64,000 nucleotides of DNA from Blastocladiella emersonii ATCC 22665 (Eukaryota; Fungi; Blastocladiomycota), in NCBI GenBank assembly GCA_025594325.1, contig JANHCV010000012.1:1116001-1180000 (forward strand), given 5' to 3'. The notes beneath the pieces are model-generated. The model ran no database searches, was not told where the DNA came from, and worked only from the letters and a program-made list of their open reading frames with translations. The position numbers and the translations under genes were made by a program. Every line of letters starts with the position of its first letter. Position 1 is the stretch's first letter. Positions 1-64,000 of the stretch are shown here, piece by piece.

Positions 1-212
1 CGAGCGTCTCCGTCGCGAGTGGCTTGGATGACGCCGAAAGCAGGACAAATTTGCAAGACGAGGCGGGTCACCTCGGGAGCACGGCTGCGCGGCACGACCC
101 GCACGTACTGGAGCAGCCCGGGGACGTCGTGCGGGTCGTGCAGCCGGACGGCGCGCATGAGAATATCCGCAAGAATCTCACTGACGTCGAGTTTACGTTG
201 CATCAACTTCAT
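1..212 (-). CDS. 5' part of a gene running off the window (MKLMQRKLDVSEILADILMRAVRLH...), uncharacterised
   Basis: ATG at 212 in an accATG context; the frame is open to base 1 with GC3-rich codons. It is missing from the ORF track because there is no stop in the window. The N-terminus loosely resembles the F-box-like starts nearby. Confidence 0.5.
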   Translation of the reverse strand, partial: MKLMQRKLDVSEILADILMRAVRLHDPHDVPGLLQYVRVVPRSRAPEVTRLVLQICPAFGVIQATRDGDA

Positions 213-955
213 GGTAGATATTTCATGTGGTTGCATCGGTGGTGGGCGTGGACGAAGGAGTGGACGGAGGGCGAGACTCATGTGGCGCCACGAAATTTCG
301 GACGCCGAGCTGACGCCGCCACACAGCATCAGGTGAGCCACGTGCACCTGACCACCGCGTATTTCCCCGTTGCGACTTGTGAAAGACCGGCCCAAAAGGC
401 CTGATAGCGAGTTCTTGGAAGACGCCTAGTGAGCAACTACCGCCCCAAGTCTTGTCACTGGACGAACATTGGCGTTTGATTGACAACGTTCAAAACCAGC
501 AGCCCGGTGCCACCAAGGATGTGCGACAGGAGCACGGCTAGGCTGAAATGTGTACTGTCATTCTCGATCAATTTAAAGGCTTTGCTCCTACTTCAGGAGC
601 TGTATCGCGAATGATGCTGGAGCAGAACGCGAGGCGGTCGCGTAAACCGCCTCTGGCTCAGCCCTCCTCGAAACCGCTCGGAGAGCGTCATCATTACAGT
701 CTCCGACCAGCACGCCGCTTTCCCCTCCACAAATTTTGCACGCCGAGTACCTCCAGCTTCTTACAGATCGTGCCACCCATGAAGCGTTACTCCGAGCGGG
801 CGGCCCAAATCCCACCCTTGCGATCACGCGGATGAGCGGGACGAACTTGTTGATCGGCAATGGTACGCTTTTCCCGCAAGTTTGACTCCGACCTCGGCTA
901 CAGAGCTATGCGCTGTTGTCTATCCGCGGCTCGTAGCTGTACCACGCCGCGCCCA

Positions 956-1276
956 TTATTCAGTGGACGACACGAGCACCTTGCGGCTGAGGTAGCTCGC
1001 GGGCGCAAGCGCCGTAGTCGTCGTCGCAGCGGTCGCCGTCCTGTCGTTGGTTCCCGTCGCAGCCGCACCGGGTGTCACGGCGGTACCCGCTACGACGTCG
1101 TCCTCGAACTGCGTTACGAGTGTGCAGTCGTGGTACCAGCTCGAGAGGATACCACCGATCCCCATGAGCAAATTGTCCGAGTCGAGCGTGACCGCGGCCT
1201 CAATGCTCTAATCCTTCTCCTCTCACTGGATCCCGTCGTCGGACGAGTAGAACTGGAACACCTTCTGCTGCATCAT
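956..1276 (-). pseudogene. Decayed coding fragment, possibly from a periplasmic-binding (ANF-receptor/Venus flytrap) domain
   Basis: High-GC3 frame with two internal stops: MMQQKVFQFYSSDDGIQ*EEKD*SIEAAVTLDSDNLLMGIGGILSSWYHDCTLVTQF. It loosely resembles the AIEAA..L..GIIG..SS segment of ANF domains and abuts an A8 run at 1283-1290. Confidence 0.25.
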
Positions 1277-1309
1277 GGCCGCAAAAAAAACTGACGCAGG
1301 AGCGTCATA

Positions 1310-3113
1310 GTGTCGCGGCAGTCATGCCTCTCCATGCCGATTTTCGCGCACGTTCAACTTCTCATCGCCATTGCCTCTCGGGGCAACTCGATAGCGGCCC
1401 ACTGGATTTTGGCAAGCACGCTTGACCATGCTGCCGACCTGCTCAGGGTGGCTCGTGCCGATTGGTCGCCATCTACCTGGTTTGAGCGTGATTTTATTCA
1501 AGCCCACGGACTCCAAGTTTCGGGCTCAGCTGACGTTGCTCGATGTGCTTACGCTGACCTCAATATTTCACTGGAAGCCCGGATTTATCGAGGCACTAAC
1601 CAACTTGGGCCTCGCTGTCGATGTGCCGCTGCTTCTTGGTTACTGCAAGTCGAACTCATGGAACCTAAAGAAGTGCTTTCCCCGCCTCAGGGATATTGCC
1701 ACCGACGTTTTGCGCACGATCGACTGGCTGTTCCGCTTCGCGCCGTCGCTTGTAAATCGCATGCTCGAAGTCAGCCTTCTTAATATCCTTATGCGACCGC
1801 ACATGAGAGAAGTGCTTACTCGCGTCCTCACACACTACCCGAGTCAGATGCTGGCCTGCGCGACCCCCACAGACCGCGCGCGACTCGTCACCCGAGCATG
1901 GCAAACAGACCCTCGCATCGATCTCCTTGGTACCATCGACGATCGGCATTTGTTCGACGCCAGTACGCTTGCCTACACTTTGGCGCGGGCCCTCAGCGAC
2001 GACTTCGAACTCGCATTGACCGGGTTCAAGGAAGCGGTCCTTTCGCGAATCGGCAGTCAACTTCCAATTATCGTCATCACTGGTACGCACGCCGGCTCCT
2101 CCAGCCTCCAGGTGAAAACAAAACATCCTCACCATGACTAACCTCCTATGGTTTCTGTAGCGCTTAGACTTCGCCTAGATGCTTACGCAGAGGACATGGC
2201 CAGCGCGCAGCGCGTCCTCCTGTTCGCGCAGCAGCAGCACCCTGTCGACGATCTGCCCGCGATGATGGGCCAGTTCGCGACTTGCATTTGCACGGGATGC
2301 GATCCGAGTGACGCCAAGTTGCTGAAACCGCTCGCGAGACCGGGCCAGGGTTTCGATCTCGTTTTCGCATGCCCGACCACCACTGGACTTTCACCTCTTT
2401 TCGAACTTGCAGTCACCCTGATTGACCGGTCGCCTGAGGACCTTTGCATCCAATTTGCTTCCGCTCACTGGCTCATCGTTGCTGCGTTCCAGGATCCGGT
2501 CATGCGGGCTGCATTGATGTATCGAATCCAAGAACAGCCTCGGTTGGCCGAAAAACTGCTTGGAATCATGATCGAGGCGCAGCTTACGCCTGGCGTTCAG
2601 CTCGTTCACTCTTCGATTCCAGTTGGCAATGGCAACACCCGGACGTGCAACCAGTGCACGATTTTTGGTCAAGCGCCGTGGTTTGCAACCTTGACCGACT
2701 TGGTCACCATATGCGGCGGAATCACGCAGCTTTCCGAGTTCGTCAAACGAACTTTAAGCCTCGTGGTCGTGGTCGTGGTCGCGGGCAGCGGCCATCTCGT
2801 CAAGTGCTTCGCCGAAACGCGCAGCATTCCGTTGCCGCTAGCCTGCGTAGCGCACCACACCGAGTTCGCCGAGCGCGAGCTGGTTCGCCAGTTTATCCGC
2901 GTCGATCTGGACACGACCCTTCACATCATGTCGAGGCACGGATTCCCGTCCCTGGCCGAGTTTTGGCGCCTGATCCCCGACGGCGCAGTGGACGCGGTAC
3001 GCGACGCCACGTGGGTGCAGAACGGAATCAATGCGTTGAAGCGCGAGTTCCATGAGCGCCACATTCCCGCGCTTGTCGCGGAGCTGATTTGGGTTGATTT
3101 GCCAATGATCTGA
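1310..3113 (+). pseudogene. F-box-like family type C, copy C1 (5'-truncated, frameshifted)
   Basis: Frames 1310 and 1422 both align with C2 (QLLIAIASRGNSIAAHWIL; FHWKPGFIEAL), with a frameshift near 1500. Phase-1 intron 2083-2160 (GTACGC...GACTAAC...TAG) joins in frame to ORF 2148-3113. The F-box N-terminus is missing. Confidence 0.75.
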
Positions 3114-3218
3114 TCTGGTATTCTCACACGTCGCGAGGAGAGTGGTAATCTGTGAGCGGAGACGTCAAACGTTCAGCGTCGGCATTCAGCGAGTGCTCCT
3201 CGCCCGCCACGTTGAGCG

Positions 3219-3241
3219 ACGCGTTGCGCCACGCACGCGAC
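3219..3241 (+). promoter_or_regulatory. CGCGYYGCGCCACKCACGCGAC upstream element (also 5238, 7485, 9528 on +; 52603-52625, 50641-50660, 42454, 26133, 56154, 53092 on -)
   Basis: Recurrent 17-23-mer found in intergenic DNA, often 60-100 nt before F-box-like starts. Shorter variants precede the RBR (16114), E2 (32534) and MED9 (33510) genes. Confidence 0.55.
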
Positions 3242-3317
3242 GGGCTGTTCTCACGGAACGCGTCGGCTCGCGCTCTCCCCGAACCACCTTAACTCCGCAC
3301 ACACCATGATAGACACC

Positions 3318-5165
3318 ATGAAACTTGATGCATTGCCTCTGGAGCTCCTGGACCGAGTCCTGGGATGTGTCAACTGGCCCCGCTCGCACTTTGCCACGGC
3401 CACCCGCGAGCTCGCGGTAGCCGTCCGGAACTCTCCCGCGCTCCAAGCGGCGTGGCTGAACCGTCTGGTCGATCTCTATGACCATTTCCGCACTCCAATC
3501 AAGCAATGCCTTTGCAGGAAAACGAATTTTCACATAAATGGTCTCTGCCCGACGACTCCCATGGCTTCCTACCTCAGCACCCTGTTTCCAGGCGAGTCGG
3601 CTACCAGCGCTTTGAAGTTGACCTGCGTTCCGGGCAAGCGCGATCCGTTCCACGGGCCCGTACTCGACCGGTTTCTCCAAATCTATCAGCGGCCCCATGC
3701 CGCGGTGAGTTCGCCGCTCGAGCTTATCATTCATTTCATCGTCACGGACGATCGCGACCGATTCGCCACGGTTCTCAACCGCGTCGCCGACCAGGATCTG
3801 TCCCTCTTGACCGTGATCGACAACTTCATTGGCCTTGATCGTCACCTCCCACTTCATGCAACCCGTCGTACCATGCTCTCAGCCTGTCACGCGAAGTTCT
3901 GGAGGCGCACCAAATGCCGTACATCCACTGCCGGCTTTCTCACTATCGTCGCACTCGTCCATTGGTGCGATTGGGCGCTCGAACTCCTGTTCCAGCCAAA
4001 GTTCGCCGTCAAGTTCTACTTCTGCGCTGATTTCGTGTGGGGTACCGCTGGTCTCCAGCCGCCACGCGCGCCCGAAACAACCGACGACCAACTTCTTCCC
4101 CGCATGAGTGCGGTGCTTGCTCGGCTCCACGGTCGCGGGTGGGCGGACAAGTCGATGCGGGTCGGGTTCATGTTTGGTTCTTCGCTCGAGCTGCGCCAGT
4201 CCAACGAATTTCTCATCCAGCAGTATTATCCAGTCGCCGCCGACTCCGATGAACGCTCGAGTCGCATGAACAAGTTTCGTCTCTGGACCAAATATGCGAA
4301 ATACCAAGGCTTGGACCTTTTTCCTTTCCGCTGCGCGCTCAACATTTTGATCGAGAAGAAAGATCCGGCGCTTCTTCGCACCATGGTCGAATTGGGCGCT
4401 ATTGTCGATCTGTCGTGGGTCTACCTGTTCCAAAAGATGCCTGACGACGAGGCACTTTGGCGCGAGGCGATTCGCCTGATCTCTGGTCAGTTCTCGAACA
4501 GGCCGCTTTCCCGCATCATCACTCAAGGTACTGCCTTTTGCGCCACGTTGATGACTTTTCGCGACCGCCGCTAACTTCCACGTCTTCGCCTTTGCTTTGT
4601 ATCAGTCATCAATGCACCGACCGATCACATCACCATCTCGCCGACGGCCACGGTCGGGATCCTTACGCTGGCATCGATGGCGGGCCTCTACCCGGTCAAG
4701 CTTGTGGCCAATCAGTTTGCGCGAGGACTTGTCGCGAGCGGCGGCCTCGTCGATGTCGTCATGCTCATTTCGCTGGGGCTGCCAGGCGAGGAGCCACTCC
4801 CCACTGCGCCGCTTGATCTCCTCCGGCTACTTCTCAACCGGCCGAACGCGGACATGTCCGAGATCGACAAGCTTGCGATTGCTCAAGTTCTCTGCATTGC
4901 ACTCAACAACGAGACCCTCATGGTGCCGACGCTCGCGCACCTCGCTGACTGCGCCGCGATCCGGCGCAATGACGCGGCCCTCGTCAGTCCCAGCGAGTTC
5001 CTTGCTTCGTGCGAGGGCGATTTCGACTCGATTCAACGTGCGACGTGCACCTTGCCCCCACACCCGAGTAGTTTCGCAAAGGACCCGCGGCGCACCGCCT
5101 GGATGCACGTCGTCGACGTGCTTGGTCGCTTTTCCACTCGTACCAGCCTCCCTATCGATTCGTAG
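3318..5165 (+). CDS. F-box-like protein type A, copy A1 (exons 3318-4527, 4606-5165; about 588 aa)
   Basis: N-terminus MKLDALPLELLDRVL...ATRELAVAVRNSPALQAAW fits the F-box consensus. Intron 4528-4605 (GTACTG, branch GCTAAC, TCAG) joins ORFs 3306 and 4677 in frame. An upstream ATG at 3306 is an alternative start. Confidence 0.8.
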
Positions 5166-5320
5166 GAACGTTGTCGTAAGCGCTACTGAATGAATCACTC
5201 TGCACATTACTGTTCTCCTGCCGACTCGAACAGTGAGACGCGTCGCGCCACGCACGCGACCCCTTGAAGCGCGGGCGGCGCCACGTTCTCACGCTCCCGC
5301 AAACGCAACTGATGGAGACC

Positions 5321-7319
5321 ATGAAGCTGAATGACTTGCCGCAACATATCATCGAGGATTTGCTCATGCTTGTAGAGAAACCGCGCGCGTCCGTTATCGC
5401 GAGCTCGAGTGAGCTTGTGCAGGCGGCGCGCACCCCGCGCGTGCACACGATCTGGACCCACTGCGTTATCCGCAGAACTGCGATACCGATCCTCGCAGTC
5501 TCTCGGTGTAACTGCGACTTTCCATGCGCCGAGTCGTCGCTGCGCACCCAGCTTTCCGTCTACCTCGGAAGCCTCTTCTTTGGGCACCGGGACTCGGGTT
5601 TCTCGCACCGTCTTGACCCGGCGCCCTCTGTCACGCACCCGTTCAATAGCGTCATCATCGAGCGAGTCGTGCGCGCCGCTCGGCACTCTGCTTCCACCGG
5701 CAGCCCGCTCGCCGTGCAGCTCGACGCGTACCTTGCCACGCTTGATGCCTTTCTCGCCTCGCTGCGCAAGTCGACGGTTGGCTCAGACGTCGATTCGGAC
5801 CTCGGCTCAGACCTCAACGACACGGAGCCAGGCGCCGACCTGCCCGCTGCGTCCGGCACCTCCGCTGCCACGCACCCCGGCAGCTTCGACCTTGCGGCCC
5901 TGTGGGACTGCATGGAAGGGTTGCCGGCCCGCCCTCGGTACTGCTATATCCCGTACGGTGTGATCGCGTTGCCCGTCAGCTTCACGCTGGTCCCGTGCGG
6001 CTTGTTCCTCGCCATTTTCTTCTTGTTTGCCGGCGACCTCAAGCGCATGAAGCCGCTCCTGGACGCGCTCGTCGCGGCCGACCCGACGATTCTCACGCTC
6101 AAGCGGCCTGTCGGGACCTGGATGCGCTTTGAAATCGGCCAGCACATCGACTGCGAGCTGATTCGCTACGCGCCTCCCGCGTCCGATCCTGCAAACCACG
6201 TCACGTTCCCCGAGTACCTCGCGACGCTCGCGTTCCTCGATTGGAACGTGGACGTGCTCGACATTCTCGTGCAGCCGCCGTACTCGATCGACGGCGGTTC
6301 CATCTTCGAGCTCGCCATGCGGATGCCTCGTACCGAATCGGACGGCTTTATCCTCGAGAACGATCCCGACGGTACATTCGACCGTGCGACGGGCGTCCTC
6401 CAGTGGCTTCTCACACACGGCTGGATCGACACGGAGCTGCACGTCCTCTGCTGTGCTCTCGGCGATCATTTGCTCGTCAAGCATCTCCTTTCGACCTACT
6501 ACTTGAACATTGCATCTTACCTGGTCGATGCCGATCGTCGTAAGTACATTGCAGGCAAGCTCACCCCGCTGATTCTGGAGCACCGTGATCTGGAGCTGCT
6601 CACGGCCGCGGTCGATGTCGGGACCGTCTCGGACGACATGTGGGCGCTCCTTCTTGGCGAAATCGACAACGACGAGTGGCGCCGGTCGGTGGCCTACTAT
6701 GCCAAAGCTCCCTCCGTGGTCAAGGATTGGTACGCGGTTATCAAAGGAGGTCCGTCCCGCTCCACCGTCCGCGCCTGACGGGGACCCAACTCACACTGCT
6801 CGCTCCCTCATGACGCGTGTAGCTTTGGCCGCGCGCGCCTGCAGCGCCGAAAAGTTTGCCGGCCTGCTCGAGCTCGCCTGCCTGGTGTCGCCGTTCCCGC
6901 TGAGCTTCATCACGTACACGGAGCTCAAGATGGCGCTCGTGTCCGAGAGCCTCCTCCCCGCGCTTCGCCTGTTCTTTGATCGCGGTCTCGTCTACCCGAA
7001 CGCACTCGCCCTCCTCGCGCACATCGTGGAGTTTGACGCCAACGAGTGCCAGCTCAACTACATGAAGCAGGCCACCGCGAGCCTTCTGTCGTTTGCCATC
7101 AACGACTACCGCATGACCGAGATGACACTCAGCTACGTCGGCACCAAGGACGTCGCGGGCTTCCTGATGGACCTCGCGTGCCTCGACCAGCCGAACCACC
7201 TGCTGAACGCGCACCACGTCGCGTGCACGGTCCCGACCCACCCCTGTGCGCCGCCCGGGACCAAGCCGTGGCACTTTGCTGCGGGCCTGATCCGAGAGCG
7301 GTGCGGCGGACAGAAGTAA
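5321..7319 (+). CDS. F-box-like protein type B, copy B1 (exons 5321-6749, 6823-7319)
   Basis: Starts MKLNDLPQHIIEDLL. Intron 6750-6822 (GTCCGT...GTAG) joins ORFs 5264 and 6585 in frame. It shares W(L)xxxGWxD and (LS/LC)xA(I/L)ND motifs with type A. Confidence 0.8.
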
Positions 7320-7596
7320 CGCGGGTGGCGCTGAACGTTCTGGTTTTGCTTGCACAATGCTATCTGACTTGTTTCCTTCCTCTCGTCCGTTCTCCCTCAG
7401 TGATCTCCCAAGTATCTCCAGAAGTGGCGGCCTTTGCGAGTTGAGTGAACCGCCAGGATTCTCTGCGGGGGGTTCCCGCGCAGGGCGCGTTGCGCCACTC
7501 ACGCGACCGCTCGCTTCCCGCGGAGGCGCGATGAAGCGCGTCAGCTCGCTCTCTGCTCGGATCACCGCAACTCGCACACACACCATGCAATATACC

Positions 7597-9455
7597 ATGA
7601 AACTTGATGCATTGCCCTTGGAGCTCCTCGAACAGGTCCTGGCGTGCGTCAAGCGGCCGCGCTCGAAGTTTGCCACGGCGACCCGCGAGCTCGCATCGGC
7701 CGTTCGGAACTCTTCCCTGCTTCAAGTGGTGTGGCTGAACCGGTTAATTGAGCACTTTGGCCGTAATCGCACTCCAATGGCACAGTTTTTGCACCCGCGC
7801 ATCCGCCCGCAGGTCGAAAACCAGACGCGTCCGAAGTCCCCGCTTGCGATCTTCCTCGGCACGTTTTTCTCGTCCAGCGCTCACAAGAGATACGCCATGG
7901 GTGTCTCTCCGATGAAGCTCGATCCGTTCCGCGGGCCCGTGCTTGACTGGATCGGCAAAAGCTTCCGTGATTCTTGTCAAATGGACCCGCCGGTCGAGCT
8001 CCTCGTCTACTTCATTCTCACCGACAATCCCGACCGGTTTTCCGCGCTCCTCAATCAAATCACCGAGCTGTATCCATCTGTTCTTGGCACATCCGACGAG
8101 ATCGCCAACCTGGCTCACCGCGTTCCGCTCAATGTGACCTGCGGCATTATCCTCAAGGCCGAGGTCTGGACCAAAGCCCAAGCGAGCATTGGACTGGGTC
8201 GTGCAACACGCGCTTCGGTTGCCACCTTTCTCGCTATCCTTGCACTCGCCCAGTGGAACGATTGGGCCCTCGAGCTGTTGCTCAAGCCCGTGTATGCAGT
8301 CGATGCGTCGTTCTGCGCCGAATTCCTATGGGGGTCCCTCGCCATCACGTCATACCACAACAAAATCCCGACGAGCGACAGCACTGCTTGTGGGCGCGTA
8401 TCAGCCGTCCTCGCTCGCCTTCGCGGCCACGGGTGGGCCGACAACTCGATGCGGCTTGGGGTCATGTTTTCCGCGGTACCGAAGCTGCGCCAGACCATCA
8501 AGTTTCTCTTTCAGCAGTACTTTTCGCTGCCCGCCACTCCGGCTGAGCGCACTTCGCGCAGCAACGGACTCTATGAATTGGCTTCGAATTTCAAGCAAGC
8601 CAATCTTCCTCTTCCTCGCCCTCTCTTCTTCAGCGCGCTCGATCTCATTCTTGAACACGGCGATTTGGAGCTCTTGATCGTCATGGCCGACTTGGGCACA
8701 CTTGTCCAGCAATCGTGGATCTACCTGCTTCAGCGTATGCCTTACGACGGCGAACTATGGCGCGTGGTGCTTCGACTACTTCGCCGGGCCGAGCCCAAGC
8801 CCAAGCGACTCTGTAATATCATCACTCAAGGTACCGCCACTCTTCATTCTTCGTTACATGGTCGCTTGCATCACTGACATCCACGGCCCATTTTGTAGCG
8901 CTTCATTCATCCACGGCCCGCATCACTACCAATCCGGAGGCAACGATCGAGATTCTCGCGCTTTATTCTTCTGCACGCACCTGTCCCGTCAAGCTCCTCG
9001 CAGAACAGTTTGCTCGTGGTCTTGTTTCGAACGGCCATCTTGTCGAGGTTCTCATGCACGTCACGCTGGGCCTGCCTGGCGAATTGCCGGTTCCTGCCGC
9101 GCCGCTTGCTCTCCTACGTCTGCTTCTCGCCCGTCGGAGCGTAAACATGCCTGAAATCGACGTGCAGGCGATCGCTCAAGTTCTCTGTATTGCACTCAAT
9201 GACGAGACGCTCATGGCATTCGCGCTCGCGCACCTTATCGATCAAGCCGCTGGCCAGCGCCAAGGAACGGTCATTGCTGCACTGCTCGAGTTCCTCCGCT
9301 CGTGCGACAACGACGCGATGGAGCGCGCTACTTTCGAGGTGCCCGTCCACCCGACCCGACGCGGAGCGGACCCGCCGTGCACCGCCTGGACGTATGCTGT
9401 TGATGCGCTGCTGAGTCGCTTCACCACTCACGAAAGCGTCCCTATGGAATCGTAA
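7597..9455 (+). CDS. F-box-like protein type A, copy A2 (exons 7597-8830, 8899-9455)
   Basis: Starts MKLDALPLELLEQVL and is colinear with A1. Intron 8831-8898 is at the same IITQ|G position and joins in frame to ORF 9054. Confidence 0.8.
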
Positions 9456-9646
9456 GCCCTCTCGTGAGGACGCTATTGAATGAAAACCATTGCACTATCC
9501 TGCTCGCTCGTCGACCCCAACGGTGAGCCGCGTTGCGCCACTTACGCGACCAAATTAACCGAGTGTAACCTTGCCATTAGTTTGTACGGCATGCGGGTTG
9601 CGGGAAGTCGAAGCGCGCTCGCGGCGCGAGACGGAGGTGAGATGAG

Positions 9647-9666
9647 ACGCGTTTTGAAAACACGTG
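9647..9666 (+). promoter_or_regulatory. Composite ACGCGT-N8-CACGTG element (also at 12205, 13588, 14977, 27345, 34334, 37766)
   Basis: Fixed 8-nt spacer between an MCB-like and an E-box-like hexamer, mostly about 70-170 nt upstream of start codons of unrelated genes. Confidence 0.6.
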
Positions 9667-9733
9667 ATCGGCTCGGGCCGATTTTTCGTCGAGGCGAGAA
9701 GAAGAGCGCTTCCGCTCCGTCAAACTCACTACC

Positions 9734-12045
9734 ATGGAGCACATAACGACTACCATGGAGCAAAACTTGATGCAATGCGATTCAGAAGTCAGCGGCGACG
9801 CGGACCCAAGTTTCGCGGCTGCGGCCGCCGAATTCAGTCTCCGCGACGTCCCGCTCGACCTGCTTGTTCCCATCCTGCAGTTGGCAAAGCCGCGAGACTA
9901 TCTTTACGCTGCTACTCGCGAAATTCAGCAAGTCGCCTCGACGCCTGGCATCCAGCGCGCGTGGAACCGCCATCGCCTGCGTCCGTGGCTCTGCAACGAC
10001 TTGGACGACGTTGACTTTGGCTACTATAGCAATGTCACCGACCTTGAGGTATACCTGGAGCACGTCAACGCCGACAAAAAGTCCCGTCCTGGTCGCTATT
10101 TCTATCGCGCAGCTTCGGATTTGTTTCTACATGCGATGGAGTCAATGCGCAGGACGTGGACGAAGGACCCCGGGATGCTTGATGTACTGGCTATATCTCC
10201 ACAAACGAAAAGTGCACTGGAGAATGGTTTGATCGATTTTGGAACGCCCTCACTCCCGTTGTGGGTCACTTCACCCGTCTTCTCACAAGCTCAGTTGCTC
10301 GTCGCTGCCGTGACCTTGGGCGACTCGCATGCGGCACGTTGAGTTCTCGAAGATTCGCTTGATCGGGCACCGGAGCTGCTCGACGTTGCGCACAATGATT
10401 GGGATCCGGTTCACGAAAACTGGCTGCTGGACTTGTATTTCATCGAACACTCAAGTTCAATGCGGTTGCTTGACCAGCTAGCGCTACTCTCTGTTTTATA
10501 TTGGAAGCCCGGATACCTGGAGGCTCTCACCGACCGCGGTCTTGTGGTCGATACGGCCGCGGTACTCCGGACCCTCAAGGCCGAACGTAGGCTCAAGTCA
10601 ACGCTTCAGCAACGCTGCCCCGAGGGTGTCACGGAATCCAACGACGCATCGGGCATGCTCAGCTGGCTCTTTCAGTTTGCACCGTTGCTTGTGGACCAAG
10701 TGCTTGAATCTGATGTAGTTGCTCGGCTCAAACGAGCCGACAACAAGGCTGCTATCGCTTTAGTACTTGCGCATCGCCCGAAAACGGTCCTTGTGGGGCG
10801 GAACGTGACGGACCACGCGAAGCTCATCGCGTCGCTTTGCTACGACAGCGATGCTTTGGCCTTGCTCAACACGCTTGCGTCTCATCAGCTACTTGACATG
10901 AAGCTTCTCGCAGAACTCTTGGCTCTCGCTCTTGGCGAACATGGCGAACAGCGTCCACCTAGGCTCAAGGATGCTGTGATCGCGCAAGCAGCCGGGAAAC
11001 TCTCGGACGTCGTTCTGACAGGTACGGTAATCCATGGGAGCACGAAAGAAGCCAGTGACTGACCAGTGACATACCGGGTTTTCCCACGACAGCTTTCCTC
11101 GAATACCTCCAGTGTCGCCCTGTAGGCGCGACCGGCGCCCGCTACTTCTTCTACTTCGCGTGCGAACAGCTTCCTAGCGAGTTTCCAGCTCTTCTGGTCA
11201 AGTTCGAATCGTGCATTCGCAACGGCCGCGACCCGAACGACTCGAAGACGAGGACGAAGTCGCTTTCGGATTGGCAAGGACGCTTCAGGTCGATCTTTGC
11301 GATCCCGACTCGCGACAACATTCCGGGTCTCTTTTCGCTTGCCATGGACTTTATTGGCCGCTCGCCTGATACCGCGTGCGCGGAGCTCACATGTGTGCAC
11401 TGGCTCCTCGTCGCGGCGCTCCAGCATCCCGAGACTCGTACGGCCGCCTTGGCTCAAGTTCAGGACAAGTCAAGCCTTGCACGAAAACTCGCTGGCATCA
11501 TGATTGCGGCGCAGCCTCAGGTTGGCGGGTGCCGAACCCACGCGTCCCTTATCGTTCGGCCTGGTAACTCGCATTCTTGTGAAATTTGTCCGCTGGCCGG
11601 CCAGTCGCCGTGGTTTGACACGCTCTCTGATCTCATGGCAGTGAGCGGCGGACTCATGCAGCTCCCCGACTTTGCCAAGCAAACGCTGCGCTGGCTGCTC
11701 AACAACCACACTCAGCTGGATTCGCTCTTCAACCACGCCTCGAACTTCCGTAATCGCCCGCAGCTGCACGAAACGTGCCTTGCTCACAGCGTCGAATGCC
11801 CCGAGCGCGAGCTGATCCGCCTCCTCGCTTGCACCGATCTCGATGCGCTGCTCCACGTTCTGTCGCGCGACGGATGCCCGACCGCAGTCGAGTTCTGGCG
11901 CCTGGTTCCTGACGGCGCGCTTGACGCTGTTCGCGATGCCGCGTGGGTTCGGAGCGCAATCGATTCGTGCAAGCGCGACCCTTGCGCGACGAAGTTGATC
12001 GAGCAGATCAAGCGTGTCGCTCCAATCGCGTCCGCTGAGCAGTGA
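9734..12045 (+). pseudogene. F-box-like family type C, copy C2, intact except one in-frame TGA (exons 9734-11021, 11093-12045)
   Basis: F-box-like LRDVPLDLLVPILQL...ATREIQQVAS. ORFs 9734 and 10433 share one frame, separated only by TGA 10340-10342. Phase-1 intron 11022-11092 joins in frame to ORF 11344. Confidence 0.75.
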
Positions 12046-12391
12046 CCAGCGTGTCTGCGTGCGACCGCCTCGGGCTTGTGTGAAGTGCAATTCTGAATTT
12101 TTTTTTCGTTATTTCCAAAGAGGTCTGCGCTAAAGAGGAGCCCCCGAGATCAGCCACTGAGCAAAGCGTGCCTCGTAATCACGCGCTGTGAGACTCGGTG
12201 CGAGACGCGTTTTGAAATCACGTGGGCCGGGCGACGCGTCTCGCACTCGAGCCCCAGGTGTGAGACGCCTTGTCTCCAGAGGGAGACCGTGTGGGACTCT
12301 GCGCTTGCAGAGGCCTTGGATGACTTTGGAACCCTGGATCGGGGAACCGCCGCCAGGTGCTGCTCTCCAACTCCATGCAACGAACTGTGAC

Positions 12392-13540
12392 ATGCAACCT
12401 TACTATTACCTGCCCGAGTCTGAGGCCACGGCGTACTTGGTCCTCACCATCGCGGGCTCCCTGACATGCCTCTTCTGCCTCAGCGTCAGCGTGGTTGAGC
12501 TCGTCGGCCAGTTCCGAAAAGCGGACCGCTCGCACTTCAAGATTCGCTCGTGCACGGACTATGACTACATTCCGGCCATTCTATGCATCAGCTCGCTCGC
12601 CGTCGCAGCAGTGTTTGCGTGCTGCATCCACGCCGTCGCGCAGCCCGTCTACCCGGTGATTACCGAGTTCTATCCGTGGCACTCGACCGTCATCGCGGTC
12701 GAGGGCAGTCTGCTTGCGTCGTTGAACATGCTCATTATGCTGCGCCGCGTCAAGTCCGTGTGCATCAAGAAGACTTGGCTCGTGACCATCATGACGCCCG
12801 TCACGGTCGCCCTCGCGATGGCCATCTTCCCCGTCAACCTCACGGTCGGCCTGCTGACCGCCGAGGACGTGGTGCGCACCAACAGCCGCTGGGAGCACTA
12901 CCCGGTCAAACCGATCCTTCTCTGGCTCAACGGCATCACGGCGGCGTGGTGCATCGGATGCACTCTCTACGCGTACCGAATCGCATTCGTCGAAGCTGGC
13001 GACTCGGGACCTTCCACACCGCTGACGACGCGTATCACGACGCTGCTTCGGGGGCAGCCACCCGTACTCACGACCACCGCTTCCGCGCTGCCTGTCGCCT
13101 TCTCTTCGTCCTCGTCCACCCCATCACAGCCGCCGCAAAGCCCCATTGACGGAGCTACCGCGCGCAACCGTCCGCCGAGCCGCCAAAAGCTTCTCGGATC
13201 GATCCGCAACACGTACTGGATGCTGACGGTCGTGTACTCGGCCGGGTGGATCGTGATGATCGGGTTTCTCGGTGCTGCCGAGACGTTCATGACGAACGGG
13301 CTTCGGAACGTCCTGGTCGCGCTCTCGACGTGCGGAGGGATCCTGCTCGAGGCCCAGTTTCGGCGCATCGTGCGGTCCCGTGTCTCGCATGGCCGGCGCG
13401 TTGGGAAGCGGCTCAACATGCACTTTGAAGACACGGTCGACATTGTTACGGCGGTTCCGTCGGAGCTGCCCAACTTCGCTGATGACGCGGCCATGACGGG
13501 GGCTTCGACCAAAGAGTTTGACAGGAAGCAGAGTCTTTAA
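12392..13540 (+). CDS. Orphan 7TM GPCR-like protein, family D copy D1
   Basis: Starting at MQPYYYLPE there are seven hydrophobic segments, with a long Ser/Pro/Thr-rich loop between TM5 and TM6 and ILLEAQFRRIVRS after TM7. Paralogous to the next two genes. Confidence 0.75.
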   Translation: MQPYYYLPESEATAYLVLTIAGSLTCLFCLSVSVVELVGQFRKADRSHFKIRSCTDYDYIPAILCISSLAVAAVFACCIHAVAQPVYPVITEFYPWHSTVIAVEGSLLASLNMLIMLRRVKSVCIKKTWLVTIMTPVTVALAMAIFPVNLTVGLLTAEDVVRTNSRWEHYPVKPILLWLNGITAAWCIGCTLYAYRIAFVEAGDSGPSTPLTTRITTLLRGQPPVLTTTASALPVAFSSSSSTPSQPPQSPIDGATARNRPPSRQKLLGSIRNTYWMLTVVYSAGWIVMIGFLGAAETFMTNGLRNVLVALSTCGGILLEAQFRRIVRSRVSHGRRVGKRLNMHFEDTVDIVTAVPSELPNFADDAAMTGASTKEFDRKQSL

Positions 13541-13711
13541 TACACCCTGGCTTTCTGCTTCTAAAGTAAATGTGTCTCGAACTTCAGCCGCGTCGAGAAA
13601 ACACGTGAAGAGTGCGAGACGCGTTTCGAAAACCGGGATCCCGGCGAGCGATGCCTGAGGAGCTCGATTCGCTTGACCTCTAAATCCAACGACAGAGCCC
13701 AATGAATCCAA

Positions 13712-14777
13712 ATGAAAGAGTACCGACTACCTGAAGCAGAGGTTCCGTTCTTCTACGCGATCCTCGCGGTGGGTTCGGCCACCTGCTTGCTCTGCATCGC
13801 CGTGAGCGGGGCCGAGATCGTCGTCCACGTTCGCAAGCACTCGGATCGCGGCGGGCCATGGGGCAAGAACTTTGACTATGCGCCGTTCCTGCTGCTGGTC
13901 AGCTCGCTCGCGGCCACGTCGCTGTACCTGCTCAACTTCTACGCCGTGTCGCGGCCCGAGTTCCCCGTCATCTCCTACTTCCCTGCGTACTCTACGTTGA
14001 CGACGATCGAGTCGGCGACGCTCGCGTGCTCGGGCACCCTGGTCATGCTGCGCCGCGTCAAGACGGTTTGCATCAAGCGGACGCGGTTTCTCTCCGCCGT
14101 GACGCCCGTCACCGTGGCCATGGCCTCGGCCATGTTCGTCATCAACTCGGCCGCCACGTTCGTGCACTGCGAGAAGTACGCCCGCTCGGGCGGCGACTGG
14201 GGCCGGTACCAGTTCCCGAAGATACTGTTGTACTTGAACATGCAGCGTCTACGCGTTCCGCTCGGCCTTTTCGGAAATCTCCGTGGCGCCAAAGTCGTCG
14301 GCTGCAGCTTCCGCCGGCGCGCTCGTCGCCCCGCCGTCGGCCACCAGCGGCACGCAGTCGGGTTCGGCCCTGTCCGGCACGCTCTCGTCCGGTTCCTCAC
14401 CGACGCTCGCCGCCGCCACCGAGAAAGACGACCAGCGAGGCCGGGCGCAACAACAGCACCGGCGGCAGCACCTCATGGCGTCGATTCGCGCCACGTATCC
14501 GATCCTGACGTGCGTGTACGTGGCCGGGTGGGCATTTACGTTCGTCTTCTACGGGTTCGCGGGCGCGCAAATCACGATTGTGCCGCGTGTCAGCATCACT
14601 GCCATCATGATCTGTGCCGGCGTGCTCCTCGAGGCCCAGTTCCGGCGCATCGTCCGCACGCAGATCTCGCGCGGGCGGCGGGCTGGGAAGCGCACGGTGC
14701 ATCACTTCGAAGAAACGGTCGGCGGCGCTGTGACGATGGCGGCGCAGTCGCGCGTCGACGAGAAGAGTGTGCCGTAG
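13712..14777 (+). pseudogene. Orphan 7TM family D copy D2, frameshifting deletion in TM5
   Basis: The frame 13712 product aligns with D1 up to KILLYLN. Homology resumes in another frame (CSVYAFRSAF vs D1 CTLYAYRIAF) near 14240, with about 9 codons missing; the C-terminus is ORF 14283-14777. Confidence 0.75.
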
Positions 14778-15075
14778 GCCGTCGAGCCTCTCGACGAGGT
14801 CTCCGAACCTCGGTCCTAGTGTACTCGCAACATGAGGAGCGTTGGTCGGTTGAAAGTCGCGCGATGAGTCGCGAAGAATACATTTGCACTCGTGTGGAGC
14901 TGACAAACCGCATAGGATGGACGGACGTGGACTCAAACGAGCGTCTTCCTGAAGCTGCTTACAAAATCTACGCAAAACGCGTCGAGAAATCACGTGGAAA
15001 GTGCGAGACAACCTTGAAATGCTCAGACCAGACCCCGCGATACCTGTCCACGGCCAGCAGTTTCAATGAACGCAG

Positions 15076-15900
15076 ATGCAAGGCTACCGGATACCCGATG
15101 CAGAAATCCCGCTGTTCTACGCCCTGCTCGGAATCGGGTCGGCGATCTGCCTGGCGTGCATCGCCGTGAGCGGGGCCGAAGTCGCGACCCATCTCCGGAA
15201 GCAGCTCGGCCACGGTGATCACCGGAACCATTCCGAGGAGTGGAGAACACGCAAGCGATGCAGCAACTTTGACTTCGCGCCATTCGCGATGCTAGCGAGC
15301 TCTGTCGCGGCGAGCTCACTGTACGTGTTGAACCTCAACTCGGTCTCCCGGCCCGAGTTCCCGTACCTCTCCTACTTCCCCGTGTACACGACCTTGACGA
15401 TCATCTATTCCGCGATCCTCGCGTGCTCGAGCACTCTGATCATGATGCGCCGTGTGAAATCCGTGTGCCTGAAGCGGACGCGGTTCCTGTCCGCGGTCAC
15501 GCCCGTCACGGTGGCCATCGCCGCGACCATGTTCCCAGTCAACTGCGTGGTCGCGTCCCTGCAGTGCGAGGAGCTGGCGCGGACCGGTTTGGACTGGGCG
15601 CGGTACGTGTACGTCTCCGGCTGGGCGGCGACGCTCGCCTTCTCCAGAGTCGCCGGCGCGTACATCACGATCGCGCCGCGCGCGTGCATCATTGCGATCC
15701 TGATCTGCAGCGGGATCCTGCTCGAGGCGCAATTCCGGCGGATTGTGCGGTCGCAGGTGACCCGCGGGCGGCGGGCCGGGGAGCGCGCGGTGCATCATTT
15801 CGAGGATACGGTTGGCGCAGCGGTGACGATGGCACAGACGTGGCTCGTGGAAGATAGAGGCGCGACAATGGAGTTCGACGAGGCTGAGTCTTCTAGTTGA
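15076..15900 (+). CDS. Orphan 7TM family D copy D3 with an in-frame internal deletion (TM5, ICL3 and part of TM6 lost)
   Basis: DWARY|VYVSGW junction at 15606/15607 fuses the sequence preceding TM5 to mid-TM6 of D2. The ORF stays open. Confidence 0.7.
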   Translation: MQGYRIPDAEIPLFYALLGIGSAICLACIAVSGAEVATHLRKQLGHGDHRNHSEEWRTRKRCSNFDFAPFAMLASSVAASSLYVLNLNSVSRPEFPYLSYFPVYTTLTIIYSAILACSSTLIMMRRVKSVCLKRTRFLSAVTPVTVAIAATMFPVNCVVASLQCEELARTGLDWARYVYVSGWAATLAFSRVAGAYITIAPRACIIAILICSGILLEAQFRRIVRSQVTRGRRAGERAVHHFEDTVGAAVTMAQTWLVEDRGATMEFDEAESSS

Positions 15901-16271
15901 GTTATTTGAACGCGTCTGTACATCCAATCATCTCAACCGGGTGTAGCGGGACGGTCGGACAAGGAGACCTCGGGTGATGATGACCCACTGACGTGCGCCG
16001 CGAGCGACGACTCCCTCGGGTCTCGTTCGCGCCCACGATGGCCAACCTGTGTGCGGCCCTGGTGGAGCCCAGATTGCACTTCGTCCCGACGTCCTCAAAG
16101 TCGCGCGGCAGGTCGCGTTGCGCCCGCGCGCGATGTGGCGCCTGATGTGGCGCGCCGCCTCAAAGGACTCGTTGGCGCCGATGAGCAACCCTCGCTCCCC
16201 GACGACGCATGTAACTTGACAACGAGACTCTTAACACACTATCTACTTGCTGCAACGAACCGAAAACCACC

Positions 16272-18722
16272 ATGTCTACCACCGACCCACGTCTGGCGGC
16301 CGACCTCGCGCGGCTGCTCGACATGTTCCCCGACGCGGGTGCGCGGCCTACTTACTGTTCACCGTCTGTGCACCCACCCTGACGCCCAACCAATCAGACG
16401 AGGCGTACCTCGCGCAGTGTCTAGCGCACTACGACGCAGACGCCGAGTCGACGCGCGTCGGCCGCGTCGCGCACAAGATCGTCGAGCTGAACCACGGGTA
16501 CTACCCGCGCGTCGTGCGCACGCAGCACGACATCGCCACAGCCGCGGGCGCCTCTTCCTCCTCGAGCGCAGTGAAGCCACCAACCAACGCGACGCTCTCG
16601 TGGCGCCGCACGACGAAATTGGGCGCGACGGTGACGACGCCACCGCCGTCGGCCGCGGCCATGTCAACCGCCTCGAAGAACATGTACCTGACGGTGCTCG
16701 CGGAGCTGTTCCCCGCCGTCGACGCGGGGTACCTGCGCGAGAAGATTGAGGCGAACCCCGCCAACACGGTCGTGTGCGTCGCGAAGGCGCTGCTGCGGTC
16801 CGGCGCGTCCCGGCCGCCGCGGCGGAAGACGTGGGGGCAGTTGACGGCGGGGGATATGTTTCGCAGTCCTGAGGTACGCTTTTCACTACTGGTGGACCTG
16901 CCGGGCGTAACTCTGACCTCGCCGTTACCTCAAGTAGTATGTCCAGGGCGCGCGGTGTCGGCTGTACAACTCGTTCCCGCACCTGTGGAAGTCGTCCATC
17001 AAGGCGTACCTCGGTCCGTTACCCCTGTCGCCTCGCACCCGCCACCTCGCCCCTAACCATCCTTGCGTGTAGCCGAGAACCAGTTCGACTTCGTCGCGAC
17101 GTACCTCCACCTCCAAACCCTCCCCGCAACCTCCAACTTCTTCTTCGACCTGTTCAAGCGCGGCGAAGCCGCCGACCCGGCCATGTACGACCACGACCTA
17201 CTGCGGGACCTGGACCGTCTCGACTCCCTGGTCCACGCCGCGCAGGTGGACTCGGACCGCGCGCTCGCGCAATCCCTGAACCGCGCCGAGTACGCGGCCG
17301 AGGGCCAGGCCGTCGAGTGCGGGTGCTGCTACGCCGACGACGTGGCGTGGGAGGACGTGGCTGCGTGTGCGGCCGGCCACCTCGTGTGCCGCGCGTGCCT
17401 CGCGCGCGTCGCTAACGACGTGGTGTTTGGCGAGGCCGCGGCTGCGTACCTTGACCCGGTTGGGGGAAGCGGGATCCGGTGTTTCCACGCCGACGGCGGG
17501 TGCGAGGCTGGGTACCCCGACGACGCGGTGCGGGCTGCGCTCGAGGAACCAGCGGCGCGGGACGGTGATCCCAAAGCAACGACCCCGCGCCACGCGACGC
17601 CGTACGCGCTATACACGCACCTGGTCGCGCGGACCGCTGCGGCGCACGCGGGGTTCGAAGTCCACGCGTGCCCGTTCTGCGGGTCATTCGAGGTAGCTGA
17701 CCCGCCGCCGCCCGCCACGTCCGTCGCGGGCGCCGCGGTCCGGCTCGGCGCGCTCGTTGACTGGCCGCGGCTCGCGGCCTTGGCGCGCGACGCGTTCCGC
17801 CTTCTCGCGCACGCCGCGCACCGGCTCAACCCGTTCTCGCTCGCGGTGCCGGGGCTCGACCACGACGACGGGCGGGGGCCCGACGGCGACCGGTTTCCGC
17901 TGCTCATGCGGCTCGTGGTCGCGGTGCTCGGCGCGCAGGTCGTTGCGGCGTGGGTCGGCGCGGGCGAGGGGGTGGTCGCGGGCGTGTTGGGCGCCGCCGT
18001 GTACTGGCTCGCGGTCATGGGGCTCGATTTCGCGTACGTGCCGGAGTACATGCGGCGGGGGCCCGAGCACCATTCGGGGGCAACGGACGCGGCGGCGGGG
18101 CCGTTGGCGGTCATCGAGGAGCTGCCGAGCCGCGTCGCGGTGCGGCGGTGCCGGTCCCCCGCGTGCGGGCGGTCCGTGTGCCTCGAGTGCCGCGCCGAGT
18201 ACCTCCCGCTGCACCGGTGCCACGAGGCCGCCGACGAGTCGCTCCCGCAGGCCGTCGAGCACGCCATGTCGCAGGCGGTCAAGCGCGTGGTACGGCTTGT
18301 GCGGTTTCGATAGTGGTGTGAAGCTGACTCTTGACCGAGTGTAGTGCCCCGCGTGCTTCCTGCCCTTCACCAAGTCGGACGGATGCAACCTCATGACGTG
18401 CACGCGGTGCAAGTACGTCATGTGCTACGTGTGCCGGCGCGGGATCGGCAAGGAGAAGTACAGTACGTAGCCGCCCCCGCTCTCCCTCCCCTCATCCTGC
18501 CCACTCACCCCCGACGCGTCCCGTCGTAGAACACTTCTGCGGCCACTTCCGCCTAGTCCCGGGCCCGTGCACCGAGTGCACGGCGTGCGAGCTGTACGCG
18601 GCCGAGGACGAGCGCGCGGTACGCCGTGCCGCGGGCACCCGCGCGCGCGACGAGTGGCTCCGCGGACACCCGGGGACGCGCGTCCCCCGCGCCGAGCTCC
18701 GGCAGGTCCAGGATCTCATTGA
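16272..18722 (+). CDS. RBR (RING-IBR-RING) E3 ubiquitin ligase, RNF216/TRIAD3-like, with N-terminal CUE-like repeats
   Basis: Exons 16272-16338, 16398-16873, 16938-17013, 17073-18289, 18345-18462 and 18530-18722, all GT-AG and in frame. RING1 CGCCY...GHLVCRAC; IBR CPFC...CRSPACGRSVCLEC...HRC; RING2 CPAC...KSDGCNLMTCTRCKYVMCYVC; C-terminal HFCGHF...CTECTAC. Confidence 0.85.
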
Positions 18723-18791
18723 CCGCGCTTGATAAGAAACGTCTATGTGTATATAATGAACACCATACCCACCCACCCGCTGTACACTCGC

Positions 18792-21454
18792 TCACCGCTG
18801 CGCGGCGGCGGCGTGGCGGTTCAGCATCGACCGGCGCCGCGCGAGCGGGGCCACGAGCCTCGCGAGCTCGTCGTTGCCGCACGCGAGGTCGAGGAACGGA
18901 TGGCTCGTGAGCTCGGCCGCCGACGCGCGCGCGTCCGGGTCGACGATCAGGCACCGCGCGAACATAAAGTCGATGAGCGCGGGACACCCGTCGACGCGGT
19001 CGGGGAACTGGAGCTTGGGCGTGCCGTTCGTCGCGATCAGGTACAGCGCCTTGAGCGGCTCCTCGTCGAGGTACGGCGGCGAGCCCTCGACGCACTCGTA
19101 GACCAGGATCCCGAGCGACCAGATGTCGAGCGACTGCGTGTACGTCTGCTGCTTGACGACCTCGGGCGCCATCCAGTACGGCGTACCCACGAGAGTCGCG
19201 CGCCGCGCCGATGCGTCCGGGACCCGCGCCGCGTACCCGAAGTCCGTCAGCTTGACGTGCCCGCGCGCGTCGAGCAGCACGTTCTCGGACTTGATATCGC
19301 GGTGCAGGATCCCGCGCGCGTGGAGGTACGCGAGGGCGCGGGTGACGGCGGCCGTGACGGCGGCGATGACGGGCGGCGCGAGCCCGACGTTCCCGCCGCG
19401 CATCTCCAACAACTCGGCGAGAGCGCCGCCCTCCATGAGCTCCATGACGACCCACAGCTCGACGCCGCCGACGAGCAGCGCGTCGCGGTAGTTGACGAGG
19501 TTCGGGTGCGCGACGGACTGGAGGACGACGAGCTCGTTGACGACCTGGTCGGCCCGCGGCTGGCTCGGCAGGTGCATCCGCTTCACCGCGACCCACGCGC
19601 CCGTCGGCCGGTGCCGCGCGCGGTACACGGTCGCCGACGCGCCGTGCCCGATCTTCTTCATCGCCGCGTAGTTGGCGGGCACGTCGACGCGGGAGACGAC
19701 ACGCTGGAGTTGCGCGACCAAGTGCGGCGGCAGGGTGCGCGACGTGGAGCGCCGGCGAGAGAGTTTCGGGATCCCGTTCGGCAGAGCGAGGCCGCCCGGC
19801 GGGATCTCGACAACAGGCAGTTCCGGCGCGGGTGCCGGCTCGGCGGCGGACTTGGCCTGCTCGGCCTCCCGCTCGCGGTCGAGCCGCTGCTGCTCCTTGT
19901 ACTGCTGGTACGTCGGCGTAGTGGGCCGCTGGACGGGCGTCGGCGGACGCTGCACCGGCGCCGCTGGCGCGGACGGGACCGGCGGCAGTTCGGCCGTGGG
20001 CGGCGGCGGGCTGGGCGACGGCATCATGGGCGACGGCGGGCGGAACATGGCGCGGCGCGGGGACATGGGCGGCGAGCCCGGTCCACCCGATGATGTCGTG
20101 GTGCGCGACATCTCGGAGCCCCGAGAAGCCACCATCGAGGGCGGCCGCGTAGACATGGCGATACTCGACCGCATGCGGCGCGGCGGGGGCGGCGGGAGCT
20201 CCGAGTCGGGTGTGGTCGGGACGGGCGGGAGCGGGGCCATGGGCGGCGGCGGCGGCGGGAGCGCGTCGAGGTGTCGCGGCAGCGACGTGTACGGGTGGAA
20301 CGGCGGCGAGGTGGCGACGCCACCGCTGCCGCCGCCAAAGTTCGGTGGCGGTCCGCCCGATGCCATGAGCGTCGACGGGCGCGCGCGGCGCGGCGGCGGC
20401 GGCGAGTCCATGACGCCCGAGTCGGCGCGCGAGTGGATGGAGGGGGAGGGGAGGGAGGGGACGGGCGGGACGCGCGACGGCGAGGCGGACGAGGACGGCG
20501 ACCGGTGCAGGCCCGGGACCCACGCGACTTCCTCGACGTACGACGGCGAGCGGTGGTGCATGCTGCTGCGCGAGCGGCGCGGCGGGTCGGCCGAGCGCGC
20601 GCGGAGCTGCTGCTGCTGCTGGGACCCGGCAACGCTCGCGGCGGCGCCCCGCGGCGGTGCGCGCATCTCGCCGGTGCCGTCGGTCGTGACGCTGTCGCGG
20701 CCCGCGGTGCCGGAGGTGCTGTGGGTGCGGTACGACTCGATGTCGATGGCGCTCTCGTCATACTCGTCGGCCTCGTCGTCGTAGACGGGCCGGCCGCCGC
20801 CGAGCGCGACGCGGTCGCCGCGCTGCACGTGGGCGTAGAACTCGAGCACGTCCAGCACGGCCTGCGGGTTCTTGATCATGTCCTCGCGCGAGATGGCCGA
20901 GCCCTGCAGCAGCGACTTCCACTCGTCGGGGAGGCCCTACATGTACACGGTGGCGTGAGCGGGTGAGGCGGACACCGCAGCGCAACGGAAGAACGCACCA
21001 GCAGCATGCCCGACTCGGGGTCGACGTTGACGTGGGTGTGGTGCTGAAAGTTGGTGGGCCAGGCGGCGGCGACGTTGAGGCCGGGGCACCGGACGTAGAC
21101 GTCGTCCATCCACGCGTACAGGTCGGCGTCGGACTTGAAGGCGAGCTTGACGGCGCGGTGCTTCCCCGACGTCCCGTACGACACCTCGAAGGCGTGCGGG
21201 CGCGACGACGAGGCCGCCGTCTCGATGCGCGCGACGCCGCGCACCTTGGCGAGCGGGATCTGCAGCACGGCCGACGAGCTGAACTCGGTCCGGTGCAGCG
21301 TCAGCGACGCCTGCCGCAGAACGACCCACCGCTTCGACCACGAAAAGTGCAGCAGACCGTCCTCTTTCGTCGCCAGGTAGCCCGCGCGGACGACGGGCTG
21401 CAGGTGCGGCGGCATCTCGTAGGGTTGCGGGTGCTTGTTGGAGGATGGTGGCAT
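18792..21454 (-). CDS. CLA4: p21-activated kinase, PH-CRIB-kinase (Cla4/Skm1 type); exons 21454-20999, 20936-18792
   Basis: PH domain (GYLATKEDG...WSKRWVVL), CRIB (PTNFQHHTHV...GLPDEWKSLL, spliced across intron 20937-20998) and a STE20 kinase domain (HRDIKSENVLL, DFGYAA, GTPYWMAPE). Confidence 0.93.
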
Positions 21455-22768
21455 CGTGGGCGATCAACGCCGCGCTGGCGTGCGATGGTCGTCGTTCGGC
21501 CGTCGCAGTGAGGCTCAGCAGCACGGGGAGAGAGAGAGCAAGCCCACGAGGGAGAGGACCCAGACCCAGGCCGCCAATTTCACGAGGGTGGCGGCGAGGT
21601 GAGGCGTTGCGGGCGGGCGAGTGGCGTAGCTCGGGCTCGCCGAGAGGAAGACCCAAGGTTGGCGACGGTCGGACGGTGACGGCAGCCGAGTGTGGCACAG
21701 CCGCGAGACGCTCAGTACAGGTGGCCCACGTTGGCCACGATAAGCGGCAGCAAACGTTTGTTCTGCGAGATCTGCACGATCGGAACTCGGACAGCGAGGC
21801 GACCACGGCGATGGCAGGTCGATGCGGCAAGTTGCGGATGAGCTTGAATTCGGTGCGGATGGAGGAAGGAGAGAGGGAGATCCCTTCCAGCAGCACACGC
21901 CACACGGGAGTTGCGAAACGGCCGCGGCCAATCGAATCTGAAACGTGCGGATCACATGCTTTTGATTGGAAGCGTGATATGACCGACGCGTCTCCGTCGC
22001 GGTCGAGACGACACACGCGAAGATGAACACCACTCACGCGCGAGAAGTAAGACGTAGATGCATGTCGGGCGAAAAAAAAAATCGTTACGCAGCAAGCGCC
22101 AATCGAGGCCCGCATCCGGCCTCGCATAAGGCTCGGGCGGGCTCGCGTGGGCTCGCCATGGTCTGTCGCAGGACCGCCGCGGGCCTATCCAAAGACATGA
22201 AGACGAAGCGCGGCGCTGCTTCCGGCGGCGACTTGTGGTGACGCGGGCAGCCGACACGCCGACCCGCATTCATCGCATAAAATGCGTAAATGAACTCCTT
22301 GACAATGCGTCCTCGGTTACCAACTTTACCTCAAAGCTAAGCAGCCTGGAGCTCGGTTGTTGCGTGGTCGCTCATTGGCTCGTTGGCGACAACAAGTACG
22401 TCTCGGGCGCGTATGTGTGTGCGCGCGCTATAAGCTGGGCCGAATCTGAGGCGATTGCAATCGCAAGCGTAGCTCCGTATGCCAACCTTGCCGAGTGAGG
22501 CCTTTTCGCCCAGTAAATTACGCGTTAACGAGATTGCGTGGGTGCAAGCTGCCACTTGGTCGCAAGTCGCTGGTACGATGGGTTCATCGCTCGCTTGTGC
22601 GCTCCCCATGTCCGGCATCTTCCTCGCTCGCGGGACGCACACGCGCAGTGGTACATCGCGCCAAATCAACTGTATCCGTCCCTTTAATTCATGTGCGGAG
22701 GAGGCATATTGGGGCAATGGTAGAAGGGTCCACGGCCATCACCAAACCGTGCCCCAGCCATTTGAAGT

Positions 22769-23021
22769 GGATCCATCTTGGATGCAGCCGTGGATTGGAT
22801 GGACCTTGGGGGGATGTGGATCGCGATATTACTTTTCTGGATCAAGCTTGGATCCAGCTTGGGCGAGCTCGATTAACCCGCAAACTGTGTGGACCTCCTT
22901 AGTGGATCCAGATGTTCGTCAAGCTGGATCTCGAGCCTGATCGAGCAGCGAATCCTCTTTGCCTCAGCGTGGATCACGCTAGGGATCAAGGTGTCGCTCA
23001 CGGCTCAATATATCCGGATCC
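22769..23021. repeat. Dense cluster of GGATC(C) motifs
   Basis: GGATC at 22769, 22818, 22839, 22850, 22904, 22926, 22971, 22983 and 23016 (nine in about 250 bp), plus related TGGAT/TGGAC words, in non-coding DNA. Confidence 0.6.
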
Positions 23022-23654
23022 AGATTGCGGTCCATCCATGATTTAAGGGCTCAAACCACACAATTTATCCGCGAATCGAGAGCGACACGGTTAGACAGCT
23101 GGTGGGGACAAGGATGAGGGAGGAAACCCGGTGGCGGTGATCCTCGCGGCCAGATTGATGACAAGCAAGTGGGATGCTGCCGCATCTTGCCCTACGATGC
23201 GGAGGAGATATCGTGAGTGCAAAGTCGGTCGGCAGTGAGGGCAACGAACACGTACCGTGACGCCTCAAGTGCACCTCGGACCCGTCGAGGCGGCCTCGGT
23301 GGCAGAGGAGCGGGACGCCGGCCAGCTTACGCGGCGATGGACGCTGCCACCGCACCCGGCATAACCTCTCTCGCGGCCGGACGTGCACCTCGGCGGATAA
23401 AAATACCTGCGGCCACGCTCGGACGTGTAAATTGGTTGATGTACATACATTCCGGCCTCAGCTCGGTGATGTGCAATGCGTGGAGTGTGCGCCGTGCACC
23501 GTAGCAACGCACCGCACAAGGTCGGCTCACTGTTCCGCAAGCTTTTGAGCAAGAGCGCACGAGTCGGCCCACCCACGCACCGCTAAAAGCGGGCGCCCGG
23601 CAGTCCCTTTCCTCCTCTCTCCCCACTCACCCATAAGCAACGGAATCGAATGAA

Positions 23655-25970
23655 ATGCCACTCATCTACCTCGGTTTGACCGAGTTCAGCATCTGGTCAA
23701 CGCTGACCCGCATGGTCGTGGTCAGCGTGTTCGACACACTTGTATTCCAGCTCGTTTTCTCTCGCCGCCCCGGTCTATCGATCCTCATGAACCTGTCCGT
23801 CCTCGCTGCTTTTTCGGCCAGCTTCCGCCAGCTCTCGCTTGAGACGCGCAGCGGACTTCGCCAGAAATTCGCTATTCTTGCTCTCACTTTGCTTGCCGCC
23901 ACCGGTCTGATCGTTGACTGGGTCGCGTCGTCACATTTCAACAACTTGCGTGCCTCGAGGGAGTCGCGCATCGTGTGGGCGCGACCTGCCGTCAATGCGT
24001 CAAACCCGATCCCTGGCATTGCGACTGGCCGACTCTTTCCGCGCGACATCGTGCTGGACGCACTTTCCTCCGTCTACGTGCGTCGCACCGACAATAACGC
24101 TTGGCTGCGTGCGTCGGGCTCGCTTTCCGAAGTCGACATCGTGCCCACGCTCATCAAGCGCGATTTGTGCTCAAATGGCAGCACCATCCGCACGCCGGTC
24201 AAGCCCGTCAACCTGTCGTATTCTGTCGCCAACGGCGCGCAGATCCGCGTCGACTTCAATCCAGGCATCGCCCGTCGGTACAATATGTTTGGCTTACAAA
24301 CGATGCTGCACACTGTCTGGCTTATCTCCAGCAACCCATCTATCGATCCTTATCCGTTTGTGATGCCGTTACCGATTGTGTCTACGGCTGAAACGGCCGG
24401 ATCCATTACTCGCATTACAGCTGCCTCTGACACAAGTACCCCCGAGACCCCTGCGGCAGCCGGTGTTGCGCGCGACCCACCCATGAGCGGAGTTGCTGCG
24501 ATCGGGTACTTTGTTCAAGGTTACGAAATGCAATGTGATCTTACTCCGCGCGAGGTCGAAGACTGGCTTAACAAGCGAATTGGGCAAGAGAACCCTCTTT
24601 TCCGCCAACTTGACGGCGCCAACGGGACCGCGCTTGGCCAAAATACTGGTTCTCTTTTCTACTCTGACTGGTCGGAATACCGCGACCTTGGAGCCACCGG
24701 TTTTTCTGGCTACGGAGCTTCGGTTTTCTTTCACACGACGAAAGAAATGCTCGCTCAGGGCTCTATTGAACTCTTGTCTTTTGGTTCAGAATCAAGTGGC
24801 GGCGACCTGGACAAGCGAACAAGTTTGCTTCCTGCTGTCAATCTTTATGGGTCAACCAAGCAAGACCGGTCTTACGCTACCGCAGCTCCGCTCGCTGGGA
24901 AAATTGTCCAGACCTGCACTGATGCGCCGTTGTCGACCAGTCTGGTGCCGCTTATTGTTGGGGCAGGCTCAAACTTCAGCCTGACGCAACACCTGGATGA
25001 TGCTCCTGGGTTCCGCGAGGAAGCCAAAGTTGCAAGCGTGGGCACTCTTCCAAAGCATTGCACGCTTACGCTGAACAACAGCTCTGGGACACAGCTTCAG
25101 GGTTTGCGCACCCCAAACAATTCTTTTCCTATTCTCAAGTACCTCAGCGGTGCCCAGGTGTGCCGTACCACCCTCAAAACTTTCAACATCACGCGGATGA
25201 ATTTCAGCTCGGAGTCGATGTCGTTTGTTGGGAGCAAGGACCAGTTTGTTGACATGCTTGGTGCGGTCCAGGATGCACCGCAGTCGTGGCCCATCTCGAT
25301 GCGCTGCCTCAACGAGAAGTATGTCGAACAGCACTCCCGCCCGTCGCTGTTGACTACATCCCTCTCGAACGTGCGCATGCAGCTTCTTAATGACAATTCC
25401 GGCCCCGTGGCTGCATCTTTGGGTGACGGTTGGGCAAGAACTGCGCCGACAGCTGCTCGCACAGGCGGGTGGCTCGGTGAGGGCTCAAGCGTGCCAACTT
25501 ATTTCCTCAAAAACGGGCCGCAGATGTTTGTGCAGACGGTCGTGGGCGTCGAGATTACTGAACTTGCCCTTTCACTTATCGCCTTCTTCGCCGTCTTCGT
25601 CTTTTCATCGATCCTTAAGTGGAGCAGCATGCACACGATTGCGCTCTCAGCTATGTACGAGTTTGCGCTTCGCCTGCGCGCACAGGGCGAGGAACCCCAG
25701 GCCAGCGTTGCCAATGGGGTCAATGCCATCGATCTTCTGCAACGTACGACTCTGGCCCTCGTCGAGCTTCCCACCGATCCGGCTGTGCGCGTCATCCGAC
25801 TCGTCCCCGCTGACAAGAACGGTCCGCTTCCGCTGGACGGCGACGACAACTCGGTGTTGATTGATCACTCGACGTCTTTCGTTCGTCTCGAGGGAGTCGC
25901 GCGGAAGCGGTTCCCGAATAAGCAGCAGAGTGGCGCCGAGGCGCTTCTCGCCGCTGGCGCGGTCGCGTGA
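23655..25970 (+). CDS. Uncharacterised 771-aa membrane protein (N-terminal hydrophobic helices, large middle domain, C-terminal TM)
   Basis: Long intronless ATG-TGA ORF with hydrophobic segments near residues 1-60 and 70-90, plus ELALSLIAFFAVFVFSSIL near the C-terminus and many N-x-S/T sequons. Confidence 0.75.
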   Translation: MPLIYLGLTEFSIWSTLTRMVVVSVFDTLVFQLVFSRRPGLSILMNLSVLAAFSASFRQLSLETRSGLRQKFAILALTLLAATGLIVDWVASSHFNNLRASRESRIVWARPAVNASNPIPGIATGRLFPRDIVLDALSSVYVRRTDNNAWLRASGSLSEVDIVPTLIKRDLCSNGSTIRTPVKPVNLSYSVANGAQIRVDFNPGIARRYNMFGLQTMLHTVWLISSNPSIDPYPFVMPLPIVSTAETAGSITRITAASDTSTPETPAAAGVARDPPMSGVAAIGYFVQGYEMQCDLTPREVEDWLNKRIGQENPLFRQLDGANGTALGQNTGSLFYSDWSEYRDLGATGFSGYGASVFFHTTKEMLAQGSIELLSFGSESSGGDLDKRTSLLPAVNLYGSTKQDRSYATAAPLAGKIVQTCTDAPLSTSLVPLIVGAGSNFSLTQHLDDAPGFREEAKVASVGTLPKHCTLTLNNSSGTQLQGLRTPNNSFPILKYLSGAQVCRTTLKTFNITRMNFSSESMSFVGSKDQFVDMLGAVQDAPQSWPISMRCLNEKYVEQHSRPSLLTTSLSNVRMQLLNDNSGPVAASLGDGWARTAPTAARTGGWLGEGSSVPTYFLKNGPQMFVQTVVGVEITELALSLIAFFAVFVFSSILKWSSMHTIALSAMYEFALRLRAQGEEPQASVANGVNAIDLLQRTTLALVELPTDPAVRVIRLVPADKNGPLPLDGDDNSVLIDHSTSFVRLEGVARKRFPNKQQSGAEALLAAGAVA

Positions 25971-26063
25971 TCGTTGGGCATGTTTGACGTGTCGTTGGAG
26001 CTTGGATTCAGTGCCGTTTGATTCAGAATTAGATCTTTCAGTTCGCTGTTCACTTTTCTACGC

Positions 26064-27218
26064 GTGCTTTCGTCCTCTCATGAAGCTTCACAAGCAAACC
26101 GTAAAGCAATATTATCGCGAATACGCGATCACGTGAGTGGCGCGGCGCGTCCCGCGAAGGAGTCGCCCCCGAGTCTTACAACCGCTCGTCTAGATTTGTA
26201 CCCGTTCGTCGCCAACGGACCGCACGGAGCCGGCGGGTACTGGGTCCCTCGGCCGGTCGTGTACGGCCGCGAGACGAGTCGCATCGATTGCATCTTTGTG
26301 TCCGAGAACGGGCTGCTCTACGAGGACACGAGCAAGCTGACGTGCCCCGAGAACAGCAGCTGGTTCGGCACATTCGTCGTCGTCTGCATCGTCGCGGGCG
26401 TCTTTGTGGCCGGATGCATGTCCGAAGCCAACAATGCGGCTGTCTCGACGACGGCTGAGGGGTCGCTCTTGATGCCCGTGCACCACGCATCGGCCACTTC
26501 GGCCGCCCGCGCTCTCGATTTCGTTCGCAACAATCCGGCGCTCCCGCCCGCACTCGACAAGCACACGCTCGACCTCATGGCGTCGCCCGACGACTAGCAG
26601 TTCGACGTTCCGCTGCACCACGAGGACTCGGCCGTGGTCGAGAACGGCACCCGCGTCACTCTGCTCGGCCATGCTGCGTCTGACGTCGAATCGGACCTCA
26701 CGCTCGTCACCAACCTGCCACTCCCATGGCTCGACTCGGCATCCCCACGCCCAATCTTGTACTTTGAAGTGACCATCGCGGCCATGGAACCGCAGACGAC
26801 CGTCGCCGTCGGTCTCACGACCGTTCCCTGGCCAAGCTTCCGCCTACCCGGCTGGAACTCTTGGTCGGTCGGCTACCACAGCGACGACGGACGCGCGTTC
26901 GTGTGCGACGACCGGTTCGGCGCAAACTACGGCAAGCCCTACCGCTTTGACGACGTGATCGGCGTCGGTGTCAACACGGCGGATGCGTCCGTGTTCTTCA
27001 CGCGCAACGGCGTCAAGCTCGCGAAGGTGCCGGGCGCTCAAGTGCCTGCGCCCCGCCTCGCAGTGCATCCGGCGGTCGGAGCCGATGGTGCGTGCACCCT
27101 TGACGTTAACTTTGGAACTCGTCAGTTCCGCTGGCAGGCCGCCAACGACGCGTCGCTGCCTGCTGGATTCGCGCTTGACGCGCTCCCGCGGTACCAAGCG
27201 CGTGCCGAGGCTGTTTGA
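26064..27218 (+). pseudogene. SSH4: SSH4-like TM-anchored SPRY-domain gene with one in-frame TAG; 5' end unresolved
   Basis: ORFs 26064 and 26634 are one frame split only by TAG 26595-26597. TM WFGTFVVVCIVAGVFVAG, then TNLPLP, YFEVTI, PSFRLPGWNSWSVGYHSDDG, DVIGVG, FFTRNG and NFG motifs of SSH4/SPRY proteins. Confidence 0.7.
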
Positions 27219-27534
27219 CCCATTCAATGTGTTGTCGTCATCAAAGTAATTGCACGATCTTTATTCACGAAAACGCCAGCCCGTTTCCCTTCTTGAGAGC
27301 CAGGCTTGCAACCACGCGTCGAGTCGCGTCGCGTCAGCAGGGAGACGCGTTCGAGTATCACGTGTCCGCGAGACAACGTCCCACCGCGTTGTTCGCGGCC
27401 TGCGGCGCGCCGCTCACCTTCCAGCATGACCACACCAAGATCACTCCCTGTAAGCTCATGCAACGCGTCGATGGAGCGAAAGCAATAGCATAATGGTGTG
27501 CCGACATGGCCGCGCCCGATATCCTTCCGCCACC

Positions 27535-30500
27535 ATGTTCCGGGCGGCAACCTTCGGCCTCCTGTGCCTCGCCCTCTGCTGCGCGGTGCACCGCGTCTCC
27601 GCCAAGGCGACGATCCGTATCGGCGTTCTGCTGCCGTTCGAGGACCCGGACCCGTACTACCGCAACAGCTTCGCCGCCGCCATGGACGCGCACGCGCTCG
27701 GCATCTCGGACGCGCAGGAGATGGGCTACCTGCGCGGCGCCGACGTTCTCCTCGACCCAATCGATACGACGGGGAACGGATACAACGAGGACGGCGTCGC
27801 CGTGTTCGCCGCATACGAGGCCATCAAGCGCAACGTGTCGGCCATTTTCGGCGGCGGCACCTCAGACGCGTCGCGGCAGATCAGTATCGTGACGCGCTCG
27901 TTCAACATCCCGATCTGCTCGTATACGTCGAGTTCGAGCGAGCTCTCGGACAAGTCCGAGTTCCCGTGGTTCTTTCGCACCATCAGTTCGGCTTCCGCGC
28001 TGGCCAACAGCACCATGGTCTTTATGCGCAAGCGGGACTGGCGGCGCTTCTCGATCGTGGCCGAGGGTGGGAACCGGTTCATCTCGTCATGTACGATGCA
28101 GACCTCGCGATGCGACCGCGACTCGACTAACGCTCCGTTCGACCGTGTAGACGTCAGCACTCTGGTCGACATCGCGCGAGAAAAAGGCGTCGACGTGCTC
28201 GTCAACTCGCTCATCTACTCGCCGACCGCGCAGCCGGACAAGATGCAGGGTATCCTGAACCAGCTCGTCGCCACCGACACGCGCATTCTCGTCGTCCCGC
28301 ACTGGTCGTCGAACGGCGTCGAGATCATCGAGTACCTGCACCGTAACGGGTGGTTCGCGTCGGCGCCGCCGGGCCAGCCGCGCGTCGTGCTCTACGTCAC
28401 GGACCCGTTCCCCTCGCTCTACGAGATCTCTCCGACGACCGCCTACGACGTGCTCGCCCAGGCTGGCAACCTGCGCCCTGACGTGTTCAGCTTCCCGCCC
28501 GGCTCGATCCTCACCGACTTTGCGGCGCGGTACAAGGTGCAGAACGGCGGCCAGCCGTATCCATACCTGTCGAGCGACGACTTCCACCTCGGGTACGCGT
28601 GCGGCGTGGCCATGGCTGTCGGGCTGCACCGGCTCATGGCCGAGAACTTTGGGTCCGTCGACGACATTGCGTCGCGCTCGCAGCGGCTGTACGCGCGCAT
28701 GAACGTGACGCTGTTCAACGTCAACGCGGCGCGGTTCCCCAAGTTTCCCGTGCTTCTCGACGGCAACGGCGACCCGGTGCCGCGCTTCGACGTGCTGTAC
28801 GGCAGCCGCAACAACACGAACCGTACCGCCGACTCGCCCGTCATCGCCATCAACGAGATCGTCGACGTGTCGCCGCAGGACTACACGGTGCCGTTTCCCG
28901 TCCTCACCTACACGTTCCCGGGCCTCCCGCCCGGCGCGTACCCGCCCGCCGGCCGCCCGCTGACCAACCTCAACCCGCGGCCCGACTCGCCGGGCTCGAT
29001 TGCGGTCCTGGCCGTGAGCTGGCTCGTTCTTGCGGGTCTGATCGCGTCGCTCGCCGTGCTCGTGTACCACCGTGACCACGTAGCGGTCCGCCGCTCGTCG
29101 CTCCCCTCGCTCGTCTTCCTTCACGCGGGGTGCGCGCTCACGCTCGGTTTGGGCACGGCGTACATTGGCGTCCCGACAGTGTCCGTGTGCGCGCTCCGCC
29201 TGAGCCTGCTGCTGTGGAACATCGCGTTTGTCGTGGCCGCGCTCCTGCCGCGGCTCGGCATCATCTACGCCATGGTCCGGTTTGTCAACCTCGAGACGCG
29301 GCTCCGACGCGGCCTGAACAGGCGAACGACCCTCGTCACGTCTGCATCGACGTCGGCGCTCTCGCGACCCACGACGCGCACGCGCACTAGCACACGGTTT
29401 TCGGTCGCGCACATCTTCGATGCGATCCCGCGGCTGTCGCGCGCGTCACACAAGTCCTCGGCGTCAACGGTCTATGCGCTCAACTCGGCGGGCGACCTCG
29501 TGCCGACGAGCGGGTCGAGTCTTGGTTTTGGCAGCGACGCGGGGGTCACCTCGTACTGGCGCAAGCTCGGCGACCTCAAGTCGCGCGCGCAGGAGGCGGC
29601 GGCGATGCTCGACGGGCAGAGCACGTTCCGCGTGTTCATGGCGTACTTTGCCGTGTGCATGCCGCTCTTCTCGACGTACGCGGGCGTCACCATCTACGGG
29701 CTCGCTATGTGCGACCATTACCTCGTCATGACCAAGGTCACGGAGACGACCGAGCACACGGTCTGCATGTGCCGCAACGCGGCCGTCTCGACCAACCTGC
29801 AGCTGCTCACGGCCTGCGTGCACGGGTTCTGCGTCGCGCTGTGCCTCTGGCTCGCGTGGGCGTCGCGTGCGGCGCCGTACAATCTCGAGGAACCGAGTAC
29901 GCTTTATCTGCGCGGCCGTATGTATCTCGATCCCATTCCGACTGACACTCGCTTCGGCGCGTGTAGAACGCTCGCTCCTCGCTCTCGGCAACGCATTCGC
30001 CGCCCTCGTCATCGTGGCGATCCTCCTCATTGGCAACCTGTCCGGCCCGCTGTACCTGTTCCAGGCGTGCCTCATGGCGTACGCCGCGGCATCGACCACC
30101 GCCTTCTTCGTCCTTCCCATCCACCTGCAGATCTTCGGCCGCGTGCGCGAGTCAAGTCGGCCGTCCGAGTGGGACGAAGCTCTCGCGCGGCTCGAGCGCG
30201 ACTCGACGCTCGCCGAACGCACCATGTCCGAGGTCGAGCTGCGCGACACCAAGTCGGCACGGCGTACGTCGCCCGCGAACCCGCTCATCAAGGCGTCGGC
30301 CGCGATTGCTGGCGGGTCGCCTACGCACGGCGCGCCTGAGCGGCTTCCGCCGTGGCATCCGGACGCGGCGGCGTCGGCGGCGGGGATTCCCGCGCGGGCG
30401 AACTGGACGCTCGAGCGCGCACCGAGCAGGCGACGAGACGATCCGCATCCCGCTGTCGCCGAAACGCCACCACCCATCCCGCCGCCACCCGCACCGATGC

Positions 30501-31255
30501 TGGCCGTCCCCGGCGACCTCGCGCCCGCGCCGCCACCACCGTTCCGCTCGCTCCGCCGCAGCCGCACGATGCCGAACACCGCCTCACTCTTGGCCGCCGC
30601 GGCCGACACGGACCCGCAGTGGGCGGCGCTGACGTTCCCCGTCCTCGTCCGCCGCGCGTACCCCGCCTTCGACCACGCTGCACACGCACTCCTCGGCCCG
30701 CGCCAGAAGTGGGATCCATGCACGCTGATCTGGGTGCACCCGCCGCCGGACCTCGCCCCGTACCTCCCTGCAAAACTCGCCCTCCGGCCGCGCGACGACG
30801 CGCACCACCCAGCGTGCTACGCGGTCGGCGGGCCCGTCGCCGCGCTTACAGCGGTGCCGTGGGACACGGGCCGCGGGCGGGGCCGGCGCGGGTCGCTCGC
30901 GCCGTCCGTCATCTCGGACCAGCGGCGCGCCGCGGGCCGCGCCGTGCGGCCGCCGGGGATCGAGGACGCGCCGCCGCCCGACGCGCACGTACGCGGGTGC
31001 GTGATGTCGCTGCGCGGGGCGAGGGCGGCGGCGGCGTGGATCCACGTCGCGTTCGAGTTGCCCGCGGACTGCGCGCGCGTCGTCGATATGTTCGCAGCCG
31101 AGGCGGCGACGAGGACTGCGGGGCTCAGTTTGGCGGATGAGGGCGCGGTGCCGGGACAGATGATGCGCGGACGTAGGGCGAGCGGGCGCAGGGACGCGGC
31201 GACGGGGCCGAGGCGCGAGTCGGTGCTCAAGCGGCAGCTCATGAGCCAGTTTTGA
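27535..31255 (+). CDS. Class C (glutamate/GABA-B-like) GPCR-like receptor: signal peptide, periplasmic-binding/ANF ectodomain, 7TM, long C-tail (about 1196 aa)
   Basis: Exons 27535-28090, 28151-29896 and 29967-31255 (introns with GACTAAC/ACTGAC branch sites). Motifs IRIGVLLP, AIFGGGTS, IPICSYTSSSSELSDKSEFPWFFRT, FDGNGD-like and PYNLEEPK. Confidence 0.85.
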
Positions 31256-31664
31256 TATACTCGCGTGTTCGGCGTTTCTTTGGATACGCAGTGAGCGCGA
31301 CGTCCCACTTGGCCATCTCAACGAGATCGTGAAGAGCACGAATGCCTCGGAACGATGAGCAGGCAAGGCTCGACTGAGTGGATCACGGCGAGAATCAGTC
31401 GCTCCCGAGCCGCAGGCCACTTTGCTGACACTTCATGTGCTTCATCCGTCTGGCCTGCTGCTCAGAACGGCCTCAACGCACCTCGTTGGCCATAGTCGCG
31501 CGACCCAGTCTCGACTTGAGCGCGGAGTTCAAACTGAGTGGCGGCGCCTCTATCGTGATCCGACGTGATGATCCGTTCGTGTGGCGTTTTGCTCGACTTG
31601 TCGACGACGAGACCGCTGGACTCGCAGCTCGCTCTCCTCGTCCCGCGGAAGAAATCCCGTCACC

Positions 31665-32262
31665 ATGTCAAACTCGAATGAAGGCTCCATGGAACAGATG
31701 AAGGACCGCATTTCGAAGCTGGAGCAGCTGGTGCAGGCGCAAGGCGCGCTGCTCCAGAAGCTCGAGCCGCTGCTGGCCCTCGACCCGGACACGGCCGTCC
31801 TGCGCCACCTCGTCGAGGCGGTCAAGCAGGACCCGCAGTGGACCGAGATCGAGGCGGAGGAGGCCCGCAAGCGGCATCGGGATGGTGTGATAACCGTGAA
31901 ATTCCGAGGTCCTGGCCATTTGGATCTCTTGGGTACTCCAGGTCCGAACAACGCAGCTCACCGCTGGTGCTCATCTTCCTTGTTTCCTTCACTCTCCCAG
32001 AGTTAAAAGCTAAGCGATGCTGCCGGTTTCGCGTTCTCGCTCGTATGGTGGCCGAAAGGCGCGGCGGCAACCCTTACGACTTGAAATTCATCCACCCTCT
32101 TGGTCACAGCCTTAACTATGACAGCGAATGGCCCCTGGATGAGGTTCGCTTCGTGTTTCAAACTCGGCCGATGATGACCACTAACTGTCTGGATTGACGT
32201 CCATGCAGCTGGAGATCGATGATTACGACGAGATTTGGCTGGAACGTGAGCAACTCGGCTGA
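31665..32262 (+). CDS. Coiled-coil/helical domain fused to a SUMO-like domain, copy E1 (154 aa, ends LEREQLG*)
   Basis: Exons 31665-31932, 32001-32143 and 32209-32262 splice in frame (465 nt). The C-terminus ...LKFIHPLGHSLNYDSEWPLDELEIDDYDEIWLEREQLG parallels the SUMO C-terminus (yeast Smt3 ...LDMEDNDIIEAHREQIGG). Confidence 0.75.
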
Positions 32263-32707
32263 ATCGCCCAACACCTTGATTTATGATGCTGGTCATCAAA
32301 TACAAATGCGTTTCATCATGAGTATCGACCGGCTGGTAATACTGCGCATACGTGCGCCGCTAAGGTACCTGGTGGCGCTGACGTACATTTGAAGGAACAG
32401 CACATGGCACAAGGGGTTAGAAGGCACGGCAAACTCGATTTTCGCGACGTCCAACTCTCAACGCCCCTAAGCGACTGTTTGCTGTGTCAGGGAACCGCTC
32501 CGTTGCCGTGTCACCGCAATTGGCGAACGGACAGCGCGCTGCGCCACGGCTTGATCTCGCGTGACCATGTCTCGCAATGTCTCGCACCCCGATGCAACGC
32601 GCAGCTCCCGCGATTAGGGTCGGGCCCAAACGTAGGCGGACTTTCTCCCTTCATTCGAACGCTGAATTGCACCATGCCGAAGCCGAACCCAGACTCGATG
32701 CAAAAAA

Positions 32708-33430
32708 ATGGAGGAGCGGCTTTCGGCCCTCGAGGAGAAATGGGTAGCCCTCGATCGCGACCAGAGCTCATGCATATCGAAAGTGCGGCAGCTGGAACGC
32801 GACACGTACCGCCTCCGTCGACGCGCGGAAGCAGGACGCTGTGCTGCATGCCATCGAACCGCTCGTGCAAAGCGATCCGAAGCTGGACGTCCTTCGCCAT
32901 CTGATCGAGGCGGTCAAAAAAGATCCCACCTGGACCGAGATCAAGGCAGAGATGGATGCTGAAGCGGCCCGAAAGGAAAAGGAGCAGCAGGACGGCACGA
33001 TTACTCTTGTCTTCGAAGGACCCGATCTGGATGACCGTTTGAGTACGCAACGAGGCCGCTCTCGTTCCGGCACGAATAAACTCACGCTCTGCACTGCATT
33101 GAAGAGATCATGGTCCATCCAACAGCCCCGTTCCCCACTGTCGCGGCATCTGTTTATAGTCGCCTCGACGTAAGACCTCAATCGATTGCCTTCATTCACG
33201 AGGGCAAGAAAATCAGCGAGTTTGACGCCAGGTCGTTGGAAAATGTGTGTTTTCGTGATTTTCCCGTATCGCTGCCCGCGCACCGGTTCTGAATTTTGAA
33301 TTCACAGCTTGAAATTATCGACAAGGACACCATTACGGTTTCCTACCACATTAGTGGTGGTGCTCGCGGCGGTGGCGGCCGTTCCGCTTGGGCAAGGCGT
33401 TCACTAGATCAGCGCCAATGTGACCATTAG
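32708..33430 (+). pseudogene. Coiled-coil-SUMO-like fusion, copy E2 (frameshift near 32828; ...SYHISGG + 22-aa extension)
   Basis: Same intron positions as E1 (33043-33104, 33245-33307). UBL segment IMVHPTAPFPTVAASVYSRLDVRPQSIAFIHEGKKI...LEIIDKDTITVSYHISGG. One frameshift in exon 1. Confidence 0.7.
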
Positions 33431-33600
33431 ATGGGTGATATAAGATAAAGCGGCGCTTGATTGATTGAGTGACGCAGGGAAACACGTCCCACGATGGTGC
33501 GCGGAGGAGACGCGCTGCGCCATGGCGTGATCGTGGCGCTCCGATTCGCCTGGTTTGTTCGCCGCCATCTCGTCGCCGCTCTCGAACCCACTCACCAAAC

Positions 33601-34159
33601 ATGAATGCCATGAGCCCGCCAACATCGCGACCTGGTGCAACGGCCCAAGCAGCCGATGTCCGCAAGCCCTCGGCCATTCCCGAGATCCGCGACGAGGACT
33701 TTGACTTCACGGGTCAGCTCATGCACATTGTCGACCTGCTCCAGTCGGGTGACCCGGCCAAGGCAGCGGATATCGGTGGCGCCGTACGATTCAAGATGAT
33801 GGTCTTTCAAGCGGAAGGACATTTCTGACCATGCTATGCAGGTGTACGAGCTCGAGGCCAAGTACGCGCATGCGCTCAAGATCCTCGACGCCATCCCGCA
33901 CGGCGACAAGTCACTCGACCAGATGCAGGCCATGGTCGACGAGCAGAACGTTAAGCTCGAGAAGCGGCGGTACGGCTCTGCTGACTCGAGTCACCTCCAA
34001 GTCGTGCCTGCACTGAAGGCCCGCTTCGTTTCTAGGGCCGCGTTCGAAGAGTACCAGCGGCTTATCACCAACCCGCCAGCCGTCGAGCTCGCTCCGCCAC
34101 CCTCGACGCTTGCCTTCCCGACCACCCCGGCGCCTCCTACCTCCCTCCCTGAACCGTGA
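33601..34159 (+). CDS. MED9: Mediator subunit Med9-like protein (exons 33601-33783, 33842-33969, 34036-34159)
   Basis: The spliced product FDFTGQLMHIVDLL...LEAKYAHALKILDAIPHGDKSLDQMQAMVDEQNVKLEKRRAAFEEYQRL follows the Med9 helix/(L/I)PG-x-D-x-S/coiled-coil pattern. Both introns are GT-AG and in frame. Confidence 0.6.
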
Positions 34160-34461
34160 CCTTGACCTGCCAACCTGCCGAGCACGCGGAACACGAAATA
34201 CGCCCTTGAGCGCGTGGAAGACCAATGCGTTGCTTATTGAGCGGAAGTTAGTCTCGAATTGTGCCGCGGGCGCTTGGAGATGGTCTCTAGTCGAGCTCTC
34301 AGGTTCAACCAGAGCCCACAGGCGGGACGAGAGACGCGTTTCGAATTCATGTGACTGGGCAGGTGATGAGCGGTGCCACAGCCGCGAGCGGGCTCAGCCG
34401 TCTCCTTGGAGGCCTCCGCACTCTGCGCTCTCTGTACCGACACTAGACACATGTTAAGCAA

Positions 34462-37400
34462 ATGGAGACTAAATGCAACGGACCCGGCAACTTGCTGACT
34501 ATAACGCCCACGAGCGCGACCTGGCTTGGAACGGGCCCGACTTTGCGGCCTTACGGCGAGGCCCGGCCCATGAACTTGCTTCGTTACCACGCCGTTGAGA
34601 GTCACAACACCCATAGCGTGCTCCTGTGCGAGGGTCGTGACCTGCGCAACGTCGGATGCACGCTACGTTGCGCTGAGCAGAGCGGCACCACGCAGCGCAT
34701 CGATTTCCACTTCCACGACTCGCAGCCCGAAGTCATTGCCCGCTGTCTCATGACCTTGCATGCGCTCCGGACCCGCGGCGGCGACCTAGCCGAGACCAAG
34801 CTTGCGACTTACGTCGCGCAGCTCACCTACTCGCAGGAGCTCGAGCCGCGTGTTGCCTCGTTCTGGGACACGGTTATGCTCCCATGCCTCGAACACGACT
34901 GGTTCGGTGCGACTGCTACCGTGCGTGTCCGCGACGAGAGCACACTTGAGCAGGTCCAGCGGTGCTGGCGCGCGTGGCTTGCCGTTGACTGGACGACCGC
35001 CGAGCTTGACAAGCATCGCGCCAAGGCGACGCCCGACTATTCCGTCGTGGATCTGGACGGGCACGACAATCATGCCGAGTATGCGCGCATCCACGAGCTT
35101 CGCAACCGGTACGGCGACGGGATGCCACGGACCTCACTCGCGCGGCTGACGTGCGCCGCGGGTCGATTCGCCCAAACCAAGGTTTGCTTTCTTGCGTCGA
35201 GCTCAACGCTCGAGGTCGATGAGCGGTGCGTGAACCCGACCATGCTCCACGTGCGCCACGACGAGTCCGTCGTATACATGGTCGCCCCCGATTTGCGTCC
35301 TTTTCGCGCCTTCTCGGTCGACTTTGATGGCGCGACGCGCGACTCGAGCATGCTAATCGAGATCCAGGACTGGCTTGGCGCGATTCGCCGCTGTTTGTGC
35401 ACTCGGCCAAATTCGACTAGCTTCACTTCCGGTTTGCCGCCCGGTTCCGTCCTGTCCACCATTACGTTCGGGTGCCGCAACGCCATGGAGTACCTCGAGG
35501 AGCTGATCGCCGACGTGGACTGTCGATTTGATGCCATCGATGCGACCGCGCTCGTCAACGACCACGGCTTGCTCAACACGTTGATCAACGGGTCCCCGCT
35601 GCTCAATGATCGCACGTACCGTAATCGCTCGCTACTCTTCACCGCTTGCCAGACCGAACACACCCGCAACCACCAAGACTACTTGCACTTCGCGACCGCG
35701 CTTCCTCTGGACCTGTTTCCGACGTTATTTGGCGTGGGCCTCGTCGAGTTTCTCAACGACCAGCACTGGACAAACTGGGTTCAACCGTTCATGTGGTCGC
35801 TAACGCATCAGCACCTGCTTGACGATCCGGGAGCCCAAGACCGGTCTGGTTTATTCAACCGGCACTTCACTTACACTTTCTACAAGCTGGAGGCGCCGGG
35901 TGCACCGGTTCAGCTCTCTGCTTCGCCTTACGTGCTCGACAGCCTCAAATTATGCGTCAAGGCGCTGCTTCTCGAGCGCAGCGCCATGGTCCAGCAACCT
36001 GGTACGCCATCCCATGATTCGCTGGCGTGGACCAGTTAACTGACCCCTTTACACTTTCGCATGTAGCTTGCGTCTTTACTACTGCCGCCTTCTTCCCGAA
36101 GCTCCTTGCCTTTGCTTTCGCGGCCGGTCGCTTGACGTGGTCAAGTTCTGCAGCGTACACCTCGCTCCCGTGGCCGGCGATGCCCGACCTCTGGCGTGAC
36201 ATCGAATCTTCTGTCTCCAAGACGCGGCTTCCCGAGCTCATCGCCCAGGCGCAGCTTTACGGCTTCCCGATCGAGCACGAGCTTGCTGACCCGTCCTCCG
36301 TGTGCCGCCTCGAGTGCGATTCCTGATTCTTGGAATGGTTTCCTCGGGGCGGGGCCGTGCTCGCGATCGCAGACGAGGTTCGTGCAGTTCGCTTTGACTC
36401 GTTGCACGTTGGGCGTCCAGCAAACGGGACTTTGGTCGCGGCGACCGCGTACGCGCCATGGAACTTCATTAAACGACCGCACGCACCGCACCGCGTCGAT
36501 CTTCAGGGTGCCGTGATCCCGGACTTTGATTTCGACAATGAGCAACAGCCCAACAGTGCCTCGTTCGCGCAATACTTGGCCACGAAGTCTCATATCTTGC
36601 CCGTTTCGCGCATGAATCCGACGCCCGTCCCCGTCTTTTCGCAGCGCGGTGCGATTGACGGGATTCTCGCTTTGGCGCATGAACGACGGCGTTTTCAGAG
36701 CCCGTTGTTGGTCCCCGTGCTGAGCCTGGTCGAGCACGCGTCGAGTGCCGTGCTTGTCCTTGATGTGTCCGGCCCAGATCCTCCAACCGTCGAGTACGAT
36801 ATTAGTCGAGATCTCTTCCGCCATAACAATATCGGTGGGTCCATTGTGCTTCGCGTCAACAACTCTAGGCGGATGCTGATGCTTCCGTTTCTCGCGTACC
36901 CGAAGCGCGTGGAGAGGGACGACGAAAAGCTTACCGCGACGGTCCATCTCACCAAGCTTCCATCGCTTGTCGACTGGTTTGTGTTCAACAAGCCCATTCT
37001 TCCGCGCTCTCACTTTTGGCCGGCCGCACCACTCTGGCGCGGTCAGCGGTCCATCTTGACCGCCATGACCCTTCTGACGCGCTACGGATGCCAGAACGAA
37101 AACATTTCGGTCCCTGATTGTTGCTGCCGATCTGCCAACATCGACTTTGCCATGACCCCGGGCATGGCGCACAAGCTTTCGATGGCATTGTGCCTTCTCT
37201 TCCTGAACCACGCTCTCGGGCACCGTGTGCTTGTTTATACCAGCTCTCACAGCCCCAAGGACCCGGTCATGGTGCTGGTGACGGGCGAGGCCTACCTCGT
37301 GGCGCCAGAGTACAACGAGCAGGAGCCGACGCCTGCGTTCCGATGCAGCGTGGTGTCGCCCTTGGCTACTTATGGGAAATCCGACGTGGTCGAGGTGATT

Positions 37401-37649
37401 GCTTCTATGAAGTCGGAGGCTCCAGAACTCGCAATCCACGCGAGCGTCATGGATAGCTCAGTGACCAGCATCTTTGCGGAGTACCTCAAGTTTTCCGCTC
37501 GTCCCACCCCTGGCGACGAGCCGGCCGCGCTGCTTGCATCCGCGGGCGACAATGTTCTGCACGCGGAGCTGCTCCCGCTGTTCCCTGTCACGGGCTCTTG
37601 GAAGCAGACCTGCTACGTGTGTTCGCCGCCGCGATCGTTTGAGCCGTGA
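34462..37649 (+). pseudogene. DUF4470-type protein (usually MYND-associated) with one in-frame TGA
   Basis: N-terminal PYGEARPMNLL...GRDLRNV...FHDSQPEVIARC resembles DUF4470. Intron 36002-36066 is in frame, followed by a single TGA at 36324-36326. It ends in CYVC with no complete MYND finger. Confidence 0.6.
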
Positions 37650-37911
37650 ACGCTTGAGTGAGATCGTAATTCACTAGATATATTCTAATTTTATTGTCCA
37701 ACATTGCACAAAAGGCTCGGATGTCGAGTGTATACGCGAACGCGACTGGCGCGAGACATCGTGAGACGCGACGAACAATCATGTGATGTGGCGCAACGCT
37801 CAATCGAGCGACTTTCCGTCCGAGCCGACATGCTCTGGCGAGCTGCCCAACAGTTGCATGTTGTGATGCCGAGACATTCAAATGCATTCGTTTGTCATCT
37901 ACAGCTGCCGC

Positions 37912-38097
37912 TCACTTCTGCCGCGACGCCGAATTCTCCGTTCCCGCCTCTGCCGCGCCCGCCTTATCGGCGCGGTACTCTGGGTCCTGCGCCGCGAACT
38001 GCTCGATGGCCTCGAGCTCCATGCGGCGCACGACCTGCGGGATGACGTTCCGCGCGTCCTTACCAGATGCGCTCCTTCCAAGTCCCAGGCTCTCGCT
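37912..38097 (-). pseudogene. Orphan terminal-exon-like coding fragment (SESLGLGRSASGKDARNVIPQVVRRMELEAIEQF...RQK*)
   Basis: 62 codons with very high GC3, preceded by a TTTCGTAG acceptor-like site. No upstream exon identified. Confidence 0.35.
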
Positions 38098-38121
38098 CTA
38101 CGAAAGTAATACCCAGCAATC

Positions 38122-38821
38122 ATGTCAAGTTCGAACGCAAACCGCATGCAACAGTTGGAGGAGCGCCTTGCACGGCTCGATGAGCGAACGACGAGTTATG
38201 GAAAGAGCCTCAACCGATGCTCGTCGCAAGTAGAGCACCTGGTTCACACCGTAGCCCGTCTCCGCCGTATATCGCGGAAACAGGCCGTTGTTATGGACGC
38301 ACTCGAGCCGCTCATGCATTCTGACCCAAAGTTGACCGTCCTGCGCCATCTGGTCGACGCAGTCAAGTCTGATTCCGCTTGGGACGCGATTGAGGCGGAA
38401 ATAGACGCTGAAGATGCGCGTAACCAGCACAATCACTGTCGTGCTCGTTGGGCCTGACAGCGATGACCGATTGGGTACGGAACATCCAAAACAGTCTCAA
38501 ACTTGCTCGCTCGTGCTCACGCTCCCATCGCACACTTCTAAGAGCTTCATGTCGGCCCGAATATCCATTTCTCTAAGCTCGCAGCACTAGCATACGAGCG
38601 TCTCAGCGTGGGGCCCAGCGAAGTAAGGTTCATTTCACCTGACGGCGATTCGCTTCGCGACTACAACGGGGCATCGCTGGAACAGGTACGTTCGGAGACC
38701 ACGCTTTTCCTCGCTCAGGTCTGACGCAAACTTCGGTCGCCTTCGTGCGTAGCTTGACATCCATCACATGGACGTAATCATGCTCAATCACATACAGAGC
38801 GGCGGTTCCCCTTCCAGCTGA
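38122..38821 (+). pseudogene. Coiled-coil-SUMO-like fusion, copy E3 (frameshift near 38428; ...NHIQSGG-SPSS*)
   Basis: Introns 38475-38542 and 38686-38752 are at the same positions as in E1/E2. UBL segment ELHVGPNIHFSKLAALAYERLSVGPSEVRFISPDG...LDIHHMDVIMLNHIQSGG. Confidence 0.7.
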
Positions 38822-38933
38822 GCTGGGGAGTTCGCGCTGATGAAACGTGAGGAGATGGACACCATTGATTGTGACGGGCATAGAAAAGATTCATAATCAA
38901 TTTCTCATCATGGCTTGTAACCCTTCTACGCGC

Positions 38934-40220
38934 TCATGCGGCGTCGGGAAAGCTGGCCTTATGCTCGACCACCTGATCACGGACGGCCGTGTATAGCTCC
39001 ACAAGCGGCCGAACCTTCATGAGGTCCTCGGCAGACATGAGGTGCCGCTCGGCGTTCCACTTTGCGTGCGAACGGTACGCCTCGCATCCGGAACAAGTAC
39101 ATTCGAAGGCCTTGGTCGCCTCGAGATCAAACTTGGCCTGGAGGAACGCGACCTGGAACCCAAGGTGTCGCTCCAAGTCAAGGGCTGCCGCGAGCTCCTC
39201 GTACTCGTCTGCAGAGACGTAGTGGAACCAGTAGCCGTGGTTCACAAAGTCCTTGTCAGGGTACCCGACGTGGTGGCCCCACGAACGCAGTGGGCCGAGC
39301 GTCGACTCCGCGGCGGCGCGAGACGGATACAGCGCGAGGCACTCGGATGGGGAAGTCGTGCGCGTGGAGGGCGCGTGGTACACGGCGATCGGCCTGTGCA
39401 GGTCGGGCTCGCGAGGAAGCAGCGGGACGCGGCAAGCCAAGTACAGGTCTCGGTCAACAATCGCGGACTTGAGCGCCGCGTCGGGCCCGAGCAGCTCGTC
39501 AATCTTCGCGACAAAGTTGCTGCGGTGCACGCGGCGGACTTGAGCGACCAACTCCTCGAACGTAAGCCGATGCGCCATGCGACAGCAGTCGAAGCAAGCG
39601 ACTTGCGACTCCTTGAAATCTTGCTTCAGGTGCGGTTTGAGGTGGCCGACGGTCGTCTGGCCAAAAACGGCCGCGCCGCCGTACGTTTCGAAAACCTCGG
39701 CAGCAACTCGCGGAAACATATCGCAAATGAAGCACCGAAGCGGAGCTTCGCGCGGGCTCAGGTGCGCGTTCGTGATAGCCGCGAGCTCGAGCGGGCGCGC
39801 GCCTGCCGAGTAACGCTTGGCATGGTCGGCGGCGGACGGAAGCGGCACGTCGTCCCTGCACCGCGAAAACGTGAAACGGTTGAAGATGGACTTTAACTTC
39901 GAGTCAAAAGCGAGGAGCGGCAGGTTCGCCATCATGCGGCGGCACCACTCGCAGCAGGGCAGGGCGTTGTGGCACGACAGGGCCGAGCAGCTCCAAGGGC
40001 GGTTGATGCCATGCGAGGCGCCCGCGGGCGGTGGCTGGAGGCAGTAGATGCACAGGGCGCCATAATAACGAGCAAGAAACGGGAGATCGCTCAGGACGAC
40101 GCGCGAGTCGAACGCGTCTGCGACGACGCGGCGCAGCCACGCGGCGACGACCGAGTCCTGGACAGGCGCCAACGCGGCATCGAGTTCATCGGCGGATACT
40201 TTGCAGCGAGTTTGATCCAT
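38934..40220 (-). CDS. Intronless 428-aa protein with two degenerate HNH-like zinc modules and a NUMOD1-like DNA-binding motif
   Basis: Module 1 (aa 57-112): CIYC...GINR...NALPCCEWCRRMM...F. Module 2 (aa 163-231): CFIC...TVGHLKP...VACFDCCRM...TFEEL. Residues 275-334: RPIAVYH...ALYPSRAAAESTLG...GYWFHY. Confidence 0.65.
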   Translation of the reverse strand: MDQTRCKVSADELDAALAPVQDSVVAAWLRRVVADAFDSRVVLSDLPFLARYYGALCIYCLQPPPAGASHGINRPWSCSALSCHNALPCCEWCRRMMANLPLLAFDSKLKSIFNRFTFSRCRDDVPLPSAADHAKRYSAGARPLELAAITNAHLSPREAPLRCFICDMFPRVAAEVFETYGGAAVFGQTTVGHLKPHLKQDFKESQVACFDCCRMAHRLTFEELVAQVRRVHRSNFVAKIDELLGPDAALKSAIVDRDLYLACRVPLLPREPDLHRPIAVYHAPSTRTTSPSECLALYPSRAAAESTLGPLRSWGHHVGYPDKDFVNHGYWFHYVSADEYEELAAALDLERHLGFQVAFLQAKFDLEATKAFECTCSGCEAYRSHAKWNAERHLMSAEDLMKVRPLVELYTAVRDQVVEHKASFPDAA

Positions 40221-41039
40221 GGTCGGGTGTTGGTGTCGTTACATTCGCATGGATGTGAGAGAAGGGAGCGAGGAGTCACGCCGCAACAGCGACTTTTGAC
40301 CGACGCGAGCGCTCGTGTGGTTCGCTTCCGCGCGTGTCTCCCTCAACCCTCGCTCTCGCCCCTTCTTAACCCCATAGATGACGACGCATGAAACTCTAGC
40401 ATGACTTGATGCATTTGAATGAACGGCCACTCCAAGTCGCTGCTCTGTGCGCTTGGGCTCCGTTGCGAGACTCGAGCACGGTGGCGGAACTGCGCAACCC
40501 AACGGCGGCAACGCCGCCCCGGAACGGTCGCTGGACGCACGCCGGGTCGCTGCCTCAGAATTGCATGCTCGGGAAACAGCAGGATCTGCGTCTACAACCC
40601 GAGTATCCGGAATGTGGACTGGGTTGGAGGCGACGAGGCTGGGAAGACGTGAGCGAGAATGGTGCACTGGTACGCTCTCCTCTGCTGCGCGAGTCCCTGT
40701 ACCCGTCTCCTTTGTCTTTCGTAACCGAGTTTTGTTCACCAACGCCCTGCCCGCAATGAAATTATCGTCAGTGCCATCAACTAGACGCATGGAGGCTGCG
40801 CAACTGCGGCATCCCCACAGATCCATCGGCACATTCGACTTGGTGGCTCGCGAAATTTGTGCGGAAGCTCGTGCCAGTGAACGGCGAGATGCACAATTTC
40901 GCGATCCACGCTCGCTGCGCGGCACTTTGCTCCTTTGTCACTGTCACCGCGGCTGCTTCAATCAAAAACGGCTCTCAACCTGAAAATCGCGTTTTCTCGT
41001 GGATTACTACCTCGTCCGCGCACGACGGTTCTCTCGACT

Positions 41040-41200
41040 CGATCCAGTACCTGCAACCTTGCTTTTTCTCCTCGTGCGCGCGTAGTGAAAAGCTGCGCTA
41101 CGCGCGCACGGGGAAAAAGTTTACTCGCACGAGTGCTGGATCGGGTTCTGCCCTGTTCATGTCCTGGCGCATGCTGCCGTCCGCGAATAGATCCTGGTTG
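41040..41200 (-). repeat. Copy 1 of three degenerate paralogous segments (others about 42240-42400 and 43370-43540)
   Basis: Shared core TTTCYCCTYSTGCGCGCG-(C/T)..TGA..AG..GCGC..CGCGC.CA.G..G.AAA. The minus strand reads NFFPVRA*RSFSLRAHEEK. Confidence 0.55.
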
Positions 41201-42239
41201 ATTGCCTTCTCGAAGCGCGATACTGGTTGACAGGCGAAAGCGTTATGGCAGCCGTGGACGCCGTTATGTGTATGGTTGGCCAGCCGTAAGCGTAGGCTAC
41301 CGATGACGTTCGCGTCGCGTACTGACGCAGTCGCTCTGATCGGTTCATAGAGCAGGTGCATGGAGCGTCGCGTCACACTGTTGTTGAGTCGCGCCCTCGA
41401 TCGGGAACGTGCATGGTGCGCTGATCCAGATCCAAGAGTGCGCTCACGACGATTAAGTAGTGCGGGCGACGAGGCTTGCGGCGGCGAGGGTGAGGCACGA
41501 GGAGGAAGCGACATCACTCGACCGACGCGTCGCGCCACCCAGCCGCAAGTCGCGCCGCCAGCCCACCCGCCGCGGCTCAGCGCGACCTCCTCTCGCTCCC
41601 CCACGCCACCATCGCACTCCACCTCATGGGCTCTAGGTAGATGCAACGGATGAATCCGTGCTGCTCGAGCACAGCCCGACCGCCCCCACCCTCAACCATG
41701 CACCTAGCGCTCTTGGGGTGGTCACGCGCGGCTTTCTTGCTCTAAACTTGCTCCGCCAACGCGGCGGAACCGCTCCGTTTCAGATGCCAGTATACGCCAG
41801 GCAATGCTCTCACCAAGTTCAGCGGTACGATCCGTGACAACCATTGCCGACGATGCCGATGTGCTAAGCTCCGTTGCGCCCACAGTTTCAAGTGATGTTG
41901 AGAGCTCCGCGAGTTCGCACCAAGAAAAGCTTCTCGGCGTAACTCGGGGCCCACAAACCCCCATGTGCGTATTGGAACACAACCTGGTGCTCGTATGGGG
42001 ACGGCAAAGGCTGACGCAGTTTGGCGCACTACAGTCCGATCGAGCGCAACCGTGGGTTCTCGCCCGCTGCCAACGAGGGCAATAATGGAACCACGTTTGA
42101 GTCGCACGAGGCCCTGCGCGTGCCATCGCTCGATTCGGCGCTGGGTACTTGAATGTTGCGGCCGACTCGCTGTGGACCGCGGCCGCACGCTTTGAAACGC
42201 CTTAACCTTGCACAAAGCAATCAATCCTCGTCCTTGCAG

Positions 42240-42400
42240 CTCGTCGTGCAGCCTCGGCATCGCTCTTTCCCCTTCTGCGCGCGCTGTGAAAAGTCGCGCA
42301 CCGCGCACAGGCGGGGAAAGCTCGTTCTTGTGTGGTTGCCTGACGAGCATGACTGGACCAGGTCTGTAATACTCTTGGTTGAAGTAAATAGAGTTCCTCG
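42240..42400 (-). repeat. Copy 2 of the three degenerate paralogous segments
   Basis: Minus-strand translation PHKNELSPPVRGARLFTARAEGERAMPRLHDELQGRGL aligns with copies 1 and 3. Confidence 0.55.
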
Positions 42401-43369
42401 ATTGCACCTTTAATACACTTCTGACGCTTGGCCTCGTACGGGGTGACTCGGCGGTGTGGCGCAACGCGGTCACGTTCCTGAAACGCGTCAGTCATCGCGT
42501 TATCAACTGACGACGAGCTGTTCGCTGCATGGAAAGAAGGTCGGAGGTCACGCGTGCGATCAGCACGCTTCATATCAGTAATAGCTCTGTAGCTCGAGCT
42601 CATCACGCTCGCATCACACACGCGCGCCCTCACGGCGCTAGTTTGGACATGCGAGGTCAGCGGCTTCAGCCTCTCCACGTCGACTTAAGCAGGTCGCAGG
42701 AGGTGCTGAAGCAATCTGGCTCTGTAGGCAGCTCGTGACTTCCGCGTGTGTCTCGCAGCGAGCGCGAGACAATCTGTGACGCTTGCCGCACGGAGCACCA
42801 GCGTGATCGATTCCCACGAGCTGGGCGCTCAGGGGGAGTTCGCTCGCGCAGGACGGGCGCCCAAGTGACGGTCCAGCCTCTCTTCCTTTCCCTCTCCCAA
42901 GACCTGTCCTCTTCGTGGGCGCGGCCGCCGCGACTTGATGCAACGCTTCTGCCGTGGCGCGCCATGCCCACCAAGTCCCTCACTAAACCGATGCAACGAC
43001 AACGTCGCGCCGTGGCCCAACACCAAGCTCGCCGCGAGCCAGTTGAACTGCAAGACGCAGGGAAACCGGTTGGGGTAGAAGACCAATGTTTATGACCAAG
43101 GTCGGCGTGGCATCTTTCGGCTGGAATCCACGTCTCTCGCGTCCCTGAACCCGGCATCCGCTGCTGCACAAGTTCTCCTGGCATACCCGCACATGTTCGG
43201 CTCATTCATCAGCGAGGTCCTCATGTCGTCAATGCCCGTCGTCGCATTCGCAGCGCGTTGTCCAAGCGCTCGCTGGCGCCGGAGACTAGCGGTTCATCTT
43301 CAAGTCAGCCTGTCCGCGAGGCGACGTGATCAAGCTCAACACCCCGCGCCAGACCGTGTCAGTCGAGCT

Positions 43370-43540
43370 CGTGCCAGCAGCCGCGATCCCGCCCTTTCTC
43401 CTCGTGCGCGCGCTGTGAGAGAAGCCGCGCACCGCGCGCAGGAGGGAAAAGCTCGCTTTCGTGTGGCCGCTCGCTCGAGTTCCACGGGCGCGTTTTGGCG
43501 CGGTGGACCCTCAAGTTTGTTTTCGCGCGCAAATAGATCC
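43370..43540 (-). repeat. Copy 3 of the three degenerate paralogous segments
   Basis: Minus-strand translation PHESELFPPARGARLLSQRAHEEKGRDRGCWHELD*HGL. Confidence 0.55.
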
Positions 43541-43621
43541 TGAACCCGTTGTTGTTGTTGCACGTCATGTGAGCGCGAGAGTGAAGTATATACGTACACG
43601 CGAAAGTGAGCCGCCGCACCG

Positions 43622-44654
43622 CTACTCCTGTGCCTCCTCGGCCGCCTTCCCGCCGGTGCGCGCGAGCATGCCCGTGTACACGGTGACGGCGCGCATGGTC
43701 TTGTACGTGTACATTTCCTCGACCTCGACGTCGAGCCCGCGGGCGACGAGCGACTGGATGCTCGCGTCGTCGAGGTTGCGCGGCAGGAAGATGGCCAGGT
43801 TCTGCGTCTTGGCCAGGCACAGGTCGAGGAGCCGGTTCCTTTTGCACGCGGAGTTCGTGAGTCGGCGTCCGAGCGAGTGCAAAGACAAAATGTACCAATC
43901 GAGCGGGATGTTGTCGAGCGAGAACGTCGGCTGGTTGAGGTACTCGGGCCCGCCCCACGGTGGGCTCAGGAAGATGACGTCGGGCTGGGCGTTGGTGCGC
44001 TCGAGCCACTGGATCGCGTCGGCGAGCACGAGCTCGACGCGGTTGTCGACGCCGTACACGGTCGCGTTGTGCTGCGCGCACGCGAGGCGCACCGGGTCGA
44101 TCTCGATGCCGATCACTACGTATTGGGGACGGAGTTCAGCGATGCGGCGGGAAACCGACACGAGCGAGTGAAGCGTACCCTGCTCGCACGTCTCGGCAAA
44201 CTGGATCACGTTGCCGCCGACGCCAGCAAAAAGATCGACGATCAGGTCCGACTGGCAGCGGTCGGCGAGGTGCTTGGCAATCGACTCGGGCGTGACCGAG
44301 AACCACCCGACTACGTAACGACGCGCGTCATCAGCCTCCCCGATCTCTAGACACCCCCAAGCAGATGCTCGTACCCTCATCCATCCGGATCTCCTCGTCG
44401 TAGCGCGAGAAGAGCTGCTTCCGGCGGACCCAGTACTTGCGGACGCGCTGGGGGATCGAGTCGTTGGTCGACAGGGGCGGAAGTAGGGCGGAAAACGACG
44501 CGATAGGGGGCGTCGTTGCCCTGGACTTAAAGGTGGCAGCAGCCTGCTTGCCCGCGCGCGGGCCCTGGACCGTCGTGAGTGCGTCCTTGGGAGCGCCGCC
44601 GCGCGTCCCGCGCCGCGTCCGCTTGCGCTTCTGTTGCTGCGTGTCTGGCTTCAT
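43622..44654 (-). CDS. TGS1: Trimethylguanosine synthase (RNA cap hypermethylase), 282 aa
   Basis: Exons 44654-44375, 44310-44179, 44115-43896 and 43838-43622 (849 nt, in frame). Motifs KYW.RR..LFSRYD, GWFSVTPE.IA, VDLFAGVGGN.IQFA, DVIFLSPPWGGP.Y and FLPRN. Confidence 0.93.
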
Positions 44655-45102
44655 GGTATCGTTACGTCGCGAATGTTGTGGGACGGGAGTTGGACGCGTG
44701 GTTTGCTGCTGGACGCGTCGCCGACAGCTTCGCGTGAGTGCGTCGGCATCAGCTGGGGTCAGGTGACCGGGCGCCACTGCCTCCAAAGGCATTCCGTGAT
44801 CGGACGCTGATCTCCGCAGCCGGTCGAATCTGGTGCCCTGGCCGCGAATATCAATTCGCTCTCACCAAATGGTGCGCATGGCCCATACAAACTATTTGCG
44901 CCGTTCAGAAGCACTAATCGCCGCCCGCTACATGCAGGATTCGGGGCGGAAGCTTACGGCTGCGAGCTCGGCCGCCGACCACGACGCCACACGGCAACCG
45001 TTGACCAACCCCTTCTCCCCGCACCGCCGAATTCGGCAAGTCTCTATCCCGCCCTCGCTCGCTCGTCGCGCCACCATACATACCCCTGGCATCCGAGGCC
45101 CG

Positions 45103-47334
45103 ATGGATCGCCCAACGTTTGCAACTGGCCGCGGTCCGCGGCCAACACCGACCGCATCACCGGCCCCGATCACGACTTCCACCGCGCCTTCGGCGGTGTC
45201 TGCCTCGACGAGTGCATCGACGGCATGGACCACCGCTACCACGTCGGGCAGCAGTAGCAGTATTAGCGCAGTCGTGTCGACGAGCGCGAGTGCATCCGCA
45301 TCCGTCATCTCGGCGCGGCTCGAGACGCCGGCGACGACGTCGCTCGTGCTGTCCAAGGCCGGCGCCCCCGCGACGCCCGGCGTCCTCGACGTCTCGGAGC
45401 CGCCTGCACCTGTCCCCGCGCCAACACCGACCTCCTCCTCTCAGACGGTGACGGTGAGCTCGACGTCGGTCGCATGGCCGGCACTATCGACCGAGCCCGC
45501 CACGACGAGCGTGGCCACAGAGAACACGCCGGCCGACGCCGCCGCCAGCAGCTCGTCGCTCGTGGTGATCCAGCGCGTGGCGACGGCGTGGTACGCCATC
45601 AGCACCGCCGTGATCGCCATCGCGCTGTGGGTGCTGATCAAGCGGATCCGGCTTCCGGCCGAGGTCAAGCGCGTATGGTGGGCGCAGCTCGCCCTCATCG
45701 TGGCGGCGACGGCCTCCAACACGCTGCAGCTCGTGTACACGCTGCTGCCCGACGGCGACTACGTGACGAGCGTGGCGTGGTCGGTGGTCGATTTCTCAGA
45801 CTACGTGCTGTACGCGCTCGTGCTCGACCTGGCCGTGTACCTCGGGCTCAAGCGGGTGCAGGCGGCGCTGCCGCCGGCGTGGGCGCACTGGACCATCTGC
45901 TGGAGCGCGCTGCTCGGGATCCTGGTCATGACGCTGGCGCTCGTCTTCAGTGTCGCCGTGTACTACGCGCCGGCGGCGCTGTGCCCGCGGCTCGCCGCGG
46001 ACGCCGACGCCGATGCCGCGGCCCCCTGCTCGCTCGTGTACCTCGCCGTCGCGCAGAGCGTGTTCCTCGCGGCGGACCTGACGCTGTGCATCCTGTACGT
46101 GGCGTCATGGCGGCGGTTCGCGCGGCTCGTCGGGCTCAAGACGACGTCGCTCGCGGTGCCCGGCCGCCTGATCGTCGCCGCGTTCACGGCGAGCGCGGCC
46201 ATGCAGCTGTTCCTGCTCATCTCCGCCTTCTCGCCGTCGCCGTGGGAGGGGTCGCGCATCGTCTGGCTCGCACACACCACGCTGCTCGTCGGCACCAGCA
46301 CCCTGCTCACGCACCAGCTCGCGACCGCGCTCGACCCGACGGCGATCAAGGAGCCCGACGCCAGCGCGACCGCAGCGCTCGCGGCTGCCGGGCTGCCGTA
46401 CAACGCCTCGGCGGACGCGGCGACGGTCGTCGACGTCGACAAGCTGACGTGCCCGCAGCTCGTGTGGCACGAGCTCGTGCAGTGCTTTGGCGGGCCGTGC
46501 TGCTGCATCGCCGCGTGCCGCCCGCGCTCCATTGACGACGCGAACCGCCACGTCGATGCGCCGCCCACGGCCGCGCCGCCCACGGCCGCGCCTCCGCCCG
46601 CCTGGCTCGATCCGCAACAGCAGCTGCCCATGTCCCCCGTCGCCGCCCAACCGCAGCACCTCCTCGGCGCGCCGCTCATGTACGTGCAAGCGCCGCTGCT
46701 CCCGCCACCGGCGCGCGACGCGGGCGGGCTCGAGAGCGGCGGGAGCGCGGCCACGATGCTGACGCCGCCGAGCGAGCCGGCCGACATGCTGCAGTGGGGC
46801 GCCGCGCACTCGGGCGACCTGCTCGCGCCCCCACTCGCGCCGGCTGCCGAACCGCGGTCTCTCGCAACACCGTCCCCCTTCCTCGACAGCACCCAGAGCC
46901 CCGTCGTCGCGCCGTCGGTCCTGTCGAGCCAGGGCGGGCGCAAGTCGCCGAGCACGCGGTCGAACCTGCGTCTCGGCGCCTTTGCGCTGTCGCTGTCCCT
47001 CCCGCGGCGCACGACGAGCCCGCGCACGCCGCCCGTCGAGATCCCGCTTGCGTTCACGAGTCTCGACCGCGGTCAGGCGACGCTTACGGCCGTGGCCTCC
47101 GAGACGACGGCGGACGCGGACGAGTCGGTGCGCAGCCGCAGCATCGAGATCTCGGACGACGAGGACGACGTCAACAGTCCGCGGGCGCGGAACCGCGCGC
47201 TCGCGACGCCCGCTGTCCCGCCAAAAAAGAGCCGCGCGGCGAGCACAGTCGCGTCCATCGACTCGGACAGCATGGACGGCGATGATGAGGACAGCTGGGC
47301 GACGCGCGCGGTGCTTCCACAGCCGCGACCGTGA
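45103..47334 (+). CDS. Orphan 7TM protein family F copy F1, with a Ser/Thr/Ala-rich N-terminus and Pro-rich tail
   Basis: Seven hydrophobic segments paralogous to F2/F3 (RI(R/K)LP, SNTLQL, R(V/I)QAALPPAWA, SWRR). Likely start MDRPTF at 45103; the ORF is open from 44833. Confidence 0.75.
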   Translation: MDRPTFATGRGPRPTPTASPAPITTSTAPSAVSASTSASTAWTTATTSGSSSSISAVVSTSASASASVISARLETPATTSLVLSKAGAPATPGVLDVSEPPAPVPAPTPTSSSQTVTVSSTSVAWPALSTEPATTSVATENTPADAAASSSSLVVIQRVATAWYAISTAVIAIALWVLIKRIRLPAEVKRVWWAQLALIVAATASNTLQLVYTLLPDGDYVTSVAWSVVDFSDYVLYALVLDLAVYLGLKRVQAALPPAWAHWTICWSALLGILVMTLALVFSVAVYYAPAALCPRLAADADADAAAPCSLVYLAVAQSVFLAADLTLCILYVASWRRFARLVGLKTTSLAVPGRLIVAAFTASAAMQLFLLISAFSPSPWEGSRIVWLAHTTLLVGTSTLLTHQLATALDPTAIKEPDASATAALAAAGLPYNASADAATVVDVDKLTCPQLVWHELVQCFGGPCCCIAACRPRSIDDANRHVDAPPTAAPPTAAPPPAWLDPQQQLPMSPVAAQPQHLLGAPLMYVQAPLLPPPARDAGGLESGGSAATMLTPPSEPADMLQWGAAHSGDLLAPPLAPAAEPRSLATPSPFLDSTQSPVVAPSVLSSQGGRKSPSTRSNLRLGAFALSLSLPRRTTSPRTPPVEIPLAFTSLDRGQATLTAVASETTADADESVRSRSIEISDDEDDVNSPRARNRALATPAVPPKKSRAASTVASIDSDSMDGDDEDSWATRAVLPQPRP

Positions 47335-47699
47335 CCGTGATGGCGAGCGTGATCCCCCTCCTACCCCAATCAATAGAATCTTACACTCACGCTTCGAGGG
47401 AGCAAAGGGCAGGGACGGCCGACGATCCACGCGCCCGAAACAACGTGCCCGGCGCGCGGTCCAGGCTCTCGGCGGAAATTGCCGCATGCACGAGCCCCTG
47501 AATGTGGGTGACGGCCCGAAACCTAAATCATGCAACGCGTAGTCGAACGGGTGCGCTTGTGCGGGGACACGGGCGGGCGGGACGGGAGGGTGGTCGGCGG
47601 CGGTCGGCGAGCGGGGAGGGGCAGCGACCTCCGCTCTCCTCGCTCTCCCCAAGCCCTTCACGAAAGCACCACCTAGACTAGCCCGAATCCCATGCAACC

Positions 47700-49181
47700 A
47701 TGTCCAGCGACCCCATGAAACCCGACCCCGCCACCCTCCGCGCGGCGCCGGGCCTGCTCGCCGCCGCCATCGCCGTGTACGGCGCGTCGCTCGCGCTCGC
47801 GGCGTACCTCGCCTGCCGCGTGCTGCCGCGGATCCGGCTGCCGCGCAGCCTGTCGCGGGTCGCCAAGGCGCAGTGGCTGCTCGTCTCCCTGAGCGTGCTG
47901 TCCAACACGATCCAGCTGGTGTGCCACGCGTTCCCGCAGGACGACGTCGGCGGCGCCTTCAACGGGTGGTGGTTCGCGCTCGGCATCGTCGACAACGCCG
48001 TCTACGCCACCATGCTCAACCTGTACATCTACCTGGCCCTGTGGCGCATCCAGGCCGCGCTGCCGCCCGCCTGGGCCCACGCCACCAACTCGTGGCTGAC
48101 GCTGGCTGCCATGGTCGGCCTGTTTGCCCTCATGATGCTGTCGCTCGCGGGGTACTACCTACCCGCGGCCCTGTGCATCTCGGGGACGCGCGGCGCGATG
48201 CCGGACCCGGACGTGTGCACGTACAGCTACCTGATGTCGGCCGAGATCCTGTTCACGGCGTGCGACCTGTCGCTCGCGCTGCTGTACATCTACTCGTGGC
48301 GCCGCCACGCGCGCATGCTGATGCTCCCGCAGCACGCCATGCACCGCGGCGTCGGGCTCGTCGTCCTCGCGTTTTTGGGGTCGGCGGCCACGATGGGCCT
48401 CCTCATGACCTACGCATTCACGCCCGTCGACCAGGACCCCTTCTTCGCCGGCCCGCGCATCCTCTGGATGGTCCACACCGCGATCATGATCGCCGCGTCC
48501 GCGAAGCTCACGCGGCAGCTCGCGGACGCGCTCACGTTCAACAAGGGGATCATCTCGCGCTCGTTCGACGATACGCCCGTCCCGACCACCACGCTCTCGT
48601 CCATTGACGACCACGCCGACCTCGGCCACCGCCCGCGCTCCGACAGCGCCGCGGCGCTCGCTGCCGCCAACGGGAACGCAAGAATCAACGCGGTCGAGCC
48701 GCCGCCACCCACCTCGTCTGCGTACCCCGCCGACTCGTGGGCCGCGTACCCGGCCTCCGCGCCGCCGCCGCGCCCGTGCTGGTTCAAGCGGCTCCGCGGC
48801 TCCGGCACCTCGCGCTACGGCGGCGGCGGTGCTGGTTCCGCGACCCCGCGCTCGCTCGCGACCCCGCTGTTCGCCAGCGGCCCGCTGCCCTCGCAGCGCG
48901 GGTCGTACTCGACCACGCCGTCGCCGCGCAGCGGGTCCGCGAGTCTCGCGCTGTACTCCCCCGCCATCGAGATGGATTCGGGGATCGGTGGTGGGCGGAA
49001 GAGCGCGGACTCGTGGGTCGCACCCGGGCGCGGAAGCGGCGGGGGTGGCGGCGGCGGGTACGCGTCGTCCGAGGATACCGCGAGCATCGAGATCTCGAGC
49101 GACGAGGACGAGGAGTACGGGCACGGGCATCAACTGCACTCGAGTCACCGACGCGGGGGTGGGAGTGGAAGCGGGTGGTGA
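47700..49181 (+). CDS. Orphan 7TM protein family F copy F2
   Basis: Intronless 493-aa ORF with 7 predicted TMs, a Cys pair in ECL2 (LCISG...DVC) and a low-complexity tail ending SIEISSDEDEE. Confidence 0.8.
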   Translation: MSSDPMKPDPATLRAAPGLLAAAIAVYGASLALAAYLACRVLPRIRLPRSLSRVAKAQWLLVSLSVLSNTIQLVCHAFPQDDVGGAFNGWWFALGIVDNAVYATMLNLYIYLALWRIQAALPPAWAHATNSWLTLAAMVGLFALMMLSLAGYYLPAALCISGTRGAMPDPDVCTYSYLMSAEILFTACDLSLALLYIYSWRRHARMLMLPQHAMHRGVGLVVLAFLGSAATMGLLMTYAFTPVDQDPFFAGPRILWMVHTAIMIAASAKLTRQLADALTFNKGIISRSFDDTPVPTTTLSSIDDHADLGHRPRSDSAAALAAANGNARINAVEPPPPTSSAYPADSWAAYPASAPPPRPCWFKRLRGSGTSRYGGGGAGSATPRSLATPLFASGPLPSQRGSYSTTPSPRSGSASLALYSPAIEMDSGIGGGRKSADSWVAPGRGSGGGGGGGYASSEDTASIEISSDEDEEYGHGHQLHSSHRRGGGSGSGW

Positions 49182-49254
49182 CCACCGTCGCTGTCGTTGG
49201 CTGAGCGAGCGCGGGAGTGATACCACGGGCACCGTTATCCATCTGGAAGTGTGA

Positions 49255-50579
49255 TTATATAGAGCTTTTCTTGCAATCAATCAACCGCTCGCGGATCACG
49301 TCCGCTGCAAAGTCCCACGGCCTGGACTTTCGCGGCGCGAAAGCGTACAGAGACACCTCATCTGCCGCGGGAAGAATGCTCAAGCACCTTGTCCCAGCTT
49401 TGCACGGCGCCGCGCGTCCTTGACACTCGCACCACCCCTCGTCGTCAACACCGTCGACCAGCTCCGCCCACATATCGTCCGCAACAATCCCAACGCGGAC
49501 CATGGCCTCGAGCAGCTCCAGATTGCCATCCGCAAGCACACGCGGGACAAGCGCTCGGGCAGCCTCAGCGCGTTCCCCCCGGCGCACACTCGACCGTCGC
49601 GTAGTACCCCTCGACGAGCCCCATGACGAGCGTCCGACTATTCTCCCACTCGTACCGGGGCGCACACGCCTTGAGCACGCGCAGGTCCTTGTCGACCCAC
49701 CCGCGCCCACGAAGCCACTCGAGCGTCTGCACCATGTGGGTCAGGACGTCGTCGCCGACATACTCCCGGTCGCGTCCGTGCTCTAGGATCGTCAAGCGGT
49801 CGCACCACGCCTGCTCAGCGTACCGCGCCACATCGACCGGGTACGGCGGCTGCGTGAGGATGGCGAGCGCGCGCACGTCCCACTCTACGAGCGCGAGGAT
49901 CGCGAGGTACGCCGGGAACGTGATGTGGTGTGCGGGATCGGGACGTAGCAGAGAAGCGTGGCATGCAGCCGCTCGTCAAGCTGGATGCGGGTCCAGTGCT
50001 GGAGCGGGCGTTTGAGGTCGAGGATGGACGGGTCCGCGGAGACGAGGGCCGCGAGGAGCGAGTGCATGCAGGTGACGTCGCCAGAGTACAGGAAGAAGAT
50101 GGCGAGGAGCAGGCCGCACGGAACCAGCGTGAACCGCACGGGCGACGCGACCACGTCGTGGTCTGCTGCAAGGTACGCGTTCAGCTGCGCGGCGAAGGGG
50201 CCGCCAGTGGAAGCCGAGTGACGAGCGGCGCGGGTGACGTGCGCAGCGAAGCGGTTGTTGAACGGATGCGCCAGAACGCAAGCAGTACCGCCACGGGGAG
50301 ACTGGTCGCAGTTGAGCCGCCCCGCGAACATGCTCCCCATGTACACGGACAGCGGGTTGCGATCCGCTCTGAAGCACGGCGGCTCGAAGCACAGGATAAA
50401 TGCAGGTGCGAGAGAGGCCGCCTTGCTGCGGATGGCCAAGCGGATCCAGCAGGTGTGTACGCGAGTGGCGCGGGCCGTCTGCGCGAGCTCGACCGAGGTC
50501 GCGGCGAGCATAGAGCGGGGTCGAGTAACTAGGCTGAGTACATCCTCCAGAAGCTGTTGCGGCAAGTTGTCTAGTACAT
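49255..50579 (-). pseudogene. F-box-like type B pseudogene (B2)
   Basis: The start is frameshifted (ATG TA CTA GAC AAC TTG CCG), with further shifts near 49945 and 49570 and an internal deletion before SRPWDFAADVIRERL. Otherwise colinear with B1/B3. Confidence 0.75.
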
Positions 50580-50734
50580 GGTCATTGTCTGCGGTGTGGA
50601 TGAGAGCGAGGGCGGATCAGAGTGGATCAGGCCCCGAAAGACGCGTGTGGCGCAACGCGCTCTCCCGCCGTCCTCTCCCGTCAACAACGAAGCACGCCCA
50701 AGGACGCCGACATGCCGTTATAATTCTTTTAAGA

Positions 50735-52530
50735 TCAGGTCCGAGCCGGATACCGCTCGCGGATCAGCTTGGCCGCAACGTGCCACGGCTTCGACCCGCT
50801 CATCGCGCGCGGGTGGACACGGACCTCGCCGAGGACGTGATGCGCGTACGGTGAGTTGGCCCGCTGGTCGAGGAAGTCGAGGTGCTGCAGGTACGCGTTC
50901 ACGTCCTTGTCGGCGAGGAATGCGAGCGTCGGTTCCATGGTGCGCTCGTCGTTGAGGGCAAACGAGAGCAGGTACGCGAGGGAAAGCGTCATGGAATTGA
51001 CCTTGTCGGGCTCGGTGGGCCATGGCATCGACGCGACGTGCATGAGGAGGTCGAGAGCCGAGGGACGTTCAACGCCGCGTTCGTGAAGCAGGTTGAACGC
51101 GGGGAGAAGCGCCCCCGAGTCGGTGGCGGATTCGAGCATCTCGTAGGTGATGAAGCGTAGCGAGGACGACAGTGAAGATGCCGCGCCCGCAAGACGAAGC
51201 AAATGGGCGGTCTTGGACCGCGTGCGGGTGCCATCGAGCATCGCTACACAGCACGGGTCGCGTCAGCTCCGCATCCACCAGGTTCGGGCGAGGAGGCGAT
51301 CGTACCGCTGGTGAGCACCGTGTCCCACTCCTGTACCGCGCCGGGCGTGAGCGCGATCTCACCGAGGCGTTCTCGCCACACGTCGTCGTCATCGTCTCCA
51401 AGTTCACTCAGCAGCGCCGCCCACATGTCGTCCGAGACGAACCCGACGCGCACCGCGGCCGCGAGAAGTTCGAGATCGTGGCCCTCGAGGTGCTGCGGGA
51501 CCATCGAGTCCGCGACCAGCACGCGCTTCTCGGGATCGCCCCGCGGGATCGTCGCGTAGTACCCGTGCACGAGCGCCTTGACGAGCGGATGGACGTCCCA
51601 GTACGCGCACGCCTGAATCACCAGCAGGCCCGTATCGACCCACCCGCGCCCGCGCAGCCACTCGAGCCCGCATGTCAAGCGGGCCAGTGCGGCCTCGGGC
51701 TCGTCATGGCCACCCGAGCGCGCCATGATGGTCGAGTGGTCGCACCACGCCTGCTGGACGCACTGCGCCACGTCGACCGAGTACGGCGGCTGCACGAGCA
51801 CGTCGAGCGCGGATACGTCCCACTCGATGAGCGCAAGGATCGCAAGGTACGCGAGGAACGTGACGTGGTGCGCGGAGTTGTCGGCGGGCGGCGAGTTGAC
51901 GAGCAGCGTGACGTGTACCCGCTCGTCAATGTGGATACGCGTCCAGTGGGCGAGCGGCCGTTTCAGCGTGAGAACGGTTGGGTCTGCCGCAATGAGCGCG
52001 TCGAGCAGCGACTGCATCCGCGCGTGGTCGCCGGTGTACAGAAAGAAGATGGCGAGGAGCAGGCCGCACGGTAAAAGGGTGAACCGCACGGGCGACGCGA
52101 CCACGTCGTGCGTCGCCGCGAGGTACGCGTCGAGCTGCGCGGCGAGCGGGTTACCGCTCAAATCCGAGTGACGCGCGGCGCGGACAACGTGCTCGGTGAA
52201 CACATCGCTGAATGGGTGCACCAGTCCAAGCGCGGGACCAAACTGGACCGAGTGGTCGTAGTAGAGGCGCCCCGCGAACAGGCTGCTGATGAACACGGAC
52301 ACCGGGTTGCGGAACGCCGTGACCCACTGCGGCTCGTACGCGGACCGAAGACTGGGCACCAGCGCGACCGTCTTGCGGCGTATGACGCGGTGGGTCCAGC
52401 GTGTGCACACGCGGGCGGTACGGGCGGCCTGCGCGAGCTCGCCCGTGCTCACGGCAAAAAACGCAAGGGGCTCCGCGACGAGGCTCAGTACATCCCCGAT
52501 CAGCTGTTGCGGCAAGTCATTGAGCTTCAT
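50735..52530 (-). CDS. F-box-like protein type B, copy B3 (exons 52530-51306, 51243-50735)
   Basis: Starts MKLNDLPQQLIGDVL. Phase-1 intron 51244-51305 (GTACGA...GCTGAC...GTAG) joins ORFs 51244-52638 and 50735-51241 in frame. Confidence 0.8.
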
Positions 52531-53289
52531 GGGATTCATTAGGCGAGGGTTTGAGTGCGGATCGCGGCGGCGGCGTGTGGCGGTTTGGCGTCCCTCGGCC
52601 GTGTCGCGTGAGCGGCGCAACGCGGTCGCTGGGCACACTCGCGTCCCTCCGCCCGCCTTGAGCAGCGCCCCAGTCCCGAGGTCGCGGCCAAGGGGCGAAA
52701 TGACTCAGCGTCGGGAGGAGTGAGCATGTTGCTCGGCGCATGGGTACGATTAGCAAGGCGGCCGGTGAACTGCTGTCGCATCAAAAGGATATTGTGTGCG
52801 TGCGAATTGAGCAATCAAGATATGCAATTACTATCATCATTGAGACGTGAAGAGATCAGGGATCGTTCGCGATGACGAAGTAGCCCGAGGAGGTGGATCT
52901 CGGACGCTATGTGCAAGAGAAAGCGGTGCGACGCGGCCACGGAACGTAGCCTTCCGCGGAAGAGGTTTCCGATGACGGCGGCGACACGTTGCATCAAGTT
53001 GGACGTTTCATGGTAGCCAACTGATACCAGGGTGGAAGCGAAGCGTTCGAGTCGCCTGTGTGGCGTAACGAACGAGGCGCTCAACCGCATCTCGTGAGTG
53101 GCGCGGCGCCCCGTTGCCATCACTCGCTCAGCCCACGGATCGGTGAGGAGAACGAATCATATTTTTTACTGTTTGCAACGTCAAGGACAAATCGTGTGTG
53201 GAGAGGCAAGGACAAATCGTGTGTGGAGAGGGAGGAGAGCGACCTGTTACTACAAGGGGTTGCTTCAAGTAGCGCGGTGCAGGACGTCA

Positions 53290-53650
53290 ATCGTGTGCAT
53301 GAGGGCGGTTCACGGCGGATCGCGACCTTGGCGGCTCGGATGGACTGGGATCATGGCCGTGGTCAGCTCGAGCGTGCCAGCGTCCCAGGTCTTCTTGAGC
53401 GGCTGATCAAGCGGTGTGAGCTTGCAAAGCCAAGTGACGCAGTCACCAATCAACGCCATGGTGGGCGCCATGAGCGCCTCGTCGTTAAGTGCGATACATA
53501 AGACTTGGGACAATTGCATGTCCCAGTAAATCCGACCGCGTTCGCGCCGCCGATCAAGCAGGAGCCGTAGCAAATCAAGCGGCGCAAAGGGCACGGCAGC
53601 TGGTCAAGGGGGCCTTCAACCAGGCGTTGGACCACCTTGATCAAGCGGCC
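53290..53650 (-). pseudogene. 3' remnant (exon 2) of a type A F-box-like gene
   Basis: GRLIKVV...FAPLDLLRLLL...QVLCIALNDEALMAPTMA...IPVHPSRQGRDPP aligns with exon 2 of A1/A2, with frameshifts. Confidence 0.7.
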
Positions 53651-54237
53651 ATTATGACATTTTCACCTGACGTCAATATTCAGAGCCGCAGTCGAAATGA
53701 ACACTAACTCGAGGTCGTAGCATCTGATCAACGGAAGCGATCATGAAACGGATCATGGCCAGCATGTGCAGCCACGAAAGTTCCAACTACCGAGTGCGTG
53801 CGTGTGTGCCATGCGTGCCTCGTCGATGAGCCCTCTCGCCTCCAACTTGGACGCACGCGTCGTCGTAAGTTCGAGCACCTGCATGAACGTCCAACCCTCT
53901 CGTCCAAGGCGGAAGCGGCAAGCCGCAGGTTAAGAAGCACCATGCGCTGCATCCGGAATGGGGACGCCGCGATTCCTGCCAAGACTTCGGAGCTCCGTCC
54001 TCGCCGCAACCAAGCGCGTGCGCGATTTGTTTCATCCTGCACCCGGAGCCAATGAGCGGCGCGAGGTTGGACACCTGAAACTTCGGGTTTCCAGTTTCCA
54101 GAATGAAGGATCGGGTGCGGTGGGGAGCGAGGTTTGGGAGTAGGTTGCTGCGCTCGCCTGGGCTCAGCTCGCGCTCCCGCTTTTGATGCGATGTACCCCA
54201 CCATCACATGTAAATCTCTATGTAAGCTCATGCAACC

Positions 54238-55611
54238 ATGTCCTCGGCCAGCACTCAAACCGACCCCGTCGCGCTCCGCTTGTCGCCGTCTTATCTATCT
54301 GCCGCCATTGTCGTCTACGCAGCGTCAATAGCGCAGGTGGCATACCTGTCCTACGCCGTCCTACCACGCATCAAACTGCCGCGCAGCCTCTCTCGCGTAA
54401 CCTACGCGCAGTGGGCGCTGGTCTGGCTAAGCGGCGCGTCCAACACGCTCCAGTTCCTGTGCCACATATTTCCGCGGATCGACGTCAGTGACGACTTCAA
54501 TGCGTGGTGGCTCGCCGTCAATACCGCAGACTACTTCATGCTGGCGACGATGATGGGCCTGTACCTCTACCTCGCCCTGTGGCGCATCCAGGCCGCGTTG
54601 CCGCCAGCTTGGGCCCGAACTTTGAACGGTTGGGTGGCTCTGGCCGCCATGGTCGGCGTGTTCGCGCTGCTGATGCTCTCGCTTGTGGGCTACTATCTGC
54701 CCGCAGCGCTCTGCATCCCGGCCACTCGTGGCGCCGTACCGGACCAAAACGTGTGCACGTACGCGTACCTGGCCGCCGCCGAAATCATCTTCATGGCCTG
54801 CGACCTCGTACTCGCTCTGCTCTACGTGTACTCTTGGCGCCGTCACGCTCGCGTATTTGGCAGCGCCGCGTCTCCCATGCATCGCGGCGTCGGGCTGGTT
54901 ATTTTTGCCTTCGTCGTGTCGGCCGCCACCATGGTGCTTCTCATGATCGGCGCGTTTATTGGCGACCGCAACGTGGGCGTGTTCCCCGCCCCGCGTATTC
55001 CGTGGATGCTTCATGCCGTCATCCTGGCCGGCGCTTCGGCCAAGCTCACTGAACAGCTCGCGGCCGCGGTCGAGCATAACAAGAGCGCACTCGTGTCGTG
55101 GCCGGTTGAAAACGATCCCGCAGCAAGCATTCTGCCGGTTGACGACGCTGGTAACCGCTCGCGTCCGAATACCACAGCAACCCCTACTATCTCCGCTTGG
55201 AACGCCAGAGTACACGTCAACCGACCACTCTCGCTGCAAACCAGGTCGCTGTCAAGTCTCTCATTTCCGCCGCCACGCAACGCCGCCGCTCCCGCTGCGG
55301 CGAGCTACAGACGCAACTCGGCCACTCTCAAGCGAGACAGTCGAGCCACCTTGTTCCTGGTTCGTGAAAGCGCTGATGTACGTGGCGACAGAAACACTCC
55401 GCACGATGGCGGTTACGCGTCTCCTGACAGCATCGAGATGTCGAGCGACGAGGACGAGGCGTGCACGCAGACCCGAGGCGAATCGAGACGCCGCCGCAGC
55501 GGCAGCAGGCGGTGGCCGTTGTCGGCTCCGCTGCCTCCGTCGTCACTGGCGGCCGAGCAGCCGATTGGTGCAAACAAAGGCGGTAGTGTGGACGCAGTGT
55601 GTTGTACATAA
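54238..55611 (+). CDS. Orphan 7TM protein family F copy F3
   Basis: Intronless 457-aa ORF closely similar to F2 across TM1-TM7; the tail carries SIEMSSDEDE. Confidence 0.8.
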   Translation: MSSASTQTDPVALRLSPSYLSAAIVVYAASIAQVAYLSYAVLPRIKLPRSLSRVTYAQWALVWLSGASNTLQFLCHIFPRIDVSDDFNAWWLAVNTADYFMLATMMGLYLYLALWRIQAALPPAWARTLNGWVALAAMVGVFALLMLSLVGYYLPAALCIPATRGAVPDQNVCTYAYLAAAEIIFMACDLVLALLYVYSWRRHARVFGSAASPMHRGVGLVIFAFVVSAATMVLLMIGAFIGDRNVGVFPAPRIPWMLHAVILAGASAKLTEQLAAAVEHNKSALVSWPVENDPAASILPVDDAGNRSRPNTTATPTISAWNARVHVNRPLSLQTRSLSSLSFPPPRNAAAPAAASYRRNSATLKRDSRATLFLVRESADVRGDRNTPHDGGYASPDSIEMSSDEDEACTQTRGESRRRRSGSRRWPLSAPLPPSSLAAEQPIGANKGGSVDAVCCT

Positions 55612-56369
55612 ATTGTTCGTGACGGGCTGAAGCATGATCATCGCCGCGGACGAGAGTCATAATGGTACCCGCAGCCTCAATGAGAATCGCACGCGTTAAC
55701 TTGAGTTGCATGCAGTACTCGAGTTCGGTAGCTTGCCTTCGGCAGTCTCAGAAGGTTCGGCAGTCATAGGAGAACGCCGACAACGCGACCTCGATGCTTC
55801 ATACTAGGCGCTGCACAGCGAGGACTCGGACACAATCAACATCCCAAACCAGCTCCAAGCGCCCCAAAGGGTGCAACACACCACATGCGCTGTTTCCGGG
55901 CGAGATGTGCCTTGACTCAAGTAATCGGATGGCAAGGAAGCAGGGATGTCGCATCGGCGAACGCGGCGACGCCCGGCGCGACAGAGCATATAGGCAGCAT
56001 TTCACGGGAGGCTCCCTCCAGACTGAGTCTAGGTATCCATTGACACTTTGCATCAACTCATATGCTCCATGACATCCAACCGATCAAGGGGCGGAGGGGG
56101 AAAGGCGAGATTGACTCGCCTGTGGCGTCGAGCAGTCGCTCAGCCGCATCGCATGAGTGGCGCGGCGCGTCCCGCTCGCATTTTCGGCTCACCAAGGCGT
56201 TTTGACGCTAAAACAACGCATTTTGGACTTGAAAATCAAATTCAAACACAAGAGAGAAGGTTAAAACAACAGCGCTTGAGACAAAGCGTGCGGTTACCGC
56301 TTGGACTTGGCAGCACGATGGAGCGCGGAAACTTGCGCGACAGGATGGCTCCGCGCCGGTCACTTGGTC

Positions 56370-56917
56370 TGATGGCGCACGAGCCCAACCGTGGAGCTGT
56401 TTTTTTGGTGATCAGAAACAAGTTGTCGCTCTGGCAAAGTCGGGTGAAAGTCGCATGGAGTCGCTGGGCGTCGCACGGGTACAAGCTGTAAGCAAGGATC
56501 TCGTGAGCCGAGCCAGTGAGGCCCAGGGTGAGGCCCGCTGCGCGGCTGCGGCAGAGTTAACGGTCAAGTACCGCGCGATAAAACGGATCGCGTTTCCTTG
56601 AACCGAGATCATGATCGAGAGAGCCGGAGCGGCTGTCCATAAGGCGAGAAGCAAGATAGCGCGCAAGCGGGCTCATTGGAAAGCACTTTGACTGCCGCGC
56701 TTCGCCCAGAGCGGGCTGAGCACCGCGCAAAGCACTAACTCACGCCCGAGTCCGCCGTAAAGGAGTCAACAAGGAGCGTTGCACAAGCGACCTGAAGGCC
56801 GGGCGAGTTCATGGCCGCCGTCGCGAGCTCAAATGTCGCGGTAACAAGCCACGACCCCGGGCGCTCGAGAGCTAGGGCATGCTCACGGACGTGGCGATGC
56901 AATGCATCAAGTTCCAT
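56370..56917 (-). pseudogene. 5' remnant of a type A F-box-like gene
   Basis: MELDALHRHVREHAL...TATFELATAAMNSPGLQVA, then RKRDPFYRAVLDR* and HEILAYSLYPCDAQRLHATFTRL, aligning with A1 (GKRDPFHGPVLDR; LELIIHFIVTDDRDRFATVLNRV), with stops and frameshifts. Confidence 0.65.
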
Positions 56918-57299
56918 GATGTTCAACATCGTGCATGGGGCTACATGGGGTTCGTTCGGGAGAAGGAGAGCTCGCGCTGAAGCTCACCTTGCGCCTTGAG
57001 TCGCGTGAGCCAGCGCGTGAGGCGGCCGACCCGGCGAACATCGCGCCGACTCTCTCTCTGCAGTAAACCTCATGAATCGCGACCCTGAGGTAAATGGACT
57101 TGATGCAATCGCTTTATGTGCCCCCGAGTTTGGTCATCGAGCGCAGTGTTACGCCCGCGAGCGAGGTCGTGACGACGAGTTCCCTTCAGCGCGCCGGGAG
57201 TCAGCGCGCAGGCGGGCTTACCAGCGAGAACCTTGACCGCTGTGCTCTGTCCGGCTCGGATTAAGCATCGTTATATGGCTCACGGGAGTCAACCGATTG

Positions 57300-57439
57300 C
57301 TTCGCCCAAGCAACGGGGGGCTAGTTCGTGGCTGTCTTCGCGTGCTCTCGCTTGCCACGGCAACACGGCACGATCCTGAGTGCTCGACGCGAGCGAGGAC
57401 GTGTTTGAGCACGTCGCGAGGCAATGGATTAAGTTTCTC
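57300..57439 (-). pseudogene. Short F-box-like N-terminal remnant
   Basis: EKLNPLPRDVLKHVLARVEH resembles MKLDALPLELLEQVLACVKR at both DNA and protein level; the ATG is lost. Confidence 0.45.
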
Positions 57440-57960
57440 GGAGTTGAAAGAATTCGCTTGGGTTGGCGCGCTCGCTCTGCTGGCTCCCGCCGCGCAGGCG
57501 GCCGACCTCAATCAGTACCGGTTGCTCACGGAAACCGGCTCGCCTCGTATGCCGACGGCGGCGACTTCTCCACTGCGGACCCAAAACCCGTCCTGCCCAA
57601 GGTTAACAACACAGCGTCCAACGACACGGTCCGCGCCTCCGCTTCGGCGTCGCTCGTCGTCGCGCCGGTCTGCCAACGCCGACGAGTGGAACCCGCGCCC
57701 GCGCCCGCCGTCCGCCGTCCCGGTCCCGCACCTGCGCCGCCGCTCGGTCCTTGTGAGGGTCAGGTCCCAGGGGTGGTTGGACGGGGGAGTATTACGGTGG
57801 GGTAATAATTGATCTTGTTCCGCGAGGAGCGAGGACCGGGCGGACCGCTCCTCCGGGTGAAATACCAAACACAAACACACGTGTCCGAGACAGGAAACCG
57901 GGGGCGCCACTCGCGCCACGGTCCGCGTGGCCGCGTCGCGCCACACTGTCACGCTGCGCC

Positions 57961-58640
57961 GTGACAGTCCTCGACGAGAGCGACGCCGATGTCGCGTCGC
58001 TGACGGTCCGGTACCTGCCCGACCCGACGGTGGGGTCGGGGGCCGCGTCGCCGTCACTCCCGCGGTCGGCGACCGCTGCAACGACCGGGTCGACGACGGC
58101 ACCGTCGCTTCCGCGCTCTCCAACATCCGTCGCGAAGGCTGGATCTACGACCACGGCGTCGTTTTCACGCTTGCCGCGGGCTCAACGATGGCTCCCTCCC
58201 TCCCGCGCTCGCCGACCTCCGTCGGGACCGCAGGTTCCGCGACACCGCCGTCGCGCACCGACTCGCTCGACCTCTCCCACACCTCCTCCGTCACCTCCAG
58301 CATCTCCCCCACCGCCTCCGCCCTCGCCTCGCTCCGCCGCCGCGAACACCGTCTCACGACGACCGTGTGTGATCTCTGCGCGCCTCGACGACGAGCGTGC
58401 CGTGACCGCGCAGGTGCGCCAGCACGCCGAGCGGCTCGGCTGCCGCCTCGAGACGGAGCGCGGCGCGCGCGCGCGGTTGCGAAAGCGCGAGTGGCGACGA
58501 TCGAGATGGAGCGCAGCGCGCGCGCCATCGCGGACGCGCGAGTGACAATGCTCGAGCGCAAGCGCGGGCGCGTCAGGAAGCGGAGCGAGGCTGGGAACGC
58601 AAGCGCGGGCGCCGTGGAGAGCAAAGCGAGGCCGTCCTGA
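57961..58640 (+). pseudogene. Multiply frameshifted Ser/Thr/Pro-rich repeat plus coiled-coil coding relic
   Basis: Three imperfect (GST)xAPSLPRSPTS repeats and heptad-like LDDERAVTAQVRQHAERL...ERSARAIADARVTMLERK pieces spread over alternating frames. Confidence 0.35.
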
Positions 58641-58964
58641 GCTCAAGGGCGCCACGGCGCGGATCAGGGCCATGGTGCACGAGGACGCGGATGAGGAGCG
58701 GGAGCGTGTACGGGCGAAAGGATTGAAGATGGCGGTGGAAGCGGGTACCGGTCCGTCACCGAGGAGGTGGCCGCGGCGTGGCGGCAGGCGGCCGCGGCGC
58801 AGGCCGCGGCGTCTGAGGAGCTCGGCGCTGGCGTTCACTCATTCTCTCTATCGGCGTGATGTGATTCGAATGGAATAAACCGTATACACTTGCTGCAATG
58901 GGACACAAACAGACACAAGGGGAGGAAATTGGGCAGCAGAGGTCAAAATCGATGAGCGGGTGGA

Positions 58965-59503
58965 TCAGAGGGTCGGCGTCGCGGCAGCGGCAGCGGCCGG
59001 CTTGGTCGAAGCCGCCTTGATCACCGCGGGCTTGGTCGCCGCCGCATTGGTGGCACGACCAGCACTGCCCTTGAGCGCAATCTTGCGGGTCGGGGTACGG
59101 GTGCGGTTCGTGCCGGCCGACTCGGGCCCGCTGCTGTCGCCAAACGGGGAGCACACGCAGTAGCACAGCGGCTCCTGCTCGGGCTCCCAGTCGTGGGGCT
59201 CCTGGTCCGGGTGGATGTTGGTCACGCAGACAAGCGACCCGTCAGGCCCGTTCGGGTGCCCGCACAAATAGGTGATGCCGTTGTACCAGAACGGCTTCCA
59301 CTTCTCACGGTAGTTGCAGTGGATGTTGCACATCTCGCCCGGCGGTTGCTGTACACGGCAGTCGCGCTGCATGTCGACGCGGCCGTTGGTGCGGCCAAGG
59401 TCCATGAAGTAAAAGTCCTGCGCGGAGGCCCAGATGGAGTTGGTGCATTTCCAGAGTTGCTGTTGATGCCGACAGAAGGAGGCGGGAGACAAGTAGTCAG
59501 GGA
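58965..59503 (-). pseudogene. 3' portion of a Cys-rich (probably secreted) protein gene cut by the retrotransposon LTR
   Basis: PDYLSPASFCRHQQQLWKC...CNIHC...CYCVC plus an Ala/Thr/Lys-rich tail. The frame has no ATG and starts at the LTR edge. Confidence 0.5.
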
Positions 59504-59676
59504 TGTCTATTCCTGCCTTCGGCCCCGAACCCAAGACGGGGAGAGGGGAGAATGGATAACAAAGCAGGGCGCGCCGCAGCGGGGTGCGGCGGCGCGGGAG
59601 CGAGGGATTGCGGGCGGCTCACGCGAGATCAGATGATTGATCACCGCGGTTGTGGCCACATGAACGACACGCAACA
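59504..59676 (-). repeat. Putative 3' LTR (about 173 bp, TGT...ACA) preceded by a polypurine tract
   Basis: On the minus strand GGGGGGAGGTGA (59688-59677, including the pol stop) is immediately followed by TGTTGCG. The end at ...AGACA (59504) is inferred from the termini and the resumption of host coding sequence; the 5' LTR is not available for confirmation. Confidence 0.55.
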
Positions 59677-62521
59677 TCACCTCCCCCCAGACCGTGACCT
59701 GAGCGACTTGACGAACCCTTGGTACACCGCGTTCTTGAGCTGGCGACCGGACCGGCTGCGCGTGATGGATGACGGCGGGTCGGGCGAGGGTGAGCACGCG
59801 CGCTTTGGGTTGGCGCGGGCGGGCGATGAGGCGGCCGAGGACTGCGTGACCGAGAACTGCGACTTGTCGGCCGAGACTTGGCGAGGAGCAGGATCTTGGT
59901 GTGGAGCGGGCGCAGGGGAAGACGCGGCGACCTTGGAGGCGAGACGCTGCAGCGAACGCTGGCGCTCGAGCCGGGTGTCGGCCGAGATCTTCTTGTGGTA
60001 GTTGTTGATGGCGCCGGCGGTGTCGAAGCTGCTGGCGGGGATCCACGAGTTCTTGGCGGAGCGATCGGACCAGCGGACCAGGTACTTGCGCTCGCCATTC
60101 GCGCCGTTGCAATGACGGAGGATGTCGCGCACGGTGTCCGATTCGCCCAAAGGCGCCGACTTGGGCTGGATGAGGCGCAGGTGGTGCGCGGGGATTTTCT
60201 CGACGAGTGCGCCAGTGGCGTCACGGAGCACGTACGCGCTGCCACGGTTGCAGCGGACCGCCGTGTACGGGCCCTCGTAGCGTGGGTCGAGGCGGGAGGC
60301 GCGGTTGGTGGTCATGCGCATGACGATGGCGCCCGCGGGGAAGTCGGTGGCAATGATCTTGCAGTGCTGATCGGCGCGCGCCTGCACAACAGCGTTGCGG
60401 TCGGCGGTGCGCTGCGCAATGGCGGGGTAGATGGACACGGTCATGAGCTTGAGGCGAGCGAGCTGCTCCTGCTCAGTCATGTCGCGGAGGGGCGGCTGCG
60501 CGCAATAGTCGCAGAGCGCATTGGCGGGACGCGCGAACATGAGCGAGAAGGGCGTTGAGCCGTGGCGCGCGTGCGCGCGCGTGTTGTAGGCGTACTGGAT
60601 GGCCGGGACCATGGCGGGCCAGCGGTTGAGCTGCCCGTTGAGCGAGGGGAGCAGCATCTCCTTGACCGAGCGAACGAGACGCTCCGAGGCGCCGTTGGCC
60701 TGCGGGTGGTACGACGACACGAGGCGGCAGTCAATGCCGGCCATGTCGGCGAGCGAGGCGATGATCTGGTTGGCGAACTCGGGGCCGTTGTCGGACTGGA
60801 TGATGCGCGGGAAACCGAACTGGAAGCACGTGGCCAGGAAGCAGGTGGCGACCTCGCCGGCAGACGTGGAGCGGATTGGGTGGAGCCACACGAACCGGGT
60901 GCAGATGTCGATGATCACAAGCACGTGCGTGTATCCGTCGGGCGAGATGGGCAGCTGCATGCAGTCCATGGACAGGTGGTCGAGCGGCAGCAGCGCCTCA
61001 ATCAAGCGCATTGGGTGGAAACCCTGCCGCGTGGCTGAGAACCGCGCGCACGGGATGCAACTGGCAATGACGCGCTGGCAGTTGGCAAGCATGCCGGGCC
61101 ATTTGTGGCCGAGGACGACGTGCTGCTGCTGTGTGGCCGCGGGACCCAAGTGGCCCCAGTCGTGCACGTCGCGGATGATCTGGTCGCGCTGGTCACGCGG
61201 AACGGGCGCCATGTCGAGGCGTTGCGCGGGCGGGACGGTGCCGATGGGCGAGAACTTGGGCCGCGGCGCGCTACCCTTGGAGGCGGGTGCGACGGTGACG
61301 ACGCAGGCGTGCACAGTGGGCGCGGGTGTTGAAGAAGAGCTGCCCCCATGGGTGGGTGCGGCAGCGAAAGCGCGGGCCTGCTCTGCGGGCGGGAGCAAGG
61401 CCGGCACAAGGAAGAAGTGTTGAGCACGATTCTCCGCAAGGGAGAGATCGTGCGTCATGAGCTGCTTGAGCTCGCCGTCGCCGAGGGCACACTTGGGGAG
61501 AGACGGCGCGGGAGAGGATCCGGAGGGACCCCCCCCACCAGCGGGCGCCCACGGGGGGAACGTGATACAGGACGACAGCTGGCGCGGTTGATGGCGACGA
61601 GATGGGCACAGGCGTTGGTATTATACAGGCGCGACAGGATGTTGGGCAGCACGTTCAGGACGCCGGGGAGGTGCGTCACCAAGAACAAGAGGGAGAGCAG
61701 CGTGTCAAGCCAGTTTTTGAGGATGGGCGACAGGCGCTTCTGCGTGAACATGTGGGTGAGCGCCGCGTGGTCCGTGAACAACGCGAAACGGCGGCCGTGG
61801 AGGTAGTAGAAGAAGCGAGTGAGCGCGAAGACGATGCCAAGGAGCTTGCGCTTGGTGGCCGAGTAGTTCTGCTTGGCGGGCTGCAGAGAGCGAGAGGCAA
61901 ACGAGATGTAGCGCGGGGACTTGCGGCTACCCTGGAACAGGACGGCGCCGAGACCGACGTTCGAGGCGTTGGTAGCGACGAAGAACGGCTTGGAGAAATC
62001 AGGCGGCGCGAGACACGGGGCGGCGGAGGCGGCGACGGCGGCCTTTACGGCGAGGAACGCCTGCTTGCACTCGTTGGTCCACACGTTGCGGACGTCGAGG
62101 TCAATGCGCTTGAGGTTGCGCAGCGCGTCAAGCGGGTGCATGAGGACCGCGGCGAGCGGGATGTAGGCGCGCAGGTAGTTGACAAGGCTGAGGAACTTCT
62201 GGACCTGGTTGCCGGACGTTGGACGCGGCCAGTCGCGGATCGAGACGACCTTGGCCTCGGCGGGCTGCACGCCCTCGGCCGAGACGACGTGGCCGAGCAG
62301 GTGCACGCGTGCGCAGTAGAAGAAGCACTTGGCGGGGTTGAGGCGGGGGTTCCACCGCGTGAGACGGTAGACGACAAGGACGAGGTGCTGCGTGTGCTCC
62401 TTGACTGAGGCCAAGAAGATGACGAGATTGTCAATGAAGACGCGCACGAATGGCATGTCGTGGAAGATGTTGGACATGACAGCCTGGAACTGCGCCGAGA
62501 GGGTCTTGATGCCAAACGGGC

Positions 62522-62838
62522 CGCGCGAAGACGACATCGGGCTGGATAGAGCTGGAATGATGTTGTCAAGGAACAGGTCTGCACGCACGGTCAGGAACGC
62601 CGGGTAGCACTGAGAAGGCTCGCCGCGAACGGGCGTGCGGTTCGCCGCAGCCAAACAAGCGCGCGAAGACGACATCGGGCTGGATAGAGCCGGAATGATG
62701 TCGTCGAGGAACAGGTCTGCACGCACAGTCAGGAACGCCGGGTAGCACCGAGAAGGCTCGCTGCGAACGGGCGTGCGGTTCGCTGCAGCCAAACAAGCGC
62801 GCAAAGACGACATCGGGCTGGATAGAGCCGGAATGATG
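62522..62838. repeat. 138-bp tandem repeat (about 2.3 copies) inside the retroelement pol region
   Basis: Unit starts CGCGC(G/A)AAGACGACATCGGG at 62522, 62660 and 62798, with near-identical copies. Confidence 0.9.
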
Positions 62839-64000
62839 AGGTCAGAGATATTATTATTGTGAGCGACAAGCGCCACGTACAGGTCGCAGATGGACGCGCG
62901 TGCCCAGGTCACAAAAATGCGGGCGTGCCCAGCCAGTTGGGGTCGACCGCACTGGCGCCGTCGTGCTCACGGCGCGCACCAGAGCGGGCGGGGGTGGCGA
63001 AATGCGCGACGGGACCAAGGCGGCCGCAAAGGGGATCGTCGTGGGTGACGGTGGCGGCGCGGGCCGAGGTGGGGCCGAGGCGGGAGCCAACGATGATGTG
63101 GTAGAACTTGTTGAGCAGGTGCGCGAACAGGCTGGTGGCGGACGCCGGCAGGAGGGCGAGGACACGGAGGTGGTGGGCGAGCAGGGGCTGGGAGCGGGGA
63201 ATGCAGTCGACCGCGCGGGCAGGCGAGGAGACGAACTTGGAGCGGGAGCGCTCGAGGTCATCCGCCAAACTTGGTCTCGAGACCCGCGGGCCAGATGGGC
63301 GCCATGGCCGCGTGGTAGTTGCGCGGGGCGCGCTTGCGCACAGTGGAGCGGGAGCGCGAGCGGGACCGGGGACGCGAGCGGGACCGGGAACGCGAGCGCT
63401 GACGCTTGTCGCTGCCGCCACGATCACGATCGTGGCGGTCGTTGGGCACGGCGAGAAGCGCGCGTGGGGCGTCGCGGGACGCGCAGTTGTCTCGGCTGGC
63501 CTTGCCCTTGTCGTAGTGGCCGTTCTTGTCGTGGGCGCTGCCGCCGCGGTGGTTGTTGTAGTTGTAGTTGTTCTTGTTCTTGTCCTTGTCCTTGTTGCCC
63601 GACTTGGTGCGCGCGGCCGGCACGGCGGACGAGGCGTCGCCAGCGTCGCCGGTGGGCGCCTTGCTGCGCGAGGCGATCTGGACGTAGCCGTGGGGGCCAA
63701 TGAGGTCAACGAGCGTGAGCGGGGTGCGCTTGGAGGTGGCGGTGCCGAGCGTGTGGCAGAGGGCGTTGTAGACGTCGTCCTCAATGCCCTTGACTGAGTT
63801 GAGGAACGAGGAGAGGAGCGCGGGAGGCAGGTGGCCAGTGGCCGGTGGGATCCAGGCAACCCCCCTCGCAGAGACGCCGGACAAACACAACGCGGTGGCG
63901 CTAGAGGGTGAGGCCCGGAGTGGCGGGGAATGAGAGGTCGAGGTAGTGGAGGATGGCGGCGCGCTCCATGTGGTCAAAGAAGTGGGCGATCAGCTGGTGC

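Follow-up and report, generated by a model that had tools for sequence, protein, structure and literature searches.

Three small, unannotated, intron-split genes of the fungus Blastocladiella emersonii, here called E1, E2, and E3, encode a SUMO-like C-terminal domain carried behind an orphan N-terminal module. All three lie within the window, the whole stretch of 64,000 nucleotides that was analyzed. In the reading preferred here, to which a probability of approximately 0.55 is assigned, the genes represent a lineage-specific, fast-turnover SUMO-derived family built on an oligomerizing head, the members of which, if functional, would act non-covalently as a SUMO mimic or adaptor. The only intact copy lacks Gly-Gly and the two others are broken; therefore, the family is regarded as an unusual offshoot of a known one and not as a new tagging system.

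Gene Structure of the Three Copies

The published genome annotation is ab initio, and the gene models were rebuilt by hand. A previous sequence-only reading had proposed three loci with a common three-exon architecture, and all three were recovered at the places it had given. Each of the six predicted introns is bounded by GT..AG and measures 62-68 nt, the first of a gene lying in phase 1 and the second in phase 0, and most of them display a GTACG-like start and a CTNAC branch-like motif located 20-40 nt before the acceptor. The predicted spliced product is the same in each locus, passing from a heptad-repeat helix to a conserved helix-loop-helix block and then to a domain of approximately 80 aa. 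Splicing restores one colinear protein in the three window copies and likewise in two copies, F1 and F2, at a paralogous locus, L001.

All features described below are located on the + strand. Exon 1 of E1 (31665..31932) begins with the ATG at 31665, ends in phase 1, and encodes the heptad helix (approximately 9-37), the helix-loop-helix block (approximately 33-60), a charged linker, and strand 1 of the SUMO-like domain. After intron 1 (31933..32000; 68 nt, GTACTC..CCCAG), exon 2 (32001..32143) provides the SUMO-like core, consisting of strand 2, the helix, and strands 3-4. Intron 2 (32144..32208; 65 nt, GTTCGC..TGCAG) contains CTAAC 24 nt before the acceptor, and exon 3 (32209..32262) supplies the last strand and a tail reading EREQLG-stop, with a single terminal glycine. 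E1 is thus an intact ORF of 154 aa in which the start codon, both splice-site pairs, and the branch-like motifs are undamaged. In E2, exon 1 (32708..33042) is followed by exon 2 (33105..33244), which carries the SUMO-like core and in which FIHEGKKI matches the SUMO1 stretch FLFEGQRI, and by exon 3 (33308..33430), with the last strand, HISGG, and a Gly/Arg-rich tail of 22 aa. In E3, exon 1 (38122..38474) encodes a long helix whose heptads keep one register over residues 9-65, together with the conserved block, exon 2 (38543..38685) the SUMO-like core, and exon 3 (38753..38821) the last strand, IQSGG, and SPSS-stop, which forms a precursor-like tail.

Further copies were not detected in the window by tblastn and a family HMM run on the six-frame translation; a candidate for a fourth, at 22753-22857, to which tblastn gave E 0.048, was dropped, as the family HMM did not recover it. 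Inspection of the genes neighboring the three loci disclosed no adjoining SUMO-pathway gene. One neighbor is a DUF4470 gene; the other is an ORF showing a weak match of the E6-like zinc-binding type.

SUMO Similarity of the C-Terminal Domain

A profile of the three spliced domains was searched against PDB sequences, and the best 60 matches were all SUMO, with E-values from 8e-11 to 2e-3. The strongest value, 8e-11, was obtained with tandem SUMO2, while single SUMO chains gave 6e-6 to 2e-3, and the alignments with SUMO1 chains extended from strand 1 to Gly-Gly. Exon 2 by itself found a redesigned ubiquitin and SUMO1 as its top matches. In Pfam, PF11976 (Rad60-SLD) was matched by the spliced domains of E2, with the best E-value of 2.2e-4, and of E3 (19.2 bits, E 0.0011, profile positions 1-68 of 72), both below the gathering cut-off of 23.8 bits. 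Full-length E1 gave no Pfam match even at E 10, and neither did the single exons. Identity of the domain to SUMO is only 22-28%.

The predicted fold points in the same direction. With input alignments of only 2-4 rows, AlphaFold2 modeled the E1 domain at pLDDT 76-89 in the order beta-beta-alpha-beta..beta. The top 50 PDB matches of this model in Foldseek were nearly all SUMO/Smt3, with TM-scores by target of 0.77-0.88 and an rmsd of 1.3-2.4, and the AlphaFold DB clusters were consistent with this result. The E3 model was weaker (mean pLDDT 61.6), and again SUMO1 ranked first. The SUMO-like C-terminus proposed from the letters of the sequence is therefore upheld by both sequence profile and predicted fold. 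Because the two are both SUMO-like, neither a missing beta-grasp nor a missing SUMO profile match can be held against it.

The N-Terminal Module

The three-way alignment of exon 1 contains 21 invariant columns in the helical block (LEPL..DP...VLRHLV.AVK.D..W), which confirms that this block, singled out in the earlier reading, is real. It is strongly conserved, though the copies are elsewhere only 30-40% identical. The claimed coiled coil also has a real basis in the heptad pattern, in which hydrophobic residues occupy the a/d positions of a single register. The heptad score was 0.78 for both E1 and F2, a value reached by 0 of 500 shuffles for E1 and 1 of 500 for F2. In E3 a single register is maintained across 57 residues, and its score was equaled by 28 of 500 shuffles. 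In the AlphaFold2 model of E1, helices occupy 4-39, 44-54, and 61-72, followed by a strand at 75-81, the pLDDT of these N-terminal helices being only 51-73. The heptad helix probably oligomerizes as a coiled coil.

When the profile of the N-terminal block was compared with 1.84 billion representative proteins, the sole match was P0001 (E 1.5e-14), a mis-merged gene model located at the paralogous locus of the same assembly. The description of the family as undescribed accordingly stands for the N-terminal module, while its C-terminal domain is SUMO-like. E1 exon 1 and the family alignment produced zero matches in a word-indexed search of a 5.8-billion-protein database, in which SUMO-level scores are unable to reach significance owing to its size. 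A feature search of the ESM Atlas with the N-terminal module returned only sub-threshold, nameless matches.

Frameshifts, Decay, and Selection

One frameshift in exon 1 had been ascribed to each of E2 and E3, with the choice between real lesions and assembly errors left undecided. For E3 this holds, with a single +1 shift at approximately 38422-38425, in the linker. For E2, a second shift lies upstream of the one first noticed. The latter is a +1 shift at approximately 32820-32825, between ..RLRR and ARKQD.., within the heptad helix. Comparison of E2 with E1 and E3 at the 5' end places its ancestral ATG at 32674, and the region from there to 32708 ends in an A7 run (32702-32708) that holds one base too many. 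The ancestral start is thereby shifted out of the frame of the ATG at 32708 (32674 mod 3 = 1, 32708 mod 3 = 2). All three shifts are in the +1 direction.

The assembly was built from PacBio HiFi reads and polished with Illumina reads (PMC9730499). The regions 32700-33597 and 38037-38690 of the window were compared with de novo contigs from three DNA runs (X1-X3), and 0 differences and 0 gaps were found. Assembly error is rejected on this exact agreement, and the frameshifts are real. A missed frame-restoring intron is likewise rejected, as conserved residues lie a few bases to either side of each shift. E2, which is shifted twice, and E3 are frameshifted pseudogenes. At L001, F1 has lost a splice acceptor (AG -> AA) and its coil is scrambled, while F2 has lost its start codon (ATG -> TTG) and is without Gly-Gly. 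Lesions are therefore present in 4 of the 5 copies, so that decay may extend to the family as a whole.

Most pairwise dN/dS values fall at 0.16-0.6, with 0.16 for E2-E3, which indicates past constraint, the low values being rough because dS is saturated. For the SUMO-like part of E1-F1, dN/dS is 1.0, in keeping with the decay of F1. In the N-terminal part, branch lengths derived from pairwise dN assign most of the E1-F1 change to F1, while E1 is slow.

C-Terminal Ends and Mode of Action

Gly-Gly is needed for SUMO activation. The three paralogs had been introduced as having a diglycine end, though E1 was given as ending EQLG. A diglycine is correct for E2 and E3, both of them broken, which are the only window copies with Gly-Gly plus a tail, but not for E1, where the alignment places the Leu-Gly-stop end one residue short of Gly-Gly. 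The single-glycine end is common to E1 and the decayed F1. An intact Gly-Gly copy was found neither in the window nor at L001. The profile alignment also locates the position equivalent to SUMO1 E67, the acidic residue contacting the back of Ubc9; as aligned, this position is acidic in E2 (Glu), E3 (Asp), and F2 (Asp), but is occupied by Leu in E1 and by Phe in F1. The conjugated modifier envisaged in the sequence-only reading, by which a coiled coil would be grafted onto targets, thus has no intact example among these copies, as E2 and E3 are frameshifted and E1 is one glycine short. The decoy or mimic offered there as an alternative is a better fit to the intact E1.

Three further accounts of these copies were weighed together with the preferred one. 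If the family were a true conjugatable modifier, its Gly-Gly members would be cut by Ulp and attached together with the coiled coil, E2 and E3 would have been killed recently, and E1 would be a derived offshoot. The Q/I-S-G-G ends of E2 and E3, their short SUMO-precursor-like tails, and the acidic residue retained at the Ubc9-contact position argue that the ancestor was conjugated, and the SUMO-like exons and splice sites of both copies are otherwise intact, with the low E2-E3 dN/dS on the same side. However, that dN/dS is only a rough value, the five copies include no intact Gly-Gly form, and the C-termini differ freely (LG-stop, VG-stop, SGG plus tail, WWGEDGKP-stop), as a tail under selection for the E1 and E2 enzymes of conjugation would not do. 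This account is judged improbable. A variant, in which intact Gly-Gly members elsewhere in the genome would be conjugated, their stalk clustering the substrates onto which it is grafted, while E1-type single-glycine forms would co-assemble through the coiled coil as non-conjugatable regulators, is given little credence.

Decay of the entire family deserves more weight, and is still considered unlikely. Here, no copy would be functional today; segmental duplication would have taken the decaying duplicates with it, and E1 would be intact only by chance or youth. The damage to E2, E3, F1, and F2 is what such a process would leave, E1 is unannotated and without a homolog in the protein databases searched, and the E1-F1 ratio of 1.0 in the SUMO-like part agrees with it. 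On the other side stand the strong conservation of the helical block among copies that have otherwise diverged, dN/dS below 1 for most pairs, the slow N-terminal change in E1, and the undamaged ORF, start, splice-site pairs, and branch-like motifs of that copy. Very improbable, finally, is that the shifted copies are split genes, with E3 divided into a coiled-coil protein of 111 aa and a stand-alone SUMO-like protein from the ATG at 38414, or that the +1 shifts are bypassed in translation. It is true that the SUMO-like frame of E3 opens with this ATG exactly ahead of strand 1, and that three of three shifts have the same direction. However, a downstream ORF in a eukaryote would need re-initiation or its own promoter, E2 has no comparable ATG, none of the three shifts shows an evident slippery site, and three shifts in the same direction are expected by chance 1 time in 4.

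Comparison with Known Systems

The resemblance to SUMO/Smt3 is found in the superposition of the E1 beta-grasp model, in the Q/S-G-G end and short precursor-like tail of E2 and E3, and in two features kept by the family, F-x-x-[DE]-G and the helix 1 arginine. There are also several differences. The N-terminal extension of the family comprises 72-100 aa and is structured, whereas that of SUMO is a short disordered tail. Sequence identity is low and Pfam gathering scores are unreached, and the one copy that is intact has a lone glycine at its end. Furthermore, the family is multi-copy, fast-evolving, and often broken, in contrast to the high conservation of canonical SUMO.

Rad60, Esc2, and NFATC2IP (NIP45) likewise carry a C-terminal SUMO-like domain within a larger protein, used there without conjugation; their Pfam family, PF11976, is the one matched by E2 and E3, and their domains resemble E1 in being without Gly-Gly. 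In contrast, two tandem SUMO-like domains are present in those proteins and one per copy here, and the N-terminal module of E1-E3 is unrelated to them. The second SUMO-like domain binds the back of Ubc9 via an acidic residue, E380 in Rad60 and D394 in NFATC2IP (PMC11065178), whereas E1 has Leu at this position in the alignment. Lineage-specific expansion of SUMO paralogs is also represented by the tandem duplicates of angiosperms (PMC6680281). There, tandem and segmental duplication gives divergent paralogs, as in the present family, but those paralogs are free-standing and SUMO-sized, whereas E1-E3 carry a conserved orphan N-terminal module. Predicted proteins in AlphaFold DB, for example A9V7H8, T1KGF4, A0A078B9T5, and A0A0L0F3I9, show a similar layout, with a C-terminal SUMO-like domain after 55-110 partly helical residues. 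Outside the domain the match is poor, with an rmsd of 10-21 once the N-terminus is included, and none of them was recovered by the N-terminal block profile, so that no sequence relation was detected.

Proposed Origin and Implications

The SUMO-derived family favored here would have arisen when an ancestral SUMO gene gained the N-terminal module, composed of the heptad-repeat helix, the helix-loop-helix block, and the charged linker. The module would have been placed ahead of a single SUMO-fold domain, itself split by two introns. Birth-and-death turnover would have followed through tandem and segmental duplications accompanied by gene conversion, with copies decaying fast. E1, if expressed, would most likely act without covalent attachment. 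Its oligomeric stalk would display several SUMO-like domains and so resemble a SUMO chain, and/or E1 may serve as an adaptor, the specificity of which would reside in the conserved helical block.

The ab initio annotation is blind to this family, and at the one paralogous locus examined a family exon has been fused into a neighboring gene; the annotation therefore needs correcting. SUMO is usually among the most conserved and copy-number-restricted of eukaryotic proteins. In this fungus, domains derived from SUMO have multiplied, drifted to approximately 25% identity, acquired an orphan, presumably oligomerizing head, and repeatedly decayed, which makes it a natural experiment in the repurposing of a modifier fold. 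E1-type proteins, if expressed, would mimic SUMO multivalently in a compact, genetically encoded form, with a bearing on how the readers of SUMO chains are engaged.

Gene structure and frameshifts of the family copies

The reference assembly of B. emersonii ATCC 22665 comprises 34.27 Mb in 21 contigs and was obtained from PacBio HiFi reads with Illumina polishing, its genes being called ab initio with funannotate (PMC9730499). Three family copies were delimited on the forward strand of the window by direct reading and all-frame translation: E1 (exons 31665-31932, 32001-32143 and 32209-32262), E2 (32708-33042, 33105-33244 and 33308-33430) and E3 (38122-38474, 38543-38685 and 38753-38821). A single protein emerges at each locus only once two short introns are removed. 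Splicing rebuilds three colinear products, that of E1 being an unbroken 154-aa protein, which bears out the common two-intron layout proposed in the sequence-only reading. The six introns, of 62-68 nt, all have GT..AG borders, the first lying in phase 1 and the second in phase 0; a GTACG-like 5' start is seen in most, as is, at 20-40 nt from the acceptor, a CTCAC, CTAAC or CTGAC motif. No fourth copy was detected in the window by tblastn or by a family HMM on the six-frame translation. It should be noted that none of the five members seen, counting copies F1 and F2 in the paralogous segment L001, was given its own gene model.

One frameshift each, real or due to assembly, had been proposed for E2 and E3. 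Contigs assembled from reads of the source-sample DNA runs were placed on window 32700-38690, four runs (X1-X4) being tried. Those from X1, X2 and X3, with word depths of about 6, 46 and 160, cover 32700-33597 and 38037-38690 without a differing letter or a gap. The exact agreement of these independent contigs, at both sites, with a polished, HiFi-based reference excludes assembly error as the source of the frameshifts, with the caveats that contigs from k-mer assembly are able to hide minor alleles and that the sample is the reference sample itself. Both lesions are thus real, and the count of one holds for E3. For E2 it does not: comparison of the 5' ends demonstrates that the ATG at 32674 is homologous to the start codon of E1 and E3, and since an A7 run (32702-32708) contains one extra base, this codon and the ATG at 32708 are in different frames; E2 therefore carries two frameshifts. 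That of E3 sits in the linker. Here, an ATG created by chance across two codons (38414-38416) opens the SUMO-like frame just before the first strand, so that the broken E3 could, on paper, specify a distinct SUMO-like protein of 90 aa with Gly-Gly plus SPSS as its end. Separately, contig loose ends at 32884 and 33516 (runs X4 and X1) continue into adapter sequence of loxP-like and 454 type, so that library adapters are present in some older DNA runs of the sample.

Domain architecture

The N-terminal helix of the family has hydrophobic a and d positions in its heptads, as the earlier coiled-coil claim had it; the heptad score of E1 was reached by none of 500 shuffles, and E3 keeps a single register across 57 residues. 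It is followed by a conserved block, likewise confirmed, in which 21 columns are invariant when E1, E2 and E3 are aligned, then by a charged linker and a domain of about 80 residues. AlphaFold2 places three N-terminal helices in E1 at pLDDT 51-73, from a shallow alignment of four rows. When the conserved-block profile was searched with HMMER against 1.84 billion representative proteins, one match was returned, P0001 (604 aa, E 1.5e-14), a predicted protein from contig JANHCV010000012.1 of the same assembly (GCA_025594325.1), and an ESM Atlas feature search with the N-terminal module gave no match above threshold. By these searches the module is an orphan.

The C-terminal domain is SUMO-like, as judged from profiles and predicted models, and descends from SUMO. 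Of the ten PDB matches to an exon-2-only profile of the three sequences, one was a redesigned ubiquitin (E 0.036) and four were SUMO1 entries. The spliced-domain profile, also of three sequences, returned 155 PDB matches with E of 10 or less, and SUMO accounts for every one of the best 60, including tandem SUMO2 (E 8e-11) and single SUMO chains (E 6e-6 to 2e-3); with SUMO1 chains, the alignments reach from strand 1 to the Gly-Gly at the C-terminus. Both E2 and E3 match the Pfam family PF11976 (Rad60-SLD), the best E being 2.2e-4; E3 covers 68 of 72 profile positions at 19.2 bits, under the 23.8 cut-off, and E1 has no match in Pfam. The full-length E1 model reaches pLDDT 76-89 across residues 73-150, again with four alignment rows, and consists of two strands, a helix and three strands, in that order. 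The structural comparison suggested in the sequence-only reading, run for E1, returned a SUMO/Smt3 fold: the top 50 Foldseek matches in the PDB are almost only SUMO/Smt3, with TM by target of 0.77-0.88, rmsd of 1.3-2.4 Å and 22-28% identity, and AlphaFold DB clusters agree. The E3 domain model, built from two rows, is weaker (mean pLDDT 61.6), with the same topology and SUMO1 ranked first.

Paralogous locus and neighbouring genes

L001, 23.8 kb around P0001, is a paralogous segment in which 11762-15507 matches window 34319-38066 at 94%. F1 (L001 2278-2921) ends ELVG-stop, with a single glycine like E1; its coil contains a stretch scrambled by two compensating indels, conserved block positions are substituted, and the second intron acceptor is changed from AG to AA. 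In F2 (L001 9968-10773) the start codon is changed to TTG, the linker is longer and probably contains an extra intron, and the end lacks Gly-Gly. Because its upstream region is E2-like (84% identity, L001 9662-9742 against window 32534-32614) but its first exon E1-like (91%, L001 9966-10153 against window 31663-31850), a mosaic between paralogs is indicated, produced by recombination or gene conversion.

P0001 is an ab initio model (L001 10001-13774) whose introns measure about 900 and 660 nt and which fuses the first exon of F2, over a distance of about 900 nt, to the DUF4470 gene next to it. An intron of this length is implausible since family introns measure only 62-84 nt, and the published model is probably a misannotation. 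The model also absorbs the counterpart of a small coding region between E2 and the DUF4470 gene (window 33503-34214; ORFs 33469-33828 and 33836-34159), 88% conserved with L001 10933-11648 and without a Pfam match. Contig depth over the DUF4470 block (34319-37585) is about 1.7 times that of its flanks, and one contig from run X1 is a variant that differs at 44 letters and has 5 gaps; the borders of the repeat are marked by loose ends at 37763, 37793 and 38066. This block is a segmental duplication in at least two copies, probably three. Tail to tail with E3 lies an intronless 428-aa ORF (38934-40220, reverse strand), with only a weak Pfam match (E6-like zinc-binding, E 0.0018) and no record of its exact product in the public gene collection.

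Functional interpretation

Most pairwise dN/dS values among the copies fall within 0.16-0.6, dS being saturated in many cases, and the SUMO-like part of the E1-F1 pair reaches 1.0; branch lengths from pairwise dN place N-terminal change mostly on F1 and little on E1. These values fit a family under constraint while single copies are released and decay. Four of the five copies seen are damaged, and for this reason the reading that the family is no longer functional keeps some weight, unlikely as it is.

Loss of the terminal glycine of a ubiquitin-like protein abolishes its activation by the E1 enzyme (distinct from copy E1). The diglycine end ascribed to all three paralogs is present in E2 and E3, both frameshifted, and fails in E1, the intact gene, which is one glycine short. 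A modifier that grafts a coiled coil onto its targets, as formerly proposed, is accordingly very doubtful: E2 and E3, whose ends resemble a precursor (Q/S-G-G and a tail), are pseudogenes, although their ancestor may well have been conjugatable. The position of SUMO1 E67, which we take to be that of Rad60 E380 and NFATC2IP D394, is occupied in the profile alignment by Leu in E1 and Phe in F1, and by Glu or Asp in E2, E3 and F2. Binding to the back side of Ubc9 needs Rad60 E380 or NFATC2IP D394 (PMC11065178). The copies seen do not resemble functional modifiers, and non-covalent action would be the best-supported mechanism, because of the missing glycine of E1, the Leu and Phe of E1 and F1, and the decay of the Q/S-G-G copies. 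In such non-covalent action, the SUMO-like domain would be displayed on an oligomerising stalk without covalent attachment, and specificity would likely reside in the conserved helical block.

The family has its fold and descent in common with SUMO, whereas its intact copy E1 lacks Gly-Gly, a defining SUMO feature. As in Rad60, Esc2 and NFATC2IP, a non-conjugatable SUMO-like domain would be in use, but the tandem SUMO-like domains that define those proteins are absent. Divergent SUMO paralog arrays are described for plants (PMC6680281). What is new here is the conserved orphan head, composed of a coiled coil and a helical block.
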